This document shows, piece after piece, positions 1 through 64,000 of a DNA stretch of 64,000 bases. The notes under the pieces are model-generated. The model had not been told where the DNA came from. It did no database searches and was given only the letters and a program-made list of their open reading frames with translations. The stretch is from an uncultured Candidatus Saccharibacteria bacterium (lineage in GTDB: Bacteria > Patescibacteriota > Saccharimonadia > Saccharimonadales > 2-12-FULL-41-12): positions 132,149-196,148 of the forward strand of contig CAZFPJ010000001.1 of NCBI GenBank assembly GCA_964521095.1, written 5' to 3'. Numbering within the stretch: position 1 is the first letter of the stretch; every line of letters begins with the position of its first letter. The position numbers and the translations under genes were made by a program.

Positions 1-1
1 A

Positions 2-766
2 GATAAAAAACCAGAAGTAGTTTATGCCGAAACTGTTGGCAACGGCCCAGGAACACCAGTGTTGGACTATAGGCTACTGCTTGACGCAACTCGCGACGAC
101 GGATGTTCGCCGGTAGTAATATTGGACAACACACTACCACTTAGTACCGGACTACCATTAGCAGAACATTTGACGGAAGACGATAAAGTAATAGTGGTAG
201 AGAGTGGCACAAAGTCGTACACTCAAAACGCCGAAATATCTGGGATTGCATACACCAAGCACCCAGAATTGCTTAAACAGTTCAAAACACTAAGGCGCGA
301 AAAAGGATCTATCCCAGGCGTTGGCAGTACAGAACGAATCAACTTACTCTTGCCAGAGTCAAAACGGTCTTTTGATAGTCGCAACAGAGATTTATTTAAA
401 AACACAGCCATCTTAGCTCGAATTCTAGAAGAAATAAGCATTGATAGAAAAGATTTCCATGTAACTAACCCCAGTCTTCAAAGTCATGATAACTTTCAAC
501 TAGCAAATGAACTCGGTCTGCCCGATGGTGGTTCGCCCGTACTTTTCTTGCAACCAACAACCCCCGATACACATATAGATCTTACGCAAGCTCTTTGGCA
601 GAGTCCTGAAGTGCGACAGCACGCAGAGTTGGGTCAAAGTTTTGGTTTTGATAAAACTCGAATTCTGTACGACGATCGTTCCGGAACTGTGCGAATATCT
701 GGCGGGGCAGATACCGATGCAGAAGCTTTAGGTCAGGCGTTTAGGCAAGCTCTGAGCGAGGAATAA
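2..766 (+). CDS. Cys/Met-metabolism PLP-dependent enzyme (trans-sulfuration family), C-terminal part; 5' end lies outside the window
   Basis: The frame is open from position 2. The translation ...VVYAETVGNGPGTPVLD...VVILDNT...DKVIVVESGTKSY resembles the PLP-lysine region (xxHSATKY) and preceding strands of cystathionine gamma-synthase/beta-lyase-type enzymes. Confidence 0.5.
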   Translation, partial: DKKPEVVYAETVGNGPGTPVLDYRLLLDATRDDGCSPVVILDNTLPLSTGLPLAEHLTEDDKVIVVESGTKSYTQNAEISGIAYTKHPELLKQFKTLRREKGSIPGVGSTERINLLLPESKRSFDSRNRDLFKNTAILARILEEISIDRKDFHVTNPSLQSHDNFQLANELGLPDGGSPVLFLQPTTPDTHIDLTQALWQSPEVRQHAELGQSFGFDKTRILYDDRSGTVRISGGADTDAEALGQAFRQALSEE

Positions 767-1343
767 CAGTAGCCCCAATTTGCACAAATAACTCCTCGTT
801 GCCACTAAATAGGTGGTCGGCTTCTGGTATATAATTTATGCAGTTTCCGCTTTTAGTTTGGCATAGTTTTTCTGCAAAGCTTTGTCGACTAGGTGAGTCG
901 TCTCGTCCAGCATAGATGTCCAGCGTTCCACGAAACTTCAAAAACCCCTCAAGCACAGCTTCTGGTTCAAACCCCGGGTCTGGGTTTATAAGTGTTAAAC
1001 CCTTTACCAGAGGGTACTCATGCGCAAACTGGGCCAAGTTACGAGCTCCAGCAGAAAAACCCAAAGCATAGACACTAGAATGGGTGCTAATAGATCCTTT
1101 TGCCAGGTCGCTAGCTTTACCAAGAGCCAGCCTGGCATTCTTTTCTTCAGATTCTGGAGGCCAAAGCTTATCATCATAAATATTCGAACATTGAACAACG
1201 CTGGCGCCCATGGCTTTTAGTCTTTCGGCAACCTGGTCGTATCTAGTATCTCCTTCTTTCTCGCCAGATACATTGGCGCCCATTCCAGGCAAAATTAGTG
1301 CTATCGGCTTTGCTACACCCTGATACTCAATCTTGTATTCCAT
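741..1343 (-). CDS. alpha/beta hydrolase (dienelactone hydrolase/esterase-like)
   Basis: 200 aa with a GFSAGA nucleophile elbow (G-x-S-x-G), a downstream Asp/His region and a small single-domain size. Confidence 0.5.
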   Translation of the reverse strand: MEYKIEYQGVAKPIALILPGMGANVSGEKEGDTRYDQVAERLKAMGASVVQCSNIYDDKLWPPESEEKNARLALGKASDLAKGSISTHSSVYALGFSAGARNLAQFAHEYPLVKGLTLINPDPGFEPEAVLEGFLKFRGTLDIYAGRDDSPSRQSFAEKLCQTKSGNCINYIPEADHLFSGNEELFVQIGATVIPRSELA

Positions 1344-1386
1344 AGTGCATAGATTGTATCAATAAACTATTGCTTAAACACAAGCG

Positions 1387-3048
1387 CTAAAAGTGGTCGC
1401 GAACATGGCTAAAGCTGTAATCCCAAGTAGCGTTAGCCTTTTTGTGAGGATTAAAGATGTGGTCTGGGTCAAAGATGTCCTTGGTTTGCTTAAATAGATC
1501 AAGCACTTCTTTGCCATACATCTGCTCTAGCCAAGGCCCACGCACCAATCCATCGTTGTGCTCGCCAGACAGCGAACCTTTATAGTGCAAAACCAAGTTA
1601 TTAACCTCGCGCATGGCCGGCTCCAGCTTGGCGCGGTCTTTTGGATCTTCCAATTGCATCAATGGTATAACATGAAAGTTGCCGTCGCCCATATGCCCAG
1701 CCAGCGTTGCAAACAGCCTGTACTTTTTGATAATCACTTCTAGCTTTGGCAAAAACTCCGACAAATGCTCTGGATTTACAATAAAGTCGTCGATAAACGG
1801 AGCCGTATGCTTCTCTTTAACTTTCTCGCGGAGCAATTGAAAGCTGTACCTACGCATAACCCAAAATTTTTGGGCACTTTCATCTGTTGGCAGTGCTTCG
1901 AATCCACTAATGCTGTACTCTCGTCGGACTTTTTCTAGCTTATTCTGAAGAGTTTTAACCTTTTCAAAAATTTCGGCGTCGCTGTCGCCCTTGAACGACA
2001 CCATTAACACCATTTTTGGCCGTTTGGTTAGTTGCAAGCCGTCGGGGATTAGGCTAAAAACTAGCCTAATAAACTTACGCCACCCCAGGATTTTTAGAAA
2101 GTTGGGCATAAACCGAATAGACAGCCACAGCGTTTTGTTGTCAAATGCTTCAAATCGCGAGGGTTTGTGCTTGACCACTGTGTCTATTAGCCCACCCAGG
2201 TTGTCTGTGTCTTTCAAAAATATTACCAATAGGCCACCTTCGGGGCGGGCCTTTACTACCTTAAAGTCGATGTCTGTTACTAGGCCAAGGGTTCCTTGGG
2301 CGCCTACAATTGCTTTGGTTATGTCAAAAATACCTTTTTCTTTATCCCAGACATCCCACAAATGGTATCCAGTAGAGTCTTTGCTGACATTTGGTTTGGC
2401 AGACTTAATCTTGTCGTAGTTCTTGTCGACCAGTTCAAAAAGCTGTTTGTACACCTTGCCTTCAAATGTTTTTAACGCCATTTTCTTGTCTAACTCGGCT
2501 TTAGTAAGTGGTTTTACCTCGCGCTCTACTCCGTCGGCAAAGACGAATTTTAGGCTATTTATAAACAAATCGGTTTTGCCAAACTCTATGGATTTTTCGC
2601 CTCCAGAGTTGTTGTTGACCATGCCTCCAACCGTGCAGAGGTCACGACTAGCCGGGTAGGGAGGTAGTAAATACCCCAAGTCCCGCGAGGCTTTGTCAAA
2701 GTCTCTATAAAACACTCCGGGTTGAGTCTTGGCAGAGCCACCTTTAATAACCCCAATTTCGTTAAAACACTTCTTAAAATCTACAATAATAGAGTCGTTT
2801 ATAGCCGCCCCCGACATATCTGTGCCAGCGCTTCGGGCCGTTAGGCTAAGGCGCGGATTGTCTTTTTTGAGTTTTGCAACAACAGAGGTTAGTATCTGCA
2901 CATCTTTAGAGTTTCTTGGAAAAACAACAACTTCTGGGCGGATCTCGAACAAAGAGGCATCGTGACTATAAAAATCACGAGTTTTGGTACTAGTGTCTAT
3001 GTCGCCACTAAAACCAGCTGACTGGATAGCCTCAATTATTTTTTTCAT
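1387..3048 (-). CDS. FAD-linked oxidase (PCMH-type FAD-binding domain; GlcD/D-lactate dehydrogenase-like)
   Basis: 553 aa. The N-terminal VVFPRNSKDVQILTSVVAKL...SAGTDMSGAAI matches the FAD_binding_4 signature, and the C-terminus matches the FAD-oxidase C-terminal domain. Confidence 0.6.
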   Translation of the reverse strand: MKKIIEAIQSAGFSGDIDTSTKTRDFYSHDASLFEIRPEVVVFPRNSKDVQILTSVVAKLKKDNPRLSLTARSAGTDMSGAAINDSIIVDFKKCFNEIGVIKGGSAKTQPGVFYRDFDKASRDLGYLLPPYPASRDLCTVGGMVNNNSGGEKSIEFGKTDLFINSLKFVFADGVEREVKPLTKAELDKKMALKTFEGKVYKQLFELVDKNYDKIKSAKPNVSKDSTGYHLWDVWDKEKGIFDITKAIVGAQGTLGLVTDIDFKVVKARPEGGLLVIFLKDTDNLGGLIDTVVKHKPSRFEAFDNKTLWLSIRFMPNFLKILGWRKFIRLVFSLIPDGLQLTKRPKMVLMVSFKGDSDAEIFEKVKTLQNKLEKVRREYSISGFEALPTDESAQKFWVMRRYSFQLLREKVKEKHTAPFIDDFIVNPEHLSEFLPKLEVIIKKYRLFATLAGHMGDGNFHVIPLMQLEDPKDRAKLEPAMREVNNLVLHYKGSLSGEHNDGLVRGPWLEQMYGKEVLDLFKQTKDIFDPDHIFNPHKKANATWDYSFSHVRDHF

Positions 3049-3137
3049 ACAACTCTATCTAGCTTAAACCGGTTTGATGCTTTGGACAAGATGCTTACGG
3101 TTTACAACCCGCTAATGTATAATCAAAACTAATTAAT

Positions 3138-4337
3138 ATGCGAAAAACGAATATACTTATCGTCGGTGGGGGCTTTGGAGGGGTAAAAACTGCGCTGGAA
3201 TTATGTCAGACACCCAATTTTCGGGTGACTCTTTTATCTAACAAGCGCAACTTCGAACACTATCCAACGCTGTACCGTACCGCTACTGGGGGCAGGAGGG
3301 CTATCTCTAGTATTCCCTTAAGCGATATTTTCGGGGGCAAAGATGTCGCAATAACCTATGGAACCGCCAAAAAGCTAGATCGCCAAGAAAAATTTGTCAA
3401 AACTAGTGCCGGAGAGAAGCTAAGCTACGATATTGTGGTTTTTGCGCTTGGCGTAGTTACCAACTACTTTGGCATTAGCGGACTAAAAGAGTACTCTTAT
3501 GGCATCAAGTCGCTAAGCGACGCCGAGGAATTGAAAAGACACCTACATAAACAGCTAGTTACCGAGGGCAAACCAGACCTCAACTATGTAGTCGTGGGCG
3601 GTGGGCCAACTGGCATAGAACTAGCTGGCGCTTTGCCATATTATCTAAAGCAAACCATCAAAAAACATGGCCTAAAGAACCGCAAAGTCCATGTAGACCT
3701 GGTAGAAGGCGCTCCTAGGCTCATGCCACGCATGTCCGTAGCTTCGTCGCGGGCTTTTGCAAAGCGCCTCCGCAAGCTTGGAGTCAAACTGTATCTTGGC
3801 AAGCCAGTTCAGGGCGAAACCTCTGATGCACTAATGGTCGGTGGCAAGCCAATCCGTTCGCACACCGTTATTTGGACCGCCGGCATGGCCAATAACCCAT
3901 TTTTTGCTAACAACAATTTTGCTGTTACCCCCAACGGAAAAGTGCAGGTAGACCAACACTTACAGTCGTCTCCCGGAGTTTTTGTTATAGGCGACAATGC
4001 CAACACCAAATATTCTGGCATGGCACAAACAGCCCTTTACGACGCCATATTTGTGGCAAATAACATCAAAAGAAGCAATCTAGAACACAAAGAACCCAAA
4101 AACTACAAGCCAAAAAGGCCTGTTGCCGTAACTCCTGCTGGGCCATACTGGGCAGTCGTATCTTGGGGTAAAATAGAGTTTTATGGCTGGCTAGGCTGGG
4201 TTATGAGGCGCGGAGCAGACTGGTTGAGCTACAAAGACATATCTCCTTGGTGGAAGGCTACAGAGCTTTTGCTTGCGTCCGAAGATCAGGAAGACGCTTG
4301 TACTACTTGCGCCAAGCACGACAAAACTATGGCGTAA
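3138..4337 (+). CDS. ndh: type II NADH:quinone oxidoreductase (NDH-2)
   Basis: The N-terminal ILIVGGGFGGVKTALEL and a second VVVGGGPTGIELAGAL are both dinucleotide-binding motifs. Length is ~400 aa, typical of NDH-2. Confidence 0.7.
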   Translation: MRKTNILIVGGGFGGVKTALELCQTPNFRVTLLSNKRNFEHYPTLYRTATGGRRAISSIPLSDIFGGKDVAITYGTAKKLDRQEKFVKTSAGEKLSYDIVVFALGVVTNYFGISGLKEYSYGIKSLSDAEELKRHLHKQLVTEGKPDLNYVVVGGGPTGIELAGALPYYLKQTIKKHGLKNRKVHVDLVEGAPRLMPRMSVASSRAFAKRLRKLGVKLYLGKPVQGETSDALMVGGKPIRSHTVIWTAGMANNPFFANNNFAVTPNGKVQVDQHLQSSPGVFVIGDNANTKYSGMAQTALYDAIFVANNIKRSNLEHKEPKNYKPKRPVAVTPAGPYWAVVSWGKIEFYGWLGWVMRRGADWLSYKDISPWWKATELLLASEDQEDACTTCAKHDKTMA

Positions 4338-5637
4338 GTCGATTTATGTCGCGTGGGAACAGGGTGGCTTCTTTGACATTGTTTAGGCCAATTATCTTTT
4401 GGGTTAGGCGCTCTAGGCCCATGCCAAAACCACCGTGTGGAGGCAAACCGTACTTAAATGCTTGCAGATAATACTTAAAGCCCTCGGCTTCTGGATCGCC
4501 CTTGGCTATGGTTTTGAGCTGTTCTAGCAGTACAGAGTAACGGTGTTCACGCATACTAATGGTAGCTATCTCGACACCCCGAAAGATCAGGTCTGCTCGT
4601 TCGGCAAGTTCGGGGTTTTCCTCGGATTTTTTGTGATAAAACTTCATCTCGCTAGCTGGCCAATCCACCACAAACACTGCTTCACTACCGTATTTTTTGG
4701 CTGAGTAGTCAGTTATCCAGCGCTCTTCGTCTGGCCTTAGGTCTTTTTCGCCCTTGGTGTCTGTGCCGGTTGCTTTGGTGTACAGCTCGTGGATCTCCTC
4801 CAGGCTCATGCGAGGAATCGTATCAGGCAACAATACCGGCTTGGCGCGTAGGCTCTCTAGCTCTGCTATTTTATCTTGCCACACGCTTACACAAACAGAC
4901 TTCAAAAGCCCCTCTACAGTGTCCAACAAGCCGTCAAAGTCAACAAAGCCCATCTCGGCATCGATATGAATAAACTCCGTCATGTGCCGAGTTGTAGCAC
5001 TCAGCTCTGCCCGATAAGTTGGGTTAATCTCATAAGCTCGCTCAAACACGCCAACCATAATCTGCTTATAAAACTGTGCACTCTGGGCCAGCGTTGCCTC
5101 TTTGCCAAAATAATCTAGCTTAAACACCTCTGCGCCACCTTCGGTAGCTTCTGGCAAAAGCTTGGGCGAGTTAAACTCTGTAAAGTCCTGCGCATGAAAA
5201 TACTGCCTAGCAGACTCTTTTACGCTAGCTTGTACCTTAAAAATGTTGGTTTCTAACACATTTCGCAGGCCAATCACTCGGTACTCAAACAAAGTGTCCA
5301 GGTTTTCAGACTTGTGGTTGAGCGGTTTGTCTATCTCTATTGGTGGCTCGTCGGTAACGGGCACCAAGACTTCTATGACTGGTTCATGTACTTCCACTCC
5401 ACCAGGAGCACGGTCGTCTTTGGTGACTGTACCTTTTATTCGCAACACCGTGCCAATCTGCAGGCCACGAAGTTTTTCTACTTCGTCTTTGTCTTTAATC
5501 AGTATCTGGGCCAGGCCACTACGATCTCGCAAATTAATAAAAGTCAGCCCACCAAGCAACCGCTTTTTATGCAGCCAACCTTCTATAACTACAGGTTTAT
5601 CAATGTGTTCGGGTAATTGTTTTGTCAAAATTCTCAT
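4327..5637 (-). CDS. aspartyl/asparaginyl-tRNA synthetase (class IIb)
   Basis: 436 aa with an N-terminal OB anticodon-binding fold and class II motifs (FRGVEIATISMREHRY, GLPPHGGFGMGLERL). It cannot be assigned to AsnRS versus archaeal-type AspRS from sequence alone. Confidence 0.75.
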   Translation of the reverse strand: MRILTKQLPEHIDKPVVIEGWLHKKRLLGGLTFINLRDRSGLAQILIKDKDEVEKLRGLQIGTVLRIKGTVTKDDRAPGGVEVHEPVIEVLVPVTDEPPIEIDKPLNHKSENLDTLFEYRVIGLRNVLETNIFKVQASVKESARQYFHAQDFTEFNSPKLLPEATEGGAEVFKLDYFGKEATLAQSAQFYKQIMVGVFERAYEINPTYRAELSATTRHMTEFIHIDAEMGFVDFDGLLDTVEGLLKSVCVSVWQDKIAELESLRAKPVLLPDTIPRMSLEEIHELYTKATGTDTKGEKDLRPDEERWITDYSAKKYGSEAVFVVDWPASEMKFYHKKSEENPELAERADLIFRGVEIATISMREHRYSVLLEQLKTIAKGDPEAEGFKYYLQAFKYGLPPHGGFGMGLERLTQKIIGLNNVKEATLFPRDINRLTP

Positions 5638-5739
5638 GTATTAGCCTTATTATACAATTAAAAAATCATAATTAACAGATAAAGCCGTGCTATGACTATT
5701 AACTTTATTAATCGAGCAAAAATTGCTACACTTAATCAG

Positions 5740-7407
5740 CTATTTACGGTAAAAATAATTATCGATAATGGGATGTGGCCAAGTGGTAAGGCACCTGGTT
5801 TTGGTCCAGGCATTCGGGGGTTCGAATCCCTCCATCCCAGCCATTTTCAGGAAAAGTTTGGAATTGTCGCTCTCACGAGCGATTTTTTCATTTGTAGATT
5901 TCAATTCTTGCCACAGGCAAAAACCGCTTTCCGCCCCCTTTCGGAAAGCGGTTTTTGAGCCAGCCCCGACAGCTTTTTTATCGCCAACGGCGATGAGGGT
6001 TTTACCTCGCATTGCGAGGTTCGAGCCAAAGATTTCCGACAAAACGGCTTTTTGTCCGTTGTAATCGTTGGTATCAACGATTTTACAGATAGATTGTGCG
6101 GTTTCCAGCCAATTTCGCATAGGTTCTAACCAAGAATTTTGGTTAGCTTGTAGATTAGCCAAACTTTCCTCTAAACTTTTCTTTTCGCTCAAAATCTCCG
6201 ATTTTTTCGCCAAAAAAGTTTGGCGGTCAATGTCTTGGTCTAAATAACTGTCTAGCAAAATCTTTTGTTTGCTGTTGAGCCGGGCAATCTCGTCTTTTAG
6301 ATTTGCTACGGCGGACACGTTGTCCGCATTTTCGGCTTGCTCGTCCTCTGCCATTTTATTGGTCATAAAATTATACACTTTTTCAGACATGGCATAGTCG
6401 CTGAGCAGCGCCGAAATCTGCGGTAACAAATCTTTTTCACGAATTGCTGGCTCAACGCATTTAATGGCTTTGTTTTTGCGAGAGCAGCGATAATACGTCC
6501 AACTATGTATGTTGCCGTTTGCCTGCGTTTTGGTTTTTGTTTCGGCTGTTATTGCCATACCGCAACAAGCACAGCGTAGAACGCCTAAAAACGGAATTGG
6601 TTGCTTGGTTTGCGGTTTCTGGTGTCCTCGCTGGTCAATAACCACTTGGACTTTGTCCCATAGCGACTTTGACACGATCGGCTCGTGCCGACCCTCGTGG
6701 AGTTCGCCGTTATAGATAAAATGTCCGTAGTAAAAAGGGTTTTGTAAAATGCTTTTTACTTTGTCGTCCTTAAATAATTTTCCGCCACTGGTAATTGCTC
6801 TGTTTTCTTGTAAAAAATCGGCTATATCTGCCATTGTTTTATCGCCACCAGCGTATAGCTCAAACATTTGTTTCACAAGTGGTGAATACCGCTTGTCTAG
6901 AATAATTGTTTTTATGCGAGTGTCATTTAGGTAGCCGAACGGAGCGATAGACGGAAAATCACCGTTGCGGACTTTTGCCCTTAAACCTCGCTTGGCGTTT
7001 TCGCTCAAATTATCTACATAATACTTGGACTGACCAAACATAATAGACAACATAAACTTACCTTGACTGGTGTTCTCAAACTGGAAAATTGGAAAACGCA
7101 GATAATTGAGCGATGTTTGGTCTAACAAATAGATAATTTGTCCGCCGTCAATGGAGTTGCGAGCCAAGCGGTCGGGGTGCCACGCCAAAATGCCGTTGGC
7201 TTCGCCATTTTCAATTCTTTTAATCATAGAATTGAAAATTGGTCGTCCTGGATTTTTGGCGGTGCGTTTTTCTATAAATTCGTCAATAACCATTAAATGA
7301 TTATCTCTCGCAAACTTGCGGAGTTCCGCAAGTTGAGCGTCAATGCTCAAAACCTGCTTATCTTCCGTATCGGTACTTTTGCGAGCATACAAGATATATT
7401 TTTCCAT
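5740..7407 (-). CDS. large serine recombinase (resolvase/integrase family)
   Basis: The N-terminus MEKYILYARKSTD...QLAELRKFA is a resolvase catalytic domain with the nucleophile Ser in YARKST. It is followed by a recombinase domain, a Cys-x2-Cys...C zinc ribbon and a long coiled coil. A strong RBS (AAGGGGG) precedes the ATG at 7407. There is no stop in the unique DNA; the last ~84 codons run through the inverted repeat and antisense of tRNA-Gln. Confidence 0.85.
   Translation of the reverse strand: MEKYILYARKSTDTEDKQVLSIDAQLAELRKFARDNHLMVIDEFIEKRTAKNPGRPIFNSMIKRIENGEANGILAWHPDRLARNSIDGGQIIYLLDQTSLNYLRFPIFQFENTSQGKFMLSIMFGQSKYYVDNLSENAKRGLRAKVRNGDFPSIAPFGYLNDTRIKTIILDKRYSPLVKQMFELYAGGDKTMADIADFLQENRAITSGGKLFKDDKVKSILQNPFYYGHFIYNGELHEGRHEPIVSKSLWDKVQVVIDQRGHQKPQTKQPIPFLGVLRCACCGMAITAETKTKTQANGNIHSWTYYRCSRKNKAIKCVEPAIREKDLLPQISALLSDYAMSEKVYNFMTNKMAEDEQAENADNVSAVANLKDEIARLNSKQKILLDSYLDQDIDRQTFLAKKSEILSEKKSLEESLANLQANQNSWLEPMRNWLETAQSICKIVDTNDYNGQKAVLSEIFGSNLAMRGKTLIAVGDKKAVGAGSKTAFRKGAESGFCLWQELKSTNEKIARESDNSKLFLKMAGMEGFEPPNAWTKTRCLTTWPHPIIDNYFYRK
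5769..5843 (+). tRNA. tRNA-Gln (anticodon TTG)
   Basis: 75-nt cloverleaf with U1:A72, acceptor TGGGATG/CATCCCA, a GCC/GGC D-stem like E. coli tRNA-Gln, anticodon loop TTTTGGT (anticodon TTG), T-loop TTCGAAT and a 3' GCCA. Confidence 0.8.
5841..6003. repeat. inverted repeat A (left copy), 163 bp, perfect reverse complement of 7566-7728
   Basis: Checked base by base: RC(5841-6003) is identical to 7566-7728. It starts at the CCA of tRNA-Gln. Confidence 0.9.
5920..5957. terminator. bidirectional rho-independent terminator inside inverted repeat A
   Basis: Perfect 14-bp stem AAAACCGCTTTCCG/CGGAAAGCGGTTTT with an 8-nt loop, flanked by an A-run on one side and a T-run on the other. It lies downstream of tRNA-Gln. 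Confidence 0.6.
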
Positions 7408-7442
7408 TTTTACCCCCTTAAAACTTAAAAAGCCGACCTGGT

Positions 7443-7522
7443 GCAACACAATTCAGATAAACTAAACTGTTCCAAGTCGGCTTTTTAAGCCAAGAAAAAA
7501 GTTTATCTATAAATTGTGTTGC
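7443..7522. promoter_or_regulatory. palindromic element upstream of the recombinase start
   Basis: GCAACACAATT-CAGATAAACT ... AGTTTATCTA-TAAATTGTGTTGC is a ~21-bp imperfect inverted repeat with ~40 bp spacing. It lies in the 5' region of the recombinase gene and is a candidate operator or accessory site. Confidence 0.35.
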
Positions 7523-7565
7523 CCTTTTATTATACGACTTTTGCTCGGTTTTGCGTTAGCAAAAC

Positions 7566-7728
7566 AAAACCCTCATCGCCGTTGGCGATAAAAAAGCTGT
7601 CGGGGCTGGCTCAAAAACCGCTTTCCGAAAGGGGGCGGAAAGCGGTTTTTGCCTGTGGCAAGAATTGAAATCTACAAATGAAAAAATCGCTCGTGAGAGC
7701 GACAATTCCAAACTTTTCCTGAAAATGG
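7566..7728. repeat. inverted repeat A' (right copy)
   Basis: Reverse complement of 5841-6003 (163/163). Confidence 0.9.
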
Positions 7729-7847
7729 CTCACTTATACGAGTTTGCCCGAACCTATTTTGCGACCAAATGCGAGAAATGAGATTTTCGGCGGGTCGGGT
7801 CGGGGGCGACCCGCCGAACTGCTTCACAGATTTTTTGTCCACCTGAA
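7729..7847. repeat. inverted repeat B (left copy), ~119 bp, reverse complement of 8833-8951
   Basis: RC(8833-8951) matches 7727-7845 with no mismatch seen. It is contiguous with repeat A'. Confidence 0.85.
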
Positions 7848-7859
7848 TTTCATTAAATA

Positions 7860-8387
7860 TTGTATAATTTACTCATGAATAAAAGTCATCAACAAGCAAA
7901 ACGACTAACCACGAAAGATGTACAGCGTATGTCTAATGATGAGATCATCAAGTATGTATATCTTGAGCATAAAAGATTGAAAATGCCCGTTGAAGATGTC
8001 TGGGAACAACTTATTGATAATTTTGGAAAGCAAACTATAAGCGATATGCTCGGCGGCAGCGAAGATTCCTTGAATAGTACTGAAAATTTTGACGGTGATT
8101 CAAAATTCGGAGCGATAATTATGGTCTATGCTATTGTTTTTGGGATTATTTGGTTCATTTTTAACAGTCTTATGAATAATAAGTTTGAAGCAATGCAATT
8201 TGCTATCGTTGTTTGTGGTATCGCATCAACCTTAATCACCATATTGTTCATGAATGCTACCGGTAAAAATGAGAGAAATTATCTAAATGCTGTAAGTAAA
8301 ATACAAAGAGCCTACTCCGTATATATAAACAAAGGCTTCAACGATCTAATGGGTAGACCATTAGACTATGTAAAAGATGACAACTAG
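7860..8387 (+). CDS. hypothetical membrane protein (two predicted TM helices)
   Basis: 175 aa with a hydrophilic N-terminal ~90 aa followed by two hydrophobic helices (IIMVYAIVFGIIWFIF and FAIVVCGIASTLITILF). It overlaps the next ORF by 11 nt. Confidence 0.4.
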   Translation: MYNLLMNKSHQQAKRLTTKDVQRMSNDEIIKYVYLEHKRLKMPVEDVWEQLIDNFGKQTISDMLGGSEDSLNSTENFDGDSKFGAIIMVYAIVFGIIWFIFNSLMNNKFEAMQFAIVVCGIASTLITILFMNATGKNERNYLNAVSKIQRAYSVYINKGFNDLMGRPLDYVKDDN

Positions 8388-8829
8388 GCATTATCCGTCA
8401 TTCGTCAATGACAAAACAGATGAAGATAAGCTAGCAAACATAATAGTCAGCACATCTTTGCTAGATGAGGTTTTGTCCCTGTGGCTAACTAATCATTTTT
8501 TGAAGATTGATGGCACAAAAAAGAACGAGAATGATAGAGATATTCTTGAGAAGTTAATTTTAAGCAAATTAGGTTTTAGGCAGAAAAGCGAAGTGGTCTG
8601 TAAATTGCTGAATAGCAATTCTAGCCCAGTAAAATTGAAATCAAATTTATTTAGAATTGGCGAGATAAGAAATCAAATAGCTCATAATACTGGTTGGCTC
8701 GGAATACCTAATAACATAAAAGAAGTCTACAGCGAGTTTGATGGGTTAATGGTAGAGCTAGAAAGCTTTATAGAACTAACTTATTCTGAGTTTCAGCATG
8801 ACATGGATCATGCATATAATCCCCAATAG
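8377..8829 (+). CDS. hypothetical protein with an HEPN-like R-x4-H motif (candidate toxin/abortive-infection effector)
   Basis: 150 aa, predicted mostly alpha-helical, with GEIRNQIAHN (R-x4-H) in the C-terminal half. It appears co-operonic with the upstream membrane protein and both lie between the perfect inverted repeats B/B'. Confidence 0.3.
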   Translation: MTTRHYPSFVNDKTDEDKLANIIVSTSLLDEVLSLWLTNHFLKIDGTKKNENDRDILEKLILSKLGFRQKSEVVCKLLNSNSSPVKLKSNLFRIGEIRNQIAHNTGWLGIPNNIKEVYSEFDGLMVELESFIELTYSEFQHDMDHAYNPQ

Positions 8830-8832
8830 AAA

Positions 8833-8951
8833 CAGGTGGACAAAAAATCTGTGAAGCAGTTCGGCGGGTCGCCCCCGACCCGACCCGCCGAAAATCTCAT
8901 TTCTCGCATTTGGTCGCAAAATAGGTTCGGGCAAACTCGTATAAGTGAGCC
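8833..8951. repeat. inverted repeat B' (right copy)
   Basis: Reverse complement of repeat B. It ends in GTGAGCCA, giving AGCCA at 8948-8952. Confidence 0.85.
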
Positions 8952-8996
8952 AAGTATCGTTTTGAATTCCAAAGGTCAAGAAGGGAAACTACAGCC

Positions 8997-10022
8997 ATGT
9001 CGAAAAAACTAAAATGCCCAAAATGCCACAGTAAATACAAGAAGATAGTTGTTCAAATTGTAGACGACAGGACTATGGCCGTTTGCCAAAATTGCGGGGA
9101 CACATTTGATGTAACTGACAGGAACCAACCAGAAAGCCAGTTGCGACGGGATAAACATACAGTTCAGAAGGATAAAAACATAACCAATCGAGAAAGGATT
9201 GTGGCCTTCTCGAAAACATCCTTTGGAATTATATTGAGTTTCGTCTTATTTCCGCCATTGGGTGCAATATTGTGGTTCAGATACAAAGCAAAGCCAAACA
9301 AAAAAACCAAAGCCCTCGTGTCTAGTGTTGTCTTTATATTCTGGATAGTACTAATTGCCTCAGCTCAAAGTGGTTACAAGGCTAGTTTCGATATAGATGG
9401 AAATAAAGTAGAAATTTCATGTTCAAAATTATGTTCGCGTTTTGACAGCTATGGTGACAAAGATACCTTAAGGCATCTCGCTATCCTGGGTGTAACGAGT
9501 GTAGACTCAATGCCAAGCGACAGAAACGGAGACAGTGTTGACCTAACGGTTGATAAAGGGGCCAAGGGAGGTATTGGTTTAAGATTGAATTATAAAGATA
9601 ATAAATTAATAAGTATTGTAAATATTGAACATCCCACTATCATCTACTACTCTACCGATCAAACGATAAAGACACAAGACTACCCTAGCAGTGATGAGAT
9701 TATTAGGCTAAGATCCGAGATTGACAAGAAAAAAGCCCAGGAAGAACAATCCAGAAAAGAAGCAGAGGCAAGAGTGCCGTCTGACACAGACACCAGTGAA
9801 CTCTGCAAAAAACAGTTCAACCAGGATTATCCGTACAAGGGCAGTAAAGTTCATTCTATAATGGGAGTAATAGCAAATAATAAACGCTTTGATGACTCTC
9901 GCTTTTATAAAGTTGAGGTGACTATAGAAAATGCTTACGGCGCCAGCAGAAAATCTGTTATGGAATGTACAGTTCAAAAGTCTGGTGACAGCCTTCAGAT
10001 AACATCATTCTTTGTGTACTAA
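8997..10022 (+). CDS. hypothetical zinc-ribbon/transmembrane protein
   Basis: 341 aa. The N-terminus has CPKCHS...CQNCGD (a C-x2-C...C-x2-C ribbon), followed by two TM helices and an uncharacterised ~200 aa C-terminal domain. Confidence 0.4.
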   Translation: MSKKLKCPKCHSKYKKIVVQIVDDRTMAVCQNCGDTFDVTDRNQPESQLRRDKHTVQKDKNITNRERIVAFSKTSFGIILSFVLFPPLGAILWFRYKAKPNKKTKALVSSVVFIFWIVLIASAQSGYKASFDIDGNKVEISCSKLCSRFDSYGDKDTLRHLAILGVTSVDSMPSDRNGDSVDLTVDKGAKGGIGLRLNYKDNKLISIVNIEHPTIIYYSTDQTIKTQDYPSSDEIIRLRSEIDKKKAQEEQSRKEAEARVPSDTDTSELCKKQFNQDYPYKGSKVHSIMGVIANNKRFDDSRFYKVEVTIENAYGASRKSVMECTVQKSGDSLQITSFFVY

Positions 10023-10140
10023 ATATACTTCAACCTTGAGTGCGCATTCGGGGTGAGAACTGCCGGTGGCAGTTCGCAAGGAAACCTTCCGATGAAAGCT
10101 ATGCTTTCAATAGCGAAGTTTCGGGCCTGCCGAAGGTAGG

Positions 10141-10162
10141 TCGAATCCCTCCATCCCAGCCA
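10141..10162 (+). repeat. direct repeat of the tRNA-Gln 3' end (att-like island boundary)
   Basis: 22/22 match to 5822-5843. There is no 5' half of a tRNA upstream of it. Confidence 0.75.
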
Positions 10163-10419
10163 GTATTTTCCTCAAAGCCCTTGTGGGCACCAAGCCATAG
10201 CTAAGGATACTTACTCTGTGAGTGTTACCGTAAGTATTTTGATTAGAATCACAGGGTTAATAAAGCTATACTTAAGTTAATGAGCAAAGCATGGACAGAA
10301 TAGCTAACTACCCAAAATATGCTCGTCAGTTTTGTGGATCAACTAGAAAACTCCCAACAGCGCGCTAGAAAATCCTGCCCATAGGCTATAATAAAAGCAT
10401 AAGTAGAGTTTTTGTATTT

Positions 10420-11259
10420 ATGCAGGTTATAGAGCCAAAGAAAAGACCAAAAAGCAAAAGATCGATCGGTAAGCCGTTTTATGTGCTGGCCTTTGTCGCA
10501 ATTATTGGGGCAGGGGGTTACCTGGGCTACACAAAGCTACCTAGCGAAAAAACTCCTGAAAAGAGCCAAACTGTGCAGAATAATGCAGTTGTGCAGTCGC
10601 CACCAAAACAAGGAGTTTTAAAGACTTATACGGGTGAGGAGTTTAAAAACCTTTATAACTCTATTGCCTACCCAAATACCCGCGAAATTAGCGAAGAAAC
10701 ACCGATAACCGGCAACCCTGATGCCGATGCGCATATCCGTAAACTTGCCGTAGCCAGGGGGTATTTACCAAGAAGCGCACCAGTATCGGACACCTTTGTT
10801 AGCGTAGACCGTGTCCACAAACTGCAAGAGCGGGCTTCTCAGCCCTGGCTGGATATGAGGCAAACAGCCCGGAACGAGGGCTACATGCTGGGGCTAACTG
10901 CCGGATACCGCTCGGCGGACGACCAAAAAACAATCTTTTTGAACCGTCTTGCGGGGTTAAGCCCTGTAATGATTGCCAATGGAGCTGGCGATGTGCAGAT
11001 AAACCAAGTACTGCGCTCTACCGCATTGCCGGGCTATTCGAGACACCATACAGGCTATACCATTGATATCGCTTGCGAAAACGACCCATACCCCGTCTTT
11101 GAAAAATCCAAATGCTTTACCTGGCTGTCTGCCAATAACTACGAAAATGCCAAAAAATTTGGCTGGATACCTAGCTATCCTGATGGCGCTGGCCCACAGG
11201 GGCCCGACCCAGAGTCTTGGGAGTATGTTTGGGTAGGGAAGGATATACTGACAAAATGA
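10420..11259 (+). CDS. D-alanyl-D-alanine carboxypeptidase (VanY/peptidase M15B-like), membrane anchored
   Basis: It has an N-terminal TM segment, and GYSRHHTGYTIDIA matches the VanY S-x-H-x-x-G-x-A-x-D zinc site. Confidence 0.6.
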   Translation: MQVIEPKKRPKSKRSIGKPFYVLAFVAIIGAGGYLGYTKLPSEKTPEKSQTVQNNAVVQSPPKQGVLKTYTGEEFKNLYNSIAYPNTREISEETPITGNPDADAHIRKLAVARGYLPRSAPVSDTFVSVDRVHKLQERASQPWLDMRQTARNEGYMLGLTAGYRSADDQKTIFLNRLAGLSPVMIANGAGDVQINQVLRSTALPGYSRHHTGYTIDIACENDPYPVFEKSKCFTWLSANNYENAKKFGWIPSYPDGAGPQGPDPESWEYVWVGKDILTK

Positions 11260-11639
11260 TCCGCGTATCGGACAAAGAATTTGACGACATGGTTGCAGAG
11301 AGCTTTTCTGCTATATCAAAATTACACCTAGACAACCTAGAAAATGTAGCCATAGTGGTCGAGGATCATCCGACCGCCGAGCAAGAGAAAAAACTAGGTT
11401 TGCGATGCAACCAACTGCTGTTTGGGCTGTTTGAGGGCGTTCCTAGGCCTCAAAAGGGTTCGGGCGGTGTTGTGACTATGCCAGACAAGATTACTCTGTT
11501 TAAGGGCTCTCTTTTGCGTGGGAGCAACAACAAGCTAAAACTACGCAACAATGTCCGCAACACCTTGTGGCATGAGATTGGGCATTATTATGGGCTCAAT
11601 CATACCCAGATTCATAAACTCGAGCACAAACACCACTAA
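11256..11639 (+). CDS. zincin-like metallopeptidase (DUF1025-type)
   Basis: MIRVSDKEFDDMVAE...NVAIVVEDHP...HEIGHYYGLNH has an HExxH near the C-terminus. Its start overlaps the upstream stop (ATGA). Confidence 0.5.
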   Translation: MIRVSDKEFDDMVAESFSAISKLHLDNLENVAIVVEDHPTAEQEKKLGLRCNQLLFGLFEGVPRPQKGSGGVVTMPDKITLFKGSLLRGSNNKLKLRNNVRNTLWHEIGHYYGLNHTQIHKLEHKHH

Positions 11640-11704
11640 AATTTAGTGGCAGAGCTATCGTGGTAATGCTATAGTTATAGCTAAGGTTAAACATTGGGAA
11701 ATCT

Positions 11705-12634
11705 TTGAACAAGAGACATAAGTTTTTGGCAATTGCATTTAGTCTTGGCGCCATCTTGGCGCTGTTTGTGGTACTACTAAAAGACAAGAATTTTGCTGTT
11801 TTAAATCCAGCTGGACACATCGCCAGCAGACAACTAGATTTACTAATATTTACTGCTCTGTTGTCGCTTGTGGTGGTCGTGCCGGTGTTTGCGCTAACTA
11901 TATTTATTGTCAAAAAATACCGAGCAGATAACGAGGCCGAGCACCAGCCGGACTGGGATAGCAACAATTGGCTAGAACTACTTTGGTGGGGGATACCCAT
12001 TGCCTTGATACTGATTTTGTCTGTAGTGACATGGAATTCTACCCATGAACTAGACCCTCGAAAAGGTATCGCATCGGACAAAAAAACGCTGACCGTACAA
12101 GTTGTAGCTATGGAGTGGAAATGGCTATTTATCTACCCTGACAAAAATATAGCCACTGTAAACCACCTTCAGATACCAGAAAATACACCCGTAGAGTTTC
12201 AGATTACCTCTGATTCTGCCATGAATTCGTTTTGGATCCCAAACTTGGGCGGGCAAATATATGCCATGACCGGTATGTCTTCCAAGCTAAACCTTATTGC
12301 CGACAAGCAAGGAACCTATGAAGGAGTGTCATCTAACATTAGCGGAGAAGGCTTTTCTGGTATGAAGTTCCAGACAAAAGTAACCAGCGAAGCAGATTTT
12401 TTGAAGTGGCAAGATTCGCTTAAACAATCTGACAATACACTAAACCAGCTCGAGTACGCCAAGCTAAGCCAACCCAGCAAAAATGTCGCCCCACTATTTT
12501 TCTACGGCGTTCAGGACAATCTGTATAATACAATCATCATGAAGTATACCGAGGCGCCTGGAGCAAAAAAGGATAAAGCCGAAAACAAAATGCCAAACAT
12601 GGACGAGATGAACCATTATGGAGGGCACCACTAG
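11705..12634 (+). CDS. cyoA: cytochrome o (bo3) ubiquinol oxidase subunit II
   Basis: Two N-terminal TM helices plus a cupredoxin-fold domain without CuA ligands (TSDSAMNSFWIPNLGGQIYAMTGM...GEGFSGMKF). It is the first gene of the cyo operon. Confidence 0.75.
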   Translation: MNKRHKFLAIAFSLGAILALFVVLLKDKNFAVLNPAGHIASRQLDLLIFTALLSLVVVVPVFALTIFIVKKYRADNEAEHQPDWDSNNWLELLWWGIPIALILILSVVTWNSTHELDPRKGIASDKKTLTVQVVAMEWKWLFIYPDKNIATVNHLQIPENTPVEFQITSDSAMNSFWIPNLGGQIYAMTGMSSKLNLIADKQGTYEGVSSNISGEGFSGMKFQTKVTSEADFLKWQDSLKQSDNTLNQLEYAKLSQPSKNVAPLFFYGVQDNLYNTIIMKYTEAPGAKKDKAENKMPNMDEMNHYGGHH

Positions 12635-14593
12635 ATGACAAGCTTTTTTAGCTTTTTAGCTTTTAAAGACCCGATTTTGCTGGGTGGACAACTGAGTGTG
12701 TTGTTTGGCGCGCTTACTGTGCTTGCTTTGCTAACTTACTTTAAGCGCTGGCGCTGGCTATGGACAGAATGGCTAACCACACTAGACCACAAGCGCATAG
12801 GTATCATGTACCTAACTGTGGCGACTATTATGCTCTTGCGAGGCTTTGGCGACGCCGTTTTGATGCGCGTGCAACAGGCGCTGGCTAGCGGAGATTCTAC
12901 CGGCATACTGCATGCGGATCACTTTCAACAGATATTTACCGCTCATGGCACCATAATGATATTTTTTGTCGCCATGGGGCTGATGTTTGGCATCATAAAC
13001 CTCGTGCTACCCCTGCAACTAGGGGCTAGAGATGTGGCTTTTCCTTTCTTGAATGCTACGAGTTTTTGGCTTTATGCATCCGGCGCAATCCTGATTAATT
13101 TGTCCCTGTTGGTAGGAGGGGAGTTTGCGGCGACAGGCTGGCTGGCTTATCCACCGTTATCTGGCCTAGAGTTTAGTCCGGGGCCAGGAGTTGACTACTG
13201 GATTTGGAGTGTCCAAATAGCCGGAGTTGGAAGTCTGCTGTCTGGCATAAACTTTATGATTACCGTCCTCAAAATGCGCGCACCTGGCATGACCTTGATG
13301 AAAATGCCGATGTTCCCCTGGAGTGTTTTTGCCAGCATGATTTTGGTGGTCTTTACCTTTCCAATCTTGACTGTGACTTTGGCTCTATTGTCGCTAGACC
13401 GCACCATTGGTACGCACTTCTTTACAACCGACCTAGGTGGTAACGCCATGATGTACATTAACCTTATTTGGGCATGGGGGCACCCCGAGGTATATATTTT
13501 GGTATTGCCAGCTTTTGGAATTTTGTCGGAAATAGTGCCAACCTTTTCCAAAAAACGCCTCTTTGGGTACACATCTATGGTTGTGGCACTAATGTCTATC
13601 TCTATATTGTCCTACCTGGTCTGGTTACATCACTTCTTTACCATGGGGGCGGGCGCCAATGTCAACGCATTTTTTGGCATCATGACTATGGTTATAGCTA
13701 TCCCGACGGGGGTAAAAGTCTTTAACTGGTTGTTTACCATGTACAAAGGACGGATCCGCCTAGCTAGCCCGATGGTGTGGTTTTTGGGATTCGTATTTAC
13801 CTTTACAATTGGTGGCGTAACTGGGGTTATGCTGGCCGTTCCACCAATAGATTTTCAGGTGCACAACAGCCTGTTTTTGGTAGCACACTTTCATAACATG
13901 ATTATTGGCGGAGTAGTGTTTGGCTATTTTGCTGGCATAGTCTACTGGTGGCCAAAAATCTTTGGCTTTACCTTGCACGAGAAGCTTGGCAAACTAGCGG
14001 CAAAACTATGGGTACTTGGTTTTGCTGTAGCATTTATTCCTTTATACATTTTGGGATTTATGGGAGCAACCAGGCGCCTAGAACATTATGATGCATCACT
14101 AGGGTGGCAAGGATTGTTTATAGTAGCAGGCGTAGGAGCTGGGATTATTGGGGCTGGCGTTTTGGTGCAAATAATACAAATAATTGTTAGTGTCTTCTTG
14201 CGCAAGTACAACCGAGACACTACTGGCGACCCATGGGATGGCCGAACCCTAGAATGGTCAATTCCATCACCGGCTCCGGTTTATAACTTTGCTCATATAC
14301 CTGTTGTGTCGAAGCGCGATCAGTTCTGGGAGACAAAACTCAGCAAAACTAAGAACGACCAGCCATACAGAGCCATCCAGCTACCAAAAAACAGTCCTTT
14401 TGGAATGTACATAGGCATCTACGCCTTTTTGGCTGGCTTTGCTGTAATATGGCACGTTCCATTGGCCGTATTGCTAGGGGTTGTTGGGATTATCTCGTGC
14501 CTAGTTATCCGTTCGCTAGATGACGAGACCGAATACACCATACCTGCCTCGAAGGTAAAAAAGATCGAAGAAACTGCGAGGGCCAAAGCATGA
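12635..14593 (+). CDS. cyoB: cytochrome o ubiquinol oxidase subunit I (heme-copper oxidase)
   Basis: 652 aa and polytopic, with [13 protein letters not shown] and the WAWGHPEVY / HHFFTMG / [13 protein letters not shown] histidine ligand motifs. Confidence 0.9.
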
Positions 14594-15180
14594 GTAAAGT
14601 TGCACCAGCACACAAAGCTTCGCACGACGAATCCAAAACTACCCTAGGTTTTTGGATATACCTCATGACAGACTGCGTCATGTTTGCCACACTCTTTGCC
14701 GTCTTTGCAGTTTTACAAAACGCTACCTTTGGCTCGGCTAGTGGTAGTGAACTATTTAGCCTAAACTATGTATTTTTGGAAACTGTCATCTTGCTGACCA
14801 GTAGTTTTACTGCTGGGCTTGCCGTACTAATGATGCAACGACGACAAAAAAACCATACTATGGCTTTGTTGGGTGTAACATTTTTGCTTGGACTAGCTTT
14901 TGTCGGCCTAGAAGTTCACGAGTTTGTAAGCTTTGTTAACGAAGGCAGTAGTTGGCGGGAAAGCGCTTACTTATCTTCGTTTTTCACCCTTGTAGGGACA
15001 CACGGTTTGCACATTACCGCAGGACTAATCTGGCTAAGCGCCCTCATGGCCCAATTGTGGAGAAGAGGTTTCACCCGAGTAACTACCCGACGGGTAGGAC
15101 TATTTAGTCTGTTTTGGCACTTCTTGGACATCATCTGGATTTTTATATTTACTTTTGTTTACCTGAGGGGGTCGCTCTAG
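14590..15180 (+). CDS. cyoC: cytochrome o ubiquinol oxidase subunit III
   Basis: 196 aa and five TM helices, with a start/stop overlap with cyoB (ATGA). Confidence 0.8.
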
Positions 15181-15567
15181 ATGGAACACGGTAAAGTAAA
15201 AATGAAATCCTATGTAATTGGCTATGCCTTATCGCTACTTTTGACTGTGGGGGCTTTTGGTATAACGATCAAGCACATAGATTCTAATGGTCAATTCTTA
15301 TCAGCAGGACAGATTGCTACCTACCTAATTGTGTTCGCACTTTGCCAACTAATAGTACAGCTAGTCTTTTTCTTGCACCTGGGCCGAGAGTCTAAACCAA
15401 GATGGAACCTGATGGTGTTCTTATTTATGATCTTTATGACTTTGGTGCTGGTGGTTGGCTCGCTATGGATTATGGCCAACTTAGAGTATCAACACGATGG
15501 CCACCAGCCCACCAAAGACTCTCCAGCCCGAATAATAGAAGATGAGGGAATGGGACACCATCACTAA
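15181..15567 (+). CDS. cyoD: cytochrome o ubiquinol oxidase subunit IV
   Basis: 128 aa and three TM helices, in the expected position. Confidence 0.6.
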   Translation: MEHGKVKMKSYVIGYALSLLLTVGAFGITIKHIDSNGQFLSAGQIATYLIVFALCQLIVQLVFFLHLGRESKPRWNLMVFLFMIFMTLVLVVGSLWIMANLEYQHDGHQPTKDSPARIIEDEGMGHHH

Positions 15568-16412
15568 TGCTTGGTGCCTACTACAAACTCATAAAACCTG
15601 GTATAGTCGGCGCCAATGTCATGACCGCTGTCGCAGGTTTTTTGTTTGCCTCTGTTAGTCCTTTTAACTGGCTAGCTTTTGCCGGTATGACAATTGGTAC
15701 GACACTGATACTGGCTTCTGGAACTATAGCCAACAACTATATAGACCGGTCTATAGACAGCAAGATGAAGCGCACAAAGAGTCGGGCCCTAGTAACCGGG
15801 CAGATCTCTTCGCTACATGCCTTGCTCGCCTCGATACTGATGGGCTTTGGTGGACTAGCTTTGCTAATTTTGTGCACCAATACACTGACTGTGATGGTTG
15901 GTGCTTTTGGGTTTGTTAGCTATGTAGGCATATACGGATACGCAAAACGAAAGTCTTATCTTGGTACGGCTGTGGGAACCTTGCCGGGGGCATCGTCTAT
16001 GGTTGCCGGATATGTAGCGACGACGAATTCATTTAACCAAACTACGCTAGCGCTATTCTTGATTATGGCAGTCTGGCAGATGGCACATTTTTATGCTATA
16101 GCTATCTTTAGAAAAGACGAATATAAATCTGCTGGAATACCTGTAATATCTGTAAAAAAGGGCGTTCCGACTACCAAAAACCACATAATTTTCTATACGA
16201 TATTATTTATTCCTAGCATTGTAGTGCTAAAGATAGTATCAGACCTAAGCGTAGTAGCCTATTTGGCTCTGATAGCTCTAGGCTTTTGGTGGCTCAAGGT
16301 AACTCTATCCGACAGAAGCCACCCCAAATGGGCTCAAAAGGCTTTTGGCAGTTCGCTAACGGTACTAATAGCTTTTTCGATCATCATATCAATAGACGGC
16401 CTGATCCGCTAA
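15567..16412 (+). CDS. cyoE: protoheme IX farnesyltransferase (heme O synthase)
   Basis: UbiA-family polytopic protein with a NYIDRSIDSKMKRT-type motif. It ends the cyo operon. Confidence 0.8.
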   Translation: MLGAYYKLIKPGIVGANVMTAVAGFLFASVSPFNWLAFAGMTIGTTLILASGTIANNYIDRSIDSKMKRTKSRALVTGQISSLHALLASILMGFGGLALLILCTNTLTVMVGAFGFVSYVGIYGYAKRKSYLGTAVGTLPGASSMVAGYVATTNSFNQTTLALFLIMAVWQMAHFYAIAIFRKDEYKSAGIPVISVKKGVPTTKNHIIFYTILFIPSIVVLKIVSDLSVVAYLALIALGFWWLKVTLSDRSHPKWAQKAFGSSLTVLIAFSIIISIDGLIR

Positions 16413-17233
16413 TTTATGCCTCTTGCTGTATCACATATTTTTTTAGACATTGCACTGCTGATGTCGTGAGAAGATCGTACTTCGTGCAAATGCACATTTT
16501 TATTGGCTCGAGCAAACATCTTGAGGTTGGCAGTATTCATTAACGGATCGGCCTTGCCATATACGATGTCTACCGGGATTGTGATAGATCTCGCTATGTC
16601 TCCAAGCGATGGAGCCTCGATAGTATTCCGTAGACTCTGAGCGAAAGGGTACCAACTGTCTTTATTTAGATTATATAGCGTTCTGTCCCTCTTTATCATC
16701 TGAAGAAACTGAGCGCCACCAATGGTCAGGTTTGGCCACCTTAAAAGTTGATCATAGATATACAACAAAGTTTTATCAGAGATAGTTGCTCTCCATCCGC
16801 TAGCCTTGCTATCGAATTGATTATTTTTGTAAAAGGGAAGACTGCACAGGATAATATGATTTACGCTACTCCCGTAAGTACTGGCGTAGTGCATTGCTAG
16901 AACAGCCCCCATAGAATGTCCTACTAATATGAAAGGTGTGTCTATCTTCTGTTTGGTTAAAGAATAATGAATGCTACGAATATGATCCTGGGGGTCATAG
17001 TCTATATAGTCTGGCTTTGGAGATTGACCAAAACCCAACAGGTCTAAGGCAACCACTCTAAAGTCAGCCTTTAGCTCACCTACAACCTCAGTCCAGTTGC
17101 CTGAATCTGTATTTAAACCATGGAACAACACTATGACGGGCTTTTTTCTAGACCCATAAGTAGAGACATGTAGTTTATATGGCAAGTTTAAGACTCTATG
17201 AAGCCAGAACTTTGCTCTTTGTAGGTTAACCAT
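16409..17233 (-). CDS. alpha/beta hydrolase
   Basis: VLFHGLNTDSGNW ... LVGHSMGAVLA (G-x-S-x-G). Confidence 0.55.
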   Translation of the reverse strand: MVNLQRAKFWLHRVLNLPYKLHVSTYGSRKKPVIVLFHGLNTDSGNWTEVVGELKADFRVVALDLLGFGQSPKPDYIDYDPQDHIRSIHYSLTKQKIDTPFILVGHSMGAVLAMHYASTYGSSVNHIILCSLPFYKNNQFDSKASGWRATISDKTLLYIYDQLLRWPNLTIGGAQFLQMIKRDRTLYNLNKDSWYPFAQSLRNTIEAPSLGDIARSITIPVDIVYGKADPLMNTANLKMFARANKNVHLHEVRSSHDISSAMSKKICDTARGIN

Positions 17234-17292
17234 CTTCTTATTATATGTTAATTGACAACGCCGTGATGCTTATGTTTGAATATTCGTAGTAT

Positions 17293-17838
17293 ATGGCCAA
17301 AACAAACTTACTTAGTAACAGATTGGTGCGGACCACAAAGATACACTTTGTTTTTGTGGCATTACTGATTGCCCAGATAATCGTCTATGACGCCTCCAAA
17401 CTAATCCCACCAGAGACGGTTATGAAACGGTGGATGATATCTGCAGGCTTACTTGCAGTTACTGCGGTCATCTGGTACCTAGCAAAAAACAAGAGTACTT
17501 CGGAGTTCTACGACAAAATACTGTTATTTTTGTTGGTGACAACAGATATAGCTATCGTGTCGTATCTTATTTACGGCTCGCGTGGCATGGCCAGCAGGGC
17601 AGTAGCGCTGTATGCTATACCAATATTGGTTTCAGCCATTGCCCTAAAACGGACTGCTGTTTACGCCACAGCTGTTTTGTGTATCGCGGCCTATACCACA
17701 ACTGCTGTTAGCTATTTTGTTATGAATTTTAACGAGGGATATAAAGTAGAACTATACGGAGAGATTGGATTTTACTCTGTTGTCATGCTGGTAGTTGCAG
17801 GATTAACCACCACACTCATTACCAACAACAGGAAGTAG
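17293..17838 (+). CDS. hypothetical membrane protein
   Basis: 181 aa with about five hydrophobic helices and no recognisable motif. Confidence 0.35.
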   Translation: MAKTNLLSNRLVRTTKIHFVFVALLIAQIIVYDASKLIPPETVMKRWMISAGLLAVTAVIWYLAKNKSTSEFYDKILLFLLVTTDIAIVSYLIYGSRGMASRAVALYAIPILVSAIALKRTAVYATAVLCIAAYTTTAVSYFVMNFNEGYKVELYGEIGFYSVVMLVVAGLTTTLITNNRK

Positions 17839-17889
17839 ATTGCATCGGTTTTTTAGTAAGTGCTTGTGGTTTGATATTTGTAATATCCG

Positions 17890-18423
17890 TTGTATTATGT
17901 GCCCATGACTAATCACGGAGAGACATTGCGTCCAAACTGGAATATTATATCGGGTGAACACCCCGAATCTGTGCAGGCTGTTGCCGAAACTCTGGAAGAG
18001 ATGAGTTTTAAGGTAATATCTAGCGACCCAAATGATTGGTTAAATTTTTATAGTGACCTCGAAGCAAAAGAAGTCGGACTAACTATTCCTGTGTTTTTTG
18101 ACAGATCAGTTGAAGATCGGAGGTTGCACAGAGACAACTTTCGCATAGATATTGAACGAATTACTCTGCGAGCGATTAATCAGTACAAATGGCGTAATGT
18201 ATTCCTGATAGATGAGTATCCTGTGGAATCAAACGAAACAGAAGGTATGCCTCAATTATCGGAAACAAAAAAACTAGCTCGAGAATACAGTGACTGCGAT
18301 ATCCCGACGCATATCATTTTACCCCGTCACCACAAAGAACAGGCAAAAAGTATAATAAAGCGCATAGACGGATCGATCATCGCGCCACATTTTATGGATG
18401 ATGACATGCCCCACATGGGCTAA
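17890..18423 (+). CDS. hypothetical protein
   Basis: 177 aa intact ORF with no recognisable motif. Confidence 0.3.
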   Translation: MYYVPMTNHGETLRPNWNIISGEHPESVQAVAETLEEMSFKVISSDPNDWLNFYSDLEAKEVGLTIPVFFDRSVEDRRLHRDNFRIDIERITLRAINQYKWRNVFLIDEYPVESNETEGMPQLSETKKLAREYSDCDIPTHIILPRHHKEQAKSIIKRIDGSIIAPHFMDDDMPHMG

Positions 18424-18448
18424 CCTGCTGTAGTTTTTAGCAAACAAT

Positions 18449-19813
18449 TTGACGGCAGACGCCAAGCGTCTTTATAGTATTCTAGATATTATGGCGAACA
18501 AACAAACACTGTACTCAGATATTCACCTCAATGACTCTTCGATAGCCCAAGCGCTTAACTATATAGAAGACCGCTGGGACAGCTTGGAGCGCTACAATCC
18601 AGATGACAAGGGGACTTTAGTAGGACTGCCTTATCCATATATAGTGCCTAGCGCGCATAGTGGCTCTGGCTTTTCGTTTGACGAGATGTACTATTGGGAT
18701 AGCTTTTTTATTGCTCAAGCCTTGTTGATGACAAACAAAGAAGACCTGGCTAGTGGCATGTTAGAAAATCTGCTGTATATGGCTAAGCGGTTCGACATTA
18801 TCCCTAATGGCAATCGCTATTACTTTACCGGCCGATCCCAGCCTCCACTACTAACTACCTATGTCTTGGATGTTTTTAAAACCACCGAAGACCTTATATG
18901 GCTACAAGACAGCATGGCTGTGGCCGAATATGAATACACTACGGTATGGATGGGTAGTCAGCAACCAAACTGGCGCAATGTATTTCATGGATTAAGTAGA
19001 TACTACGACATCAACCTAGTAAACTCACTTGCAGAGGCCGAGAGCGGGTGGGACATGACTACTCGCTTTAACGATAAATGCCTAGAATACATACCGATAG
19101 ACCTAAATTCCTTATTGTATAAATACGAGATCGACTTTGCAGAGGCGTCCGAATTGCAAGGAGACCAAGCAACTGCAGATGCATGGAAAGACAGAGCCAG
19201 CGAGCGAGCCGAAACAATCAACCAGTACTTATGGGACGACAAAAATAAATTCTTTTTTGACTATAACTACGAAAAAAATCACTTTTCTAGCGTATGGTCG
19301 TTGGCTTCTTTTTATCCACTTTGGGCAGGACTCGCTAGCGACGAACAAGCAAAACATCTGGTTAAACATCTGGAAAAATTTATGGACAAAGGTGGCCTGT
19401 TGACCACTCTACCCACCAAGAACAAAGGGGGCGACCACAAGCATCAATGGGCGCACCCCAATGGATGGGCGCCCCTACACTGGATTGTAGTAAAGGGGTT
19501 AGAGCGATATGGATACAATGATCTTGCAAAGAACATTGGTCAAAAATGGCTAGAAACCAACACCGACTATTACGAGAGGCATGGGGTATTTCGCGAAGCC
19601 TATAATGTAGCAAACCCCGCCAGCGCCCCAGAGGCAGGACTATATCCACCACAAATTGGATTTGGCTGGACCAACGCAGTCTATATTAATTTTGCTATCG
19701 ACTATACGGATATAGGTAAAGAGTGGCAAAGCAATAACAACGGCAAGCCCTCAACTATTAGGCGCATTCTGCGCAAACTCAAAAGAATTCTGCACAAAAA
19801 ACTGACACCGTAA
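18449..19813 (+). CDS. treA: alpha,alpha-trehalase (GH37)
   Basis: Both trehalase signatures are present: DEMYYWDSFF (P-G-G-R-F-x-E-x-Y-x-W-D-x-Y-like) and QWAHPNGWAPL (Q-W-D-x-P-x-G-W-x-P). Confidence 0.7.
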   Translation: MTADAKRLYSILDIMANKQTLYSDIHLNDSSIAQALNYIEDRWDSLERYNPDDKGTLVGLPYPYIVPSAHSGSGFSFDEMYYWDSFFIAQALLMTNKEDLASGMLENLLYMAKRFDIIPNGNRYYFTGRSQPPLLTTYVLDVFKTTEDLIWLQDSMAVAEYEYTTVWMGSQQPNWRNVFHGLSRYYDINLVNSLAEAESGWDMTTRFNDKCLEYIPIDLNSLLYKYEIDFAEASELQGDQATADAWKDRASERAETINQYLWDDKNKFFFDYNYEKNHFSSVWSLASFYPLWAGLASDEQAKHLVKHLEKFMDKGGLLTTLPTKNKGGDHKHQWAHPNGWAPLHWIVVKGLERYGYNDLAKNIGQKWLETNTDYYERHGVFREAYNVANPASAPEAGLYPPQIGFGWTNAVYINFAIDYTDIGKEWQSNNNGKPSTIRRILRKLKRILHKKLTP

Positions 19814-19814
19814 A

Positions 19815-20381
19815 TTATTTTTTGGCAGTAGCTTTTTTAGGCTTTTCTGCAGGTGCAGACTTTTTATCTTTTATAGGAGTGTAGTAGCTCTTTATTTGAG
19901 CCAAGATGTAAAGACCGATTAGTGTTCCTAGGAGCGAACCAACGATATTGCCGAAGTCGCCATAATCCGAGATAAACACGAACACACCATAAAACAAGTT
20001 TAGTACAGTGCTAAGTAGTAATATGTTCCAACCAGTCTTTTTGTTTCGAGCTTTTAGCCCAGGGAAAGCATATAGCGCTAGTGCCCCCTGAACAACAATC
20101 ACAGCTAGGGCAATATAAAAGAAAAGACCGATGTTATGCGTGCTGTGCACTGGCTCGGCTCCATAAGCCTTGAGCCAATCATTCGCATTATCTACAAAAC
20201 GGTTGACCGTATGAGCTGACTTCCACAAAGCTAACCCAGCGAACAGAGATATAGCACCAACCACCACCGATATCCAGGGTAGCCACTCTACGATAGCTTT
20301 GCGACCATTGTCTGGTATCTGAAAAGGCGCTTTCTTTACTAGATACTCTTCCATAGCATCTTCGACTTTTTTCTGATTCAT
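19815..20381 (-). CDS. hypothetical membrane protein with a Lys/Ala-rich C-terminal tail
   Basis: 188 aa with four predicted TM helices. Confidence 0.4.
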   Translation of the reverse strand: MNQKKVEDAMEEYLVKKAPFQIPDNGRKAIVEWLPWISVVVGAISLFAGLALWKSAHTVNRFVDNANDWLKAYGAEPVHSTHNIGLFFYIALAVIVVQGALALYAFPGLKARNKKTGWNILLLSTVLNLFYGVFVFISDYGDFGNIVGSLLGTLIGLYILAQIKSYYTPIKDKKSAPAEKPKKATAKK

Positions 20382-20494
20382 AACTGATAACCTCCGTTAA
20401 TAACTAATCGTAATATACTGCTATATCTAGTGTATTGCAACTATAAAATATATGGTTGTGGAAAAGCATACGGTGTAGAATATAAGGTAAGCGC

Positions 20495-23400
20495 ATGGAT
20501 GACTACCAAAAACAATACGACAAGTTAAACCCCGAGCAACAGAATGCCGTGTCTTGCATCGAGGGGCCGGTGCTAGTTGTAGCCGGGCCAGGAACGGGTA
20601 AAACACAGCTAATCGGTATGCGTGTTGCTAACATCCTAAAGACAACCGACACAAATCCCAGCAACATATTGTGCCTGACTTTTACTAACAAAGCTTCTAA
20701 AAACATGAAAGACCGCTTACTCAAGCTGGCGGGGCCGACAGCTCGTAAAGTATCCGTCAAAACTTTTCATAGTTTTTCTGCCGAGATTATGAATCAGTAT
20801 CCAGAGCATTTTTGGAACGGCGCGACTCTGACTACAGCCCCCGACACCGTACAGCTAGAGATTATCCAAGATATCTTGGCCAAGCTACCGCCAGACAACC
20901 CTTTAGCTTTAAAATTTGCTGGCAAATACACCTCCATAAATCCTGTTTTAAAGGCGATCCAGCTAACCAAAGACGCCGGACTAACGCCTGGGAAGCTAAG
21001 GGCGCTGATTAATGCTAACCTGGCATATATCGATGTGGTTGAACCACAAATGACAGACATACTATCTCAAACCCTTGGCTACAAAAAGTTGCCAGACATA
21101 CAAATAGCAATTAGCAATCTACCAGACCAACCCATAGACAAACTCATCAGTCCGCTCAAATCCCTTAAAACAGTTATCACAGATAGCCTTGCCGTAGCCA
21201 TCGAACTAGACGAAGGAACAAACAAAACTACCAATACCGGCAAATGGAAGAGTAAGTGGATAAAATCTATTAACGGACAAAGAGGGATGCATGACGAACG
21301 CAAACGCAACAACTGGTGGCTAGAGCTCGCTACTGTATACGAACAATACCGCAACAACCTACATGAAAGAGGATACTATGATTACTCGGATATGCTTATC
21401 GAGGTTATCTACCAGATGGAGCACAACCCGGAACTCTTGGCTGATATTCAGGAGCGGTACAACTATGTCATGATAGACGAATTCCAGGACAGCAATTATG
21501 CGCAACTCCGCCTAGCTCACCTGGTAGCAGACCACGAAAGTGCCAATGGCAGACCAAACATCATGGTGGTAGGAGATGATGACCAATCTATATACGGATT
21601 TAATGGGGCCGAGCTTAATAATATGCTGTTTCTTGAGGAAACATACGAAGATGTTACCGAAATTGTGCTAACCAAAAATTATCGATCTAACCAAGCGGTC
21701 ATAGATGCTTCGGAAAAGATTATCCAGCAAGCTAGCGATCGGCTGACAACTCGTCGTCCGCACCTCGATAAAAAACTACAGTCGGCCAAAGAAAAACGCC
21801 AGGGAGATATTGCTCATTATATATACCCGACCCGAGAGCACCAGCTCAATGAGGTAGTGAAGCAGATCAAAGCCTATCGGAAAAAAGATAGTTCTTGCTC
21901 TATTGCGGTGTTAGCTAGAGGCAACGAAAGTTTGCGGAATCTGTCGGCTATACTACTGCAAAACGACTTACCGGTTAGCTACGAGCAACAAAATAACATC
22001 CTAGACTTTGAAGTCATTAAGCAGGTAATTACACTAGCAAATCTTGTAGCGGCTATTCAGGACAATAGCAAGGAGCAAGTAAACGCCCTATTGGCAACAA
22101 CCCTCCGACACCCTATGTGGCAAATAAACCCTAGTAGTCTTTGGCAACTAGCTGTACAGACAAAAGACAAAGACTGGCTACAAACCATGAGCAACAGCTC
22201 CGACAAAACACTTGAGGACATTGCCAGTCATTTATTTTGGCTGGCCTCTCAGGCAGACCACCAACCCATAACACTTGTTATCGAGTACATCATTGGCCTG
22301 CGCCCGGGCGAAAACTATACCAGCCCAATCAGGGAATACTTTGCTAGCAAAAAATATATCGACAATGAGTATCTTTCTGCTTTGTCCGCTCTTCAGCTTT
22401 TGCGCCAATTAGTGCGCGACTTTTCACAAGGGAGCAATCCAACCTTACGAGATTTTATAAATTTTATAGATATAAATACGGCAAATAACAAAATTATATC
22501 CGATCAATCGCCCTTTGTTAGTGCGAGCGATGCAATCGAGCTATATTCGGTCCACAAGGCTAAAGGTTTAGAGTTTGACATAGTTTTTGTTATAGACGCC
22601 ATAGAAGACAACTGGAAGCCAAAGGCCTCCCGCCAGCTCCCGCCAGCTAATTTGCCCCTGCAACCACCTATGGAAACCGACGATGACTATGCACGACTAT
22701 TGTTTGTAGCTACAACTCGCGCCAAGCACACTGTCATAGCTACCAGCTATGATCTCGACCATGCCAGCAAAGAAGTGTCTCCCGCTAGCCTACTTCGAGG
22801 CATGACCGAGCCCACTGTCTCTAATGTCGACTACACTACAGAGCAGACAGTTGAGCTATTAGAGCAATTCTTGCGCTGGCCACGACTGTCTCATACCGAA
22901 GAAAAGGAATTTTTGAAAGGCAAGTTAGAACATTTTTCGATTAATGTTACTAACCTGTTAAACTTTTTGGATGTCAGCAGGGGAGGGCCGAGCTATTTCT
23001 TTGAGCGAAATATTTTGCGCTTACCAGAAGCCAAAACAGGTCCACTGTCGTTGGGTACGGCTGTTCATGAGACACTAGAGTTTGCTCAAAAGTTGGTTAA
23101 CAAAGATACTTTTAACCTTAGTCAAGTTATCGACGAATTTTACACCATTTTGTCAAAAGAATACCTGCCCGAACTCGAACAAAAGCGCCTCAGAGAACAG
23201 GGCATATTGTTGTTGAATAGCTTTTTCGATATGTATTCGCTCCCCAAAGGCAGTAAACCGGAACAAAGACTAAAAGCCGTTCGACTGGACAAAGCTGTCA
23301 TAGACGGCAAATTAGACCGCGTTGACGAATTGTCAGAAAAGCTAGTTATCGTTGACTACAAAACAGGTAAACCTTTGTCTAGCTTTGACACAACCAACAA

Positions 23401-23710
23401 AGCCCAGGTTATTAAGGCCTGGAGACAAAAAACACAGCTTATTTTTTATGCTTTGCTAGCCCAAAACCACCCTCTATTTGGACAAAGCAAACAAATCGAA
23501 GGCCAAATGATTTTTGTTCAGGCCGAATCTGCCAAAAATCTTATCCGCGAATACACCCCAACTCAACAAGAGATCGATAAGCTGCAAAATATCATCGAAG
23601 TCGTTTGGGATAAAGTCAAGCAACTAGACCTGCCCGACACTTCTGACTATTCGCCAGACATCGAAGGAATTCAAAAATTCGAAACAGATCTACTGCTGGG
23701 AAAAATATAA
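20495..23710 (+). CDS. UvrD/AddA-family ATP-dependent helicase with a C-terminal PD-(D/E)xK (RecB-like) nuclease domain
   Basis: Walker A (AGPGTGKTQL), a DEFQD motif, and VIVDYKTGKP near the C-terminus; 1071 aa. Confidence 0.75.
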   Translation: MDDYQKQYDKLNPEQQNAVSCIEGPVLVVAGPGTGKTQLIGMRVANILKTTDTNPSNILCLTFTNKASKNMKDRLLKLAGPTARKVSVKTFHSFSAEIMNQYPEHFWNGATLTTAPDTVQLEIIQDILAKLPPDNPLALKFAGKYTSINPVLKAIQLTKDAGLTPGKLRALINANLAYIDVVEPQMTDILSQTLGYKKLPDIQIAISNLPDQPIDKLISPLKSLKTVITDSLAVAIELDEGTNKTTNTGKWKSKWIKSINGQRGMHDERKRNNWWLELATVYEQYRNNLHERGYYDYSDMLIEVIYQMEHNPELLADIQERYNYVMIDEFQDSNYAQLRLAHLVADHESANGRPNIMVVGDDDQSIYGFNGAELNNMLFLEETYEDVTEIVLTKNYRSNQAVIDASEKIIQQASDRLTTRRPHLDKKLQSAKEKRQGDIAHYIYPTREHQLNEVVKQIKAYRKKDSSCSIAVLARGNESLRNLSAILLQNDLPVSYEQQNNILDFEVIKQVITLANLVAAIQDNSKEQVNALLATTLRHPMWQINPSSLWQLAVQTKDKDWLQTMSNSSDKTLEDIASHLFWLASQADHQPITLVIEYIIGLRPGENYTSPIREYFASKKYIDNEYLSALSALQLLRQLVRDFSQGSNPTLRDFINFIDINTANNKIISDQSPFVSASDAIELYSVHKAKGLEFDIVFVIDAIEDNWKPKASRQLPPANLPLQPPMETDDDYARLLFVATTRAKHTVIATSYDLDHASKEVSPASLLRGMTEPTVSNVDYTTEQTVELLEQFLRWPRLSHTEEKEFLKGKLEHFSINVTNLLNFLDVSRGGPSYFFERNILRLPEAKTGPLSLGTAVHETLEFAQKLVNKDTFNLSQVIDEFYTILSKEYLPELEQKRLREQGILLLNSFFDMYSLPKGSKPEQRLKAVRLDKAVIDGKLDRVDELSEKLVIVDYKTGKPLSSFDTTNKAQVIKAWRQKTQLIFYALLAQNHPLFGQSKQIEGQMIFVQAESAKNLIREYTPTQQEIDKLQNIIEVVWDKVKQLDLPDTSDYSPDIEGIQKFETDLLLGKI

Positions 23711-24745
23711 AGATACAAAAGGTTGACCGCGGTGTGCAACAAAAGTAGGCAGGTCACCTTTGGTCAAAGTAGCACTAACGCTAAAAGTATAAACAAGCAT
23801 AGAAACTAGAGCCTGTTTTTTGTCGTGATCGTACTCGAATAGTTCGTCAGAAATTCTCTTTAGTCTTGCTACATCAATAGGGAATATCTGCGCCTTGCCA
23901 TCAGTAGCGTTTCTTACTGCGCCCTGGTCGGCTGTCATGTCGTCAATATCTGTGCTAACCACAATTGCCACCTCATTATGAGAATCGGCAAGCTCTGCTA
24001 CTTTTTTGTTCCGCTTCAAAAGCTTGGATAAAATCGAACCACCCTGATAGGCTTCTTCGCCTACAACTTTAGACTCTGATTCGTGCATAACAGCGAAATT
24101 GTCAAAAGACTCATTCAAAAGTTCGCCAAGTTCTGTCCTGTCAAAGGCTGGATCGATTACAGTATCGACAGCTTTAGTAATCTCCTCGCGGTATCTGCCG
24201 ATGTTTTCGATGATAGCCGGCGCTTCATCAATCGCTCCACAGCCAGATTTGCCGTCAGAACAATTAGTAACTGTATGTGCGCCAAAATCAAGGCCTGCTT
24301 CTTCTAGCCTAAACATACCGTATTCAAAAGCATCTGTCAGATTATCTTCTTTGGGGTTAATTGCGCCATTACCGATCAGTCCAGCGGTAGCCATGGCAGA
24401 ACCACCACCAAATATTTTTGCCCGTTGTTTCTTGGTGTCTGCACTGTATCTGTCTGCACCCTTAATAATAGAGGCCGTATCGCGACCGTCAGAACAACCA
24501 TCGTCGTCAGACTCTATAGCTGTCATACCTTCTTCTGAACGAATTATTCCCTCGGCAGTAGCCATATCATGCCTACTTAGGTCACCCGACACAATACGCT
24601 CCTGGACAGATATACTACCGTGTCCAAAGCCTAGCCCTTCTGGTGCAATGCACTCTACCAAAATCGGCCCTTTTTCTAATTCGTTAGTTAATGGCATGCG
24701 CTCTGCTCCTGTCATTTGTATTGTTGGTTCCTTTTCGTAATTCAT
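23690..24745 (-). CDS. hypothetical protein (duplicated C-S-D-G motifs)
   Basis: 351 aa and acidic, with DDDGCSDGRD and TNCSDGKSGCG. No confident family assignment. Confidence 0.4.
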   Translation of the reverse strand: MNYEKEPTIQMTGAERMPLTNELEKGPILVECIAPEGLGFGHGSISVQERIVSGDLSRHDMATAEGIIRSEEGMTAIESDDDGCSDGRDTASIIKGADRYSADTKKQRAKIFGGGSAMATAGLIGNGAINPKEDNLTDAFEYGMFRLEEAGLDFGAHTVTNCSDGKSGCGAIDEAPAIIENIGRYREEITKAVDTVIDPAFDRTELGELLNESFDNFAVMHESESKVVGEEAYQGGSILSKLLKRNKKVAELADSHNEVAIVVSTDIDDMTADQGAVRNATDGKAQIFPIDVARLKRISDELFEYDHDKKQALVSMLVYTFSVSATLTKGDLPTFVAHRGQPFVSLYFSQQ

Positions 24746-24836
24746 ATTTTTATAGCAAAGACCTCATTTTAGCACTCCGTCAAAATAGTGACAATACTAC
24801 TACATATAGTGCTATTTCTTGGCAGACACGCTACAT

Positions 24837-27080
<2,244 letters not shown>

Positions 27081-27084
<4 letters not shown>

Positions 27085-27950
27085 GCAGTTACCGCCTCTG
27101 CACCACCTGCTATTTCGGCTATCTCCTGTGTAATGGCAGCCTGACGGGCGGTGTTAAATTCTAGAGTTAAATCATCAATAATATCTGACGCATTATCGGT
27201 TGCATTTTTCATAGCAAGCATTCGCATAGAGTGTTCGCTGGCTAGACTTTCAAGCAACGCCTGCCAAAGTTGTGCCTCAATCAGCCTCAGGGTCGCATCT
27301 TCTACTATTGCGTCGATTGATGGTTCAAAAAATGCTGTCTCTAGAGGAGAAAGCGTAGCCTCTTCGGGTAGTGGGGCTGGCAAGATCTGTATAGTCTTAA
27401 CCTCTTGTCTGATGTTAGACAAAAATTCGGTATATATTACCTCTACTGCATCAACTTTTTCTTGCTCGAACAACTCTAGGGCAGTAGTTAAAATAGGACG
27501 AATGTCGGCAGAGGTCGGCTCTTTGCTAAACATTGGGTAAGCCCCAACGATCCCGATGCCTTTGAGGCGCGCAATAAATCGGCCTGCTTGTCGGCCAAGA
27601 GCTATAACCTGACTGTTAACTTTTTGCTGTTCGTTGTTTCGTAAAGTCTCCGACAACACCTTTAAAACATTGCCGTCGTAAGCCCCAGCCAAACCGCGAT
27701 CACTGGTAATTACAATACTCAAGCGGTTTTTAACTGGTCGCCTAGAAAACATCGGGTGCAAACGAACATCCGAAATATTACTCATGCGTCCAAAAATACT
27801 ATGGGCAGACTCTCGATAATCACGAGATGCTAGAGCGCTCGCCTGAGCTTTACGCATCTTACTGGCAGCAACCAATTGCATTGCTTTCGTTAGTTGCTTA
27901 GTGTTCTTAACGCTACCAATTCTTCGCTTTAAAGAGGTTATGGAGCTCAT
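27081..27950 (-). CDS. atpG: F1 ATP synthase gamma subunit
   Basis: 289 aa with conserved N- and C-terminal helices (…ITQEIAEIAGGAEA). Confidence 0.85.
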
Positions 27951-27954
27951 TTAT

Positions 27955-29490
27955 CTATTTTTGCTCCTTGTAATCTTTGCTAACCGCTTCGGCTACCGAC
28001 ATAATTAACTTCTTCATTTTTTCGTCTGGCTTGTCGCCCTTGTCTAGTAAGTCCATTTCCTTTTTGTGCTTGCGTCGCAATTCGTCAAGGAATGATTTTT
28101 TACAAACCTGAATATTGCTAACAGAGACTTTGTCAAAAGCCCCCTCGGTAGCACCCATCAACATAGCCGTCTGTTCCCAGACAGAGTAGGGAGTATATTG
28201 CGGTTGCTTGAGTAATTCGGTGAGTCTCTGACCCCTGTCGATACTGTGCTTTGTGTCGGCGTCTAGGTCGCTACCAAACTGAGCAAAGGCAGCCAGCTCT
28301 CGGAACTGCGCCAAATTTAGTCGCAAAGATCCAGCAACACTCTTTACAGCCTTGGTCTGAGCCGAACCGCCGACTCGCGACACACTAGTTCCTACTGAAA
28401 TAGCTGGGCGAATACCCTGATAAAACAAGTCTGTCTCTAGAAAAATCTGACCGTCAGTTATAGAGATAACATTAGTCGGAATATATGCACTAATATCGCC
28501 AGCTTGAGTCTCGATAATTGGCAGGGCAGTTAAACTACCGCCACCTTTTGCTTCAGACAATTTAGCCGATCGTTCCAAAAGTCGTGAGTGCAAATAAAAC
28601 ACATCACCAGGGAAGGCTTCTCGTCCAGGTGGGCGGCGAAGCAAAAGGCTCATCTGTCTATAGGCGGCGGCGTGTTTAGATAGGTCATCGTAAATAATCA
28701 AAGCATGCTTTTTGTTGTCGCGGAAATATTCGCCCATAGCGGTACCGGCATAAGGTGCTAGGTACTGCAAACTAGCTGGGTCGGCGGCAGAAGTGGACAC
28801 CACGATCGTTTGATCCATCACACCTTCGCGTTGCAATCTCTCTACCAACCGAGCAACCTTACTGGCTTTTTGGCCAATCGCAACATAAATGTTTACAACA
28901 CCGGTCTTTTGCTTGTGCTGGTTAATCATCGTGTCGATAGCCACGGCAGTTTTACCGGTCTGGCGATCACCAATAATTAATTCTCGCTGACCTCGGCCAA
29001 TCGGCACCATAGCATCGATCGCAGTTAGTCCAGTCATTAGTGGCTCGTGCACGCTTTTTCGGTCTAGTACGCCGGGTGCATTTTGCTCGATTAGACCAAA
29101 TTCTTTAGCTTTTATTGGACCTTTTCCGTCCAATGGTTGCCCAAGCGGATCTACTACACGGCCTACGAGCTCTGGACCTACTGGAACCTCAAGAGGCTTA
29201 CCGGTCAGTCGCACTTTTGCTCCTGCGCTTACCTGCTGATCACTGCCAAGCAACACCGCACCTATTTCATTCTCTGACAAGTTAAGCGCAAAAGCAGACA
29301 CTTTACTGCCGTCAAGCCCTTCAATCTCTAGAACCTCGTTTGATCCACAACCTCTTAAGCCATAAATCCAAGCAATGCCATCGGCTGCCCGAGTAACGAT
29401 GCCTACACTCTCGATCTCTGGCCTAGTTTTTAGCTGTTCAATGGCTTTTTTAATGTCGGCCGATAATTCTTTTACTGATAAATCGCTCAT
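27955..29490 (-). CDS. atpA: F1 ATP synthase alpha subunit
   Basis: GDRQTGKT P-loop, 511 aa. Confidence 0.95.
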
Positions 29491-29505
29491 TATTTCCTTT
29501 CTTAT

Positions 29506-29901
29506 TTAGCTGGTTAGAGCTTTTAACTTATTAAGTTTGGCTTTTACTGTCATATCTAGTGTCTGGTGAGGGAACTCTAAACGAACCCCGCCAATTACCT
29601 TGGGGTCTATATTTTCGTTAATGACAATATTACGGACAGTCTGGTGGGTTTCTTTAACTACTTTTTTGATATCCGCCTTTTCTGAAGCCGTGACAGGATG
29701 CGCTGTTGTAGCAGTTAGTTCAACAACACCTTGGTCCTCAAACAAAACAGTCAAAACATCCCTCTCTATAGAGCTTAGGTCGCTAACCGTGCCAGACTCC
29801 ACCAAAAAAGCTGCAACTTGCTTAGCTATAGTTGCAGACGGAACTCTGCCAATATTCTGAGCGATATAGTTAACAACTTCGGCTCTAGAATAAGTACTCA
29901 T
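29506..29901 (-). CDS. atpH: F1 ATP synthase delta subunit (short form, 131 aa)
   Basis: The C-terminal IGGVRLEFPHQTLDMTVKAKLNKL matches the delta/OSCP C-terminal motif. The N-terminal domain is reduced. Confidence 0.6.
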   Translation of the reverse strand: MSTYSRAEVVNYIAQNIGRVPSATIAKQVAAFLVESGTVSDLSSIERDVLTVLFEDQGVVELTATTAHPVTASEKADIKKVVKETHQTVRNIVINENIDPKVIGGVRLEFPHQTLDMTVKAKLNKLKALTS

Positions 29902-29904
29902 TGT

Positions 29905-30444
29905 CTATATCTGCTCCTTTAGTACTCGGTCAATTAAAACTGCATCTTTTTTAGCATCTAGCTTTTCGCTAGCAACTGCCTCTGTAGCACGAATAATCAA
30001 ATCAACTGCCTCTTTTTCTACAGCTCGCTTGGCTCGCTCGGTTTCTTGTTCAATCTTTTGCTTGGCGTCTTCCATTAGTAGGCCAATCTTGTTCTGAGCA
30101 GATTCTTCCGCCTCTTTAATGATGATGCCGGCCTGAGACTGCGCATTAGCCAACACTTCGTCGGCATGCTTACGAGCTTGGCTCTTAATCTTGTCGACTT
30201 CTTTGTCTAGCTTTTCTTTCTCTTGACGCATTTCGGTAGTCAAGCGAACGCCGTCTTCAATGGTCGATCGTCTAGTATCGAGTATTTTCACAATCGGTAC
30301 AAACACGAATCTGCGCAACACTAGGAAGACAAATATCCAAGTCACCAGCTGGATAACAAAAGCTTTGGGATTGATACCAAGCGCCGCTATACCAGAGGCT
30401 TCTGTCTCTGTCGATCCAAACATTACTAATATATTTTGTGTCAT
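29905..30444 (-). CDS. atpF: Fo ATP synthase subunit b
   Basis: Single N-terminal TM followed by a long charged coiled coil. Confidence 0.7.
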   Translation of the reverse strand: MTQNILVMFGSTETEASGIAALGINPKAFVIQLVTWIFVFLVLRRFVFVPIVKILDTRRSTIEDGVRLTTEMRQEKEKLDKEVDKIKSQARKHADEVLANAQSQAGIIIKEAEESAQNKIGLLMEDAKQKIEQETERAKRAVEKEAVDLIIRATEAVASEKLDAKKDAVLIDRVLKEQI

Positions 30445-30464
30445 ATCGTTAATATAAGTTTTCC

Positions 30465-30698
30465 TTATTTAAGAATAAATATAGAGGCGAACGCGATCAG
30501 ACCAAAAAGCTCAGCCAACGAGACAAAGATAAGTACCTGTCCCAAAAATTTAGCACTTTCTGGGTTCCTGCTTACACCGTTCATGAACGCTGCTCCAATA
30601 AGACCAATGGCAATAGCTGGCCCCATCACACCAAATCCTAGCGCGATACCTTTTGCGAGTACCGCATTGTTAGCTACTTCTGCTGCAAATAATTCCAT
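30465..30698 (-). CDS. atpE: Fo ATP synthase subunit c
   Basis: 77-aa hairpin proteolipid with the conserved acidic residue in SLAELFGLIAF. Confidence 0.85.
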   Translation of the reverse strand: MELFAAEVANNAVLAKGIALGFGVMGPAIAIGLIGAAFMNGVSRNPESAKFLGQVLIFVSLAELFGLIAFASIFILK

Positions 30699-30763
30699 GT
30701 TTTTCTCCTTCTTTAATTAAATAATGACATGCTTTGCACTGACAAACAACAGATTAAAAACAC

Positions 30764-31552
30764 CTATAGGCGTGCTTCCTCATTTGCTGTGTCATGATTA
30801 TGTGCCGTGGCAACAGCCAGGTACGAAATACAAAGCACAACAAAAATATAAGCCTGCAATAGGCCGACAAATAACTCAAGTAAAGTAAAGGGCAGGGCAG
30901 CCAATGGCGCAAGCCCACCGCCCAAGTAAGCAAAGACTGCTATCAAAATTTCACCAATCACTACATTCAAAAATAGTCGCAGAGCTAAACTTATAATACG
31001 AGTTAATTCCGAGAATATCTCCATGGCGCCAAGTGCTAGTGTCATTGGGTTTTTAAAGCTCCCTTGAAAATAATGACCCAAGTGCTTCAGCAAACCCGAC
31101 TCACGAATAGCGAGCGTCTGTACGATGACAATCATCACCACTGCCATAGCTAGCGTACCGTTAAAGTCTGCTGTAAATGGACGCAATAACGGGGTGCCAT
31201 CGTGATGAATCGCAGGACCAATACCGGGCAAAAGTCCAAGCCAGTTGTTTATGACAATAAAAAAGAAGGTGGTTACAAAAAATGGTGCATATTGCACAGC
31301 TTTTTTACGCGAGCCTAGACTATCAGCCATAGTGTTCACAATAAAATCTGCGCCAGCATCAATTAATGAAGCGACTCCTTTTGTACCCCCAATGCGAACT
31401 TTGCTCTTTGCCCAAACCAAAAACGCTATCACCAAAACAGCGCATATCCAACCGTATAACATCGAGTTGGTTATGGCATATCCGTTTATTTCAAACAGTT
31501 TTTCTGGAGCTATGGCAATATGAGGGCCATCAGATGTTGCGAAAAATTTCAT
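30764..31552 (-). CDS. atpB: Fo ATP synthase subunit a
   Basis: Polytopic, with the conserved Arg region (…ISLALRLFLNVVIGEIL). Confidence 0.85.
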   Translation of the reverse strand: MKFFATSDGPHIAIAPEKLFEINGYAITNSMLYGWICAVLVIAFLVWAKSKVRIGGTKGVASLIDAGADFIVNTMADSLGSRKKAVQYAPFFVTTFFFIVINNWLGLLPGIGPAIHHDGTPLLRPFTADFNGTLAMAVVMIVIVQTLAIRESGLLKHLGHYFQGSFKNPMTLALGAMEIFSELTRIISLALRLFLNVVIGEILIAVFAYLGGGLAPLAALPFTLLELFVGLLQAYIFVVLCISYLAVATAHNHDTANEEARL

Positions 31553-31824
31553 GCTTTCTCATCGCCTCCCGTTGGCAATTTTTTTATAATATCCCGAACA
31601 ACCACAATAGAACCAAAAACACCTAACGCCATTCCTAGAAGCGTCAAAATAGGCTCACTATTGATTTGCTTATCTACAAAAACTCCTATCAATGTAGGCA
31701 CGAGAAATACCACAGCCAATCGCCAGCTCATATCAAACATGGTTATCACGAACAATTGCCTAGCAGTGTCAGCGGCCCGGTCAGGTTCTTTTTCAGTCGT
31801 CGAAGTGTCGGCGGCTTTAGTCAT
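31549..31824 (-). CDS. AtpZ/AtpI-like small membrane protein (first gene of the atp operon)
   Basis: 91 aa and two TM helices. It sits upstream of atpB and overlaps it by 4 nt. Confidence 0.45.
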   Translation of the reverse strand: MTKAADTSTTEKEPDRAADTARQLFVITMFDMSWRLAVVFLVPTLIGVFVDKQINSEPILTLLGMALGVFGSIVVVRDIIKKLPTGGDEKA

Positions 31825-31902
31825 TACTTGCGTTATTCTAACAGATACTACAGCTCAAATACAACACCTTGTCATCATAAAATGCTATTCTGCATATCAT
31901 AT

Positions 31903-32586
31903 ATGTACAGCAAGCATGCTATTTTATGGGACTTAGACGGCACTCTCTTGCCTAGTAGACAGATCGCCTATGATGTTTGGAGCAGAGTGTTTTCGGAACT
32001 CAACATAACCATGCCAGACCAACAGATCTTTGCAGACGATTTCGGCATGCATCTGAGTAGCTTTATCGAAAAACATGCAGGGACTCAAGCCGACAGAGAA
32101 CTGCTTTTGAAAAATTTTCTAGAGTATCAGCTCGCTCACTACGACAACATCACTTTCTACGGTGGCTCGCACGAAGTCATTGGCAAATTCCATGCAAACG
32201 GGTTCAAACAAGCTGTCGTATCTAGCAGAGGACAGCAGGGTAGAGGCAAGGCCGGCACAAGATCAATCGTCGAAAGCTCTGTCATTGCGCCGTACATTAG
32301 CCACATCGTCTCGGGCGACGATGTCAACAACCACAAGCCACACCCAGAACCTTTATTGCTGGCGCTAAAAGGCCTCCAAGTCAAACCAGAGAATTCCATC
32401 ATGGTAGGAGACAATGTCGTCGATATTGTGGCGGGCAAACAAGCCGGCACATATACAATTGGAGTCAACCACGACCGCTCCCAAAACACTACAAACGCCA
32501 TGAAAGAGGCGGGGGTCGATGGCATAGCCTATAGCATGGATGAAATTTTTGCTATTGCAGACAGGCTCCTCCGAGCTCTAAACTAG
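31903..32586 (+). CDS. HAD-superfamily hydrolase
   Basis: ILWDLDGTL (motif I, DxDGT) lies near the N-terminus when the start is placed at the ATG at 31903. Later motifs are VGDNVVDIVAG and a GxxxD-type sequence. The annotated long N-terminal extension from 31666 is unlikely. Confidence 0.6.
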   Translation: MYSKHAILWDLDGTLLPSRQIAYDVWSRVFSELNITMPDQQIFADDFGMHLSSFIEKHAGTQADRELLLKNFLEYQLAHYDNITFYGGSHEVIGKFHANGFKQAVVSSRGQQGRGKAGTRSIVESSVIAPYISHIVSGDDVNNHKPHPEPLLLALKGLQVKPENSIMVGDNVVDIVAGKQAGTYTIGVNHDRSQNTTNAMKEAGVDGIAYSMDEIFAIADRLLRALN

Positions 32587-32592
32587 ATACAT

Positions 32593-33162
32593 ATGAGTTT
32601 GGACGATTTCAAAACCAAAGAGTCGGTTATAGTAGTTTATACCGGCGAAGGCAAGGGCAAGACTAGCGCCAGCTTAGGGTTAGTAGCTCGTGCGCTCGGC
32701 AGTCGCTGGAGCGTGGCATTTATCCAGTTCATCAAATATTGGGGAGTAGGGGAGCATGTATTCCTGCGTGACATCAGCAACTTGTACAAAGATCAGTTGC
32801 ACTTTTATAAGGGCGGTAAAGGCTTTTATAACGCCGGCGAGTTGAGTGCCCAAGAAATTAGCGAAGCAGACCACAAGAAAGCCGCCCAAGAAACTTTTGC
32901 CGAAGCTCTAAGTTGCGCCAGCAGTGGCAAATACGACCTGGTTATCTGCGACGAGATCAACAACGCTGTCCACGACGGACTCTTGACTGTAAAAGACCTA
33001 AAAGAGTTGCTCGCCAAACGCTCACCCAAGACCAGCCTATGTCTAACTGGCCGTAACTTTCCAAAAGAACTACTAAATGAGGTGGATATTGCCACAGACA
33101 TGACCAAAATCAAGCACCATTTTGATGACAAATTCCTTGCCAACCCCGGTATAGACTATTGA
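32593..33162 (+). CDS. ATP:cob(I)alamin adenosyltransferase (CobO/BtuR type)
   Basis: VVYTGEGKGKTSASLG resembles the CobA/CobO P-loop (TGNGKGKTTAAxG), and an ICDE motif follows. Confidence 0.55.
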   Translation: MSLDDFKTKESVIVVYTGEGKGKTSASLGLVARALGSRWSVAFIQFIKYWGVGEHVFLRDISNLYKDQLHFYKGGKGFYNAGELSAQEISEADHKKAAQETFAEALSCASSGKYDLVICDEINNAVHDGLLTVKDLKELLAKRSPKTSLCLTGRNFPKELLNEVDIATDMTKIKHHFDDKFLANPGIDY

Positions 33163-33196
33163 CATTACTCTAGTTTTTTGATATAATATATACTTT

Positions 33197-34099
33197 ATGT
33201 CAGAATTTATTACTGAACACGAACAAATTGCATTGCAAATGGAAGGCAAAGTAGACCCTATAGTCTTTGCGGGCATAACTGGCGAGGGGTACGACGAAAA
33301 GGGTGGCCTTAGCCACGACTCTGTCCACAGTAGTCCGTGTGGATCCAACCTCTTTAACGCCTTTACTCGTGCTTGTTATCGTCTACAAGAAAATCCAAAT
33401 GCAAACCTATCCTCAGAGGTAATTCGTCCGCCAGAACAACTAAGCACCCTAGGGTCATACTTAGTTAACTTGGTAAACGACACTCACACAAGAAACAAAC
33501 TATTGCCAAACAATTTTGTTAGCAAAAAAATCAACAAATTAGTCCTAAACGAGATAGATGGTTGTTGCGATGCCGAAGAAAACTTTATGAAAGCCTTGGG
33601 TCAGGAGAACGAGGGGGTACCCGAAGTGTACCCAGAACACAGGCTGTCCAAAAACAAAATCTACATCGATGACGATGGTCAACCCTTGCTTATCAGAAAA
33701 ACCTACGGCGAAAAAAACACACTGTCGCTACAAGATATTTCGATCAATGGAGTAGCCTTTCCAGCCGGAACTCTATTTATTTCGCGAGAGCGAGCGCTAG
33801 GGCATAACCACAGACAAGACAAACATTTAACCATAAAATCTCTCCGAGATATTTCGAGGCTGTCACCCATACGCCTCACAAAATATGCTTTGCCCACAGA
33901 AGAGCAAAATCTAGCAGTTACTAGAGAAGGTTTGTCGCCTGAGTTTTTGGCCCACTGTGGGCAAGACACTGTATTTAATCTTGAGGAACTAAAATCATAC
34001 CTTCCAGAACAAAGCGAGCTAAAAGAAATCGCTAGCAATTTTCCGCAGGCCAAGCAGTATAATAAATCTGCATGGGTTCCAATCTTAAGCTCGGTCTAA
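33197..34099 (+). CDS. hypothetical protein
   Basis: 300 aa with no recognisable motif. Its 3' end overlaps the nuclease gene. Confidence 0.35.
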   Translation: MSEFITEHEQIALQMEGKVDPIVFAGITGEGYDEKGGLSHDSVHSSPCGSNLFNAFTRACYRLQENPNANLSSEVIRPPEQLSTLGSYLVNLVNDTHTRNKLLPNNFVSKKINKLVLNEIDGCCDAEENFMKALGQENEGVPEVYPEHRLSKNKIYIDDDGQPLLIRKTYGEKNTLSLQDISINGVAFPAGTLFISRERALGHNHRQDKHLTIKSLRDISRLSPIRLTKYALPTEEQNLAVTREGLSPEFLAHCGQDTVFNLEELKSYLPEQSELKEIASNFPQAKQYNKSAWVPILSSV

Positions 34100-34677
34100 A
34101 AAGAAAGCCACGGTCGCTTGGTGCTGTTGTGTTGACTTTGCTGTTGGTGGTGGCGGTTTCATACTTGAGCAACAACTCTCAAAAAATAGAGCAGGGAAGC
34201 TCTGCTATCCAAAGCCAAAACCCTAGCACCTACACTGTCACAAAATTTTACGATGGCGACACAATTGCTATCAACATGAATGGATCAATTGAAAAAGTTC
34301 GCCTAATTGGCGTCGACACACCCGAGACTCATGACCCCCGTAAGGCCGTTCAATGCTTCGGCCAAGCTGGAGCAGACTTTACAAAAAATCTGATAGGCGA
34401 CCAAAAGCTTCGCCTAGAAGCCGACCCAATCAACCAAAATCGTGACCGCTACAACCGGCTACTGCGCTATGTGTATTTACCAGACGGCAGACTAGTTAAC
34501 GCCGAAATTATCAAGCAAGGCTATGGTTTTGCCTATCTTAGTTTTCCGTTTACAAAAAGCGATGAGTTCCGACAACTCCAAACCGAGGCCAGAGAGCAAA
34601 ATAGAGGGCTGTGGAACAGTTGTACCCCGTCACCCAACCAATACGGTGGCTTCACTAGCAACGATGTCACTCAATAG
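34072..34677 (+). CDS. secreted thermonuclease (staphylococcal nuclease/SNase-like)
   Basis: N-terminal signal/TM segment. KVRLIGVDTPETHDP...NRLLRYVYLPDGRLVNAEIIKQGYGFAY matches the SNase active-site region. Confidence 0.7.
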   Translation: MGSNLKLGLKRKPRSLGAVVLTLLLVVAVSYLSNNSQKIEQGSSAIQSQNPSTYTVTKFYDGDTIAINMNGSIEKVRLIGVDTPETHDPRKAVQCFGQAGADFTKNLIGDQKLRLEADPINQNRDRYNRLLRYVYLPDGRLVNAEIIKQGYGFAYLSFPFTKSDEFRQLQTEAREQNRGLWNSCTPSPNQYGGFTSNDVTQ

Positions 34678-35509
34678 GTTTAAGGCCAACCATTTTTTCA
34701 AAACTATAGATTAGAGCAACTACAAAATACAGCAAACCAAAAGGCAAAAGAACAATAAATAACGCCCACCTAGATACTGGATGCAGAGAGTCTTTTTGGG
34801 ACATCTCAAGACTACCAAGCGCCCCGTGCCTCTTAATTGTCCTGTGTTTTCTCTTTTCGTATTCTATAGCTTTTGGTAGATAGGCCAACCTTTCGCCATC
34901 TGTGTGTATTATTAGCTTTTTATCAAAAACTACTCTATCCCCAAGCGCTTTAATTAATATAGACAAGTCCTGATCTTCGTGGACCTCGGAGTCTTTTAGC
35001 GATGCCTTGCCCTTAATCTGAGCCCACATACCTTTGGTGATGACCATATTCGGGCCCCAAAGCACCTGATAGCCCAGAACCGAGTACATATGCCAAAAAT
35101 ATAATCGAGACCAAAAAACCGACCGCAAAGGCGTCAGATTGCTAAAAATATATGTCTTACCCGGACCTGTCAAAGCTACGGTATTTTGGCTACTCATCTT
35201 GGACAAAACCCTCTCCACCCAGTCTGGAGCAACTACAGAATCAGCGTCCAAACGAGCCAACAAATCACCCCTGGCTGTCTCGAAGCCTTTATTGCGAGCT
35301 GGTATCAACCCCTGTTTTTTCTCGTGCAACAGAGTAACAAACGGATAACTCTTGGCAATTTCACAGGTACGGTCTGTAGAATTATTATCAACCACTAGCA
35401 CTTCGGTGGGTGCAGTTTTTTGGCCAGCAATAGCGTCAAGACAAGCAGGCAAGTGGCTTTCTTCGTTGTAAACTGGTATGATAATCGAAAGCGTAAGCGG
35501 TTTATTCAT
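34667..35509 (-). CDS. family 2 glycosyltransferase
   Basis: LSIIIPVYNEESHLPACLDAIAGQ...VLVVDNNSTDRT ... D-x-D is the GT-A signature. The start was chosen at the ATG at 35509 (MNKPLTLSIIIP). Confidence 0.7.
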   Translation of the reverse strand: MNKPLTLSIIIPVYNEESHLPACLDAIAGQKTAPTEVLVVDNNSTDRTCEIAKSYPFVTLLHEKKQGLIPARNKGFETARGDLLARLDADSVVAPDWVERVLSKMSSQNTVALTGPGKTYIFSNLTPLRSVFWSRLYFWHMYSVLGYQVLWGPNMVITKGMWAQIKGKASLKDSEVHEDQDLSILIKALGDRVVFDKKLIIHTDGERLAYLPKAIEYEKRKHRTIKRHGALGSLEMSQKDSLHPVSRWALFIVLLPFGLLYFVVALIYSFEKMVGLKPIE

Positions 35510-35534
35510 AAATATATACCTAAAATCATAGCAG

Positions 35535-36677
35535 ATGGGCACCAACAAAAAAATCAACTCCAGAGGGCGAAAGAAGAAAAAACAAAGCACAAAGAGCCGT
35601 TTTGTCGGCTTGGTTTGGGGCAATCGTAATTGGCTCTTCAGAGTCACTTCAATTATTGTCATTATTTGTAGCATCATTTTTGCAGGGAGCTATGGTTTGG
35701 CCCATTGGTACCAGCAAAAACATGCCAAAGAACCCCTTGTAGTTGGCACGACTTTTATCCCTCGTTACGCTCGCTATTTTGGACTTGATCCAAAAGAAAC
35801 CCTCCATGCGATTATCTACGACCTAGGTATCAAGAAACTCCGTTTAACTAGCTACTGGAAAGACATCGAACCAACCCCAGGCACCTACAATTTTTCTGAT
35901 CTAGACTGGCAATTCAAAATGGCCGAAGAGTCTGGCACTAAAATTAACCTATCTGTAGGGTTGCGCCAACCCCGCTGGCCAGAGTGCCACGCCCCAGACT
36001 GGGCAATTAACCAACCCAAGGAGCTCTGGTACCCCGAGCTTAAAAAAGCTATGACCGCCGTTGTGGAAAGATACAAAAATAGCCCAGCGCTAGTTAGCTA
36101 CCAAGTAGAAAACGAATATTTTATGGAAGTATTTGGCGAGTGCCCAGACTTTGACCGCAATCGCCTTATCGAAGAAACCGCACTAGTCAGAAAGCTGGAC
36201 CCAAACAAACCAATCGTCATCACCAGAAGTAACAATTGGGGCGGATTCCCCCTAGGACAACCAACCCCCGATGTCTATGGTGTTGCCGTGTATAAACGGG
36301 TTTATGACTACAATATCACTCACCGATATTTTGAATATCCGTATCCACCCTGGTTTTATGCAACTCTAGCCGGAGCAGGCGAGTTAGCCAAAGGCAAGCC
36401 ACTAGTCATCCACGAACTCCAAACCGAACCCTGGATGCCAGACGGTTACGAGATAAACAAGATATCCGACATACCCGAACAAAACAAATCCATGAACGCC
36501 GACCGCCTACGCAAACGCATCCAATACGGAGAAGAGTCTGGCCTACGGAGTATGGATACCTGGGGAGCCGAGTGGTGGTACTGGCGCAAAGTCAAAGCAG
36601 GTGACCCTAGTCTTTGGAATGTAGCCAGAGAGGAAATTGGCAGAATCAACAAAGAGAATTCCACCAAACTGAATTAA
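35535..36677 (+). CDS. putative glycoside hydrolase (TIM-barrel, GH5/GH113-like), membrane anchored
   Basis: N-terminal basic segment plus TM helix, then ...ENEYF... and HELQTEPW with candidate catalytic Glu residues. Family assignment is tentative. Confidence 0.4.
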   Translation: MGTNKKINSRGRKKKKQSTKSRFVGLVWGNRNWLFRVTSIIVIICSIIFAGSYGLAHWYQQKHAKEPLVVGTTFIPRYARYFGLDPKETLHAIIYDLGIKKLRLTSYWKDIEPTPGTYNFSDLDWQFKMAEESGTKINLSVGLRQPRWPECHAPDWAINQPKELWYPELKKAMTAVVERYKNSPALVSYQVENEYFMEVFGECPDFDRNRLIEETALVRKLDPNKPIVITRSNNWGGFPLGQPTPDVYGVAVYKRVYDYNITHRYFEYPYPPWFYATLAGAGELAKGKPLVIHELQTEPWMPDGYEINKISDIPEQNKSMNADRLRKRIQYGEESGLRSMDTWGAEWWYWRKVKAGDPSLWNVAREEIGRINKENSTKLN

Positions 36678-36732
36678 ACTATTCCATAATATATTGTTAT
36701 TTTTTGCAATATCCGTCATACTCTAAGGTGTT

Positions 36733-37191
36733 ATGGTCAAGAAAAAGCCCACTACCAAAAAAATCCAAAATCGCCGAGCCCGGTTTGACTACCAGCTGGG
36801 TGATGAGCTAATTGCCGGACTTTCGCTGTCTGGCAGAGAGACCAAATCTCTTAGGCTGGGGCATGGCCATTTGCGCGGAGCTTTCGTAGTTTTTAAAGAC
36901 AATGAGCTTTGGCTGACAAACGCTACTATCACCGGTTTTGCTGGCGCACAAATAACAGAGACCGAACAAGTTAGAAACCGCAAACTCCTGGTCAAAAAAC
37001 GCGAGCTAAAGGCACTATTAGAGGCCAAAAAACAAGGTAAAAGCTTGGTGCCTATAGAGCTGTTAACAGGCGGGCGTTATATCAAGCTCAAAATAGCGGT
37101 AGGAACCGGCAAAAAACGCTATGACAAACGCCAAACAATCCAAAAAAGAGACCAAGAAAGGTCGAACTTGCGAGAGCTCAAAGACGCGTAG
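36733..37191 (+). CDS. smpB: SsrA-binding protein
   Basis: IQNRRARFDY...GHGHLRGAFVVFKDNELWLTNATI is the SmpB signature. Confidence 0.85.
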   Translation: MVKKKPTTKKIQNRRARFDYQLGDELIAGLSLSGRETKSLRLGHGHLRGAFVVFKDNELWLTNATITGFAGAQITETEQVRNRKLLVKKRELKALLEAKKQGKSLVPIELLTGGRYIKLKIAVGTGKKRYDKRQTIQKRDQERSNLRELKDA

Positions 37192-37251
37192 TATTTACAG
37201 ATACAGGCTTAATCGTTTAGAATAATCAGGTTAGCTTTCAAAAAACAATAA

Positions 37252-37326
37252 TCCCGGGTAGCTCAATGGTGGAGCAAGAAGCTGTTAACTTCGAGGCTGT
37301 CGGTTCGAATCCGACCCCGGGAGCCA
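37252..37326 (+). tRNA. tRNA-Asn (anticodon GTT)
   Basis: 75-nt cloverleaf with acceptor TCCCGGG/CCCGGGA, anticodon loop CTGTTAA, T-arm GTCGG-TTCGAAT-CCGAC and 3' GCCA. Confidence 0.8.
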
Positions 37327-37344
37327 GACCAAGCACTAACAGAG

Positions 37345-37382
37345 GTAGACCGGTTTCCTAGACCGGTCTTTTCTCTTTTTTG
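37345..37382 (+). terminator. rho-independent terminator after tRNA-Asn
   Basis: Stem AGACCGG/CCGGTCT with a 9-nt loop, followed by TTTCTCTTTTTT. Confidence 0.5.
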
Positions 37383-37612
37383 GACTTACCCCTTATCTGT
37401 TAGCTGGTTCGAGTCCGGCTTCCCTATATTCATAAACGATAGTCTTGTTGTTGGAACCGTCAAAAGGATCGAAGGTTGTCGACTTACTCCTGTAAATTGG
37501 TTCTATAAGTGACCGTAAAGCCCCATAGTAATCAAGTGGCGAGAAAGGAGACCGGGTTCCTGGACCGATGACTGATTAGATATCTCTAATTATAATATAA
37601 ACAAGGTAGCGG

Positions 37613-38371
37613 TTAATTTAACGCTTGTCTAATGCTACTGTTTTTGTCGAATTTATAATCGTACCCACGAATAAGTACGGCAGGTTTATTTGTGCCGCGC
37701 TGACCCATGATTAATGCAGCTGATGCAGCGAGCATGTCGCATACGGTCTCTTCGCTTACTTTTGGTTTTCCAGTCTCATCAATTGTTTCTGTAGATCGAA
37801 TCGGGGGTAGCCCATATATTCCGATTGCAATTTGTGTCGCGCCCTTTTTGTCTATACGCCCGTCGCTATCGGTTATGATTACGCCCACATTTATGCCAGT
37901 TGCTTCCAGAATAGTTTTTCCAATTACTCGAGCGCTCGCATCTGCATCTTCTGGAAGCAAGATAACCTCTTCAGGCCCATTTTTGTCTACTCCGGAACTC
38001 GTCAAGCGCAAACCATTAGGAAGCCACCCAGCGATATAGTTGTCGCCCAAATCAATCCGGCTGCCGTCAGGTGCACCTGTTTCATCAATGATAACTTGTA
38101 CGGCACGAGGGTCCTTACGGGGTACTTTTTGGTGAATTTGTTCAGCAATCTCACTGACCTCAACCTCGGATAAGTTCTTGAATCTGCCTTCAGCGATCGA
38201 AACTGCCTTTGAGGCTACACATACGATATCGTTTTCTTGAAAATCTATTCCCGCTTGTTGTGCTGCTTCAACCAATATTTGTCCCACATTATCATCCTGC
38301 TCTATGTACGGTATATTCGGTATTGCTTCTAGCTGGATGCGCTCACTCATAATCAACTCCTGCTGCTTCAA
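37613..38371 (-). CDS. CofE-like protein (F420-0:gamma-glutamyl ligase family fold)
   Basis: 252 aa. VCVASKAVS...GVIITDSDGR resembles the CofE/FbiB N-terminal domain core. Function in this organism is unknown. Confidence 0.45.
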   Translation of the reverse strand: MKQQELIMSERIQLEAIPNIPYIEQDDNVGQILVEAAQQAGIDFQENDIVCVASKAVSIAEGRFKNLSEVEVSEIAEQIHQKVPRKDPRAVQVIIDETGAPDGSRIDLGDNYIAGWLPNGLRLTSSGVDKNGPEEVILLPEDADASARVIGKTILEATGINVGVIITDSDGRIDKKGATQIAIGIYGLPPIRSTETIDETGKPKVSEETVCDMLAASAALIMGQRGTNKPAVLIRGYDYKFDKNSSIRQALN

Positions 38372-38532
38372 GTATGTTTCTGGTACCTATTATAGATGCA
38401 ATTGATGATTCAACCTTATTATTTGTTGCGCGTCACAACTTATTTAAGCGATAATACCGATGCAGAAAGTGCAAAAAAAGACATACTGAATCAAGCAAAT
38501 ATTATTACTGAGGTCTTTCAGGCAAGAGCATT

Positions 38533-39084
38533 ATGAAACTACTATTAACCCGTCATGGCAAAACAAAAGAAAATATCGCCGGGATTGTGCTAGGTCAAAA
38601 CCCAGGAGAGCTTAGTGACGAGGGGATTGCTAAAGCACTAGAGCTGAAAGAAAAGCTGAAAGAATACCATATTGATGCGGTCTACTCTTCAGACTTAAAG
38701 CGGTGCATTGACACATCAAAACTTCTTACGGCCAATACAAATATCGATATTAAGCTCGAGCCTCGTTATAGAGAAATCAACTTTGGCCACTACCAAGGAA
38801 GGCCATATAGTGCGGTAAAAGGCGACTTCATAACTCAAATGGATCTTGCCTTTCCGGGTGGCGAATCGAACAATCAACTTATAAAAAGAGTTATCGATGC
38901 GACGAATGAGCTGTTAAAAAATCATAAAGATCAGACTGTGCTAGTCGTAACCCATTCTGGCCCTATTTCAGTCATAAACGCAGCGGTGAAGCAAACTACT
39001 TTTAGTGAAGAGATAGACAATAAAGCAGACCATAACGATATCATCGAAATAGAGCTAATTAATCCACTTGAATATCCTCGGTAA
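38533..39084 (+). CDS. histidine phosphatase family protein (phosphoglycerate mutase-like)
   Basis: LLLTRHGKT (RHG catalytic motif), 183 aa. Confidence 0.65.
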   Translation: MKLLLTRHGKTKENIAGIVLGQNPGELSDEGIAKALELKEKLKEYHIDAVYSSDLKRCIDTSKLLTANTNIDIKLEPRYREINFGHYQGRPYSAVKGDFITQMDLAFPGGESNNQLIKRVIDATNELLKNHKDQTVLVVTHSGPISVINAAVKQTTFSEEIDNKADHNDIIEIELINPLEYPR

Positions 39085-39107
39085 CGAAAAATTTGAATAG
39101 TACCAGC

Positions 39108-39509
39108 CTAGCAAAATTTTTCTATAATAACGTCCACATCTTTCATTAAGTTTGGGAGTTGGAGTGCCTTGCCGGGGGTAATCCACTGAAAGTCTATGTG
39201 TTCACGCGGGCTGAGAGTGATGTTGGGCTTTTCCTGGAATGAGGAGACAAAAATAGGAAAATCTACGATAAATGTATCGTATTCGATTGGAAGCAATCCT
39301 AGGTAATCCAGAGACTCCGTATCTAATTTAATACCTGTCTCTTCGAATACTTCTCTAGCTGCAGCTTGCAGGTCGGACTCGTCCTTTTCAACTTTCCCGG
39401 CTGGAATACCCCAAAGTGATGGATCTGTTTCTGTTTCCGAACGATACAGTAGCAAGATCTCATCACCATTCCTTAATATGCATCCCACGACACGTATTCT
39501 ATTCTTCAT
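39108..39509 (-). CDS. NUDIX hydrolase
   Basis: The Nudix box GIPAGKVEKDESDLQAAAREVFEETGI is present. Confidence 0.7.
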   Translation of the reverse strand: MKNRIRVVGCILRNGDEILLLYRSETETDPSLWGIPAGKVEKDESDLQAAAREVFEETGIKLDTESLDYLGLLPIEYDTFIVDFPIFVSSFQEKPNITLSPREHIDFQWITPGKALQLPNLMKDVDVIIEKFC

Positions 39510-39612
39510 AACCTAAGTATATTTGACAGTCTCTACTATTCATAATAAAAGTTCTTTTATTCTTCTTAGGTGTAAGCTAAAGTAAAGCGAGCCTGAAATA
39601 GGGTGGTAGCTA

Positions 39613-39642
39613 CTGCTGGTTCGAATCCAGTCGCCGGAGCCA
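39613..39642 (+). other. tRNA 3'-end fragment (T-arm, acceptor and CCA) with no 5' half
   Basis: CTGGTTCGAATCCAGTCGCCGGAGCCA is present, but no complementary 5' acceptor was found upstream. It looks like a tRNA remnant. Confidence 0.3.
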
Positions 39643-39795
39643 TAAAAAATCCGTAGCCTTTTAGGTTGCGGTTTTTTTATTTCTAGGTCGGGTTCGAGAC
39701 TATAGCCCTGACAGCTTGCTGACGGTAGGCTGTTGGTTCGGTCATTAGTATGTTGCCCGAGATAATTTCTCGGCGCATTAGACTAATGTGCGTTT

Positions 39796-39813
39796 ATCCG
39801 ACCCCGGGAGCCA
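39796..39813 (+). repeat. direct repeat of the tRNA-Asn 3' end
   Basis: ATCCGACCCCGGGAGCCA matches 37309-37326. Confidence 0.7.
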
Positions 39814-39848
39814 ATTTTGAACTTTTCTAGATTATCTAGCAAGCATTC

Positions 39849-40313
39849 ATGTTGGTTAGATTTGCTATAATCATGTATGTGAAAAACAAATCACTTTCAG
39901 CACTAGAGTTCCTTGTGGGAGAATACGAATATACTCTTTACAATGCATGGTTTCTTGATAGCATGGACACCAAAGTTAAAGGATACGCGGAGATTGAGCG
40001 ACTGCATGATGCGTTTATAGTTATGCGTAGCACTGATGCCGATAAAAAACCTGATGATGTTTGGGTAATTGGATACAGCGATCCTCAGCAAAGATATCAG
40101 GCATTTTCCTATGACCAACGAGGAATAGCTCGTATCTTTGATGTTAATTTTGAAGGCAAAAAGCTAGTATTTTCGCGTGAGGACGAAGATTTCTATCAAA
40201 AAATTACGATAGATGCTACGGATAAGGGCTTGCATTTTACGCCTGAAGCCTCAGAAGATAGAGGTAAAACTTGGCGCAAAGATTTCGATATGAGATACAT
40301 CAGAGTTAAGTAA
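39849..40313 (+). CDS. hypothetical protein
   Basis: 154 aa with no motif recognised. Confidence 0.3.
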   Translation: MLVRFAIIMYVKNKSLSALEFLVGEYEYTLYNAWFLDSMDTKVKGYAEIERLHDAFIVMRSTDADKKPDDVWVIGYSDPQQRYQAFSYDQRGIARIFDVNFEGKKLVFSREDEDFYQKITIDATDKGLHFTPEASEDRGKTWRKDFDMRYIRVK

Positions 40314-40417
40314 TAGCCGTAACATCAGTCCGCGACCTGTTATGTTAAGCCATGGAAATGCTTCAACACAAAAAACTGGAAGAATCACCGCAAATAGTGT
40401 AACTTTTGGACAAAAGG

Positions 40418-40426
40418 TGCTATAAT
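40418..40426 (+). promoter_or_regulatory. extended -10 promoter (TGcTATAAT) upstream of the RRM protein gene
   Basis: TGCTATAAT lies at 40418-40426. It would give a ~125-nt 5' UTR. Confidence 0.35.
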
Positions 40427-40555
40427 ATGCGCAAGCAAGTGGTTACTATTGCCTCTCCGTTGTTATTGTTAGTTTTATGCTAGATACTATCGCGAGCAGA
40501 AATAATGAACGCAAGCGGTAAAATATAAGGAAAGGAATATTAACTAATTATGTCA

Positions 40556-40855
40556 ATGAAACTATATGTAGGTGGCCTACCTTACAGCGCTACCGAGCAA
40601 GAGCTAAACGACTTCTTTGCTGCAGAAGGCAAAGTAGTAAGCGCAGTCATCATTAACGACAAGTTCAGTGGTAAGTCTAAAGGATTCGGCTTTGTTGAGT
40701 TCGAAGACGCTACAGAAGGTAAGAATGCTGTCAACAATTTGAACGGCAAAGACTTTGGTGGACGATCTATCACTGTTAACGAAGCTCGACCACGCGAAGA
40801 ACGACGCCCAGGTGGCGACCGTAACTTTGGTGGCAACAGCCGACCTCGTTACTAA
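40556..40855 (+). CDS. glycine-rich RNA-binding protein (RRM domain)
   Basis: RNP-2 LYVGGL and RNP-1 KGFGFVEF, with a Gly/Arg-rich tail. Confidence 0.8.
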   Translation: MKLYVGGLPYSATEQELNDFFAAEGKVVSAVIINDKFSGKSKGFGFVEFEDATEGKNAVNNLNGKDFGGRSITVNEARPREERRPGGDRNFGGNSRPRY

Positions 40856-40891
40856 ACGAACGAACTGTTCAACCGCAAAAAGCCTCGCAAC

Positions 40892-41227
40892 CTAAAGCGA
40901 GGCTTTTTCTATTTCTGCAATTATATGGCTCTTTGGTACAGCACCAATGACTGTACTTTTTATCTCTCCATCCGCAAAGATTATCATATTAGGAATACTT
41001 TGCACCTGATACTCTTCGGCTAATTTATGGTTGTCTATACTGCCTTCGACATCTATCTTTACTATGTCTACGATATCGTCGTGTTTTTGACCTAGCTCAT
41101 GCAAAACTGGCGCCATAGCATGGCAGGGCGGGCACCACTCGGCCCAAAAGTCTACCAAAACAGTCTTTTTATTCTTTAAAACTCTCTCTTCAAACTCATC
41201 TCTGCTAGAAATATTACATAAAGCCAT
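40892..41227 (-). CDS. trxA: thioredoxin (WCPPC active site)
   Basis: FWAEWCPPCHAMAP, 111 aa. Confidence 0.75.
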   Translation of the reverse strand: MALCNISSRDEFEERVLKNKKTVLVDFWAEWCPPCHAMAPVLHELGQKHDDIVDIVKIDVEGSIDNHKLAEEYQVQSIPNMIIFADGEIKSTVIGAVPKSHIIAEIEKASL

Positions 41228-41285
41228 GAGATATATTATAAGCCCTAAAGACCGGTCTACGCCAAATACATGGTAAGCTTGTGTT

Positions 41286-41585
41286 ATGAAAACAGTTTCT
41301 GAAGGGACTCATCATAAACTACCAGAGGACCTAAAAAAGGCCCTATTGGCCGACGAAGACGCCTTAGAGCGCTGGGAAAATATAACACCACTAGCTAGGA
41401 GCGAGTGGATATGCTGGACTATCACTGTAAAACAAGAAAAAACCCGCAAAGAACATGTCAAAAGAACAGTCGAAGAGCTGTTGCAAGGCAAGCGACGACC
41501 ATGTTGCTGGGCTGGTTGTCCACACCGAAAAGATAAATCAATGAGCCCTTCTCAAAAATGGGTTTTTGGTAAGCAAAAATCGTAA
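41286..41585 (+). CDS. YdeI/OmpD-associated (DUF1801-like) family protein
   Basis: 99 aa. ...LERWENITPLARSEWICWTITVKQEKTRKEHVKRTVEEL matches this family's typical C-terminal region. Tentative. Confidence 0.35.
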   Translation: MKTVSEGTHHKLPEDLKKALLADEDALERWENITPLARSEWICWTITVKQEKTRKEHVKRTVEELLQGKRRPCCWAGCPHRKDKSMSPSQKWVFGKQKS

Positions 41586-41590
41586 TATCT

Positions 41591-42322
41591 CTACCGTTTT
41601 AAGTCTATCCAAACATCGTTTTGGGCGAGATTAGCCTCGTTGCAAGGGTCGATAGATCGTTTCCATCTGAGCGTATCATCCATTGATCCATCTTTTGGGT
41701 TGATGTTTGTGTAATGGAATATATGAGCATTTGTGATTGCGTTGGTGTCAACTTGCTCGATTTGCGACAGATTCAACCCATCTAGGGGTAGATGGGCCGA
41801 CCACATAAGATCACGGTGAGTCATTAGTAGCGCAGTATCATTACTGCTTAGTAAACTATCCAAAAAAGTTGTCAGCCTATCGGCAACTCTTAGCAATGAT
41901 TCTCCTTCGGGGGGAGTCCAGTGAAATGGATGCTCTAACATATGCTCGTAACTATCAGGGAACTGTTCTTGGTGCTGTTTTTTTGTCATACCCTGCACAG
42001 CACCTCTGTCGCGTTCTGTGAGTGCCGGTTCGCGTACCCACTTTGCACTTGGGTCTAACGAATTCGCAGACTGGAGAGTTCTGGGCAGGGGAGAAGTTAA
42101 GTGCGCATCAAATTTATCGAGCGAATAGGGTTTTAGTATAAACTGAGCAATCCACCGACCAGCCTGCTGGGACTGTTTGTGCCCGAGCTCTGTTTGGCCT
42201 TCATCTTTGGGGTGCTTGCTTGTAGTATATTCTTCGCCTCGTTTCCATGCCTCGCGCCGAGCATCACCTTCGCTCTGCCCGTGGCGCACTAGTACTAGGT
42301 GTTTTGGCTTGTGTTCTGACAT
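41591..42322 (-). CDS. histidine phosphatase family protein
   Basis: LVLVRHGQSEGD (RHG motif). Confidence 0.6.
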   Translation of the reverse strand: MSEHKPKHLVLVRHGQSEGDARREAWKRGEEYTTSKHPKDEGQTELGHKQSQQAGRWIAQFILKPYSLDKFDAHLTSPLPRTLQSANSLDPSAKWVREPALTERDRGAVQGMTKKQHQEQFPDSYEHMLEHPFHWTPPEGESLLRVADRLTTFLDSLLSSNDTALLMTHRDLMWSAHLPLDGLNLSQIEQVDTNAITNAHIFHYTNINPKDGSMDDTLRWKRSIDPCNEANLAQNDVWIDLKR

Positions 42323-42337
42323 ATTATCTTTAGTACC

Positions 42338-43537
42338 CTAGCGGTACATTCTGTCCTTAAATCTCTCATTAATATATACCAACACTGTCCCGGCGCTCAA
42401 TGACAGCATCATCAATGCTGGTGCAAAAGAGTGGTACCGCTGGTAGGTAAGGCCCAAAATTAGAGGAGGCAAAAAACCACCAAAACCACCGATAGCGCCC
42501 ACTATGCCAGTTACAGAGCCAACCAAACTCGGCTTTGTTCGTCTAGATAAAATGCCAAATACCGCGCCATTAACACAGCCCAGAACAAAAGCTAGCGACA
42601 AATATAATACGGTAGTAGCAAGATGTAGCGTCGGCTGAAAAGCAATTAACATAGCCAGAACCACGACTACAAAAAGGGCAGGGGGTATAACCCTAACCGC
42701 ACCCACCTTATCACTCATCCAACCGCCAAACGGCCTGGCAATGGTTGCTAGCAATATAAACCCTGCCGCCCTGGTAGCTGCATCTGTTAATTCCAGATTG
42801 TACTGAGTTTTTAGCAATACAGGCAAATAGACCCCAAAAGCTACAAAAGCACCAAAAGTTATCGCATAAACCACAGATAAATCCCAGGTCATCCTCTCTT
42901 TACTAGCCAACCGTAGAGATTTGAGCGGTGGGGTTTTTGCTGGCTTCCATAGCGGTGAATCTTTGCCCCAAAGCAAGAATACTCCGCCGATCATAGCCAA
43001 AAGCCCTGCCACTATGAAAAAAGTTTCGCTCCTGCCAAAATGATTAGACATTGATGGAGTTAAGAATCCAGAGAGCGCTGTTCCGGCATTGCCCATACTG
43101 TACAGTCCCAGCATTAAACCTCTTTTACTTGGCTCGAACCAAGCGCTGACAAAAGGGATACCAATCACAAAAGAAGCACCGCCAAAGCCCAAAAAGAAAG
43201 CCACAAAAACCAGAGCCCAATAGCTAGAAACGCATGCTAATCCGACGACCGGCAAAACCATGAACAGGCTAATAACGGCAAACATTTTTCGTCCACCAAG
43301 CTTGTCGGTTAAAGCACCAATAAATAACCGACCAAGCGAACCGATAATGACCGGCACAGCCAGCAAAACAGATAGCATAACCGGCTCTAAGCTTAGTTCT
43401 TGAGCGTACTTTACGCCCAGCGGGCTAAGTAGCGACCACGCCCAAAAATTCAAGATAAGAGCACAAAATGCCATACCTAAGGCAAGATAGGCATTTTTCC
43501 GTTGTATTGTGTTTGTTTCTTTCTGCACGATTAACAC
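42338..43537 (-). CDS. MFS transporter
   Basis: 399 aa and 12 predicted TM helices, with a G-R-L-x-G-A-L-T-D-K-L-G-G-R-K loop 2-3 motif. Confidence 0.7.
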   Translation of the reverse strand: MLIVQKETNTIQRKNAYLALGMAFCALILNFWAWSLLSPLGVKYAQELSLEPVMLSVLLAVPVIIGSLGRLFIGALTDKLGGRKMFAVISLFMVLPVVGLACVSSYWALVFVAFFLGFGGASFVIGIPFVSAWFEPSKRGLMLGLYSMGNAGTALSGFLTPSMSNHFGRSETFFIVAGLLAMIGGVFLLWGKDSPLWKPAKTPPLKSLRLASKERMTWDLSVVYAITFGAFVAFGVYLPVLLKTQYNLELTDAATRAAGFILLATIARPFGGWMSDKVGAVRVIPPALFVVVVLAMLIAFQPTLHLATTVLYLSLAFVLGCVNGAVFGILSRRTKPSLVGSVTGIVGAIGGFGGFLPPLILGLTYQRYHSFAPALMMLSLSAGTVLVYINERFKDRMYR

Positions 43538-43546
43538 ATTCGATTT

Positions 43547-45019
43547 TTAGATCGCGCCTTCCCAGTCGAAAAGCAATGTATCTTCGCGGTAGCCACCACG
43601 ACCACGACCAATCTGCGAATAATCGTCCGTAAACTCTATAGACCTTATCCATTTGGCCGATTTATAGCCCACTTTGTTCTCAACCCTTAGGCGGATTGGG
43701 TCACCATGGTTAAGAGGCAGGTCCTTGCCGTTCATCTCATAAGCAAGCATCGTTTGCGCGTCTTTTAAGTCGCTAGTCCGAATACTTGCATAGTAATTGT
43801 AACCATCTGCATAGACATCGTAACAATGAAATACAGCATACTTAGCACCTTTTTTAGGCTTACATAGTTTCAATATATCGCGCGTTGGCAGTCCAGCCCA
43901 CTCGGCAACACCAGACCAGCCCTGAATGCAGTTATGCTTGGTAATCTGAGTCTGTTTACGCATAGATTTTATGTCTTCCATAGATAGCTCTATGGGATTA
44001 TCTACCATGCCATAAATCTTTAGGCGATAATCTTTAAAATGCCCCTCGCGAAGCTTGTGATATTCTTCGGTTTCTGGAGGATAACCATTGACCCTAAAAA
44101 ATGGTGAGATGTCTTTCTTGCTATATTTCTGGCGAGACCTTAGCCCACCAAACAGAAGCCTAACGATTGGGGTGTAGAACCTAATTAAGATACCCCTGAG
44201 TTTAATCGGGTGGCGTAGGGTAAATAAAGTCGCCCAAATATTAAAGACAAGAATAAGAATAGCTATTATAAAGAACAGTGTTAGCGCTTTGGCAAAGTCC
44301 ATATCAGCGTTACCCGAAACAAAAAGTCCTATACTACTATAAAAGTGTAGTCCCATAGTGATGGTGATATGCATCAATATAAATAGCGAGAAACCGATCA
44401 TTGCTAGAAAGTGCAAGCTCCGTGCCACCTGGCGCCGGCCACCAAATATTATTAAATACTTTGGGAATCTGCCAATAAATGCTGGTGACATAGCCAGCCC
44501 CGACAAAATTTGCACTGGCGCCAAAACAAAAACAATTAATGCATAGGTTATCTGTTGGAGGGCATTATATGTCGCACCCTCAGGCGGAATATTGAGCGTT
44601 AAATATTGACCCATAACATTTATGGCCTCAGGGAAAACACCCCAACTGGTCGGGATAAGCCGAGACCACGCTCCAGTTGCTAGCATAAAACCCATGTATA
44701 TTGCGCCTGTTACAACCCAGATGATCGCAAAGGTAAAGTGCCAATGTCGTCCTGCCCCCAAAAAATCATGGGCTCCCGGTAGAGCAAGAGCTCTTTTCGG
44801 AGGCGATTCTGCCTCGTCACGAGCAGTCCAGAGCTTGTCCTTTGGTTGCACTTTTTTACCAAATCGTATCCACCAGTTTTCGTCAGAAGTATGGTCCGTC
44901 CAGTACAGCTTTGGGTGGTCGTAAAGAATCTGGATGCCACTACGAATAAGGATTATGAGACAGAAAAGATTGATCAGATGCAGAATCACAATAAATAACG
45001 GTAAGTGAACTGTTTCCAT
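43547..45019 (-). CDS. membrane heme-b domain fused to a sulfite-oxidase-family molybdopterin oxidoreductase domain (MsrQ::MsrP-like fusion)
   Basis: The N-terminal ~300 aa is polytopic with conserved His pairs. The C-terminal ~190 aa has HNCIQGWSGVAEWAGLP and NGKDLPLNHGDPIRLRVENKVGYKSAKWIRSIEF, typical of the Oxidored_molyb domain. Confidence 0.55.
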   Translation of the reverse strand: METVHLPLFIVILHLINLFCLIILIRSGIQILYDHPKLYWTDHTSDENWWIRFGKKVQPKDKLWTARDEAESPPKRALALPGAHDFLGAGRHWHFTFAIIWVVTGAIYMGFMLATGAWSRLIPTSWGVFPEAINVMGQYLTLNIPPEGATYNALQQITYALIVFVLAPVQILSGLAMSPAFIGRFPKYLIIFGGRRQVARSLHFLAMIGFSLFILMHITITMGLHFYSSIGLFVSGNADMDFAKALTLFFIIAILILVFNIWATLFTLRHPIKLRGILIRFYTPIVRLLFGGLRSRQKYSKKDISPFFRVNGYPPETEEYHKLREGHFKDYRLKIYGMVDNPIELSMEDIKSMRKQTQITKHNCIQGWSGVAEWAGLPTRDILKLCKPKKGAKYAVFHCYDVYADGYNYYASIRTSDLKDAQTMLAYEMNGKDLPLNHGDPIRLRVENKVGYKSAKWIRSIEFTDDYSQIGRGRGGYREDTLLFDWEGAI

Positions 45020-45136
45020 ATTGATACTATACCTTACAAGTCAACAATTTAGAAAATACAATGCTTTTGTTTAATCTGACAATATGCTACTCTTATGGAC
45101 GATTAGTAAAACCATAAAAATAAAAAGGAAATAAAA

Positions 45137-45685
45137 ATGAAAAAAGCCGAAAGAAAGATAGTAGACAAGGTATTCATATTGCTAGGTGTAGCTGCAACTG
45201 CCATGCTCCTAATAGTCGGAGCGCTAGCTTGGTATGGACAAAGCTTTGCATCTAACATGGTAAAGAATGAGCTGTCTGCACAGAGGATATTTTTCCCAGA
45301 AGCCAATAGTCCAGCCCTCAAAGCATTGCCGGACAGCGACAGGGTAGAGATGACTAAATTCGCTGGGCAACAGCTAACTACTGGTCAGCAAGCTAAAGTG
45401 TACGCAGACAACTACATCAAACCCCATCTAGCCAAGATAGCGGGTGGCAAAACCTACTCCGAAGTAAGCACTTTATCTATGAAGGATCCTAATAATAAAG
45501 AACTACAAGCAAAAAAAACAAGCTTATTCCAAGGTGAAACACTAAGAGGCATGCTAATCGGAAGTGGTTATGCTTACTGGACATTTGGCATGATAGCTAA
45601 ATGGGCAGCCATAGTTGCATTTGCTGGAGCAGGTCTAATGACTGTCCTGATGCTTCTCGGATTACGACATATCTCTAAGGCCTAG
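45137..45685 (+). CDS. hypothetical protein with N- and C-terminal TM segments
   Basis: 182 aa; a strong RBS (AAAGGAAATAAAAATG). Confidence 0.35.
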   Translation: MKKAERKIVDKVFILLGVAATAMLLIVGALAWYGQSFASNMVKNELSAQRIFFPEANSPALKALPDSDRVEMTKFAGQQLTTGQQAKVYADNYIKPHLAKIAGGKTYSEVSTLSMKDPNNKELQAKKTSLFQGETLRGMLIGSGYAYWTFGMIAKWAAIVAFAGAGLMTVLMLLGLRHISKA

Positions 45686-45715
45686 TTGATTGGCCAACAA
45701 TCAGTCCTGGTTAGA

Positions 45716-46432
45716 TCAGACTACTGCGCCTACAAAGTGACCAATTATTCCGGTGACCAGCATGGCTATCCCTCCGCCAATCAATACTCGAAAAGCGGCC
45801 CACCATCTGTTACCTCCGCCAATAAATGCGCCGACTGCACCAGAAGCAGCCAGAGTAATCATCGCAGAAATAACTATTGCCCATGCGTTGTGCCACAACA
45901 AAGACGCTAGGATTGGCCAAACCGCACCAATCGTAAAGGCTATTGCCGATGCGATGGCTGCCAACCATGGGCTAGGCAAATCATCTTCGTCGATTCCAAG
46001 TTCATCGCGAGCGTGTGCTCCAACCGCGTCGTGCTCGTGCAGTTGTTCTGCTACTTTCTTAGCAAGAGATGGCGTTAACCCCCTCTCTACATAGATAGCT
46101 GTTAGCTCAGCTTTTTCTCCTTCTGGGTTTTTGGCGATAGATTTCTCCTCGATAGCAATATCTGCCTCTTCGCTGTCTCGTTGAGAACTAACAGAAACAT
46201 ATTCGCCAGCAGCCATAGATAATGCTCCAGCTACAAGCCCGGCAATACCCGCTGTCAAGATTGTTGCTTGCGTAGCAGTTGCGGTCGCTACACCGACCAT
46301 AATTGAAGCTGTCGAAACAACCCCGTCGTTAACACCAAGAACGGCGGCCCTAAGCCACTGTGATCTATGAGATTTATGTTCTTCGTCATGAGGTTGTGAA
46401 GGGGCTACAAAGTCTGTAATGTGTTTTGTCAT
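45716..46432 (-). CDS. VIT1/CCC1-family iron/manganese transporter
   Basis: LRAAVLGVNDGVVSTASIMVGVA is the VIT family signature. It has an N-terminal soluble domain. Confidence 0.7.
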   Translation of the reverse strand: MTKHITDFVAPSQPHDEEHKSHRSQWLRAAVLGVNDGVVSTASIMVGVATATATQATILTAGIAGLVAGALSMAAGEYVSVSSQRDSEEADIAIEEKSIAKNPEGEKAELTAIYVERGLTPSLAKKVAEQLHEHDAVGAHARDELGIDEDDLPSPWLAAIASAIAFTIGAVWPILASLLWHNAWAIVISAMITLAASGAVGAFIGGGNRWWAAFRVLIGGGIAMLVTGIIGHFVGAVV

Positions 46433-46506
46433 CGTACAATTATACCAAAAAGCTAACTGCCTATGCTTGCAAAATTAACAGAGGTGGGTTATTCTCATGC
46501 GTAGAA

Positions 46507-47811
46507 ATGTCTGTAGATGTAATAGTTGGTCTGCAACGAGGAGACGAAGGCAAAGGCCGATTCGTGGACCTCGAGGCAGAAAAATATGATGTGGTAGCCC
46601 GCGGTAATGGCGGAGCTAATGCTGGCCACACCATAGCTCCAGAGGGCTTGGAACCTTTTGCGCTCCACCAGATTCCTTCTGGCATAGCCTATTCTGACAA
46701 GATAAATATTATAGGTAATGGCACTTATTTAGACCCCCGTAGACTAACCGACGAGATTGCAGATGCTAGAAATTCTGGCTTACAAGTAAGTCCAGAAAAC
46801 TTACTTATAAGTGACATAGCTCAGTTGGTATTACCTCACCACATTAGATTGGACCACATCAGAGAGGAAGGGCGAGGCAAGCAGGGTAGCACTAAGTCTG
46901 GTATAGCTTTTGTTGCATCAGATAAATACTTACGAGAAGGTGTTCGTGCCGAAGATATATTGGGTGCTAGCAAAAAACAACTACGGAGTATCGCTCTAAA
47001 TGGATTGACGGACATCTACACAAGAGTCACTGAACCTACAAAAGACATATCTGCCGAATTCAGGCAAGAGGCCAACGAGTGGGCAGATGCCTGCGAAGAG
47101 CTCAAACCATACCTAGCAGATACCGTAAGCACTATGCGTGACTTTTTAGCAGATGAAAAACGCGTATTAGCCGAAGGCGCCCAGGCCTACTGGCTAGACA
47201 TAAACCATGGCATGTACCCCTTTGTGACATCATCTTCTACTACTGTTAATGGGCTTATGGATGGGTTAGGCCTGTCCCACAAAGATATAGGCCGAGTAAC
47301 CGGCGTGGCAAAGATGGTCCGCTCGCATGTTGGCGGAGGGCCTTTTGTTACTCGCATCACCGACCCAGCGCTGGCAAAAAACCTTCGTGGAGAGAAAAAT
47401 GATGTTGATGGCGAATATGGTGCGACCACCAAACGCGAGAGAGAAGTCGGCTATCCAGACTTTGTAGAACTTCGTAATGCTATAGATGGCAACGGCGTAG
47501 ATAAACTGGTTTTGTCAAAGATGGACTGTGTCCACAAGTTCGGCGAAACAGTATTTATTGCCCTCGAGTATGAACTTGACGGCAAAAGAATAAGCAGAGC
47601 GCCAAGTTCGGCTAAAGACCTAGCTAAATGCAAGCCGATCTACGAAGAACTACCAACTTGGCCCTCAAGCCTATCTTTTGTCCAATATCAAAATGAACTA
47701 CCTGAAAAAGCAAAGAACTTAATCCAATTTACAGAAGAATCTTTGGAGGTTGATATCTCTATGATAGGTGTTGGACCAAAGCGAAATCAAGTTGTCGACC
47801 TCGAACGATAG
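46507..47811 (+). CDS. purA: adenylosuccinate synthetase
   Basis: GLQRGDEGKGRFVD (the QWGDEGKGK P-loop equivalent), GNGGANAGHT and GTTKREREVG. The start was set at the ATG at 46507. Confidence 0.85.
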   Translation: MSVDVIVGLQRGDEGKGRFVDLEAEKYDVVARGNGGANAGHTIAPEGLEPFALHQIPSGIAYSDKINIIGNGTYLDPRRLTDEIADARNSGLQVSPENLLISDIAQLVLPHHIRLDHIREEGRGKQGSTKSGIAFVASDKYLREGVRAEDILGASKKQLRSIALNGLTDIYTRVTEPTKDISAEFRQEANEWADACEELKPYLADTVSTMRDFLADEKRVLAEGAQAYWLDINHGMYPFVTSSSTTVNGLMDGLGLSHKDIGRVTGVAKMVRSHVGGGPFVTRITDPALAKNLRGEKNDVDGEYGATTKREREVGYPDFVELRNAIDGNGVDKLVLSKMDCVHKFGETVFIALEYELDGKRISRAPSSAKDLAKCKPIYEELPTWPSSLSFVQYQNELPEKAKNLIQFTEESLEVDISMIGVGPKRNQVVDLER

Positions 47812-47815
47812 ACTC

Positions 47816-49315
47816 CTACTGTATGATGTCGTGAGGCCGTGATTCTGCAATGCCAGAGTTGGTTATACGGGTTAATTTAGTCTCTCTGATATGCGATTCT
47901 ATATCTGGTGCGTTAACATAGGCCATACTCTTTCGCAGAGCAAGCACCAACTTGCCCACAACATCATGTACAGACCCTTTGTATGGCACATAGCCCTCTA
48001 CACCCTCGGCCAACATAACGGCCGAACCGTTATCTTGCCCGTATCGAAGCCGGGCGGCCACACTATCGCGCATAGCACCTAAAGACCCCATGCCTCTATA
48101 GGCTTTTACTCGGCTGTTGTCTGATAATATCTTAATCTCTCCGGGAGACTCGTCGGTTCCTGCTAGTAGACTCCCTAGCATAATTGAATTTGCACCAGAA
48201 GCAATGGCAATAGATGCATCACCCTTGTCTACAATGCCACCGTCGGCACAAATTGGAACACCTGTATCACCAATAGCTCTATGGCATTCGGCAACAGCCG
48301 AAACCTGGGGGCGACCTATGCCAGTTTCTTGCCTGGTAGTACAGATAGATCCAGGACCTTGCCCAACCTTAACCCCGTCGGCACCGTTAGCCACTAATAG
48401 TCGAGCCGAAACTCCTTCTGAAACATTACCAACAACAACATCTATATCCGGAAAATCACCCTTCATGTTAGATAGTTCGGTTACCACATCTTTTAAAGTC
48501 CTAATACCAAATTGCGAATCGCCAGCCGCACTGTCTATAACCACTACATCCACATATTCTTTTATCATGTCGAGTCGTTCCAGCGCAGACTCTCCGGTCG
48601 GGATCGCTGCTCCAACCCTGAGCCGACCCCTGCTGTCAAGATTAAAAGGGCTCTTGTCTTCCTCTACCTTTCTGCGAGCGTCCGAATACAAGTACATACC
48701 TTCTAACCGCCCGTCTTCACCAACTAGCGGAAGTGTTTTTTTCTTATTTTTTCTCATAGCATCATATGCATCGGCGATGTTTGTGCCTGGCGCCATACTA
48801 ATAATCTCGCTCTTGGGCGTCATAGCATCCTGGGCCTTGTCGTTACTATCCGAAAACTCAAAATCGTTCTGAGACAACAAGCCGACAAACTTGCCGTCTG
48901 CATCGATAACCGGAAAAGTTCTAAAGTCTAGGCGCCTATCTTCGCACTCATTCAAAATACTTTCTATGGTTCTGTCTTCATCAAAAGAGACTGGAGTTTC
49001 TATGAGGCGATTCAAGCTAAGCTTTACGCGCCTTACTTCTTTTTTTTGCTCTTCCGAAGACAAACCAGCGTGCACAATGCCAATTCCACCGAGTTCGGCC
49101 ATAGCAATAGCCATATCAGATGTAGTCACGGTATCCATGGCCGCGCTTACAATCGGCACCTTTAAATCAACATTTCTAGAAAATCGAGAAGCTATGCCTA
49201 CTTGGTGCGCGCCCACTTCACTAGGAGCAGTCCGCAAGCGGACATCATTAAAAGTCAGAGACAGATCTTGTTGTTCTAATCTGTCAAAAAAGGCTTCTTT
49301 CTCTGGAGTAAACAT
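47816..49315 (-). CDS. guaB: IMP dehydrogenase (with CBS pair)
   Basis: GIGPGSICTTR catalytic Cys loop, and a CBS insert region. The start was set at MFTPEKE (49315). Confidence 0.85.
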   Translation of the reverse strand: MFTPEKEAFFDRLEQQDLSLTFNDVRLRTAPSEVGAHQVGIASRFSRNVDLKVPIVSAAMDTVTTSDMAIAMAELGGIGIVHAGLSSEEQKKEVRRVKLSLNRLIETPVSFDEDRTIESILNECEDRRLDFRTFPVIDADGKFVGLLSQNDFEFSDSNDKAQDAMTPKSEIISMAPGTNIADAYDAMRKNKKKTLPLVGEDGRLEGMYLYSDARRKVEEDKSPFNLDSRGRLRVGAAIPTGESALERLDMIKEYVDVVVIDSAAGDSQFGIRTLKDVVTELSNMKGDFPDIDVVVGNVSEGVSARLLVANGADGVKVGQGPGSICTTRQETGIGRPQVSAVAECHRAIGDTGVPICADGGIVDKGDASIAIASGANSIMLGSLLAGTDESPGEIKILSDNSRVKAYRGMGSLGAMRDSVAARLRYGQDNGSAVMLAEGVEGYVPYKGSVHDVVGKLVLALRKSMAYVNAPDIESHIRETKLTRITNSGIAESRPHDIIQ

Positions 49316-49434
49316 AAAAACCCTCCTTTTTGTTCTAAAAATTGTAACACACGAACCCAGACAATCCGTCAAAAAACTATGCTAACAAGCTTGTGGTTGA
49401 ACTTGATTTTTTAAGATGCAATAATAGTAGCTTC

Positions 49435-49884
49435 ATGAAAGACAAACCTTTTAGTTACGAAGAGTTTAAAAGCATCTATTCTAAAGTGCCTCGACTGTGC
49501 GTAGATTTGATAGTCCAAACAGAGGAAGGCATTTTGCTAACCAAACGCGCTATGCCACCGTGCGAGGGGCAGTGGCACTTGCCGGGTGGAACCGTCTTGT
49601 TTAAAGAATCTATACCTGAAGCAATCGACCGAGTAGCTCAAGCCGAGATTGGCATAGGCGTAGAAGTTGTCAAAAATATAGGCTACATAGAATTTATGAA
49701 AGTCAACAACCTAGGCGGATTCGATCATCCGATTAGCCTTGCGTTTTTGTGCAAACCAAAAACTCTAGACATAAAGCTAGATGCGCAAGCATCCGAATAC
49801 GCATTTTTTAAGGCGATACCCGAGAATACCCTAAAAGAACAAGCAGACTTCCTCCAAAAAACCCTCGTAGAGACTGTAATCTAA
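49435..49884 (+). CDS. NUDIX hydrolase
   Basis: GGTVLFKESIPEAIDRVAQAEIGI matches the Nudix box (G-x5-E-x7-R-E-x2-E-E-x-G-U). Confidence 0.5.
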   Translation: MKDKPFSYEEFKSIYSKVPRLCVDLIVQTEEGILLTKRAMPPCEGQWHLPGGTVLFKESIPEAIDRVAQAEIGIGVEVVKNIGYIEFMKVNNLGGFDHPISLAFLCKPKTLDIKLDAQASEYAFFKAIPENTLKEQADFLQKTLVETVI

Positions 49885-49934
49885 CTCACAGACAATTCAG
49901 ATTTCTCTCAGGTATAGTCTATAATGTAGGTGTC

Positions 49935-50618
49935 ATGAGAATATTAATCGTAGAAGACGATCACAAAATTGCAGGGGCCATTAAACGAGGTCTAGAGAGG
50001 CAGTCGTACGCTGTAGATGTGTGCTATGACTCGGACAAGGGGCTAAGCATGGCCCTAAACGAGCCGTATGACCTTATTATATTAGACCGCATGCTACCGG
50101 GCTCTACGGATGGCATTGGTATCGTCAAAACCATGCGAGAAAAGCAAAACCATACACCAGTTTTGCTACTAACAGCCAAAGATGGTGTGTTAGAGCGCGC
50201 GGCTGGTCTCAATAGCGGGGCAGACGACTACATGACCAAGCCCTTTGCCTTTGTGGAGTTAATTGCCCGCGTTAGGGCGCTACTGCGTCGACCAAAAGAG
50301 ACTGTTGATAACATCCTAAAATACGAAGACATAGAAGTAGACACAGAAAATTTCATAGTCACCAGACAGGGCAAGCATATTGAGCTAACTCATCTAGAAT
50401 TCGCTCTACTAGAGTTTTTTGTACGCAACAAAGAACGCACCCTTAGTAAAGATCAGATTATTCAAAATGTTTGGGACTATGACGCCGATATCTTACCCAA
50501 CACCGTAGAGGTTTATGTTGGTTATCTGCGCAACAAAATAGATCGTCCTTTCAAAAATAGCCCAGATCTCATAAATACCAAGCGAGGCTTTGGCTACTTT
50601 TTTGGACTAAAGCCTTAA
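49935..50618 (+). CDS. OmpR-family two-component response regulator
   Basis: A receiver domain (MRILIVEDD…DLIILDRMLP) plus a winged-helix C-terminus. Confidence 0.85.
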   Translation: MRILIVEDDHKIAGAIKRGLERQSYAVDVCYDSDKGLSMALNEPYDLIILDRMLPGSTDGIGIVKTMREKQNHTPVLLLTAKDGVLERAAGLNSGADDYMTKPFAFVELIARVRALLRRPKETVDNILKYEDIEVDTENFIVTRQGKHIELTHLEFALLEFFVRNKERTLSKDQIIQNVWDYDADILPNTVEVYVGYLRNKIDRPFKNSPDLINTKRGFGYFFGLKP

Positions 50619-50634
50619 AGGTGCATCAACAATA

Positions 50635-51645
50635 ATGTTTAAGAAAACAACCTTTCGGCTAACAGCTATCTACCTAACTATCCTCATGTTGATTAGCTTG
50701 TTCTTTAGCGCTAGCTTGTACAACATACTATCCAACGAGCTTAACCGTAGTGTAGCGCGACAAACACAGATGCTAGACAACTCTCTGTTTGGACCAATAG
50801 CACCTTCGTACGAAGACAACCTCCACTCTCAACGCGACAAGATTTTAGATGATGCGCACAACAGACTGGTTTTGCGTATAGCAATAATAAACCTGCTTAT
50901 TTTAGTAGGCGGTGGACTGCTTAGCTACGCATTAGCTCGCAAAACTTTAGAGCCAATCAGGGAAGTCCACGAGTCTCAAAGTCGATTTATAGCCGATGCC
51001 AGCCACGAGCTACGCACCCCAATTACAGCTATGAAGACCGAAGCAGAGGTGGCCTTGGATGATAATAAATTATCTTCGGTGAAAATGAGAAAGTTATTAC
51101 AGAGCAACATCGAAGAGCTAGACAAGCTGACCGCATTGACCGATGGACTTTTGCGTTTGGCCAAGCTCGACGGCAGTAGTCATCAAAAAGATATCATCAA
51201 CATCGACGAAGTTATTCAAGATGCAATCGACAAAGTACTACCCCTGGCTGAAAACAAAAAGATACTCATTAATCCTCGCGTTAAAAAAGCTAAAATTATC
51301 GGAGATAAGCACCTAATAACCGAGATGCTGGTAACGATCTTGGACAACGCTATTAAATACAGCCCTAATAAAACAGAGGTCTCGGTCCGAACAATATCGA
51401 CAAAAACTCATGTCAAAATAGCCGTTTCGGACTGCGGGGAAGGCATCCGTGCATCCGAACTTGGCCGTATATTTGACCGATTTTATAGAGTAGACGGATC
51501 GCGCACCAAAACAAAAGCCGGAGGCTATGGGCTTGGCCTAGCTATAGCCAAGAGTATCGCAGATAGTCACAAAGGCTCAATTGATGTTGCCAGTAGTACT
51601 GGCAGTGGCACGGTTTTTACAATCAATCTGCCTAGAGTATACTAA
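50635..51645 (+). CDS. sensor histidine kinase
   Basis: Two TM helices, an H-box ADASHELRTPIT, and N/G1/G2 boxes (GGYGLGLAIA). Confidence 0.8.
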   Translation: MFKKTTFRLTAIYLTILMLISLFFSASLYNILSNELNRSVARQTQMLDNSLFGPIAPSYEDNLHSQRDKILDDAHNRLVLRIAIINLLILVGGGLLSYALARKTLEPIREVHESQSRFIADASHELRTPITAMKTEAEVALDDNKLSSVKMRKLLQSNIEELDKLTALTDGLLRLAKLDGSSHQKDIINIDEVIQDAIDKVLPLAENKKILINPRVKKAKIIGDKHLITEMLVTILDNAIKYSPNKTEVSVRTISTKTHVKIAVSDCGEGIRASELGRIFDRFYRVDGSRTKTKAGGYGLGLAIAKSIADSHKGSIDVASSTGSGTVFTINLPRVY

Positions 51646-51652
51646 TCTCAAG

Positions 51653-52567
51653 ATGACACCAGATGAATTTACCAACAAAGAATTAATGTTGCCAGTTGGC
51701 GATGGGCATAAACTATATGTTCATGACTGGGGCAAAAAAGATGCCAAATACCCGATTGTCTTTTTGCACGGTGGGCCAGGCAACGGGTTTAGCGACGGAT
51801 ACAAACAACGATTCGTGCCAACCAGGCAACGCGTGATATTTTTTGATCAACGCGGATCGGGCAAAAGTACTCCTGGTGGATCAGTCAAACACAACACGAC
51901 TCAAGACATAGTAGAAGACATCCAAAAAATTACCAACCACCTAAAGCTCCAAAAATTTATTGTAGCTGGTGGCTCTTGGGGGTCTTGTCTGGCTTTTGCT
52001 TATGCTATCAAATACCCAGAGCAGATTCATGCCATGGTACTTGGAGGGATATTCACCGGTACGCAAGCAGAAAACGACTTTTTGTTTAAGGGTGGTTACC
52101 AGGGTTACTTCCCAGATGTGTGGGACGATTTTTTGGCGCGCACGCCAAAGGAGCACCACAACGACCCATATGACTACCACATCAAGCAGGCTTTTAGCAC
52201 TAACAAAATCAGTGCCAAAAAATCCATCTATGCCTTTGCGCAGGTTGAACACGCGCTACTGCGACTAGACGACCGTTTTAGCCCAGATAGCTTTGAAGAG
52301 TTTGATCCAAATGGCATGAAAATCGAGATGCATTACATTAAAAACAATTGTTTCCTGCCAGAAAACTACATCCAGAACAACGCCCACAAACTCAAAATGC
52401 CTATCTGGATGGTCCAGGGGCGTTACGATAGTGTTTGCCCGCCAATTACCGCCTATAATCTGCATAAAAAACTACCGAACTCAGAACTCATCTGGACTAC
52501 TGCTGGACACGCCAACGACCGCGCGAATTACGATGTTGCACGGACACTACTCTTGTCCCTAACTTAA
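51653..52567 (+). CDS. proline iminopeptidase-like alpha/beta hydrolase (S33)
   Basis: VFLHGGPG ... GGSWGSCLAFAYA is the S33 nucleophile motif, with a C-terminal His region. Confidence 0.6.
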   Translation: MTPDEFTNKELMLPVGDGHKLYVHDWGKKDAKYPIVFLHGGPGNGFSDGYKQRFVPTRQRVIFFDQRGSGKSTPGGSVKHNTTQDIVEDIQKITNHLKLQKFIVAGGSWGSCLAFAYAIKYPEQIHAMVLGGIFTGTQAENDFLFKGGYQGYFPDVWDDFLARTPKEHHNDPYDYHIKQAFSTNKISAKKSIYAFAQVEHALLRLDDRFSPDSFEEFDPNGMKIEMHYIKNNCFLPENYIQNNAHKLKMPIWMVQGRYDSVCPPITAYNLHKKLPNSELIWTTAGHANDRANYDVARTLLLSLT

Positions 52568-52606
52568 AAATCTAAAGAGCTACTGCTTGCGTGCCACCCG
52601 CAAAAT

Positions 52607-53575
52607 TTGTTTAATAAACACATGGAAATGGCAAATCCAGAAAAATTACCTACCGAGGCACCATACCCGGCTCTATACGAAGTCAATGAGGCCCCTGAAT
52701 TTATCGAGCCAGATCCCACTATCGAAGGCGTAGACTCTCACGCAGAGCGAACCATACTGTATCTACTGGCACAACCAACTTTCCAGGTCGCACACCCTAA
52801 GGCGTCTGCAGAAATACGAGGCGCACTGGACTTAACAAAAACACAATGGGAGAAAACCTGCAGAATGCTACGAAACCAAGGAATAATTGCTCCTACTAGC
52901 GCATCTGACTCAATATATGATATCCAGCTAGACCCCGTTGCCATTGTAGACAAAGGCCTAGGAAAGCAATTTGTAAGCATACGAGTGCTTGGCGCTATCG
53001 AGCAAAAAGCTCACTTGATACCAGATGATTTGGTCGACCCGCAACAACCTAGCCTAGAAACAAGGGTCAGGAGCGCCCGTCTGCGAGCAACTAACCAAAA
53101 AGAAAGAAAAGAGTCACTACAAAAAGCCCAAGACGAACTAGCTGACAAACGACAAGAGACAGAGCATTATAAAATATTAGCTACTCAGGTTTTCAAACAG
53201 GTAGATATAAAACAGAAATCTGTAAGAATAAACAACGGCAGAGCATTGGTTTTCCAGTTTCCAGGATTTGCTACTCGTTATGACCCTAACCATTTTGCAG
53301 AACTCAACCCTCTACATAAAGCGCTCCTAAGCATAGGTAATGCCTCGACTTTTCAGCAAAATGCCGAGCAACACAAACAATACATAGACAAACTAATCAA
53401 TAAAAATGTCACCCCACCCACAACTCTATCAAGTATGGCAATACAGAGAATAATTGAGCAGGGCATGAGTCTCAACTTGATAGAGGGAGAAGATGAGAAA
53501 TACAAACTACAAGCAGACGGTATCGGCGTCTTAAAAGTTATGCGCGCCGATAAAATAAGCATGAAATTTTTCTAA
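52607..53575 (+). CDS. hypothetical protein
   Basis: 322 aa with no motif recognised. Confidence 0.3.
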   Translation: MFNKHMEMANPEKLPTEAPYPALYEVNEAPEFIEPDPTIEGVDSHAERTILYLLAQPTFQVAHPKASAEIRGALDLTKTQWEKTCRMLRNQGIIAPTSASDSIYDIQLDPVAIVDKGLGKQFVSIRVLGAIEQKAHLIPDDLVDPQQPSLETRVRSARLRATNQKERKESLQKAQDELADKRQETEHYKILATQVFKQVDIKQKSVRINNGRALVFQFPGFATRYDPNHFAELNPLHKALLSIGNASTFQQNAEQHKQYIDKLINKNVTPPTTLSSMAIQRIIEQGMSLNLIEGEDEKYKLQADGIGVLKVMRADKISMKFF

Positions 53576-53701
53576 AATTCTGTTAGAAACCTTACAAAAA
53601 TTTTGTAATAAAATTCATAGATGATACTCTAGCTCATCTGTAATATAAAGGTGTATTGATGATTAATATTATGTGATTCGGGGCATCAATACGGTCAACT
53701 T

Positions 53702-53800
53702 TTAAGCAAAAAACGCCACAAGCGAAGTTCGAAGCTGGAGCACAAACAATATTTTATCCAGCTAAACGCGACGATTCGAACCGCCAGAGCGTTTTTTGCT
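53702..53800. terminator. long imperfect hairpin (probable bidirectional terminator or structured RNA) between the hypothetical gene and the histidine kinase
   Basis: GCAAAAAACGC...AGCTGGA-loop-TCCAGCT...GCGTTTTTTGC. The outer 11-bp and inner 7-bp arms are perfect, with flanking T/A runs. Confidence 0.4.
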
Positions 53801-53868
53801 TTTTATAAACTTTGTAATAAATTTTACGAGAAACTAAGTAGCTTTACCGTATCATGTGACACAAGTTT

Positions 53869-55617
53869 ATGTTTTATGTAGAACTACCCAAAGTCAAAAA
53901 ACCCAGAGCAGGCCTTATGCCTATCCTGCCTACGGCTATCATTTTTGTAGCATTAATGTCTAGCACTCTCTGGGTGTGGGGTAATGCCCACAACAGAGTG
54001 GATCAAGATCGCAAAGATATAGTCAAAAACAATATAGATGAAGCAACTAGTAAAGTTAATGACCGCATCAAAACTTATGAAGAAATTATGAGAGGGGCTA
54101 GCGGTCTGTTTATTGCATCGGATAATGTAACCGCCGACGAATGGAAAACTTATGTAGAGACCTTTAACATCAAAGACAGATACTCTGGTGTTCAAGGGAT
54201 AGGGTACGCACCAATAGTGTCAAACGATCAAGCATCTACCTTTACTCAAGATGTTATTCTACAAAACCCATCTTTCCAGATACACCCACCTAGCAACAAG
54301 CAATACTTTGTGCCTGTCTTGTATTTTGAGCCATCATCTCCCACAACAAGATACGGCTATAACCTCAATAGCGAGCCAGCCAGAGCTAGCACTATGGATG
54401 AAGCTGTTCGCACCGGGACATTTACCCTAACTCCACTATTAGAATCGGTTATCGACCCTGCAAAAAGCCAAAAAAGCTTCATCATATACTATCCTCTATT
54501 CAAAAAAGGGCTACCCACGAACACAGTAGGCCAGCGAACAGAGGCTAGTAATGGCTTCGTATTCGCCCCATTCCGCCTAGATTCGCTACTGTCTAACATA
54601 AGTGACGGTAGCCAAGACCAGCTCGGCTTTAGGGTTTATAGCAGTAGCGACCACTCTGAGAGCAATAAACTTTATGAGACTGCAAACTTTAAGTCACTCA
54701 ACAGCAACCCTGGCAGACAGATGAATACAACCTCGTTAAAGCTATATAACCAAACATGGACATTTGACTTTGTTAACACCCCTAATATTGGTACGCCAGA
54801 AGTCAGACAGCGCCCTATGACCGTATTAATAGCAGGCGTCCTGGTTAGTTGTTTGATCTCTTTCTCTGTATACATGCTCTTGGCTTACCGAACCAAGGTT
54901 ATGGCCTATGACGAAGAAACGAAGCTACAGAGCGCAAAAGATGAGCTTCTAGCCTTGGCCTCCCACCAGCTACGAACGCCAGCTACCGGTGTCAAGCAGT
55001 ATGTTGGCATGCTCCGTGAGGGGTTGGCTGGAGATATTACTCACCACCAGAAACAGTTACTAGACAAGGCGTATGCCAGTAATGAACGGCAGTTAGCAAC
55101 AGTTTCCCAGATGCTGTCTGTTGCTCGCATCGACAGCGGGAACTTGCAATTCGATAAAGTAGACACCAACATATCAAAGATGCTCCACGACATTGTTGAT
55201 GAACAACGCAAATCCATAAAGGACAAAAATCAAGTACTCACTACCCATATTGCACGAAAAATTCATGCCAAAGTAGACAGACAGCATCTCCGGATGGCTA
55301 TAGAGAATTTGCTTAATAACGCTAGTAAATACACACCAACTGGAGGCAAGATATCTGTACGACTGATCGACGAAGGTCAGACTCTGAGTATAATCATCCG
55401 TGATCAAGGTGTAGGTATAAGTCCAGAAGATGTGCCTTTGCTGTTTAAAAAATTTGTTCGTATACCGAACAGCCTCACCAAAAAAGTTCCGGGTAGCGGG
55501 CTTGGCCTCTACCTGGCAAAAAATATTACAGAGGCGCACTCTGGAGAGATTGGCTTTAAATCTGTAAAGGGCGAGGGCACAACCTTTACCATAACCCTGC
55601 CAAAAACTGGTGAGTAA
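53869..55617 (+). CDS. sensor histidine kinase with a large extracytoplasmic sensor domain
   Basis: TM, a ~290-aa periplasmic domain, TM, an H-box ALASHQLRTPAT, and an ATPase GSGLGLYLAK. Confidence 0.8.
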   Translation: MFYVELPKVKKPRAGLMPILPTAIIFVALMSSTLWVWGNAHNRVDQDRKDIVKNNIDEATSKVNDRIKTYEEIMRGASGLFIASDNVTADEWKTYVETFNIKDRYSGVQGIGYAPIVSNDQASTFTQDVILQNPSFQIHPPSNKQYFVPVLYFEPSSPTTRYGYNLNSEPARASTMDEAVRTGTFTLTPLLESVIDPAKSQKSFIIYYPLFKKGLPTNTVGQRTEASNGFVFAPFRLDSLLSNISDGSQDQLGFRVYSSSDHSESNKLYETANFKSLNSNPGRQMNTTSLKLYNQTWTFDFVNTPNIGTPEVRQRPMTVLIAGVLVSCLISFSVYMLLAYRTKVMAYDEETKLQSAKDELLALASHQLRTPATGVKQYVGMLREGLAGDITHHQKQLLDKAYASNERQLATVSQMLSVARIDSGNLQFDKVDTNISKMLHDIVDEQRKSIKDKNQVLTTHIARKIHAKVDRQHLRMAIENLLNNASKYTPTGGKISVRLIDEGQTLSIIIRDQGVGISPEDVPLLFKKFVRIPNSLTKKVPGSGLGLYLAKNITEAHSGEIGFKSVKGEGTTFTITLPKTGE

Positions 55618-55689
55618 AATATCTTACAGAATACTATATATTAACAACCTAGACTGAGATGATTGCTAAACTTAAAAAGCAAGGGGACA

Positions 55690-56055
55690 ATGGCAAAAAT
55701 TCTAATTGTCGAAGACGAACACATACTTAACGAAGCCTACCAAACGATCCTAAAAAGCAAAGATCACGAGGTAAAAGCAGCTTACGACGGATTAGAAGCC
55801 CTCAAAATTACCAAAAAATTCACCCCCGACATTATATTGTTAGACCTTCGTATGCCAAGACTCGGTGGCATCGACTTCTTAAAAAAGTTTGACCCGAGCA
55901 CAAATTATCCAAATACAAAGGTTATCATCTTTAGCAACCTAGACATGGAGTCAGAGATAGACGAAGCCTACGACCTAGGTGCGCACAAGTACATTCTCAA
56001 AGCTTGGGCCTCACCCAAAGAATTACTTCGCATTATAGACGAAGCTCTCGTCTAA
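55690..56055 (+). CDS. single-domain response regulator (CheY-like receiver)
   Basis: MAKILIVEDE...DIILLDLRMP...K. RBS AAGGGG. Confidence 0.75.
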   Translation: MAKILIVEDEHILNEAYQTILKSKDHEVKAAYDGLEALKITKKFTPDIILLDLRMPRLGGIDFLKKFDPSTNYPNTKVIIFSNLDMESEIDEAYDLGAHKYILKAWASPKELLRIIDEALV

Positions 56056-56058
56056 GCT

Positions 56059-56724
56059 TTATCGTTGCAGGTCAACACTCTTAAAACTGTCTTCGCCCAT
56101 GGCTTCGAGAAGCTTGTCTATGTCTACGCTATACTGCTGGTTCGCATAGCTTATCACTTTTCTACTGCGCAACTTATTCAACTCAACCGCGACTGTCTCG
56201 CGGGTCAACCCTACTAGCCCGGCGATGTCTTGGTGAGTTAACTTGAGATCTATGTTGCTTATATTTTTGTTAACTCTACCAAAACGACGAGCCAAATAAT
56301 AAAATGTAAATAGTAGCTTATCTATTGCCCGAGCTTGCTCTAGGGCAGTCACCCTCAATAGCGCCGCTGTATACCCGGAAACATACTTGTCAAGGAACTT
56401 GGCTGTCACCGATGGGTTGTCGTCAACGAACGCCTTAAAGTCCGACCGAGGAACCATAACCACCTCACAATCAGCTATGGCTTCATAGAAATAAATGGCA
56501 CCGGCCGTCCTGCCAAAAGCCCAAGATGTAGACAGCACATCACCAGGAAGATGAAAGGTGACAATTTGTTCCTCGCCCTGATGCGAAATATTAAAAGACT
56601 TTGCCACGCCCTTTGTTAATACGAAAACCGCTCTGGGCACCTCGCCCTGATACAAAATAGTCGAGCCCGAGCTATAGCTTCGTGATCGCCCATTATCTAA
56701 TAACGGCTTCAAGGTTTTAAGCAA
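56059..56724 (-). CDS. Crp/Fnr-family transcriptional regulator
   Basis: An N-terminal cNMP-binding beta-barrel and a C-terminal HTH (…IAGLVGLTRETVAVELNKL). Confidence 0.75.
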   Translation of the reverse strand: MLKTLKPLLDNGRSRSYSSGSTILYQGEVPRAVFVLTKGVAKSFNISHQGEEQIVTFHLPGDVLSTSWAFGRTAGAIYFYEAIADCEVVMVPRSDFKAFVDDNPSVTAKFLDKYVSGYTAALLRVTALEQARAIDKLLFTFYYLARRFGRVNKNISNIDLKLTHQDIAGLVGLTRETVAVELNKLRSRKVISYANQQYSVDIDKLLEAMGEDSFKSVDLQR

Positions 56725-56778
56725 AATATCACCTCTTATTTGTTACACCTACATTGTACCCGACTTAACCGAGATTCG

Positions 56779-56794
56779 TGTAATTTTTATTACA
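56779..56794. promoter_or_regulatory. CRP-like palindromic operator TGTAAT-N4-ATTACA
   Basis: Perfect 6-4-6 palindrome (TGTAA-N6-TTACA) in the crp/small-ORF intergenic region. It resembles the CRP consensus TGTGA-N6-TCACA. Confidence 0.5.
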
Positions 56795-56875
56795 TGCCGT
56801 TTGTAATAATCCTCGCAGACAGCCACGACATTAAATAGTTAGTATGTAAGAGCTTACAACATGAAGGAGGTGATC

Positions 56876-57061
56876 ATGTACGAGCATATGTCAACAAGCG
56901 AGTTAGACGCACGCATCCATGCATTTTTGTATCGGAAGCAAGAAAGGCTCGAAGAGCTCGAGAAGCTAGATACTCAAAGCCTAAGCCTAGAGGATCCTAG
57001 CGAGCAAAGAGAGCTAGATCGACACGGATGGCTAACCCCATCCACTAGCGCTAATTTGTGA
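56876..57061 (+). CDS. small hypothetical protein (61 aa)
   Basis: AAGGAGG lies 6 nt upstream of the ATG at 56876. The product is acidic and helical. Confidence 0.3.
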   Translation: MYEHMSTSELDARIHAFLYRKQERLEELEKLDTQSLSLEDPSEQRELDRHGWLTPSTSANL

Positions 57062-57142
57062 ACAGAAAATAAAATGCACACGAACTAGCCCGTAGTTTAA
57101 TTTGGCATAAAAAGATAATACTAAACTAAAGGAGGGATCAAG

Positions 57143-57244
57143 ATGTACTATGCGTACAATCAACGACCTTATAAACGACAAAAAATACACTTAAACTCTA
57201 ACGATGTCGACCAAGTGATTCGTGAATTTGGCGACGAAGCCTAA
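57143..57244 (+). CDS. micro-ORF (33 aa, basic N-terminus)
   Basis: AAGGAGGG RBS with correct spacing before ATG 57143. A terminator follows immediately. Confidence 0.25.
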   Translation: MYYAYNQRPYKRQKIHLNSNDVDQVIREFGDEA

Positions 57245-57269
57245 ACAAGAACCGTCAATACCATATACA

Positions 57270-57310
57270 AAAGAGCCGTAAAATTTAATACGGCTCTTTT
57301 GTTTTTTTGT
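57270..57310 (+). terminator. rho-independent terminator
   Basis: AAAGAGCCGTA-AAATTTAA-TACGGCTCTTT hairpin followed by TGTTTTTTTG. Confidence 0.6.
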
Positions 57311-57367
57311 TGTTGAAAATGCTTTAGCTTGAGAGTACAATAAGGGTGTCGCATTAATAAAATAAAT

Positions 57368-58369
57368 ATGCACGAACAAATACCAACAAAAGAACACCCA
57401 CCGGTTAAATATTTAGATTCATTAGAGTCGAACACTCCAGGGCTAGAGCTGGGTGAATACATTGACAATAGATTTGTTGTAGCTAAAAAACCAGATATGT
57501 GGCTAAGCCAAGAAGAACTGACCTCTGGCATTCATAATGTTCCCATAGCCACTACCGCCTCTTCCGACCTCTATAAAACTATCGACCTAGCCACCGCCGA
57601 GGATGTCGTTGTCAAAATTAGCCGAAATGATGACCAAGAATCATCGGCCAGACACGAACGAGAAAGAATAATATCCGAAAGCCTAGTGCACCCTCACATC
57701 ATACCCGTAGTATCCAGTGGTATCCATGTGTTTGAAAACGGCATCGAGAGGCCTTATATCGCCACAGGGTACGCTAAAGACGGCGACATTAGGCGAGAAA
57801 AGGCATCAGATGAAGAGCATGCTCAAAAAATCATTAATCACCTCGCTCAGATAGCTGTCGCTCTCGAGTATGTTCATGGTCAAGGCATAGTTCATAGAGA
57901 TGTCAAGCCACACAACATTTTATCCGATGGCAATAATGCTTATTTGTGCGACTTTGGTATTGCTACGCCAATTTTCGATCAATCCGAGCAAGAACCTCTT
58001 ATCAAAACACCGGTCGCCGAAGAAGCCAGTCATTATCAACAAACTCGAGAGGGCAAGGTTGTTGGATCAATTTCATATATGTCGCCTCAACGAGCAGAAG
58101 GCAAGCCAGCTACTCCGGAAGATGATATTTTTGCCCTTGGTGCCACCGCTTTCCAAGAACTTGCCAACACTTTTGCTTTTGAACCCCTGAACAAGAAGTC
58201 AAAGATAGAAGCATTCCCGTATCACCATACCGGCGATCCGATAGGCAGAGAAAACTTGCCAGATTTCGTACCCAAAGAAGCCGTCGATACAATTTATGCT
58301 GCCATAGAGAAAGACCCAGACAATCGCCCAACAACCAGCGACTTCGCTTCCTTGCAATTAGCAGCCTAG
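57368..58369 (+). CDS. Hanks-type Ser/Thr protein kinase
   Basis: Catalytic loop HRDVKPHNIL, DFG, and VKISRND (VAIK equivalent). Confidence 0.75.
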   Translation: MHEQIPTKEHPPVKYLDSLESNTPGLELGEYIDNRFVVAKKPDMWLSQEELTSGIHNVPIATTASSDLYKTIDLATAEDVVVKISRNDDQESSARHERERIISESLVHPHIIPVVSSGIHVFENGIERPYIATGYAKDGDIRREKASDEEHAQKIINHLAQIAVALEYVHGQGIVHRDVKPHNILSDGNNAYLCDFGIATPIFDQSEQEPLIKTPVAEEASHYQQTREGKVVGSISYMSPQRAEGKPATPEDDIFALGATAFQELANTFAFEPLNKKSKIEAFPYHHTGDPIGRENLPDFVPKEAVDTIYAAIEKDPDNRPTTSDFASLQLAA

Positions 58370-58423
58370 ATATACCAAGCACTGACTTCTTCTGATAGAA
58401 TATTATCTGTCAGGAGTTTTTGA

Positions 58424-61270
58424 ATGCTAAAAAATAAATCATTATTAAGTTTGTTTAAAAAAAGAGTAAAGCAATCCGATGAAACACCTAGCCAAAAGCT
58501 AAGCCTATTCTTTTTTGATAGACCCAAGATAACTGCCATCCTGTGGGTGGCTCTAATAACTTTTGGAGCACTTAGCTACACCACTTTTCTAAAGAGAGAG
58601 GGATTCCCAAGTGTTCAGACTCCATATGCCTTTGCACAAGGAACCTACTTGGTTAATGACGCCTCTAGGGTAGACAATGAAGTAGCAAAACCCCTGAGCG
58701 AATTCCTCCTCAGACAAGAGGGAGTCAAGCAAGTTCAAACACAGAGTTTCGATAACTTCTATACAGTAGTTATCTCTTATCAAGAGGGTACTAACGCCGA
58801 GACTAAAAGCAGTAGCCTTGGGCAAGATATTGCTAACAAAAAATTATTGCCAGAGAACGCCCAAACCAAGTTAGAAGCATATAAATTTGGCTTTACCCCC
58901 CGGGGAGACAATATGGTATTGGCATTTTATGGACACGACAACCAATCTACTGCCGAACTAGCCCCGAAGGCCAAAGAAGCTTCTGACTTTATAAAATCTC
59001 AAAATCTGAGCTTAGTCCAAGATATATCTGTTATTGACCCCTTTCAAACTGCGCCTAACCCCTTAACCGGACAGACAGAGACAACTCAAAAGAACTTTGA
59101 TCGTTTTGGCCAAAGACAAAACAACCAAAACAAGTTCCATAACTCCGTTAGTATCGGAATCACCGCAAAGAAGGGAGCCGATAATCTCGAACTAGACAGA
59201 CAAGTCCAGGGAGCCCTAGACAAGCTAAACCGCGAACCCAGCTTACAAGACTATCACACCCTAGTCAGTGCTAGCTTCGCACCACAAATTAACGACCAAA
59301 TTAGCGAACTACAAAAATCACTGCTAGAGGGTTTAATAGCTGTGTTGATTGTTGGGTCTATCGTTATCGCTCTACGCGCCTCACTAATAACTGTCGTCGC
59401 CATGATTACTGTCATTGCTATCACCAATGCCATCTTGTTCATAACGGGTCATTCACTGAACACCATAACCCTATTTTCCCTGATACTTGGTCTGTCGCTT
59501 ATTGTGGACGACACCATCATTATGGTCGAAGCTATCGACGCCCAAAGAAAAAAACAAAAAACCCCAAGACAGGTTGTCGCGGTCGCCACCCGCAAAATCA
59601 GTCGGGCAATGATCGCCGCCACCTCAACGGCAGCACTCAGTTTTGCTCCTCTGTTATTCGTAAGTGGTATCTTGGGCACCTTTATTCGTTCGGTGCCGAT
59701 AACTATCATCTCGGCTCTTGTAACCAGTTTGCTTGTAGCTCTAGTTTTTATACCGTTTTTTGCTCGCTTCATACTGCTTCGCAAGGGGCAGTTAGGTAAA
59801 TCAAGCAATAGAGAATTCTCGGCCAAATTTGAGGCATCGGTTGCAAGGTTTGTCTCCCGGCCAATGATCTGGGCCAAAGGTTCTAGCAAAAAACTAATCA
59901 GTGTTGGAGTAGTCGCAGTATTAATTGGCCTTGGCTTTATTGCCGGCAGTGGCTTGATAATGCAAAAAGTGACCTTTAATATATTTCCGCCCACCAAAGA
60001 CTCTAACCAGTTAATGGCAACCATAAAGTTTGCACCCGACACAACCATCGAACAAGCCGAGGCTACCACAGACAGGGCTAACAAAATATTTGGAGACATT
60101 ATTGGTGAGAATTTTATACAAACTGCTTATTATGGACAGGGAAGCGTAGAGAGCGCAGTAGCCTATATAGACATAACTAAATACACAGACAGAGACATCC
60201 GCGCGCCCCAAATTGCCGACAACATCAATAATGCCTTTACCGGATTTCAGGGGGCAAGAGTAGAGGCTAATCTAGCAGATATAGGACCGCCAGCCTCTGC
60301 ATTTTCGGCCCGGATTGACTCATCAAAAAACAGAGATAGCGCTATTAAACTTGCCAATGACATAGCTAGTAGTCTAAACAACACGAAGATTAAAAGGACC
60401 GATGGCTCAACCGTAAAATTCAAGACCGTGGTAGTCACCAATCCCAGCATTCAAACTCGCGAAAACAATAAACCCTATGTTGAAGTAACTGCAACTTTTG
60501 CAGACAAAGACACCACCACACTCGTCAACCTAACCAAGCAAGCCGTAGAAAAAGAATTCACCAAAGACAGGGTTGCCAGCTACGGATTAGACAAAAACTC
60601 CCTAAGCTTTAACTTTGGGCAAGAGGACGAGAACCAAGATAGCTTCAAAACGCTAGCTCTAGCTTTCCCGGTCTTACTTTGTGTCATATACATTATGTTA
60701 GCCTTCCAGTTTAAAAGCCTTCTGCAACCATTGCTCATATTTTTGGCGATTCCATTTAGTCTATTTGGTATAACCCTTGGACTATACTTAACAGACAATG
60801 CTTTTAGCTTTTTTGCTATGCTAGGCTTTTTTGCGCTTATTGGTTTGTCTATCAAAAATACAATATTACTGACCGATTATGCCAACCAGGCAAGAAAAGC
60901 TGGTATGGGGCCGGTAGATGCCGCACACGAGGCACTAGCCGAGAGGTTCCGTCCACTAATTGCAACCAGCCTAACTGCCGTCTTCTCGCTCATCCCGCTG
61001 GCTATTACCAGCCCATTCTGGGAAGGCTTGGCCGTCGTACTTATTGGAGGACTACTATCCAGCACCCTGCTAGTAATTCTAATATTCCCATATTACTACC
61101 TGATCAGCGAGTTCTTGCGTAATAAGATTTCACGAGGCAAGGGGCTAAGCTGGATAATCATTACCATCGTCTTAGCTATAGCCATATCTAAACTGTCAAC
61201 CAACCTAGCTCTTAGCGCACCTATTATATCGGCAGTTATCTTGCTCGTATTTAGGAAAGTCAGAAAATAG
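58424..61270 (+). CDS. RND-superfamily transporter permease (AcrB/MMPL-like)
   Basis: 948 aa with a 12-TM topology and two large loops. LSLIVDDTIIMVEAID matches the conserved RND TM4 motif. Confidence 0.7.
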   Translation: MLKNKSLLSLFKKRVKQSDETPSQKLSLFFFDRPKITAILWVALITFGALSYTTFLKREGFPSVQTPYAFAQGTYLVNDASRVDNEVAKPLSEFLLRQEGVKQVQTQSFDNFYTVVISYQEGTNAETKSSSLGQDIANKKLLPENAQTKLEAYKFGFTPRGDNMVLAFYGHDNQSTAELAPKAKEASDFIKSQNLSLVQDISVIDPFQTAPNPLTGQTETTQKNFDRFGQRQNNQNKFHNSVSIGITAKKGADNLELDRQVQGALDKLNREPSLQDYHTLVSASFAPQINDQISELQKSLLEGLIAVLIVGSIVIALRASLITVVAMITVIAITNAILFITGHSLNTITLFSLILGLSLIVDDTIIMVEAIDAQRKKQKTPRQVVAVATRKISRAMIAATSTAALSFAPLLFVSGILGTFIRSVPITIISALVTSLLVALVFIPFFARFILLRKGQLGKSSNREFSAKFEASVARFVSRPMIWAKGSSKKLISVGVVAVLIGLGFIAGSGLIMQKVTFNIFPPTKDSNQLMATIKFAPDTTIEQAEATTDRANKIFGDIIGENFIQTAYYGQGSVESAVAYIDITKYTDRDIRAPQIADNINNAFTGFQGARVEANLADIGPPASAFSARIDSSKNRDSAIKLANDIASSLNNTKIKRTDGSTVKFKTVVVTNPSIQTRENNKPYVEVTATFADKDTTTLVNLTKQAVEKEFTKDRVASYGLDKNSLSFNFGQEDENQDSFKTLALAFPVLLCVIYIMLAFQFKSLLQPLLIFLAIPFSLFGITLGLYLTDNAFSFFAMLGFFALIGLSIKNTILLTDYANQARKAGMGPVDAAHEALAERFRPLIATSLTAVFSLIPLAITSPFWEGLAVVLIGGLLSSTLLVILIFPYYYLISEFLRNKISRGKGLSWIIITIVLAIAISKLSTNLALSAPIISAVILLVFRKVRK

Positions 61271-61310
61271 TCTATACTGCGAGATAGCTAACTTTAAGGA
61301 GAGGCCAGAA

Positions 61311-61745
61311 ATGTCCAGCAATAACAACGATATCAACAATTTTATGCCCAAGATTGAAATTCCTGCATATTTACGAATTAGTCGGGTATTAACCTACATC
61401 ATGTACGCATGGGTTGTATTTGGAATAGCAGTGATCCTCATGAGAGTATTTTTGCTAGCTTTCTCGGCAAATTTGCAGGCTCCCTTTGCTAAGTTCGTCT
61501 ATACTACATCCAATGACTATCTCGATCCATTTCGAGGCATATTTCCACCTCGTCACATAGGCGAAACAGGGTACCTAGACATCACTGCGCTATTTGCTAT
61601 TATTGTTTATCTATTTGTAGCCTGGCTATTTTCGTCTTTGGTGGTATTTGTGCAAAGCAAAATCGACCAAAACATAGAGGCTCAACAAGAAGGCTTCCGG
61701 GCCAAGCTAGCCAATACTATCCGTGGCAACACCAAAAAGGCCTAG
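61311..61745 (+). CDS. YggT-family membrane protein
   Basis: ...LDPFRGIFPP....G.LDITALFAIIVY matches the YggT signature. Confidence 0.45.
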   Translation: MSSNNNDINNFMPKIEIPAYLRISRVLTYIMYAWVVFGIAVILMRVFLLAFSANLQAPFAKFVYTTSNDYLDPFRGIFPPRHIGETGYLDITALFAIIVYLFVAWLFSSLVVFVQSKIDQNIEAQQEGFRAKLANTIRGNTKKA

Positions 61746-61757
61746 GACAAAAACACT

Positions 61758-62939
61758 CTAACAGAAGAAGTCCGTATCTTTTAACTCTTGGGGCATGAAC
61801 CCTTTTGGGTGTTTAAAGTCTGCCTTCCACTTAGTGTCTTTACCATAACCTAGATCTTTCATGAGTTTAGTAGGTGCATTGCGCAGATGCAGGGGAACTG
61901 GTAAATCAGGGTACTCCTTGACAACATCCAAGGCCTTGTTCATAGCACTTGCTACCTCACGAGATTTAGGCGCTTTTGCCATGACTAATGCACAATGAAA
62001 AAGGTTGTATTTTGCCTCTGGCAAACCAATTTTTTCTACGGCCTCAAAGGTAGATATTGCTATGTTCAAAGCCGCCGGCGCAGCCATGCCTATATCTTCG
62101 CTAGCAAAGATGACCATACGCCGGGCTATGAACTTGGGGTCTTCGCCAGACTCACACATCCGCGCCAAATAATAAAATGTCGCGTTACTGTCACCACCTC
62201 GCATAGACTTAATAAAAGCACTAACAACATTATAGTGGTGTTCTCCAGCCTTATCGTAGACCGGCAATCTACTCTGGGTAGCTGTTCTGATAACTGTTTC
62301 ATCCACTATGCCATCTCCACTCAACTGCAGGGCTAGCTCTAAATTACCCAATGCAACCCGGGCGTCACCACCAGACAGTTCTGCTAGCAAATCAATACTT
62401 TTTGCTGGTAGTTTTTTAGCTGTGATCTTTTCGGTAGCAATAGCATTTTTGAGTATTTTCAAAATCGCCTCTTTGCTCAATAGCTCGAGCGTAACCACCC
62501 TCATCCGACTCAATAGGGGACCAATGACTTCAAAACTCGGGTTTTCGGTTGTTGCACCAATCAGAACAATTGTGCCGTCCTCGACCCAAGGCAAAAATGC
62601 ATCTTGTTGTGCCTTGTTAAATCTGTGTATTTCATCTACGAACAAGACAGTCTTCATCGCCAACCGTTGGTTTTGCTTAGCTCGCTCGATGACTTTTATT
62701 ACATCTGCTTTGCTGGCAACTACCGCACTAATCTCCATAAATTCAGCGCCCGTTTCGCTAGCTACAATCCGCGCCAGCGTAGTTTTGCCACTGCCCGGCG
62801 GACCCCACAAGATTAGGCTAGCCTGCTGTTTGCTGTCTACTATCTTTTGTATAATCTGACCGCCAGCCGTCAGGTGCTCTTGCCCAACTACTCCATCCAA
62901 AGAATTGGGGCGTAATTTTTCTGCCAATGGTCTTGTCAT
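61758..62939 (-). CDS. rarA: replication-associated recombination protein A (AAA+ ATPase)
   Basis: LRPNSLDGVVGQEHL, Walker A GPPGSGKTTLA, DEIHRFNKAQQD, and a MgsA C-terminal domain. Confidence 0.85.
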   Translation of the reverse strand: MTRPLAEKLRPNSLDGVVGQEHLTAGGQIIQKIVDSKQQASLILWGPPGSGKTTLARIVASETGAEFMEISAVVASKADVIKVIERAKQNQRLAMKTVLFVDEIHRFNKAQQDAFLPWVEDGTIVLIGATTENPSFEVIGPLLSRMRVVTLELLSKEAILKILKNAIATEKITAKKLPAKSIDLLAELSGGDARVALGNLELALQLSGDGIVDETVIRTATQSRLPVYDKAGEHHYNVVSAFIKSMRGGDSNATFYYLARMCESGEDPKFIARRMVIFASEDIGMAAPAALNIAISTFEAVEKIGLPEAKYNLFHCALVMAKAPKSREVASAMNKALDVVKEYPDLPVPLHLRNAPTKLMKDLGYGKDTKWKADFKHPKGFMPQELKDTDFFC

Positions 62940-63011
62940 ACCAATATTGTACCAATGCCTCTAACTAAAATGATACAATGAAAACAAGCAAGAGAAGGAG
63001 CCCTAGATCAC

Positions 63012-63224
63012 ATGACTCAAAATTTTGTCAACGACAACATAACGCTAATCTTGATAATGCTAACTATAGACGCCACTCTCAAGGCAGTAGCCATGTGGAT
63101 GGCAGCCCAAAAAGGAGCAAAAGTTTGGTTTGTTTTGCTGTTTATCCTCAATACCGCCGGGATATTGCCACTATTTTATATCTTTTATTTCAGCAAACAA
63201 CAAAAGCCTGACAACAAAAACTAG
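63012..63224 (+). CDS. small hypothetical membrane protein
   Basis: 70 aa and two hydrophobic helices. Weak. Confidence 0.25.
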   Translation: MTQNFVNDNITLILIMLTIDATLKAVAMWMAAQKGAKVWFVLLFILNTAGILPLFYIFYFSKQQKPDNKN

Positions 63225-63637
63225 GCGTTTTTTCTGTTCACAACAACTGGTTCGGTAGGCTCTGAGTTGCTTTGAGGAGAGTTGCAGACAGTAAGTTCGT
63301 ATATAGTATTTTCTTTAACTGCTCGCAATTTTAATGATCCAACACAGTTTGCTGTTTCCCGCAGTCTCTCTTCTCTGATGACAGCCTCTGCCTCGTCAAG
63401 CATCTCCAAAGAAGATTGCGCCAACCCTCTCAAGCCCTCGACATCGTCATCTTCCTCAAAAATCCCAATATCATGAAGCATGGTCGCTAAACTACTTGCC
63501 GACTCTTCATCCATAACAATGTCCGATATAGCGTCAAGTTGTTGCTGTCGTATCGACTCAAGAGCTTCTATGCGTTTTTGAGCGAGTAAATCTCTGGGGC
63601 AACCCTGACATGGATTATTTTCAAAACCTTTATTCAT
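63221..63637 (-). CDS. hypothetical acidic protein
   Basis: 138 aa with a Cys-x2-Cys near the N-terminus. Confidence 0.3.
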   Translation of the reverse strand: MNKGFENNPCQGCPRDLLAQKRIEALESIRQQQLDAISDIVMDEESASSLATMLHDIGIFEEDDDVEGLRGLAQSSLEMLDEAEAVIREERLRETANCVGSLKLRAVKENTIYELTVCNSPQSNSEPTEPVVVNRKNA

Positions 63638-63676
63638 ACTTCTATTATACCATTATGTGGTATTGTAGTCAATATT

Positions 63677-64000
63677 CTAGTTATGATGGTATTTGCTACC
63701 TGACAAGATGCTGTAGCTACGGTATAACTGTTCGACCAAAATAAGTCGGACCAATTGATGAGGAAAAACCAAAGCAGACAATCCAACAACTCTGTCCGCT
63801 CGATCTTTTAATGTGTCATTAACTCCATATGCTCCACCTATGATAAGAACCAACCGTTTGACCGAATTATTTTGTGCGCTATCTATCAAGTCTACTAAAA
63901 CCTTGTTCGTAGCCTGACTGCCTGTTTCGTCTAGCAAAATCACCATATCATCACTGTTTAGCCTGTTCAACATAACCTCTGACTCGCTGTCTTTGTCCGA
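63677..64000 (-). CDS. rlmH: 23S rRNA (pseudouridine1915-N3)-methyltransferase RlmH, partial; N-terminus lies beyond the window end
   Basis: LVLIIGGAYGV...SLSALVFPHQLVRLILVEQLYRSYSILSGSKYHH matches the RlmH SPOUT C-terminal signature. The frame is open to the window edge. Confidence 0.7.
   Translation of the reverse strand, partial: SDKDSESEVMLNRLNSDDMVILLDETGSQATNKVLVDLIDSAQNNSVKRLVLIIGGAYGVNDTLKDRADRVVGLSALVFPHQLVRLILVEQLYRSYSILSGSKYHHN

Follow-up and report, generated by a model that had tools for sequence, protein, structure and literature searches.

Much of bacterial diversity belongs to the Patescibacteria (CPR), whose tiny genomes are regarded as poor in classical mobile elements. The stretch of DNA analyzed here (64,000 nucleotides of an uncultured Candidatus Saccharibacteria bacterium, GCA_964521095.1 CAZFPJ010000001.1:132149-196148; hereafter the window) carries a serine recombinase gene at the 3' end of a tRNA-Gln gene, together with two abutting pairs of perfect long inverted repeats. 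What is this arrangement, how did it come to have four repeat arms, and which of its parts can move? A sequence-only reading did not recognize the layout among described systems, and literature searches likewise gave no published description of such elements.

Anatomy of the element

The features of the locus are listed below. Positions are counted from the first letter of the window, and attachment sites are named according to the explanation that we favor.

5844-8952: the integrated element as a whole (3.1 kb), at the CCA end of the tRNA-Gln gene
5769-5843, plus strand: tRNA-Gln(ttg), the left half of attB (ARAGORN; Rfam tRNA, 65.6 bits)
5839-5843, plus strand: core copy 1, AGCCA, the attL junction between tRNA and arm A and also the last 5 nt of tRNA-Gln
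5839-6003, plus strand: arm A, the P' half of the split attP (repeat search)
5740-7407, minus strand: large serine recombinase (LSR) ORF, 555 aa from the ATG at 7407; unique body 6004-7407
7408-7565, minus strand: unique region upstream of the recombinase gene
7566-7730, plus strand: arm A', identical to the reverse complement of arm A; it provides the P' half of the internal attP, which is intact and inverted
7726-7730, plus strand: core copy 2, TGGCT (inverted), common to arms A' and B
7726-7845, plus strand: arm B, the P half of the internal attP (repeat search)
7875-8387, plus strand: cargo gene 1, 170 aa, a predicted membrane protein
8377-8829, plus strand: cargo gene 2, 150 aa, HEPN-like
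8833-8952, plus strand: arm B', identical to the reverse complement of arm B; on the attR side, it provides the P half of the split attP
8948-8952, plus strand: core copy 3, AGCCA, where arm B' meets the host flank (attR junction); the flank starts with AGTATCG

The order is tRNA-Gln, arm A, the LSR gene on the minus strand, A', B, two cargo genes and B'. This four-arm layout at the tRNA-Gln 3' end, already described in the sequence-only reading, was confirmed by ARAGORN, Rfam and the repeat search. The A pair (5839-6003 and 7566-7730) is 165 nt long and the B pair (7726-7845 and 8833-8952) 120 nt, both with 100% identity. The perfect identity had been noticed earlier; the lengths then given, 163 and about 119 bp, are corrected to 160+5 and 115+5 nt. 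Both pairs take in the 5-nt core, which stands as AGCCA or TGGCT at all three junctions. A script confirmed the earlier claim that the internal segment is the exact reverse complement of B' joined to A: when 8833-8952 is followed by 5844-6003, the reverse complement is identical to the 280 nt of 7566-7845. Its start was correctly placed; its end lies at 7845, not 7847. Within the 64-kb window the script found no repeats of at least 40 nt other than A/A' and B/B'.

The arms are rich in signals. Arm A holds a hairpin (5866-5883) with a T-run, which is a replacement terminator for the tRNA, and a 15-bp bidirectional hairpin at about 5920-5957; on the minus strand it encodes approximately 55 codons of the recombinase ORF. 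Arm B includes a T-arm mimic (CCGAACC, 7748-7754), mirrored in B' as GGTTCGG at 8924-8930, a GC-rich hairpin (7786-7818), and an alternative recombinase tail, HLYEFARTYFATKCEK, with its stop codon. The region 7408-7565, where two nested palindromes lie (7424-7441/7472-7489 and 7443-7453/7512-7522), presumably holds the recombinase promoter.

The sequence-only reading had placed the recombinase gene between repeats A and A'. This is corrected: the ORF has no stop codon inside the element and runs through arm A, the core and the antisense tRNA, so that in the isomer seen in the window antisense tRNA-Gln and the DNA upstream of it provide the last 34 codons.

The protein has the domains of a large serine recombinase, the type proposed earlier: the resolvase catalytic domain (PF00239, E=3e-21, residues 5-150), Recombinase (PF07508, E=3e-17) and Zn_ribbon_recom (PF13408, E=1.5e-9). 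Among 30 homologues, R9, K10 and S11 are invariant, as are the zinc-ribbon cysteines C279, C282 and C308; C317 is nearly so. Among structures and families, it comes closest to SPbeta Int, A118 Int, CcrB and XisF. The best PDB sequence matches, the SPbeta and A118 integrases, are of low identity (E about 1e-10). The best NCBIfam matches are CcrB (133.9 bits, cut-off 900) and XisF (114.2, cut-off 375), and CcrA gives 96.2 bits against a cut-off of 700; membership in the SCC Ccr or XisF equivalogs is rejected at scores so far under the cut-offs. An IS607-family transposase is excluded by the model score (26.5 bits against a cut-off of 110, catalytic core only), and also by the length of 555 aa, the RD and ZD domains and the long inverted repeats; enzymes of that family have about 200 aa and an N-terminal MerR-like HTH, are usually accompanied by TnpB, and their elements lack terminal inverted repeats. 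A small serine invertase (Hin/Gin/Pin) is ruled out by the LSR architecture and by mobility between tRNAs and flanks; the PHROGs 'DNA invertase' match is confined to the N-terminal 260 residues.

Cargo gene 1 is preceded by an extended -10-like sequence, TGTATAAT, at 7859-7866, and domain and family searches gave no family match for it. Cargo gene 2 has an R-x4-H motif (RNQIAH) and weak matches to RiboL-PSP HEPN, Csm6 and CARF-HEPN. There are no phage genes in the 3.1-kb element, and no RDF candidate among its genes (recombinase, TM protein, HEPN-like protein). RDFs are diverse, so a host-encoded or unrecognized one is conceivable and may exist.

A family of tRNA-end elements in Patescibacteria

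The element belongs to a large, apparently undescribed family of Patescibacteria. GTDB species genomes gave at least 562 relatives, most of them in Saccharibacteria and other CPR, and the family forms thousands of protein clusters. From these hundreds of species-genome matches and thousands of clusters it appears to be a main vehicle of accessory genes in Patescibacteria. Among 2.9 million viral contigs there were only two distant matches.

We surveyed the layout of 94 related loci from independent assemblies, nearly all from Patescibacteria. Arms of 70-180 nt, mostly 95-100% identical, flank the recombinase in 78 of the 94, and the outer arm end usually lies 5 nt inside a tRNA. In 28 of the 94 loci, a count to be read with the fact that many loci are truncated by contig ends, a further inverted-repeat pair of 47-323 nt abuts the first with an overlap of about 5 nt and surrounds 0.9-6.1 kb of cargo. 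The upstream arm is missing from about 5 of 85 evaluable loci. The window shows all three family features, namely inverted arms reaching to the tRNA end, the abutting second pair and the open ORF. Inward-reading terminators occur in 46 of 67 arms compared with 8% of shuffled arms.

Cargo is wholly different and unrelated between relatives. Anti-phage defense genes are often found in it; the family carries restriction-modification systems, Thoeris-like TIR/patatin pairs, Hhe-like helicase-nucleases and HEPN genes.

The targeted tRNAs are of 16 species, and all share the junction NNCCA, as expected from the proposal of a short core within the tRNA 3' end. The shared core is made up of the five bases that end the tRNA (position 72, the discriminator and CCA). 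LSRs exchange strands at a central dinucleotide of 2 bp with a 2-nt 3' overhang; comparisons of the junctions delimit the 5-nt common core. In most of 52 distinct loci the identity between the tRNA junction and the internal site starts at the last 5 tRNA nt, and in some it reaches a few nt deeper into the tRNA. On these alignments the recurrence of AGCCA at the junctions, first remarked in the sequence-only reading, is not due to chance.

Half-site logos from the same 52 loci place TCGAACC at +14-20 in the tRNA and at +18-24 in arm B', i.e., the T-arm mimic of the B-side half-site is displaced 4 nt outward relative to the tRNA. SPbeta Int binds attB half-sites 4 bp nearer to the center than those of attP, and for other LSRs the difference is 5 bp (PMC11722253). 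Judged by its motifs, the half-site anatomy matches LSR attP versus attB spacing in the left halves only; the logos show no T-arm-like motif in the A-side half-site or in the host flank. Recognition of the universal tRNA T-arm by LSRs, with crossover at the CCA end and a mimic in attP at P-type spacing, would be unusual. LSRs are genome-engineering tools, and an attB made of tRNA features could mean ready-made landing sites in many genomes.

A probable attP duplication, natural isomers and competing explanations

We consider it probable that this is an LSR-driven integrative element whose attP was duplicated in inverted orientation. Integration would occur at the tRNA 3' end, by crossover within the last five tRNA bases, from an attP composed of B', core and A, in which the B' half-site copies the tRNA T-arm at P-type spacing. 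Each element would carry two inverted copies of the attP region of about 280 bp; integration would split one of them into attL (tRNA and A) and attR (B' and flank), leaving A'/B whole. All four arms are explained by a single duplication of attP. The arms would restore the CCA end of the tRNA and supply a new terminator. Recombination between the outer sites would free a circle in which two inverted repeats divide two unique segments. Such an inverted duplication, giving two invertible modules, is unusual. Since the recombinase and the cargo each lie between inverted repeats with inverted cores, either can flip and leave the junction sequences unchanged.

That the modules are independently invertible had been predicted, and natural isomers of both were found. 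The cargo block is inverted in locus L009 relative to L003 and L005, with the remainder 99.9% identical, and the recombinase module is reversed in L186, L185, L002, L034, L037 and L093. Isomers occur at a ratio of about 9:1 rather than 1:1, which needs selection or a bias. The cargo and B' arm of the window have a 99.5% identical copy against a different flank, and flanks are not conserved among relatives. Logan contigs from the source runs break at the repeats. Arms are 95-100% identical within elements and approximately 85-90% between elements, a sign of concerted evolution, probably by recombination between arms. The copy at another flank and these identities bear out the earlier suggestion of recent activity or gene conversion. 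Homogenization of the arms goes beyond LSR chemistry, so a second process is needed.

We take one rival seriously, though we lean against it: integration takes place as above, and both the inversions and the arm identity are due solely to RecA-type homologous recombination of the host, a flip-flop with gene conversion like that of chloroplast inverted repeats, with the recombinase limited to attP x attB and the internal attP idle in situ. The arm identities within and between elements require gene conversion. The inversion breakpoint mapped for L009/L003 falls within the outer 46 nt of an arm that is 94 nt long. Perfect identity runs longest there, in an arm otherwise 93.6% identical, so the breakpoint fits homologous recombination as well as site-specific exchange. 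The site rules of canonical LSRs also agree with this rival (PMC11722253): inversion by attL x attP or attP x attR and excision free of an RDF are unexpected because these enzymes are limited to attP x attB, and to attL x attR with an RDF. Against it, the core of about 5 nt ends the arms and overlaps the pairs in nearly all loci, the internal junction is kept as a complete site, and free flip-flop does not predict the 9:1 orientation bias. Moreover, there are LSR transposases (TnpX type) that recombine several combinations of sites and need no RDF. Under the favored reading, excision of a circle would be expected, and the recombinase itself may perform the inversions.

Three further explanations fare much worse. 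A fixed phase-variation switch, with the serine recombinase as an invertase controlling cargo expression, would account for the inversion isomers and for repeats inverted as in Hin/Gin-type switches, and is nevertheless very unlikely. Its enzyme would be an LSR of 555 aa and not an invertase of about 190 aa, and it is largely refuted by the distribution: close relatives lie at 16 tRNA species between unrelated flanks, a 99.5% identical copy has a different flank, and cargo is unrelated between elements. Each module also appears to hold its own promoter region in its unique segment, so that a flip would bring no obvious change of expression. Somewhat less credible still are two adjacent terminal-inverted-repeat transposons, one with a resolvase and one with cargo, moved by some transposase other than the serine recombinase. 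Each module does lie between long inverted repeats, and arrays of at least three such modules exist (L029); yet there is no transposase gene, there are no target-site duplications, and insertion is always at the tRNA NNCCA. The pairs share the core base for base, and the outer halves, when joined, give the reverse complement of the internal junction exactly; this is a signature of conservative site-specific recombination. The idea that an assembler made the inverted duplication around a simple attL-element-attR insertion could draw on the perfect repeats in a metagenome-derived contig and on the many related contigs that end within arms. It is ruled out for practical purposes, since independent assemblies have imperfect arms: the four-arm layout recurs in SPAdes, MEGAHIT and JGI assemblies of unrelated samples, often with arm identities of 82-99% (97.6% and 94% in L001, 92% in L019, 82% and 94% in L003), the arm sequences are conserved as half-sites, and the ORF is open across the arm.

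The open recombinase frame and related systems

Under the favored reading, the spare attP may keep a complete 3' end of the recombinase gene in store, or may permit integration in either orientation. The recombinase frame is stop-free in 66 of 67 distinct arms, compared with 20 and 22 of 67 for the other two frames. The gene has two possible ends, antisense tRNA or a conserved tail from arm B. In the common isomer, to which the window belongs, the frame continues into antisense tRNA; after a flip it enters arm B and acquires the tail [FL]Y..[AV]RT[YHF]F followed by a stop. This alternative tail is conserved, with its stop 13-17 codons beyond the core, in 32 of 40 loci, and in any excised circle the recombinase would likewise end in it. 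As the gene has no stop of its own, its C-terminus depends on the state of integration.

It is tempting, if doubtful, to see in the spare inverted attP a stored 3' end that acts as an RDF-free switch of directionality or stability. With attP inside the ORF, integration via the copy downstream of the gene would swap the conserved native tail for residues of antisense tRNA. This replacement would lock or retune the enzyme, and a module flip between the A arms would rejoin the gene to the stored tail and re-arm it. Such a switch would account for the 66 of 67 open frames, the conserved tail and stop position, and the roughly 9:1 excess of the isomer with the tRNA tail. Three unusual features, namely the reading of the tRNA T-arm, the inverted attP duplication and a recombinase gene with no stop of its own, together make RDF-free control of directionality directly testable.

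LSRs of temperate phages (SPbeta SprA/YokA, Listeria A118/LI Int, phiC31, Bxb1) share the catalytic, recombinase and zinc-ribbon domains, a putative coiled coil and short asymmetric sites with the window's element, in which the zinc-ribbon-side motif is shifted by 4 nt between P and B, as for SPbeta Int. Unlike theirs, this element is non-phage and only 3 kb long, with a recombinase and one or two cargo genes, no RDF gene, the tRNA CCA end as target and an attP that is duplicated in inverted orientation and lies inside the 3' end of the recombinase ORF. The recombinases of the staphylococcal cassette chromosome (SCC), CcrA/B/C, and XisF are LSRs too, and they likewise move or excise cassettes of non-phage cargo at one particular place in the chromosome. 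However, SCC inserts at the 3' end of rlmH and has direct repeats, XisF excises a fixed developmental element (the Anabaena fdxN-element), and both lack a spare inverted attP and a recombinase ORF crossing the attachment site.

In the archaeal integrases of SSV type and in integration-dependent immunity of mycobacteriophages, attP also lies in a gene of the element and the product changes on integration. SSV-type elements target tRNA genes as well. Both systems use tyrosine recombinases, and the gene is split or truncated and restored by excision only; here the C-terminal tail alone is swapped, and an intact spare 3' end is retained, inverted, in the element. The predicted circle resembles the 2-micron plasmid with FLP/FRT, in that two site-bearing inverted repeats divide two unique segments and give two isomers. 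FLP is a tyrosine recombinase, and the 2-micron circle replicates autonomously and amplifies its copy number through inversion; the likeness is architectural only, and the window's element has no replication gene. Finally, in Hin, Gin and Pin/PinQ a serine catalytic domain stands beside an inverted-repeat segment found in both orientations in nature, as here. These invertases differ in having about 190 aa with a C-terminal HTH, an enhancer with Fis and 26-bp sites, and they are not mobile among tRNAs.

Organisation of the element and its recurrence

The element 3' of the tRNA-Gln gene carries a large serine recombinase (LSR) and two cargo genes. Its parts are as follows.

Features of the element in the window
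5769-5843: tRNA-Gln(ttg) gene (ARAGORN and Rfam)
5839-6003 and 7566-7730: inverted pair A/A', 165 nt, perfect (repeat search)
7726-7845 and 8833-8952: inverted pair B/B', 120 nt, perfect (repeat search)
Between A and A', minus strand: LSR gene with the domains Resolvase, Recombinase and Zn_ribbon_recom
Between B and B': cargo gene 1, a 170-aa membrane protein without a family match
Between B and B': cargo gene 2, a 150-aa HEPN-like protein with an RNQIAH motif; its HEPN matches are weak

Repeat search, ARAGORN and Rfam thus confirmed the order reported by the sequence-only reading: tRNA-Gln, A, recombinase, A', B, two ORFs, B'. According to a script, the two pairs are the only repeats of at least 40 nt in the 64-kb window. 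Rfam has no match over the element region besides the tRNA. The reading had also described the internal segment as the exact reverse complement of B' joined to A, with AGCCA at both outer junctions and TGGCT where the inner arms meet. Both points hold: by script, the internal 280 bp (7566-7845) are the reverse complement of B' (8833-8952) plus A (5844-6003). Both inverted pairs overlap in TGGCT (7726-7730); its reverse complement, AGCCA, closes both the tRNA (5839-5843) and arm B' (8948-8952). A point absent from that description is the recombinase ORF, which runs from 7407 down to 5740: it has no stop codon within the element and continues via arm A and the core into the antisense strand of the tRNA.

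We scripted a layout survey over 94 loci. Inverted arms of 70-180 nt, mostly 95-100% identical, surround the recombinase in 78 of them, and the outer arm usually ends 5 nt within the tRNA gene. A second inverted-repeat pair (47-323 nt), which abuts the inner arm with an overlap of about 5 nt and encloses 0.9-6.1 kb of cargo, is present in 28 of the 94 loci. In most of the remaining survey loci the contig ends at the arms; the upstream arm is absent in about five evaluable loci. The four-arm layout recurs in relatives from independent assemblies, and arm imperfections seen in unrelated assemblies rule out an assembly artefact as its source.

Relatives of the element
L001 (JGI contig of 606 kb): tRNA-Gln target; recombinase identity 88%; arm identities 97.6% and 94%; cargo an HD/CYTH protein
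L011, L012, L015: recombinase about 75% identical; tRNA-Leu(tag) target; arms of 157 and 117 nt, perfect; cargo genes as in the window
L003-L010: tRNA-Tyr target; arms 82% and 94% identical

Just past its target tRNA, locus L001 also has a degenerate partial copy of the tRNA-Gln 5' half (7610-7644 vs 7734-7768, 86% identical).

Within an element the two arms usually agree fully; between elements, homologous arms diverge by 10-15%. Core exchange by a serine recombinase is unable to homogenise arms, which implies gene conversion between them. Compared with shuffled sequence, arm A folds significantly better (z = -3.6); it provides the tRNA with its CCA end and, about 20 nt downstream, with a terminator-like hairpin (5866-5883 plus a T-run). 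Such inward-reading hairpins occur in 46 of 67 family arms, compared with 8% of shuffled arms. A 33-nt GC-rich hairpin of the B arm (TTCGGCGGGTCGGGTCGGGGGCGACCCGCCGAA; 7786-7818 and 8860-8892, also in L001, L011 and L017) shows 100% identity between elements whose remaining arm sequence agrees to about 85%, which suggests a separately constrained structure. Two nested palindromes (7424-7441/7472-7489, 18 nt, 94% identity; 7443-7453/7512-7522, 11 nt, 100%) lie within 7424-7522, in unique sequence 5' of the recombinase start, and could be an operator or a 5'-UTR structure.

Attachment sites and the proposed spare attP

We compared the junction of tRNA and arm A with the internal site by alignment for 52 distinct loci. 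In most, the two match from the final five tRNA bases onward, and in some the match reaches a few nucleotides deeper into the tRNA. The five-base core comprises position 72, the discriminator and CCA (for example, CACCA, CTCCA, AGCCA, TACCA). The proposal that a serine recombinase uses a short core at the tRNA 3' end is borne out by the recurrence of this core over the aligned loci and by the sixteen tRNA species targeted across the family.

The host flank past B' is not conserved and often holds the apparent original tRNA terminator. Arm B' itself is strongly conserved, with the family consensus ..TTTAC.AC...GCTCGAACCTATTTT outward from the core; the tRNA-side consensus is ...GGA.TCGAACC. In the position-specific family consensus the TCGAACC block lies at +18-24 in arm B' and at +14-20 in the tRNA. 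P-type half-sites of LSRs are shifted outward relative to B-type half-sites by 5 bp in general and by 4 bp for the SPbeta integrase (PMC11722253). Of the solved structures, that of the SPbeta integrase is the nearest by sequence. Since the 4-nt outward shift of TCGAACC equals this known difference, we read B' joined to A as the putative attP and tRNA joined to flank as the putative attB. Then tRNA joined to A would be attL, B' joined to flank would be attR, and the internal junction of A' and B would be a complete attP in inverted orientation. The predicted empty attB of the window locus is …CCATCCCAGCCA followed directly by AGTATCGTTTTG…. Only an A-rich start is common to arm A and the flank; the right half-sites are therefore different or weak. 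Comparison of these sites gives good support to a model in which the element would integrate at the NNCCA end of tRNA genes via T-arm recognition.

In a few elements (L092:8460-8600, L049:8511-8570, L026, L090) the adjoining DNA is not a full tRNA but a short tRNA 3' remnant (…GGATTCCTGCCTCCGCAGCCA in L092) or non-tRNA sequence, which suggests the use of pseudo-sites. Elsewhere in the window, a T-arm-like fragment (GCTGGTTCGAGTCCGGCTTCCC, 37400-37425) follows tRNA-Asn (37252-37326) at a distance of about 75 nt. ARAGORN makes no tRNA call for the fragment, which may be a tRNA 3' remnant of an older integration.

One feature would account for all four arms: an attP region of about 280 bp held twice, the copies being inverted relative to each other. 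Integration would cut one copy and leave the other whole between recombinase and cargo. That the element has such a spare inverted attP, and hence two putatively invertible modules, is well supported by its sequence. The duplication leaves each module flanked by inverted repeats and inverted cores, and a flip of either module would restore the same three junction sequences. The outer sites are directly oriented, so their recombination would yield attB and a circle in which two inverted attP copies separate two unique segments. This predicted layout resembles the 2-micron plasmid, as an architectural analogy only. The junction of B' with A has the same sequence as the internal site and therefore does not by itself identify a circle. 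We also considered each module as its own circle with a palindromic site and rejected this, because the cores around a single module are inverted and conservative recombination is unable to excise it.

Locus L029 (2250-8518) is an array of three serial modules bounded by inverted repeats, two with cargo and one with the recombinase. Its cores alternate in orientation (ACCA, TGGTG, CACCA, TGGTG), and beyond the last core there is no tRNA and no recognisable arm. Such arrays would fit serial integration of two-module circles. A 4.9-kb contig (L043:1-4909) has perfect 125-nt inverted terminal repeats that enclose cargo and an arm-flanked recombinase; its structure fits neither a simple circle nor either integrated isomer.

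Natural isomers and the open recombinase frame

Both modules are found in both orientations, and one orientation of the recombinase prevails by about 9:1. The independent invertibility suggested by the sequence-only reading is thereby seen in natural isomers. For the cargo, the tRNA-Tyr locus L009 differs from L003 and L005 by an inversion of the entire cargo block and otherwise matches them at 99.9% identity; its B arm retains all private variants, and the flank switches within the outermost 46 nt, core TGGTG included. For the recombinase, 71 loci share the orientation of the window, with the gene running into the antisense tRNA. The flipped arrangement occurs in L186, where tRNA-Gln(+) at 719-793 and an arm at 789-921 are followed by a recombinase that points off the tRNA into the other arm and has a B-type tail. 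In L185 and L002 the recombinase is followed by a joined to b, cargo, and b' joined to the flank, and in L034, L037 and L093 the tRNA lies upstream of the recombinase. Among 113 full-length homologue representatives, 9 have a B-encoded tail and at least 85 a tRNA-antisense tail.

These isomers have a strong rival explanation, in which host recombination, not the recombinase, flips the modules and homogenises the arms. We regard it as quite possible, though less likely than not. Canonical LSR rules permit only attP x attB, or attL x attR given a recombination directionality factor (RDF) (PMC11722253), and our analysis found neither an RDF gene nor signs of non-canonical site pairs. The one mapped breakpoint, that of the L009 cargo inversion, is equally compatible with site-specific exchange and homologous recombination.

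The tRNA-Tyr elements (L003:5022-7081, also L004-L010) have two cargo blocks split by a partial, core-less copy of the inner arm (5879-5944). Their recombinase is truncated to 498 aa in some samples and their A arms have decayed to 82% identity. This looks like an ageing copy whose cargo still occurs inverted.

We also used exact-protein look-ups of the flanking AsnS gene and the window cargo to reach contigs of the source runs (Logan, ENA). The window genome is carried by runs SRR14271335 and SRR14271331 (Logan look-ups), and all Logan/ENA contigs obtained in this way break at the arms. The predicted flipped-isomer protein (539 aa) had no exact match in a collection of 15 billion proteins. 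One Logan contig (L097:1-60, SRR14271335) matches the window to 5795 and continues into a different tRNA-Gln 3' half, whose anticodon stem has a compensatory change and whose acceptor end is CCTCCCCA. The contig represents a second strain or is a chimeric unitig.

The recombinase frame lacks a stop in 66 of 67 distinct arms, the remaining one being a decayed copy, while the other two frames are open in 20 and 22 of the 67. From the sequence, the C-terminus of the enzyme would certainly change with integration state and module orientation. Homologues share the arm-encoded stretch at their C-termini, and it is followed either by antisense-tRNA translation (…G[FLI]EP…) or by a tail like …LYEFARTYFATKCEK, the outcome of reading arm A' into arm B. 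For 40 loci that have the common isomer we constructed the hypothetical flipped ORF. The conserved tail [FL]Y..[AV]RT[YHF]F closes 32 of these ORFs (80%), at 13-17 codons beyond the core; actual tRNA-antisense tails are 4-125 codons long. The native tail of the window recombinase in the flipped isomer would be …KMAHLYEFARTYFATKCEK.

We favour the inference that the spare attP keeps a whole recombinase 3' end, so that flipping would toggle between native-tail and tRNA-tail enzyme. This would explain why the frame is open, why tail and stop position are conserved, and why one orientation prevails 9:1. The family makes RDF-free control of directionality testable. Orientation-independent integration and module shuffling are equally allowed as functions of the spare attP. 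Selection on the arm-encoded amino acids is not demonstrable: the three codon positions have similar substitution rates in the arm (0.244/0.225/0.252), unlike the gene body with its third-position excess, and constraints at the DNA level confound this comparison. Since the half-site that mimics the T-arm also encodes the conserved tail, protein-level and DNA-level selection are inseparable there. Non-stop mRNA with tmRNA tagging was rejected as a general cause of the open frame, since a terminator-like hairpin in the direction of the recombinase is found in only 22 of 67 arms (2% of shuffles); it is possible in some elements.

Mobility, hosts and cargo

The sequence-only reading had taken the perfect repeats as a sign of recent activity or gene conversion. 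The second is implied by arm identity within elements. As for mobility, L099 and L100 carry cargo and a B' arm 99.5% identical to those of the window against a wholly different flank. That reading had also proposed a search for related tRNA-Gln loci without the insertion. We scanned metagenomes with AsnS for syntenic empty tRNA-Gln sites. Synteny is not conserved, and tRNA-Gln was found only in L103 (AsnS 86% identical), followed by unrelated DNA; this tRNA-Gln is unoccupied but is not a strict empty-site allele.

Recombinase homologues of 530-570 aa number in the thousands. A scan with one genome per GTDB species gave at least 562 relatives, overwhelmingly in Saccharibacteria and other Patescibacteria; the few relative-bearing contigs binned as Proteobacteria or other phyla are probably mis-binned. 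Bins of contigs with family members include Sphingomonadaceae, Gammaproteobacteria, Syntrophaceae, Phycisphaerae and others (L017, L031, L033, L034 and further loci), and the gene content of these contigs suggests mis-binned Patescibacteria rather than a true host range. The family is almost absent from viral contigs. It is of high interest for its abundance in a little-understood branch of the bacteria.

The window enzyme is related by sequence to the SPbeta and A118 integrases, Ccr recombinases and XisF, yet falls far under their family cut-offs. It belongs neither to the small invertases nor to IS607 nor to the prophage integrase systems. The sequence-only reading did not recognise the layout among described systems, and our full-text literature search agrees: it returned no described counterpart of the inverted duplicate attP, of an ORF crossing the crossover site, of the T-arm mimic, or of a CCA-end target common to all tRNA types. 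We classify the element among the LSR integrative elements.

Cargo differs among close relatives and is often related to anti-phage defence.

Cargo types in the family
NgoFVII-type restriction enzyme, C5 methylase, Z1 protein and Vsr-like gene
Type I-like methylase and specificity subunit
ThsB-like TIR protein and SLOG-patatin effector
Hhe/PDC-S37-like helicase-nuclease
Schlafen/AlbA protein
Transporters and GNAT proteins

Two further loci carry housekeeping-type cargo, whose names we judged from the sequences rather than from family models: L027 (3749-6697) has prolyl-tRNA synthetase (ProRS) and glutamate 5-kinase (ProB), and L076 has an IS-like transposase along with fragments of tryptophanyl-tRNA synthetase.

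Follow-up and report, generated by a model that had tools for sequence, protein, structure and literature searches.

A 3.1-kb element at a tRNA-Gln gene and its large serine recombinase gene, which probably spans the attachment site

In the window, that is, the whole 64,000-nt stretch of DNA that was analysed, positions 5844-8952 probably form a 3.1-kb integrative element that its own large serine recombinase (LSR) inserted at the CCA end of a tRNA-Gln gene; this assessment applies to the explanation as a whole. The element is laid out in the order tRNA-CCA / x - recombinase - x' / y - cargo - y' / host DNA (Table 1), where x and x' are the arms of one inverted repeat (I1) and y and y' those of a second (I2). 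The GC content of the cargo segment was 0.337, versus 0.44 for the window. Of its two ORFs, the one of 150 aa had only weak HEPN-like matches in PADLOC and Pfam, and the one of 175 aa had no matches in either. The cargo differed among relatives, where it lay between homologous y arms. Excision by serine integrases needs a separate directionality factor; none was evident in the 3-kb element, and a conserved extra gene was absent.

Table 1. Features at the element locus. Attachment-site roles are predicted from the sequence.
Feature	Position	Strand	Basis
tRNA-Gln (UUG) with encoded CCA; predicted integration target, B arm of attL, intact after integration	5769..5843	+	ARAGORN; Rfam tRNA 65.6 bits, full length
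attL core AGCCA (last acceptor base, discriminator and CCA), common to tRNA and x arm	5839..5843	.	5-nt overlap of repeat I1 arm with tRNA end
x arm, P' side of attachment site; hairpin block; codons 469-523, antisense to the hairpins	5839..6003	-	inverted repeat I1
Intrinsic-terminator-like hairpin GTCGCTC-TCAC-GAGCGAT followed by T6, in tRNA sense, 22 nt past tRNA end	5866..5889	+	terminator scan
Symmetric hairpin A5-CCGCTTTCCG-loop-CGGAAAGCGG-T5, terminator-like on both strands; encodes KTAFRKGAESGF	5919..5956	.	read from sequence; self-complementary match
Second terminator-like hairpin, in tRNA sense	5975..5999	+	terminator scan
R segment, unique DNA between x arms; recombinase core and upstream region	6004..7565	-	inverted-repeat search
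x' arm, inverted second copy of x; joined to y as intact internal attP	7566..7730	+	repeat search; att-site alignment
Internal attP core TGGCT (reverse complement of AGCCA), common to x' and y arms	7726..7730	.	5-nt overlap of I1 and I2 arms
y arm (P side); native last 16 recombinase codons (HLYEFARTYFATKCEK, 7731-7778), stop 7779-7781, GC hairpin 7786-7818	7726..7845	+	repeat search, translation
Cargo segment	7846..8832	+	ORFs 7860-8387 (175 aa) and 8377-8829 (150 aa)
y' arm, P arm of attR, ending in core AGCCA (8948-8952); T-arm mimic GGTTCG at 8924-8929	8833..8952	-	repeat search, att alignment
B' side of attR, host DNA originally 3' of tRNA-Gln	8953..8992	+	inferred from position after y' arm and core, as in attR of relatives
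Recombinase ORF, A-type, 555 aa	5740..7407	-	ORF listing, Pfam, alignments

The serine recombinase ORF extended from 5740 to 7449 on the minus strand (569 aa if a GTG start is used), and the ATG at 7407 is the likely start codon, giving 555 aa. PF00239, PF07508 and PF13408 all exceeded their cut-offs, indicating that the domain set of large serine recombinases is present; the Resolvase, Recombinase and Zn_ribbon_recom domains occupied residues 5-333. Large serine recombinases combine a catalytic resolvase domain at the N-terminus with a recombinase domain and a zinc ribbon that bears a coiled-coil insertion. The phmmer matches were the SPbeta and A118 integrases. The part that could be aligned to the solved LSR structures (SPbeta, A118) stopped at residue ~446, and an AlphaFold2 model placed long helices at 342-445, after the zinc ribbon. 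The canonical fold ends at ...GKTL, and the tail beyond falls outside all solved LSR chains. The small serine invertases Hin, Gin and Cin are ~190 aa long, carry a helix-turn-helix at the C-terminus and use short crossover sites together with an enhancer; an enzyme of 539-555 aa with recombinase and zinc-ribbon domains does not fit this pattern. The repeats in the element are 120-165 nt long and are attachment-site arms, in contrast to the short inverted crossover sites of Hin, Gin and Cin.

In the window the recombinase consisted of an LSR core (residues 1-468), a tail encoded by the x arm (469-523) and an antisense-tRNA peptide (524-555). The K of ...GKTL is the first codon inside the arm, 55 codons (K469-A523) lie within it, and the final 32 codons (GMEGFEPPNAWTKTRCLTTWPHPIIDNYFYRK) are an antisense reading of the whole tRNA-Gln gene; the stop codon (5740-5742) lies 27 nt past the 5' end of the tRNA. 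An earlier note on this DNA had claimed that the gene has no stop codon in unique DNA and that its frame stays open through the repeat and the antisense tRNA to a stop at 5740, and the ORF from 7407 to 5740 bears out both statements. The same note had given a repeat of 163 bp with its boundary at 6003; the boundary stood, while the length was corrected to 165 nt. Beyond what the note had seen, the repeat is best read as a duplicated attachment site, made of the P' arm plus the core, and not only as a site of inversion. In the window alone, when the 261-nt tail was shuffled by mononucleotide 20000 times, only 159 of the shuffles lacked a stop codon.

The two I1 arms were 100% complementary over their 165 nt. 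A generic dispersed repeat was ruled out, as each arm occurred in exactly two copies in the 64 kb. An Rfam scan of the whole window and of 5600-10500 returned two tRNAs only, with no match in the repeats or in 10040-10162. The 3' end of the tRNA is copied over 22 nt at 10141-10162, and this copy likewise ends in AGCCA.

The sequence AGCCA was common to the three junctions that bound the element (tRNA/x, x'/y and y'/host). This core is common to the tRNA and the x arm, and the crossover must fall within it. The x arm overlapped the tRNA end by 4-6 nt in all 18 of the relatives analysed, so the core shared across elements is 4-6 nt (NCCA). These 18 relatives had both repeat pairs, and in them attL and the internal attP shared the same right side, and the internal attP and attR the same left side. 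This is the pattern expected of a serine integrase, whose simple attP and attB have no more than a short core in common and give hybrid attL and attR on integration. An inverted repeat flanking the recombinase gene was found in ~98 loci from CPR genomes and metagenomes, and a second repeat pair, abutting the first, often flanked the cargo in loci with enough upstream flank (18 loci analysed). Arms that are 100% identical, and the many related contigs that break at or near the arms, could instead be signs of an assembly artefact, in which integrated and excised forms were joined into one chimeric contig or a repeat was collapsed, so that the inverted repeats and the ORF without a stop would not belong to the same molecule. 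We regard this as highly improbable, however, since independent assemblies yielded the same two-repeat layout at the ~98 loci, some of them on contigs of 0.6-1.3 Mb, and in several loci the arms were only 82-97% identical, which makes collapse impossible. Furthermore, a unique segment joined at both ends to the same repeat side is the signature of a true inverted repeat rather than of attL mixed with attP.

The P arm carries a mimic of the tRNA T-arm (GGTTCGAGC). In a comparison of sequence alone, the distance from the core to the GTTC motif was exactly 4 nt greater in the P arm than in the T-loop of the targeted tRNA, and this held for 37 of 37 elements. In the LI serine integrase the zinc-ribbon motif of attP lies 5 bp further out than that of attB (PMC3783163), and the 4-nt offset parallels this shift. 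The hairpin nearest the tRNA end likely replaces the terminator of tRNA-Gln. A terminator-like site was present in 44% of 85 relatives, with a median start 22 nt past the tRNA, versus 2.8% in shuffles. These sites were identified with a per-sequence scan and shuffled controls, which replaced an RNAalifold consensus fold; for the first hairpin in 26 relatives that fold was weak (-1.34 kcal/mol) because MAFFT had misaligned the stems. The host flank of attR resembled a displaced terminator hairpin (hairpin plus T-run) in eight of the 18 relatives, judged by eye only, and, unlike these eight, the window had no hairpin in its attR host flank.

Two alternative endings of the recombinase were observed. 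Reading from x' into y gave ...KMAHLYEFARTYFATKCEK-stop, and a native ending of this kind, reached through the internal attP and matching V-x-[LFI]-Y-[ND]-x-[AVI]-R-T-[YH]-F, was found in 56 of 79 elements; the native stop lay 6-10 codons past the R in 52 of 54 unique sequences. Among the best 120 database homologs, 89 ended in antisense-tRNA peptides and 12 in a ...Y.FARTYF... peptide. Two pairs of proteins differed only past the junction: P0025 and P0017 were 100% identical over 519 aa, and P0112 and P0041 over 386 aa. The earlier note had proposed that reading into its second repeat (repeat B) would give another ending, and this was verified (...KLFLKMAHLYEFARTYFATKCEK, stop 7779-7781); it had also allowed that homologs ending uniformly at ...GKTL would count against the read-through, and homologs in fact run on through the tail. 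Its suggestion that the C-terminus may depend on the orientation of the element was supported. Because both predicted endings occur in database homologs, the C-terminus depends on the configuration of the element, with the main alternation between integrated and excised forms and flipping as a second route. As read from these sequences, repeat B supplies the conserved, native ending, and the antisense of the tRNA is the product of rewriting.

An open tail was a feature of the whole family. Of the 114 homologous ORFs with a determinable stop, 90 ended inside an antisense tRNA, covering 27 isoacceptors. In 90 related loci, picked without regard to frame, the tail was free of stop codons in frame 0 in 88, compared with 22 and 29 in the other two frames, and the total number of stops was 4 in frame 0 versus 135 and 110. 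The tail length modulo 3 was 1 in 73 of the 90 loci, and the protein alignment of the relatives contained in-frame indels. Where the two x arms were less than 90% identical, the gene-attached arm was open in 13 of 13 cases, while the free arm kept an open, in-frame reading in only 5 of 13.

The exchange between the two forms is confined to the last 16 of 539 codons, and the core remains under strong purifying selection even when fused to a tRNA. The tail itself was under weak protein-level constraint (dN/dS ~0.5-0.8, versus 0.07-0.17 in the core). Its synonymous divergence was lower than that of the core, and its codon-position entropy was nearly flat (1.48 / 1.40 / 1.55). The apparent conservation of the tail peptide largely coincided with the hairpins, with A/T runs and with the GGTTCGAGC motif of the P arm, and for this reason ...ARTYF... 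may be conserved mostly at the DNA level. Conservation purely as protein was rejected as the sole explanation of ...ARTYF..., since the same bases form the P-arm motif and several third positions are fixed; in the native ending Ala was nearly always encoded by GCT and Tyr nearly always by TAC. In the AlphaFold2 model of a protein with the native ending (B-type), the hairpin-encoded stretch was a disordered linker (pLDDT <50), followed by helices at 493-511 and 515-538 (block-mean pLDDT ~65-87, and 69 over the last nine residues), the second of which spans the junction.

Weak constraint, flat codon periodicity, motifs that map to hairpins and DNA elements, and solved structures that stop before the tail would all be expected if the read-through had no meaning. 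In that case the protein would end near GKTL or not be made, and the tail would be a by-product of repeats and hairpins, or integration would simply disable the gene as in the suicidal SSV-type integrases. Translation of the tail is itself an inference, and the window's symmetric hairpin with its T5 could block it by ending recombinase transcripts before any stop codon. Nevertheless, we consider a meaningless read-through improbable. It does not account for the deficit of frame-0 stops across 90 diverged loci together with in-frame indels and constant length modulo 3, for free arms that decay when gene-attached arms never do, for a stop position that is fixed past the core, or for the purifying selection on tRNA-fused cores.

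An excision junction was observed in a relative. The contig L153 corresponded to positions 7399-8560 of L152 joined to positions 4737-6303 of L152 (99.8% and 99.9% identity), and a shorter contig from a different sample, L154, had the same junction. The L153 junction used the two outer arms, and the inner arms matched at only ~94%. Such a junction is the product of attL x attR, as in an excised circle, though a tandem array could also yield it; the native ending was also present on this contig. No empty attB, with tRNA-Gln joined directly to the sequence from 8953 onward, was found among 156 fetched loci.

The orientation of the gene also differed between relatives. Among relatives at 84-88% identity, the gene faced the tRNA (the window, L083) or the cargo (L081, L082). 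In L081 and L082 host-like DNA follows y', which fits a flipped integrated isomer. The arms were mostly 95-100% identical within an element and ~83-89% identical between close relatives, and thus evolve in concert. Together with a gene flanked by perfect 165-nt inverted repeats, these observations could mean that the repeats are primarily inversion sites, with a recombinase that inverts its own segment in the manner of Hin or Gin, toggling its C-terminus or expression, and with integration only as history. As the primary role this seems unlikely, though it deserves to be kept in view. The arms are halves of attachment sites whose core is common with the tRNA end, an excision junction exists, 27 tRNA isoacceptors as targets require integration, and the enzyme is of the large integrase type rather than a small invertase; in addition, homologous recombination between 165-nt repeats could equally flip the segment. 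Self-flipping is compatible, as a second activity, with the explanation that we favour, and appreciable flipping of the segment is at present inferred.

The favoured explanation is that the recombinase gene spans its own attP, and that integration, or flipping of the recombinase segment, alters its C-terminus. We hold this, as a whole, to be likely, while noting that excision and flipping lack read-level evidence in the population from which the window comes. The gene would be built across the attachment site of the element, and because of this the stop codon is missing from unique DNA. Past ...GKTL the frame would run for ~55 codons over the P' arm, whose terminator-like hairpins would substitute for the displaced tRNA terminator; it would then cross the 5-nt core AGCCA and place its last 16 codons and stop on the P arm. 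The complete gene, with the ending ...MAHLYEFARTYFATKCEK-stop (B-type), would exist in the excised circle and wherever the gene is turned towards the internal attP. If the element integrates through the site that adjoins the 3' end of the gene, antisense tRNA would take the place of the native ending (A-type), which is the state of the window. The element would have two inverted attP copies, one split into attL and attR by integration and the other intact between the recombinase and cargo segments, and it is because of these two copies that perfect inverted repeats surround each segment.

A further and more doubtful step is that the arrangement works as a switch without an accessory factor. 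The last helix of the enzyme would lie across the crossover, so that integration rewrites the enzyme. A difference between the forms in directionality, activity or stability would then stand in for a directionality factor; any such difference is inferred. The antisense-tRNA peptide would then replace the native helix, and a non-stop or antisense-paired mRNA might possibly be left. The inverted attP copy would let the element flip the gene to regain the native enzyme, or integrate without losing it. If true, such a switch, together with a P arm that mimics the T-arm, would explain the spread of a 3-kb one-gene vehicle to at least 27 tRNA targets across the CPR.

Little is known of the mobile DNA of CPR/Patescibacteria. 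Full-text literature searches returned no paper joining CPR/Patescibacteria with large serine recombinases, and this architecture was not found described in the CPR. Minimal cargo-carrying elements appear to be an abundant and undescribed class in these bacteria. For annotation, an overlap with a tRNA gene is no reason to trim ORFs of this recombinase family or to mark them as pseudogenes. A possible resource for genome engineering is the natural series of related integrases that have been retargeted to 27 tRNA 3' ends and whose attP/attB pairs can be read off.

Genes in which a constant part, lying outside a repeat boundary, is joined to alternative 3' ends by rearrangement are familiar from the Mu G segment with Gin, the R64 shufflon and intragenic invertons. 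In the Mu and R64 systems the recombinase acts on other genes (tail fibre, pilus), whereas here the recombinase itself is predicted to be rewritten, with one ending drawn from a host tRNA gene. The window enzyme resembles the phage serine integrases (A118/LI, SPbeta, phiC31, Bxb1) in its domains, its simple short-core sites and an outer motif nearer the centre in attB. Unlike them, it has a shift of 4 nt and not 5 bp, a tRNA 3' end as its attB, a P arm that resembles the T-arm, no evident directionality factor on the 3-kb element, a gene that runs over attP, and an inverted duplicate of attP.

Closer parallels come from genes that contain an attachment site. The integrase of Mx8 (IntP/IntX) has attP inside its coding sequence, and after integration the recombinant gene has a different 3' end and its product has altered properties (PMC6070905). 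Similarly, the window gene crosses the core 16 codons upstream of its stop; however, Mx8 is a phage with a tyrosine recombinase, and the window has a large serine recombinase on a 3-kb element, a new ending made of antisense tRNA and a further attP, in inverted orientation, from which the native ending can be regained. In the 'suicidal' SSV-type integrases of archaeal elements the site lies within the integrase ORF, tRNA genes are the targets and integration splits the gene (PMC7253208). The SSV-type enzymes are tyrosine recombinases whose gene is divided into two inactive parts, in contrast to the window, where only the final 16 of 539 codons are swapped. The window recombinase is a functional analogue of the Mx8- and SSV-like attP-containing integrases and not a member of that class, because its chemistry is that of a serine and not a tyrosine recombinase. 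In the integration-dependent immunity of mycobacteriophage BPs, attP lies in a coding sequence and the viral and prophage forms differ at their C-termini, which sets protein stability (PMC3694055); there it is the repressor that is rewritten, with removal of a degradation tag demonstrated, while in the window it is the recombinase and the effect is not established. An attP within the integrase gene and the rewriting of the enzyme are therefore a known principle, which extends here to large serine recombinases, with the added twist of two attP copies in inverted orientation, a reading frame that overprints terminators, and mimicry of the T-arm.

The earlier note had claimed that the recombinase reading frame has no stop codon in unique DNA and runs on through an inverted repeat and the antisense of tRNA-Gln, and the ORF listing of the window confirmed this with a minus-strand ORF at 5740..7449. 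The encoded protein, 555 aa counted from the ATG at 7407 (-), contained the Pfam domains Resolvase, Recombinase, and Zn_ribbon_recom, and is therefore a large serine recombinase (LSR). Alignment to solved LSRs (SPbeta, A118) extended only to approximately residue 446. The end of the conserved fold is at ...EIFGSNLAMRGKTL, where the note had placed it. Fifty-five codons, starting with the K of GKTL, were inside one arm of the 165-nt inverted repeat, and 32 further codons were the antisense of the entire tRNA-Gln (5769-5843). Only 0.8% of shuffles of this 261-nt tail were stop-free in frame. Directly upstream of the start codon, at 7425-7484, was another inverted repeat (AAAAAGCCGAC...GTCGGCTTTTT), which could be an operator or attenuator.

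The best 120 database homologs (53-93% identity, mostly 530-570 aa) covered 95-100% of the query. The note had held that homologs ending uniformly at GKTL, together with evidence that the tail is not translated or that a programmed stop or frameshift exists, would make the read-through an artefact. None of the 30 that were aligned stopped there; all 30 ran on through the tail, past which they diverged into peptides such as GFEPP, GLEPS, or GIEPA, the antisense T-loops of different tRNAs. Relatives were fetched from genomes and metagenomes at 151 loci, nearly all from the Candidate Phyla Radiation (CPR)/Patescibacteria: Saccharibacteria, Nomurabacteria, Magasanikbacteria, Paceibacteria, and others. 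The recombinase ORF ended inside an antisense tRNA at 90 of the 114 loci with a determinable stop, involving 27 isoacceptors. At several loci, among them L017 (7520-7680), L072 (1734-1905), and L001 (7553-7733), the frame ran without a stop through two antisense tRNA genes in succession. Some family members were much longer (P0056 and P0057, 705 aa; P0074-P0078 and P0090, 876-932 aa), two of these with extra helix-turn-helix domains and several with ~350 additional residues.

The arms around the recombinase segment (x and x') were abutted by a second inverted repeat (y and y') enclosing two small ORFs. Neighbouring arms shared 5 nt, AGCCA (TGGCT on the opposite strand), and the tRNA had these 5 nt in common with the arm next to it; in tRNA-Gln they comprise the final acceptor base, the discriminator, and CCA. 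This gives the order tRNA-AGCCA, x, recombinase, x', TGGCT, y, cargo, y', AGCCA, host. The tRNA/x junction is attL, the y'/host junction is attR, and x'/y, which on the other strand is y'/x, is an intact attP. Only two copies of each arm were present within 64 kb, and the inverted repeat is a duplicated attP.

Coordinates of features at the recombinase element in the window
Feature	Position	Strand or remark
Recombinase stop codon	5740-5742	-
First inverted repeat (x arms)	5839-6003 and 7566-7730	165 nt, 100% identity
Terminator-like sites	5866-5889 and 5975-5999	tRNA sense
Symmetric hairpin	5919-5956	
Second inverted repeat (y arms)	7726-7845 and 8833-8952	120 nt, perfect; abuts first
GC hairpin after native stop	7786-7818	

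The cargo (7860-8829; GC 0.337 versus 0.44 for the window) consisted of two ORFs with an 11-nt overlap. The 175-aa product had no matches and the 150-aa product had only weak ones to HEPN proteins (RiboL-PSP / CARF-HEPN); the two may form a toxin or defence pair. At 10141-10162, 1.2 kb past attR, the last 22 nt of tRNA-Gln recurred exactly. The interval between (8953-10140) held a single ORF (8997-10022, 341 aa) with weak zinc-ribbon matches, and the 100 nt preceding the copy had no Rfam match. The analysis took this copy to reflect an earlier, separate event; it may be what is left of an older island at that tRNA-Gln.

When the recombinase frame was continued across the free arm and into y, 56 of 79 elements gave a conserved native ending, V-x-[LFI]-Y-[ND]-x-[AVI]-R-T-[YH]-F; among 54 unique sequences, 52 had a stop 6-10 codons past the R. 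The window's native ending was ...KMA followed by HLYEFARTYFATKCEK, with a stop at 7779-7781. Among the best 120 database proteins, 12 had the native ending (B-type) and 89 the antisense-tRNA ending (A-type, the state of the window). P0025 and P0017 were 100% identical over 519 aa, and P0112 and P0041 over 386 aa, each pair differing only past the junction. Thus the recombinase gene spans attP, and integration beside its 3' end replaces the gene's final 16 codons with antisense tRNA sequence. An AlphaFold2 model of the B-type protein P0008 (45-sequence alignment, mean pLDDT 74) placed a low-confidence linker at 477-492, the hairpin-encoded stretch, followed by helices at 493-511 and 515-538, the second of which crosses the junction. 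Block-mean pLDDT of these helices was ~65-87, and 69 across the last nine residues.

The excision junction was also found in nature, as were both endings. In L152, a 1.3-Mb contig, the element is integrated at tRNA-Leu; L153 and the shorter L154 each came from a different sample than L152 and than one another. L153 joined L152 7399-8560 (the recombinase 3' part and outer x, 99.8%) to L152 4737-6303 (outer y' and cargo, 99.9%), with an 8-nt overlap at the join, while the inner arms of L152 matched it only at ~94%. L153 is thus what attL x attR recombination yields, either a circle or, as a formal alternative, a tandem array, and the gene on its junction was B-type.

Inverted repeats of 80-220 nt, mostly 95-100% identical, flanked the recombinase gene in ~98 loci, with one arm adjoining a tRNA end; given enough flank, a second abutting pair often enclosed cargo of 1-5 kb (the analysis covered 18 loci of this kind). 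Between the window element and its close relatives the x and y arms were ~83-89% identical, versus 94-100% for the two copies within each. Their cargo differed: an HD/CYTH protein in L083, an MFS transporter in L081, and a methyltransferase in L082. In L081 and L082 the recombinase was oriented toward the cargo with host-like DNA past y', which fits an integrated isomer with a flipped recombinase segment. L156 and L155, which encode P0025 and P0017, shared a recombinase gene and x arm (99.8% DNA identity), but their y arms were only ~91% identical and their cargo was different, so modules were exchanged precisely at the core. Some relatives had arrays of at least three abutting inverted-repeat-bounded modules or a second recombinase element nearby (L013 1250-7518; L111 6449-8807; L025 6052-9492; L001 1649-3467), which suggests that modules accrete at a single tRNA.

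Selection keeps the tail frame open. In loci picked solely by an antisense tRNA 30-400 nt past the FGSNL motif (tails of 78-234 nt), frame 0 was stop-free in 88 of 90 tails, versus 22 and 29 for frames 1 and 2. Stops over all 90 tails totaled 4 in frame 0, 135 and 110 in the other forward frames, and 69-115 in the reverse-strand frames. Elements whose two x arms were <90% identical (n=13) served as an internal control. The gene-attached arm was open in all 13. Of the free arms, just 5 kept an open frame in register, 5 had stops, and 8 had frame-shifting length differences, so attachment to the gene is what keeps the frame open. Constraint on the amino acids is nevertheless weak: dN/dS was ~0.5-0.8 in the tail versus 0.07-0.17 in the core, and codon-position entropy was 1.48 / 1.40 / 1.55 versus 0.88 / 0.65 / 1.46. 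Synonymous divergence was lower in the tail than in the core, and the tail was strongly structured (median MFE z-score -2.8). The tail sequence is constrained mainly at the DNA or RNA level, and translation and importance of the tail and C-terminal helix are inferred with moderate confidence.

Hairpins of canonical terminator-like form, in the tRNA sense and starting a median of 22 nt past the tRNA end, were present in 44% of relatives versus 2.8% of shuffles. On the host side of attR, a hairpin and T-run were seen by eye in eight relatives. Insertion displaces the tRNA's own terminator, and the element brings likely replacements within x, on which the recombinase frame is overprinted in antisense.

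The P arm, on the y side of attP, had the consensus AAAATaNGTTCgAGC followed by 18-nt spacing to the core. In all 37 measurable elements, the distance of its GTTC from the core exceeded that of the GTTC in the target tRNA's T-loop by exactly 4 nt. In a Listeria phage integrase, the zinc-ribbon-domain motif is 5 bp closer to the center in attB than in attP, a shift that underlies directionality (PMC3783163). By this analogy, the P arm appears to mimic the tRNA T-arm at the spacing typical of attP, which offers a simple explanation for how the family could have moved between many tRNAs. The A-R-T of the C-terminal peptide is encoded by these P-arm motif bases, so constraint on DNA and constraint on protein are inseparable at this point.

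The length of x, which covers the whole tail and terminators, is what would be expected were the recombinase segment required to function either way round. The retention of two inverted attP copies is the main point without an explanation. Speculatively, the two copies might hedge between locked and mobile integrants, A-type and B-type might differ in directionality or stability, or the A-type transcript might be a non-stop or tRNA-antisense RNA that holds enzyme levels low.

Full-text literature searches, with incomplete coverage, found no description of this architecture and no papers joining Patescibacteria or CPR with LSRs in this sense. The principle of an attP within the integrase gene is already known for tyrosine recombinases. 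As far as can be told, the new features are the attP inside an LSR gene, the antisense-tRNA fusion, the overprinted terminators, the duplicated inverted attP, and the T-arm mimic. The speculated difference between A-type and B-type has published parallels in Mx8 IntP/IntX (PMC6070905), the BPs repressor (PMC3694055), and the SSV suicidal integrases (PMC7253208).

Follow-up and report, generated by a model that had tools for sequence, protein, structure and literature searches.

The DNA studied here is a stretch of 64,000 nt, called the window in the following, from an uncultured Candidatus Saccharibacteria bacterium (GCA_964521095.1, contig CAZFPJ010000001.1, 132,149-196,148 of the forward strand). 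Next to a tRNA-Gln gene it carries the gene of a large serine recombinase and two small genes, ORF1 and ORF2, and both the recombinase gene and the two-gene segment lie between the arms of a perfect inverted repeat (Table 1). The first-pass annotation of the locus had placed the gene pair between perfect inverted repeats of about 119 bp, on a recombinase-bearing island beside a tRNA. All of this was recovered, the repeats being slightly longer than described: in a repeat search of the window the arms around the pair (IR2) are 120 nt each and 100% complementary, with a spacing of 987 nt, and a 38-nt stretch taken from the arm has no match in the 64 kb outside the two arms (none expected in shuffles). 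A second repeat (IR1, 165 nt, 100% complementary) flanks the recombinase gene, and the repeat noticed first is one of two perfect inverted repeats in the element. Apart from the tRNA, nothing was matched in an Rfam scan.

Table 1. Features of the element and of its right flank, in window coordinates
Feature	Position	Strand	Remarks
Large serine recombinase ORF, as oriented here	5740-7407	-	conserved part 5999-7407
tRNA-Gln(TTG)	5769-5843	+	last 5 nt AGCCA (5839-5843) are core x, attL side; ARAGORN; Rfam 65.6 bits
IR1 outer arm a, P' arm of att	5839-6003		100% complementary to 7566-7730; recombinase ORF reads through
Terminator-like hairpins in arm a	5866-5883, 5918-5957, 5975-5999		facing inward
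IR1 inner arm a'	7566-7730		ends in TGGCT (7726-7730), the inverted core
IR2 left arm b, inverted P arm	7726-7845		holds orphan recombinase tail, motif AAATAGGTTCGGGC and GC hairpin
Orphan recombinase tail codons	7731-7778		HLYEFARTYFATKCEK, then stop at 7779-7781
AAATAGGTTCGGGC motif in arm b	7746-7759	-	
GC hairpin in arm b	7786-7818		
TGTATAAT, extended -10 box	7861-7868	+	7 nt before ATG 7875; read from sequence
ORF1	7875-8387	+	170 aa; soluble three-helix N-terminal part, two-TM hairpin, C-terminal helix
ORF2	8377-8829	+	150 aa; R98 8668-8670, H103 8683-8685
IR2 right arm b', P arm at attR	8833-8952		ends in core AGCCA (8948-8952); GC hairpin 8860-8892
ORF3 remnant, outside the element	8953-10162	+	ORF3 8997-10022 (Zn-ribbon, TM, YPYG domain)

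The two repeats overlap by a 5-nt core, AGCCA, which is inverted at that place, and IR1 begins, with its outer arm, at 5839, inside the final 5 nt of the tRNA-Gln gene. With x standing for the core, the layout of the element is tRNA-x-a (recombinase) a'-x'-b (cargo) b'-x. In terms of attachment sites, tRNA-x-a is attL and b'-x, the right end of the element, attR, and a'-x'-b is an internal inverted copy of the attP (b'-x-a) that excision would create. Owing to this internal inverted attP, the recombinase and the cargo each lie in a segment of their own between inverted repeats. The idea that the repeats package this particular pair has to be given up: they are the P arm of the att site, copied in inverted form, and in sister elements the arms hold unrelated cargo. 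The right end was placed at b'-x because the DNA that follows differs between two copies of one element, found at tRNA-Trp in L004 and at tRNA-Gln(CTG) in L005 (L numbers denote loci in other assemblies), and because the alignment of the window to L038, with a HEPN protein 98% identical to ORF2, holds to 8953 and then diverges. The region 8953-10162 with ORF3 was considered as a part of the element and ruled out, since L038 diverges exactly after 8952-8953. This region is a separate remnant, probably an older one, and its last 22 nt (10141-10162) repeat the 3' end of the tRNA. The three hairpins of arm a face inward from either side of the recombinase segment.

Arms that are perfect and about as long as an assembler k-mer could be taken for an assembly artefact. 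However, the layout is present in more than 20 independent assemblies (SPAdes, MEGAHIT, JGI, Logan), and many arms are 89-97% identical, which repeat collapse would not produce; across the different pipelines, arm identity spans 89-100%. Recurrence across pipelines together with imperfect arms effectively refutes an artefact, and we regard its probability as negligible.

The recombinase has the domains Resolvase, Recombinase and Zn_ribbon_recom (Pfam), matches the integrase family phrog_95 (PHROGs, 5.5e-86) and has its closest NCBIfam similarity to CcrB and XisF. With these domains, the att sites and the differing flanks, the element is an integrative element of the large serine recombinase type. 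In the window the recombinase ORF runs through arm a and antisense through the tRNA, its native tail being replaced by ..GMEGFEPP.., and there is no stop codon before x in any of the loci examined. When the gene is joined instead to what lies past the other arm, its frame stays open for 14-17 codons and yields a conserved peptide followed by a stop codon: HLYEFARTYFATKCEK in the window, SFYAHARTYFSTKSEK in L013, YIYNYARTYFIKNS in L020, PLYQTARTYFSKNY in L023 and QLYDDARTYFQENI in L004. Excision as a circle, or flipping, would be expected to create this alternative junction, and the recombinase gene appears to span the crossover site. The GC hairpin of b and b' comes after the stop codon of the tail (dG -26 kcal/mol, z -4.4). 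In a codon-position test, arm a had variable sites at 29/25/30 of 52 codons versus 51/34/81 of 115 codons upstream, with no third-position excess in the arm, and arm a is always open in frame and seems weakly constrained as protein.

The codons of the ARTYF tail are the reverse complement of the P-arm motif AAATAGGTTCG, and for this reason the constraints on the tail as protein and as DNA site are confounded. In the P arm AAATAGGTTCG lies 24 nt from the core, and in the tRNA T-arm GGTTCG lies 20 nt from it. Large serine integrases have a known offset between P-type and B-type half-sites, and the 4-nt outward shift of GGTTCG resembles this offset, which would explain the many tRNA targets. It seems that the P arm imitates the tRNA T-arm and that many tRNA 3' ends can be targeted in this way. 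A palindromic crossover dinucleotide (GC) was also considered as the cause of orientation freedom and was ruled out, since in L001, L013, L014 and L016 the core is CACCA, in which there is no palindromic dinucleotide.

With the recombinase as query, 28 loci were found in a scan of genomes, mostly from metagenome-assembled genomes of Candidatus Saccharibacteria and other Patescibacteria, with four labelled Gammaproteobacteria or Phycisphaerales. The layout was seen in about 20 Patescibacteria loci with unrelated cargo and at many tRNAs (Gln, Leu, Gly, Arg, Thr, Asn, Ser, Trp and Glu), and it persists down to 43% recombinase identity. By self-comparison the recombinase-flanking repeat was found in approximately 17 loci, where its outer arm overlaps the last few nucleotides of the tRNA gene. 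In L011-L016, L020 and L021 a second repeat adjoins the first, with 0.86-3.7 kb of cargo between its arms; some loci have IR1 alone, with no second copy of b' within the available flanks. The cargo of sister elements includes HD+CYTH, a TM-Mrr_cat nuclease, PGDYG, hydrolases and a large secreted protein, and L013 has a second, different two-gene cargo, the downstream member of which carries an RNIAAH motif. Inside the recombinase-flanking repeat lie GmrSD+HNH and a methylase in L028, and an AbiV-type HEPN protein in L029. A description of this carrier architecture was not found in a literature search.

Arm identity is 99-100% within an element and 84-96% between Saccharibacteria elements (outer 83-138 nt of the cargo arms), the 33-nt GC hairpin in the cargo arms often being 100% conserved between them. 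Near-identity within an element and divergence between elements is the pattern of concerted evolution, in which the arms recombine with each other, and the cargo itself appears to be exchanged between conserved arms. No candidate for a recombination directionality factor (RDF) was recognised, and as the cargo varies from element to element, it is unlikely to be one. Unrelated cargo between conserved arms could also point to a cassette that transposes as an independent, non-autonomous unit with terminal inverted repeats of 120 bp, having inserted beside the recombinase unit and being mobilised in trans, and it would suit such a cassette that the recombinase unit has inverted repeats of its own and that some loci have IR1 only. 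However, the recombinase and cargo units have moved together to two tRNAs in L004 and L005, and the core at the ends of the cargo unit is inverted and not directly repeated, as a result of which we consider an independent cassette highly improbable. No cargo unit stood alone among the loci, all of which had been retrieved through the HEPN protein, ORF1 or the recombinase, a set in which a solo unit would have escaped detection.

As in an inverton, the inverted repeats flank a segment with a recombinase adjacent to it. Other arrangements of the segments were found in contigs that all come from short-read assemblies with k-mers no longer than the arms, in which repeat-induced misjoins are possible, especially in L007: this locus carries the element of L004, but its cargo points the other way with respect to the recombinase, in L019 and L046 the recombinase 3' end is joined to a'-x'-b and the native tail, in L045 the recombinase 5' end lies beside the tRNA, and protein fragments P0031, P0034, P0043, P0048 and P0051-54 share with L019, L045 and L046 a flipped recombinase segment. 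A protein search with the recombinase C-terminus retrieved, from short-read assemblies, four fragments with the ARTYF tail and three with the tRNA-antisense tail, together with orphan ORFs of the two kinds expected. Where recombinase and cargo are reversed jointly, integration through the alternative attP could be the cause, without inversion, and it is L007 alone that would require inversion of a single segment. Two arguments for inversion are independent of assembly, namely the concerted evolution of the arms and the structure of the recombinase gene, and they suggest that the segments may actually flip, driven either by the enzyme or by RecA.

We tentatively propose, as a possibility, that these are Patescibacteria mini-elements carrying attP twice, once inverted, with an independently invertible integrase and cargo, a mobility switch and an integron-like slot for defence cassettes. 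A flip of the integrase segment, or integration through the alternative attP, would then switch the enzyme between a full-length form with the ..ARTYF tail and an antisense-tRNA fusion, and mobility would thereby be under the control of a built-in switch. Exchange would take place at the conserved inverted arms, and the cargo bay would be an integron-like cassette slot for defence genes, of which the present HEPN/membrane pair would be an example.

Turning to the cargo, ORF2 contains the GEIRNQIAHN stretch that had been recognised as an R-x4-H arrangement in a small helical protein, and R98, N99, A102 and H103 are invariant in 14 aligned sequences of 62-97% identity. The motif has the R-x4-6-H form of HEPN proteins, with a polar residue after the arginine. 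An alignment-based AlphaFold2 model (pLDDT 86.4) is all-helical and has the all-alpha, four-helix up-down core of the HEPN fold, and the structural check proposed for ORF2 came out in favour of HEPN in this respect, although the comparison of ORF2 with the PDB by Foldseek gave nothing significant; sequence and profile searches of the PDB found no match. In Pfam, HEPN_RiboL-PSP matched ORF2 with an E-value of 9.3e-5 and 22.8 bits, under the cut-off of 28.4, and Csm6-HEPN was marginal, and no curated HEPN family model matched ORF2 above its threshold. HEPN_RiboL-PSP was matched by 7 of the 14 family members (best E 6.6e-6), and remote relatives match HEPN families only (RiboL-PSP, Swt1-like, Csm6, LA2681-like and Abi_2), all of them below threshold. 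The best PADLOC matches were PDC-S21 (9.8e-4) and CARF_HEPN (about 1e-3), all partial, and NCBIfam and PHROGs gave nothing usable.

Because the sub-threshold matches are to HEPN families only, the R-x4-H motif is invariant and the predicted fold agrees, we read ORF2 as a HEPN protein, and the model supports a HEPN-fold protein with a catalytic-type motif, which may have RNase activity. The family makes up 13 clusters in a collection of 5.8 billion proteins, and only 12 proteins reached E <= 0.001 when 1.84 billion representatives were searched with a profile. A metagenome scan returned a single locus, and the family was not found in viral contigs or in phage and plasmid collections. ORF2 is a new small and very rare family within the HEPN superfamily.

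The upstream ORF is present at 7860-8387, ATG 7875 being the likelier start, and hydropathy places its TM segments at residues 74-101 and 104-130 counted from this ATG, in agreement with the soluble N-terminal part and two TM helices described at first. The structure model of ORF1 is poor (pLDDT 66.6), its homologs form 6 clusters only, and it has no family match in Pfam, PADLOC, NCBIfam or PHROGs. Neither ORF1 nor ORF2 matched a PADLOC system, and the first impression that the two proteins belong to no named toxin-antitoxin or Abi family stands across the four databases. There was no MNT/NTP_transf match in ORF1 (Pfam, NCBIfam, PADLOC), and no other antitoxin domain was recognised either. The TGTATAAT box and its spacing to the ATG are kept in L001; the box was not called in a -35/-10 promoter scan. 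It is probably the promoter of the cargo, giving a leaderless mRNA that would start inside the repeat-bounded segment.

The two genes do overlap by 11 nt in the window, as had been reported, but the translational coupling read from this overlap is not conserved, as the junction is a 10-nt gap in L001 and an 8-nt overlap in L042. Whether the pair co-occurs in other genomes had been raised as a check, and the answer was divided. Besides the window, L001, L038, the JGI contig of P0001 and L042/L043 have both genes together, the last of these (55% identity for ORF1 and 75% for HEPN) being outside recombinase elements and following a 1439-aa helicase-nuclease in place of the recombinase. On the other side, the HEPN gene occurs without ORF1 in L002, L003, L004 and L044, and ORF1 occurs without the HEPN gene in L039 and L040. 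The HEPN homologs of L004-L008 are preceded by an unrelated 86-aa multi-TM protein and that of L002 by a 211-aa multi-TM protein, and in L003 and L044 a defence system immediately precedes the homolog, which lacks a paired small gene. ORF1 homologs, for their part, have a KAP/PifA-like NTPase as neighbour in L040/L041 and, in L039, a HindIII-type R-M system nearby. ORF1 and the HEPN gene are a non-obligate pair, and partners, which are exchangeable small membrane proteins, are exchanged freely among HEPN homologs. Separate occurrence of this kind is unusual for a strict toxin-antitoxin pair.

This bears on the view that the pair is an addiction module, with a HEPN toxin and ORF1 as the cognate antitoxin, whose main effect would be to stabilise the integrated 3-kb element and not to act against phages. 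The genes are small, adjacent and overlapping, and they lie on a mobile element without other cargo, all of which would be fitting. However, free swapping of partners, HEPN homologs without a paired small upstream gene, ORF1 homologs that adjoin an NTPase instead and the absence of MNT or another known antitoxin domain make an addiction module unlikely. Compared with the type VII toxin-antitoxin system HepT/MntA (HEPN-MNT), there is no MNT nucleotidyltransferase partner here, the neighbour being a two-TM protein, and the sequence similarity of ORF2 stays under every family threshold.

When PADLOC models were run on the genes directly upstream of HEPN homologs, HamB of Hachiman was found in L044 (2e-46), DUF4297 (5e-46) and HerA (3.5e-196) in L003, and the Hhe-like PDC-S37 in L042 (9e-74); by the ORF1-only locus L040 the models matched a PifA-like KAP NTPase. 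Such neighbours support a role of the HEPN family in conflict or defence, and the mobile, defence-like setting suggested for the pair is borne out by the recombinase elements and by the defence genes beside HEPN homologs. Alternatively, the pair could be a non-toxic accessory, in which ORF2 would be an RNA- or nucleotide-binding HEPN protein that together with the membrane protein takes part in stimulus-dependent RNA processing at the membrane, with no role in conflict. For HEPN proteins associated with membranes, a role in RNA processing close to the membrane has been proposed, in which they would cut RNA at the inner membrane face in response to signals (PMC3710099, Anantharaman et al. 2013). 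They resemble the present case in combining a HEPN domain with TM helices, whereas here the helices are on a separate adjacent protein that is exchangeable (170-aa two-TM, 86-aa or 211-aa multi-TM). Several cargo bays also hold apparently metabolic genes (hydrolases, HD+CYTH). In contrast, the invariant R-N-x-x-A-H is typical of catalytic HEPNs and the family repeatedly adjoins known defence systems, and we find a non-toxic accessory quite unlikely.

The reading that we favour, with moderate confidence, is a 3.1-kb tRNA-Gln element with a swappable cargo bay, which here holds a HEPN/membrane conflict module. The large serine recombinase of the element itself would have placed the stretch 5839-8952 at the tRNA-Gln 3' end, and the segment with the two genes would be the cargo bay, in which sister elements hold unrelated genes between the same arms. 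The cargo would be a two-gene operon with its own promoter, probably leaderless. The conserved R98 and H103 of ORF2 would form an RNase site like that of other HEPN dimers, and the HEPN RNase would be a growth-arresting effector that is held, localised or triggered by the membrane protein ORF1. The module would then serve the element as an anti-phage defence or as an addiction module. The toxin or abortive-infection role first suggested for the pair is plausible, and what is said here of toxicity, the identity of an antitoxin, abortive infection and the role of ORF1 is predicted from the sequences.

The element shares its domain architecture, short core identity and discrete attL and attR with phage integrases, SCCmec Ccr and XisF elements, and differs from other large-serine-recombinase elements in targeting many tRNA 3' ends, in the shifted P-arm GGTTCG (4 nt) and in the internal inverted attP. 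In serine-invertase invertons (the Gin/G segment of Mu, Cin of P1 and Hin of Salmonella), a recombinase gene lies by an inverted-repeat segment that includes the crossover site, and this arrangement is shared. However, the invertons have a small invertase with a C-terminal HTH and arms of approximately 26 bp, whereas here the enzyme is a large serine recombinase of the integrase type and the arms are 120-165 nt, the recombinase gene is also bounded by repeats and the element is integrative at tRNA genes.

An attP inside the integrase gene is known from int of the fusellovirus SSV1 and from intP/intX of the Myxococcus phage Mx8. As appears to be the case here, the crossover site is in the 3' part of the recombinase gene, and integration alters or removes the C-terminus. 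Those enzymes are tyrosine recombinases and there is no spare inverted attP, whereas the internal a'-x'-b could restore the native 3' end by inversion or by integration through the alternative attP. In the yeast 2-micron plasmid, Flp/FRT sites are inside inverted repeats, and like it the predicted excised circle of about 3.1 kb would have two long inverted repeats with recombinase sites and two flippable segments. In contrast to the plasmid, the element has no replication gene, its enzyme is of the serine and not of the tyrosine class, and it integrates at tRNA genes.

The carrier joins traits of serine-integrase elements, of invertons and of integrase genes that contain attP: compact serine-recombinase elements of about 3 kb target the 3' ends of many tRNA genes, with a spare inverted attP aboard. 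The HEPN family recurs by Hachiman, DUF4297-HerA and helicase-nuclease systems in ultra-small episymbionts, the defence of which is poorly known. If the flipping is true and driven by the enzyme, the element would be a self-contained genetic switch and cassette platform, from an enzyme class common in genome engineering and with an unusually relaxed, tRNA-directed targeting.

The cargo bay, the segment between the inverted arms of the element, is occupied by a different pair of genes in L013, a related locus (table). These genes also overlap by 11 nt, and the downstream one encodes a protein of 201 aa that contains ISKLRNIAAHQT and has local similarity to ORF2, the HEPN-fold cargo protein of our element (E 8e-4). 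Its upstream partner is soluble and not a membrane protein, and no Pfam match was obtained for either of the two L013 cargo proteins. In the more distant elements of L028 and L029, the recombinase and the cargo are located together inside a single inverted repeat.

Features of the element, its surroundings and the cargo of related loci
Feature	Sequence	Position	Description
GC-rich hairpin, 33 nt	window	7786-7818 and 8860-8892	TTCGGCGGGTCG..CGACCCGCCGAA
AAATAGGTTCG motif	window	7746-7759 and 8919-8932	P arm
Separate remnant	window	8953-10162	between element and chromosome
ORF3	window	8997-10022	N-terminal zinc ribbon, TM helices, C-terminal YPYG domain (NF052676, 1.9e-20)
Cargo bay	L013	4333-5533	different two-gene set
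Recombinase and cargo in one inverted repeat	L028	3188-7465	cargo: GmrSD_N+HNH with methylase and HTH protein
Recombinase and cargo in one inverted repeat	L029	127-3559	cargo: 517-aa AbiV-type HEPN protein with HTH protein

Both cargo arms carry a GC-rich hairpin, which is positioned just 3' of the stop codon of the orphan recombinase tail and is 97-100% conserved among the Saccharibacteria elements with differing cargo. No family matching this hairpin was found in Rfam. To the right of the element, the last 22 nt of the remnant (10141-10162) directly repeat the 3' end of tRNA-Gln, and therefore it is probable that two elements have been inserted in tandem at one tRNA.

The ORF of the recombinase reads through the antisense strand of the entire tRNA gene (5740-5843 of the window, minus strand), and the same was observed at the equivalent position in L001 and L004, resulting in recombinase tails of the type ..G(F/L/I)EP.. 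Recombinases that overlap tRNAs and are artificially long are to be expected in gene-caller output. In the L046 recombinase, an in-frame TGA (1473-1475) was detected at a conserved Trp (NAW*IEPM) on a contig with 2.8x coverage; pseudogenization, recoding or an error in sequencing could account for it.

According to the record titles, three loci with a Patescibacteria-type recombinase are labelled as Gammaproteobacteria MAGs (L023, L026 and L035) and two as Phycisphaerales (L031 and L037), labels that could result from mis-binning or from real spread beyond CPR. When the P arm, the attachment-site arm on the cargo side, was compared in an att table covering 13 loci, its AAATAGGTTCG motif was similar to the GGTTCG of the tRNA T-arm, but located 4 nt farther from the crossover core. 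It may be through this T-arm-like motif that numerous different tRNA genes are targeted by the recombinase.
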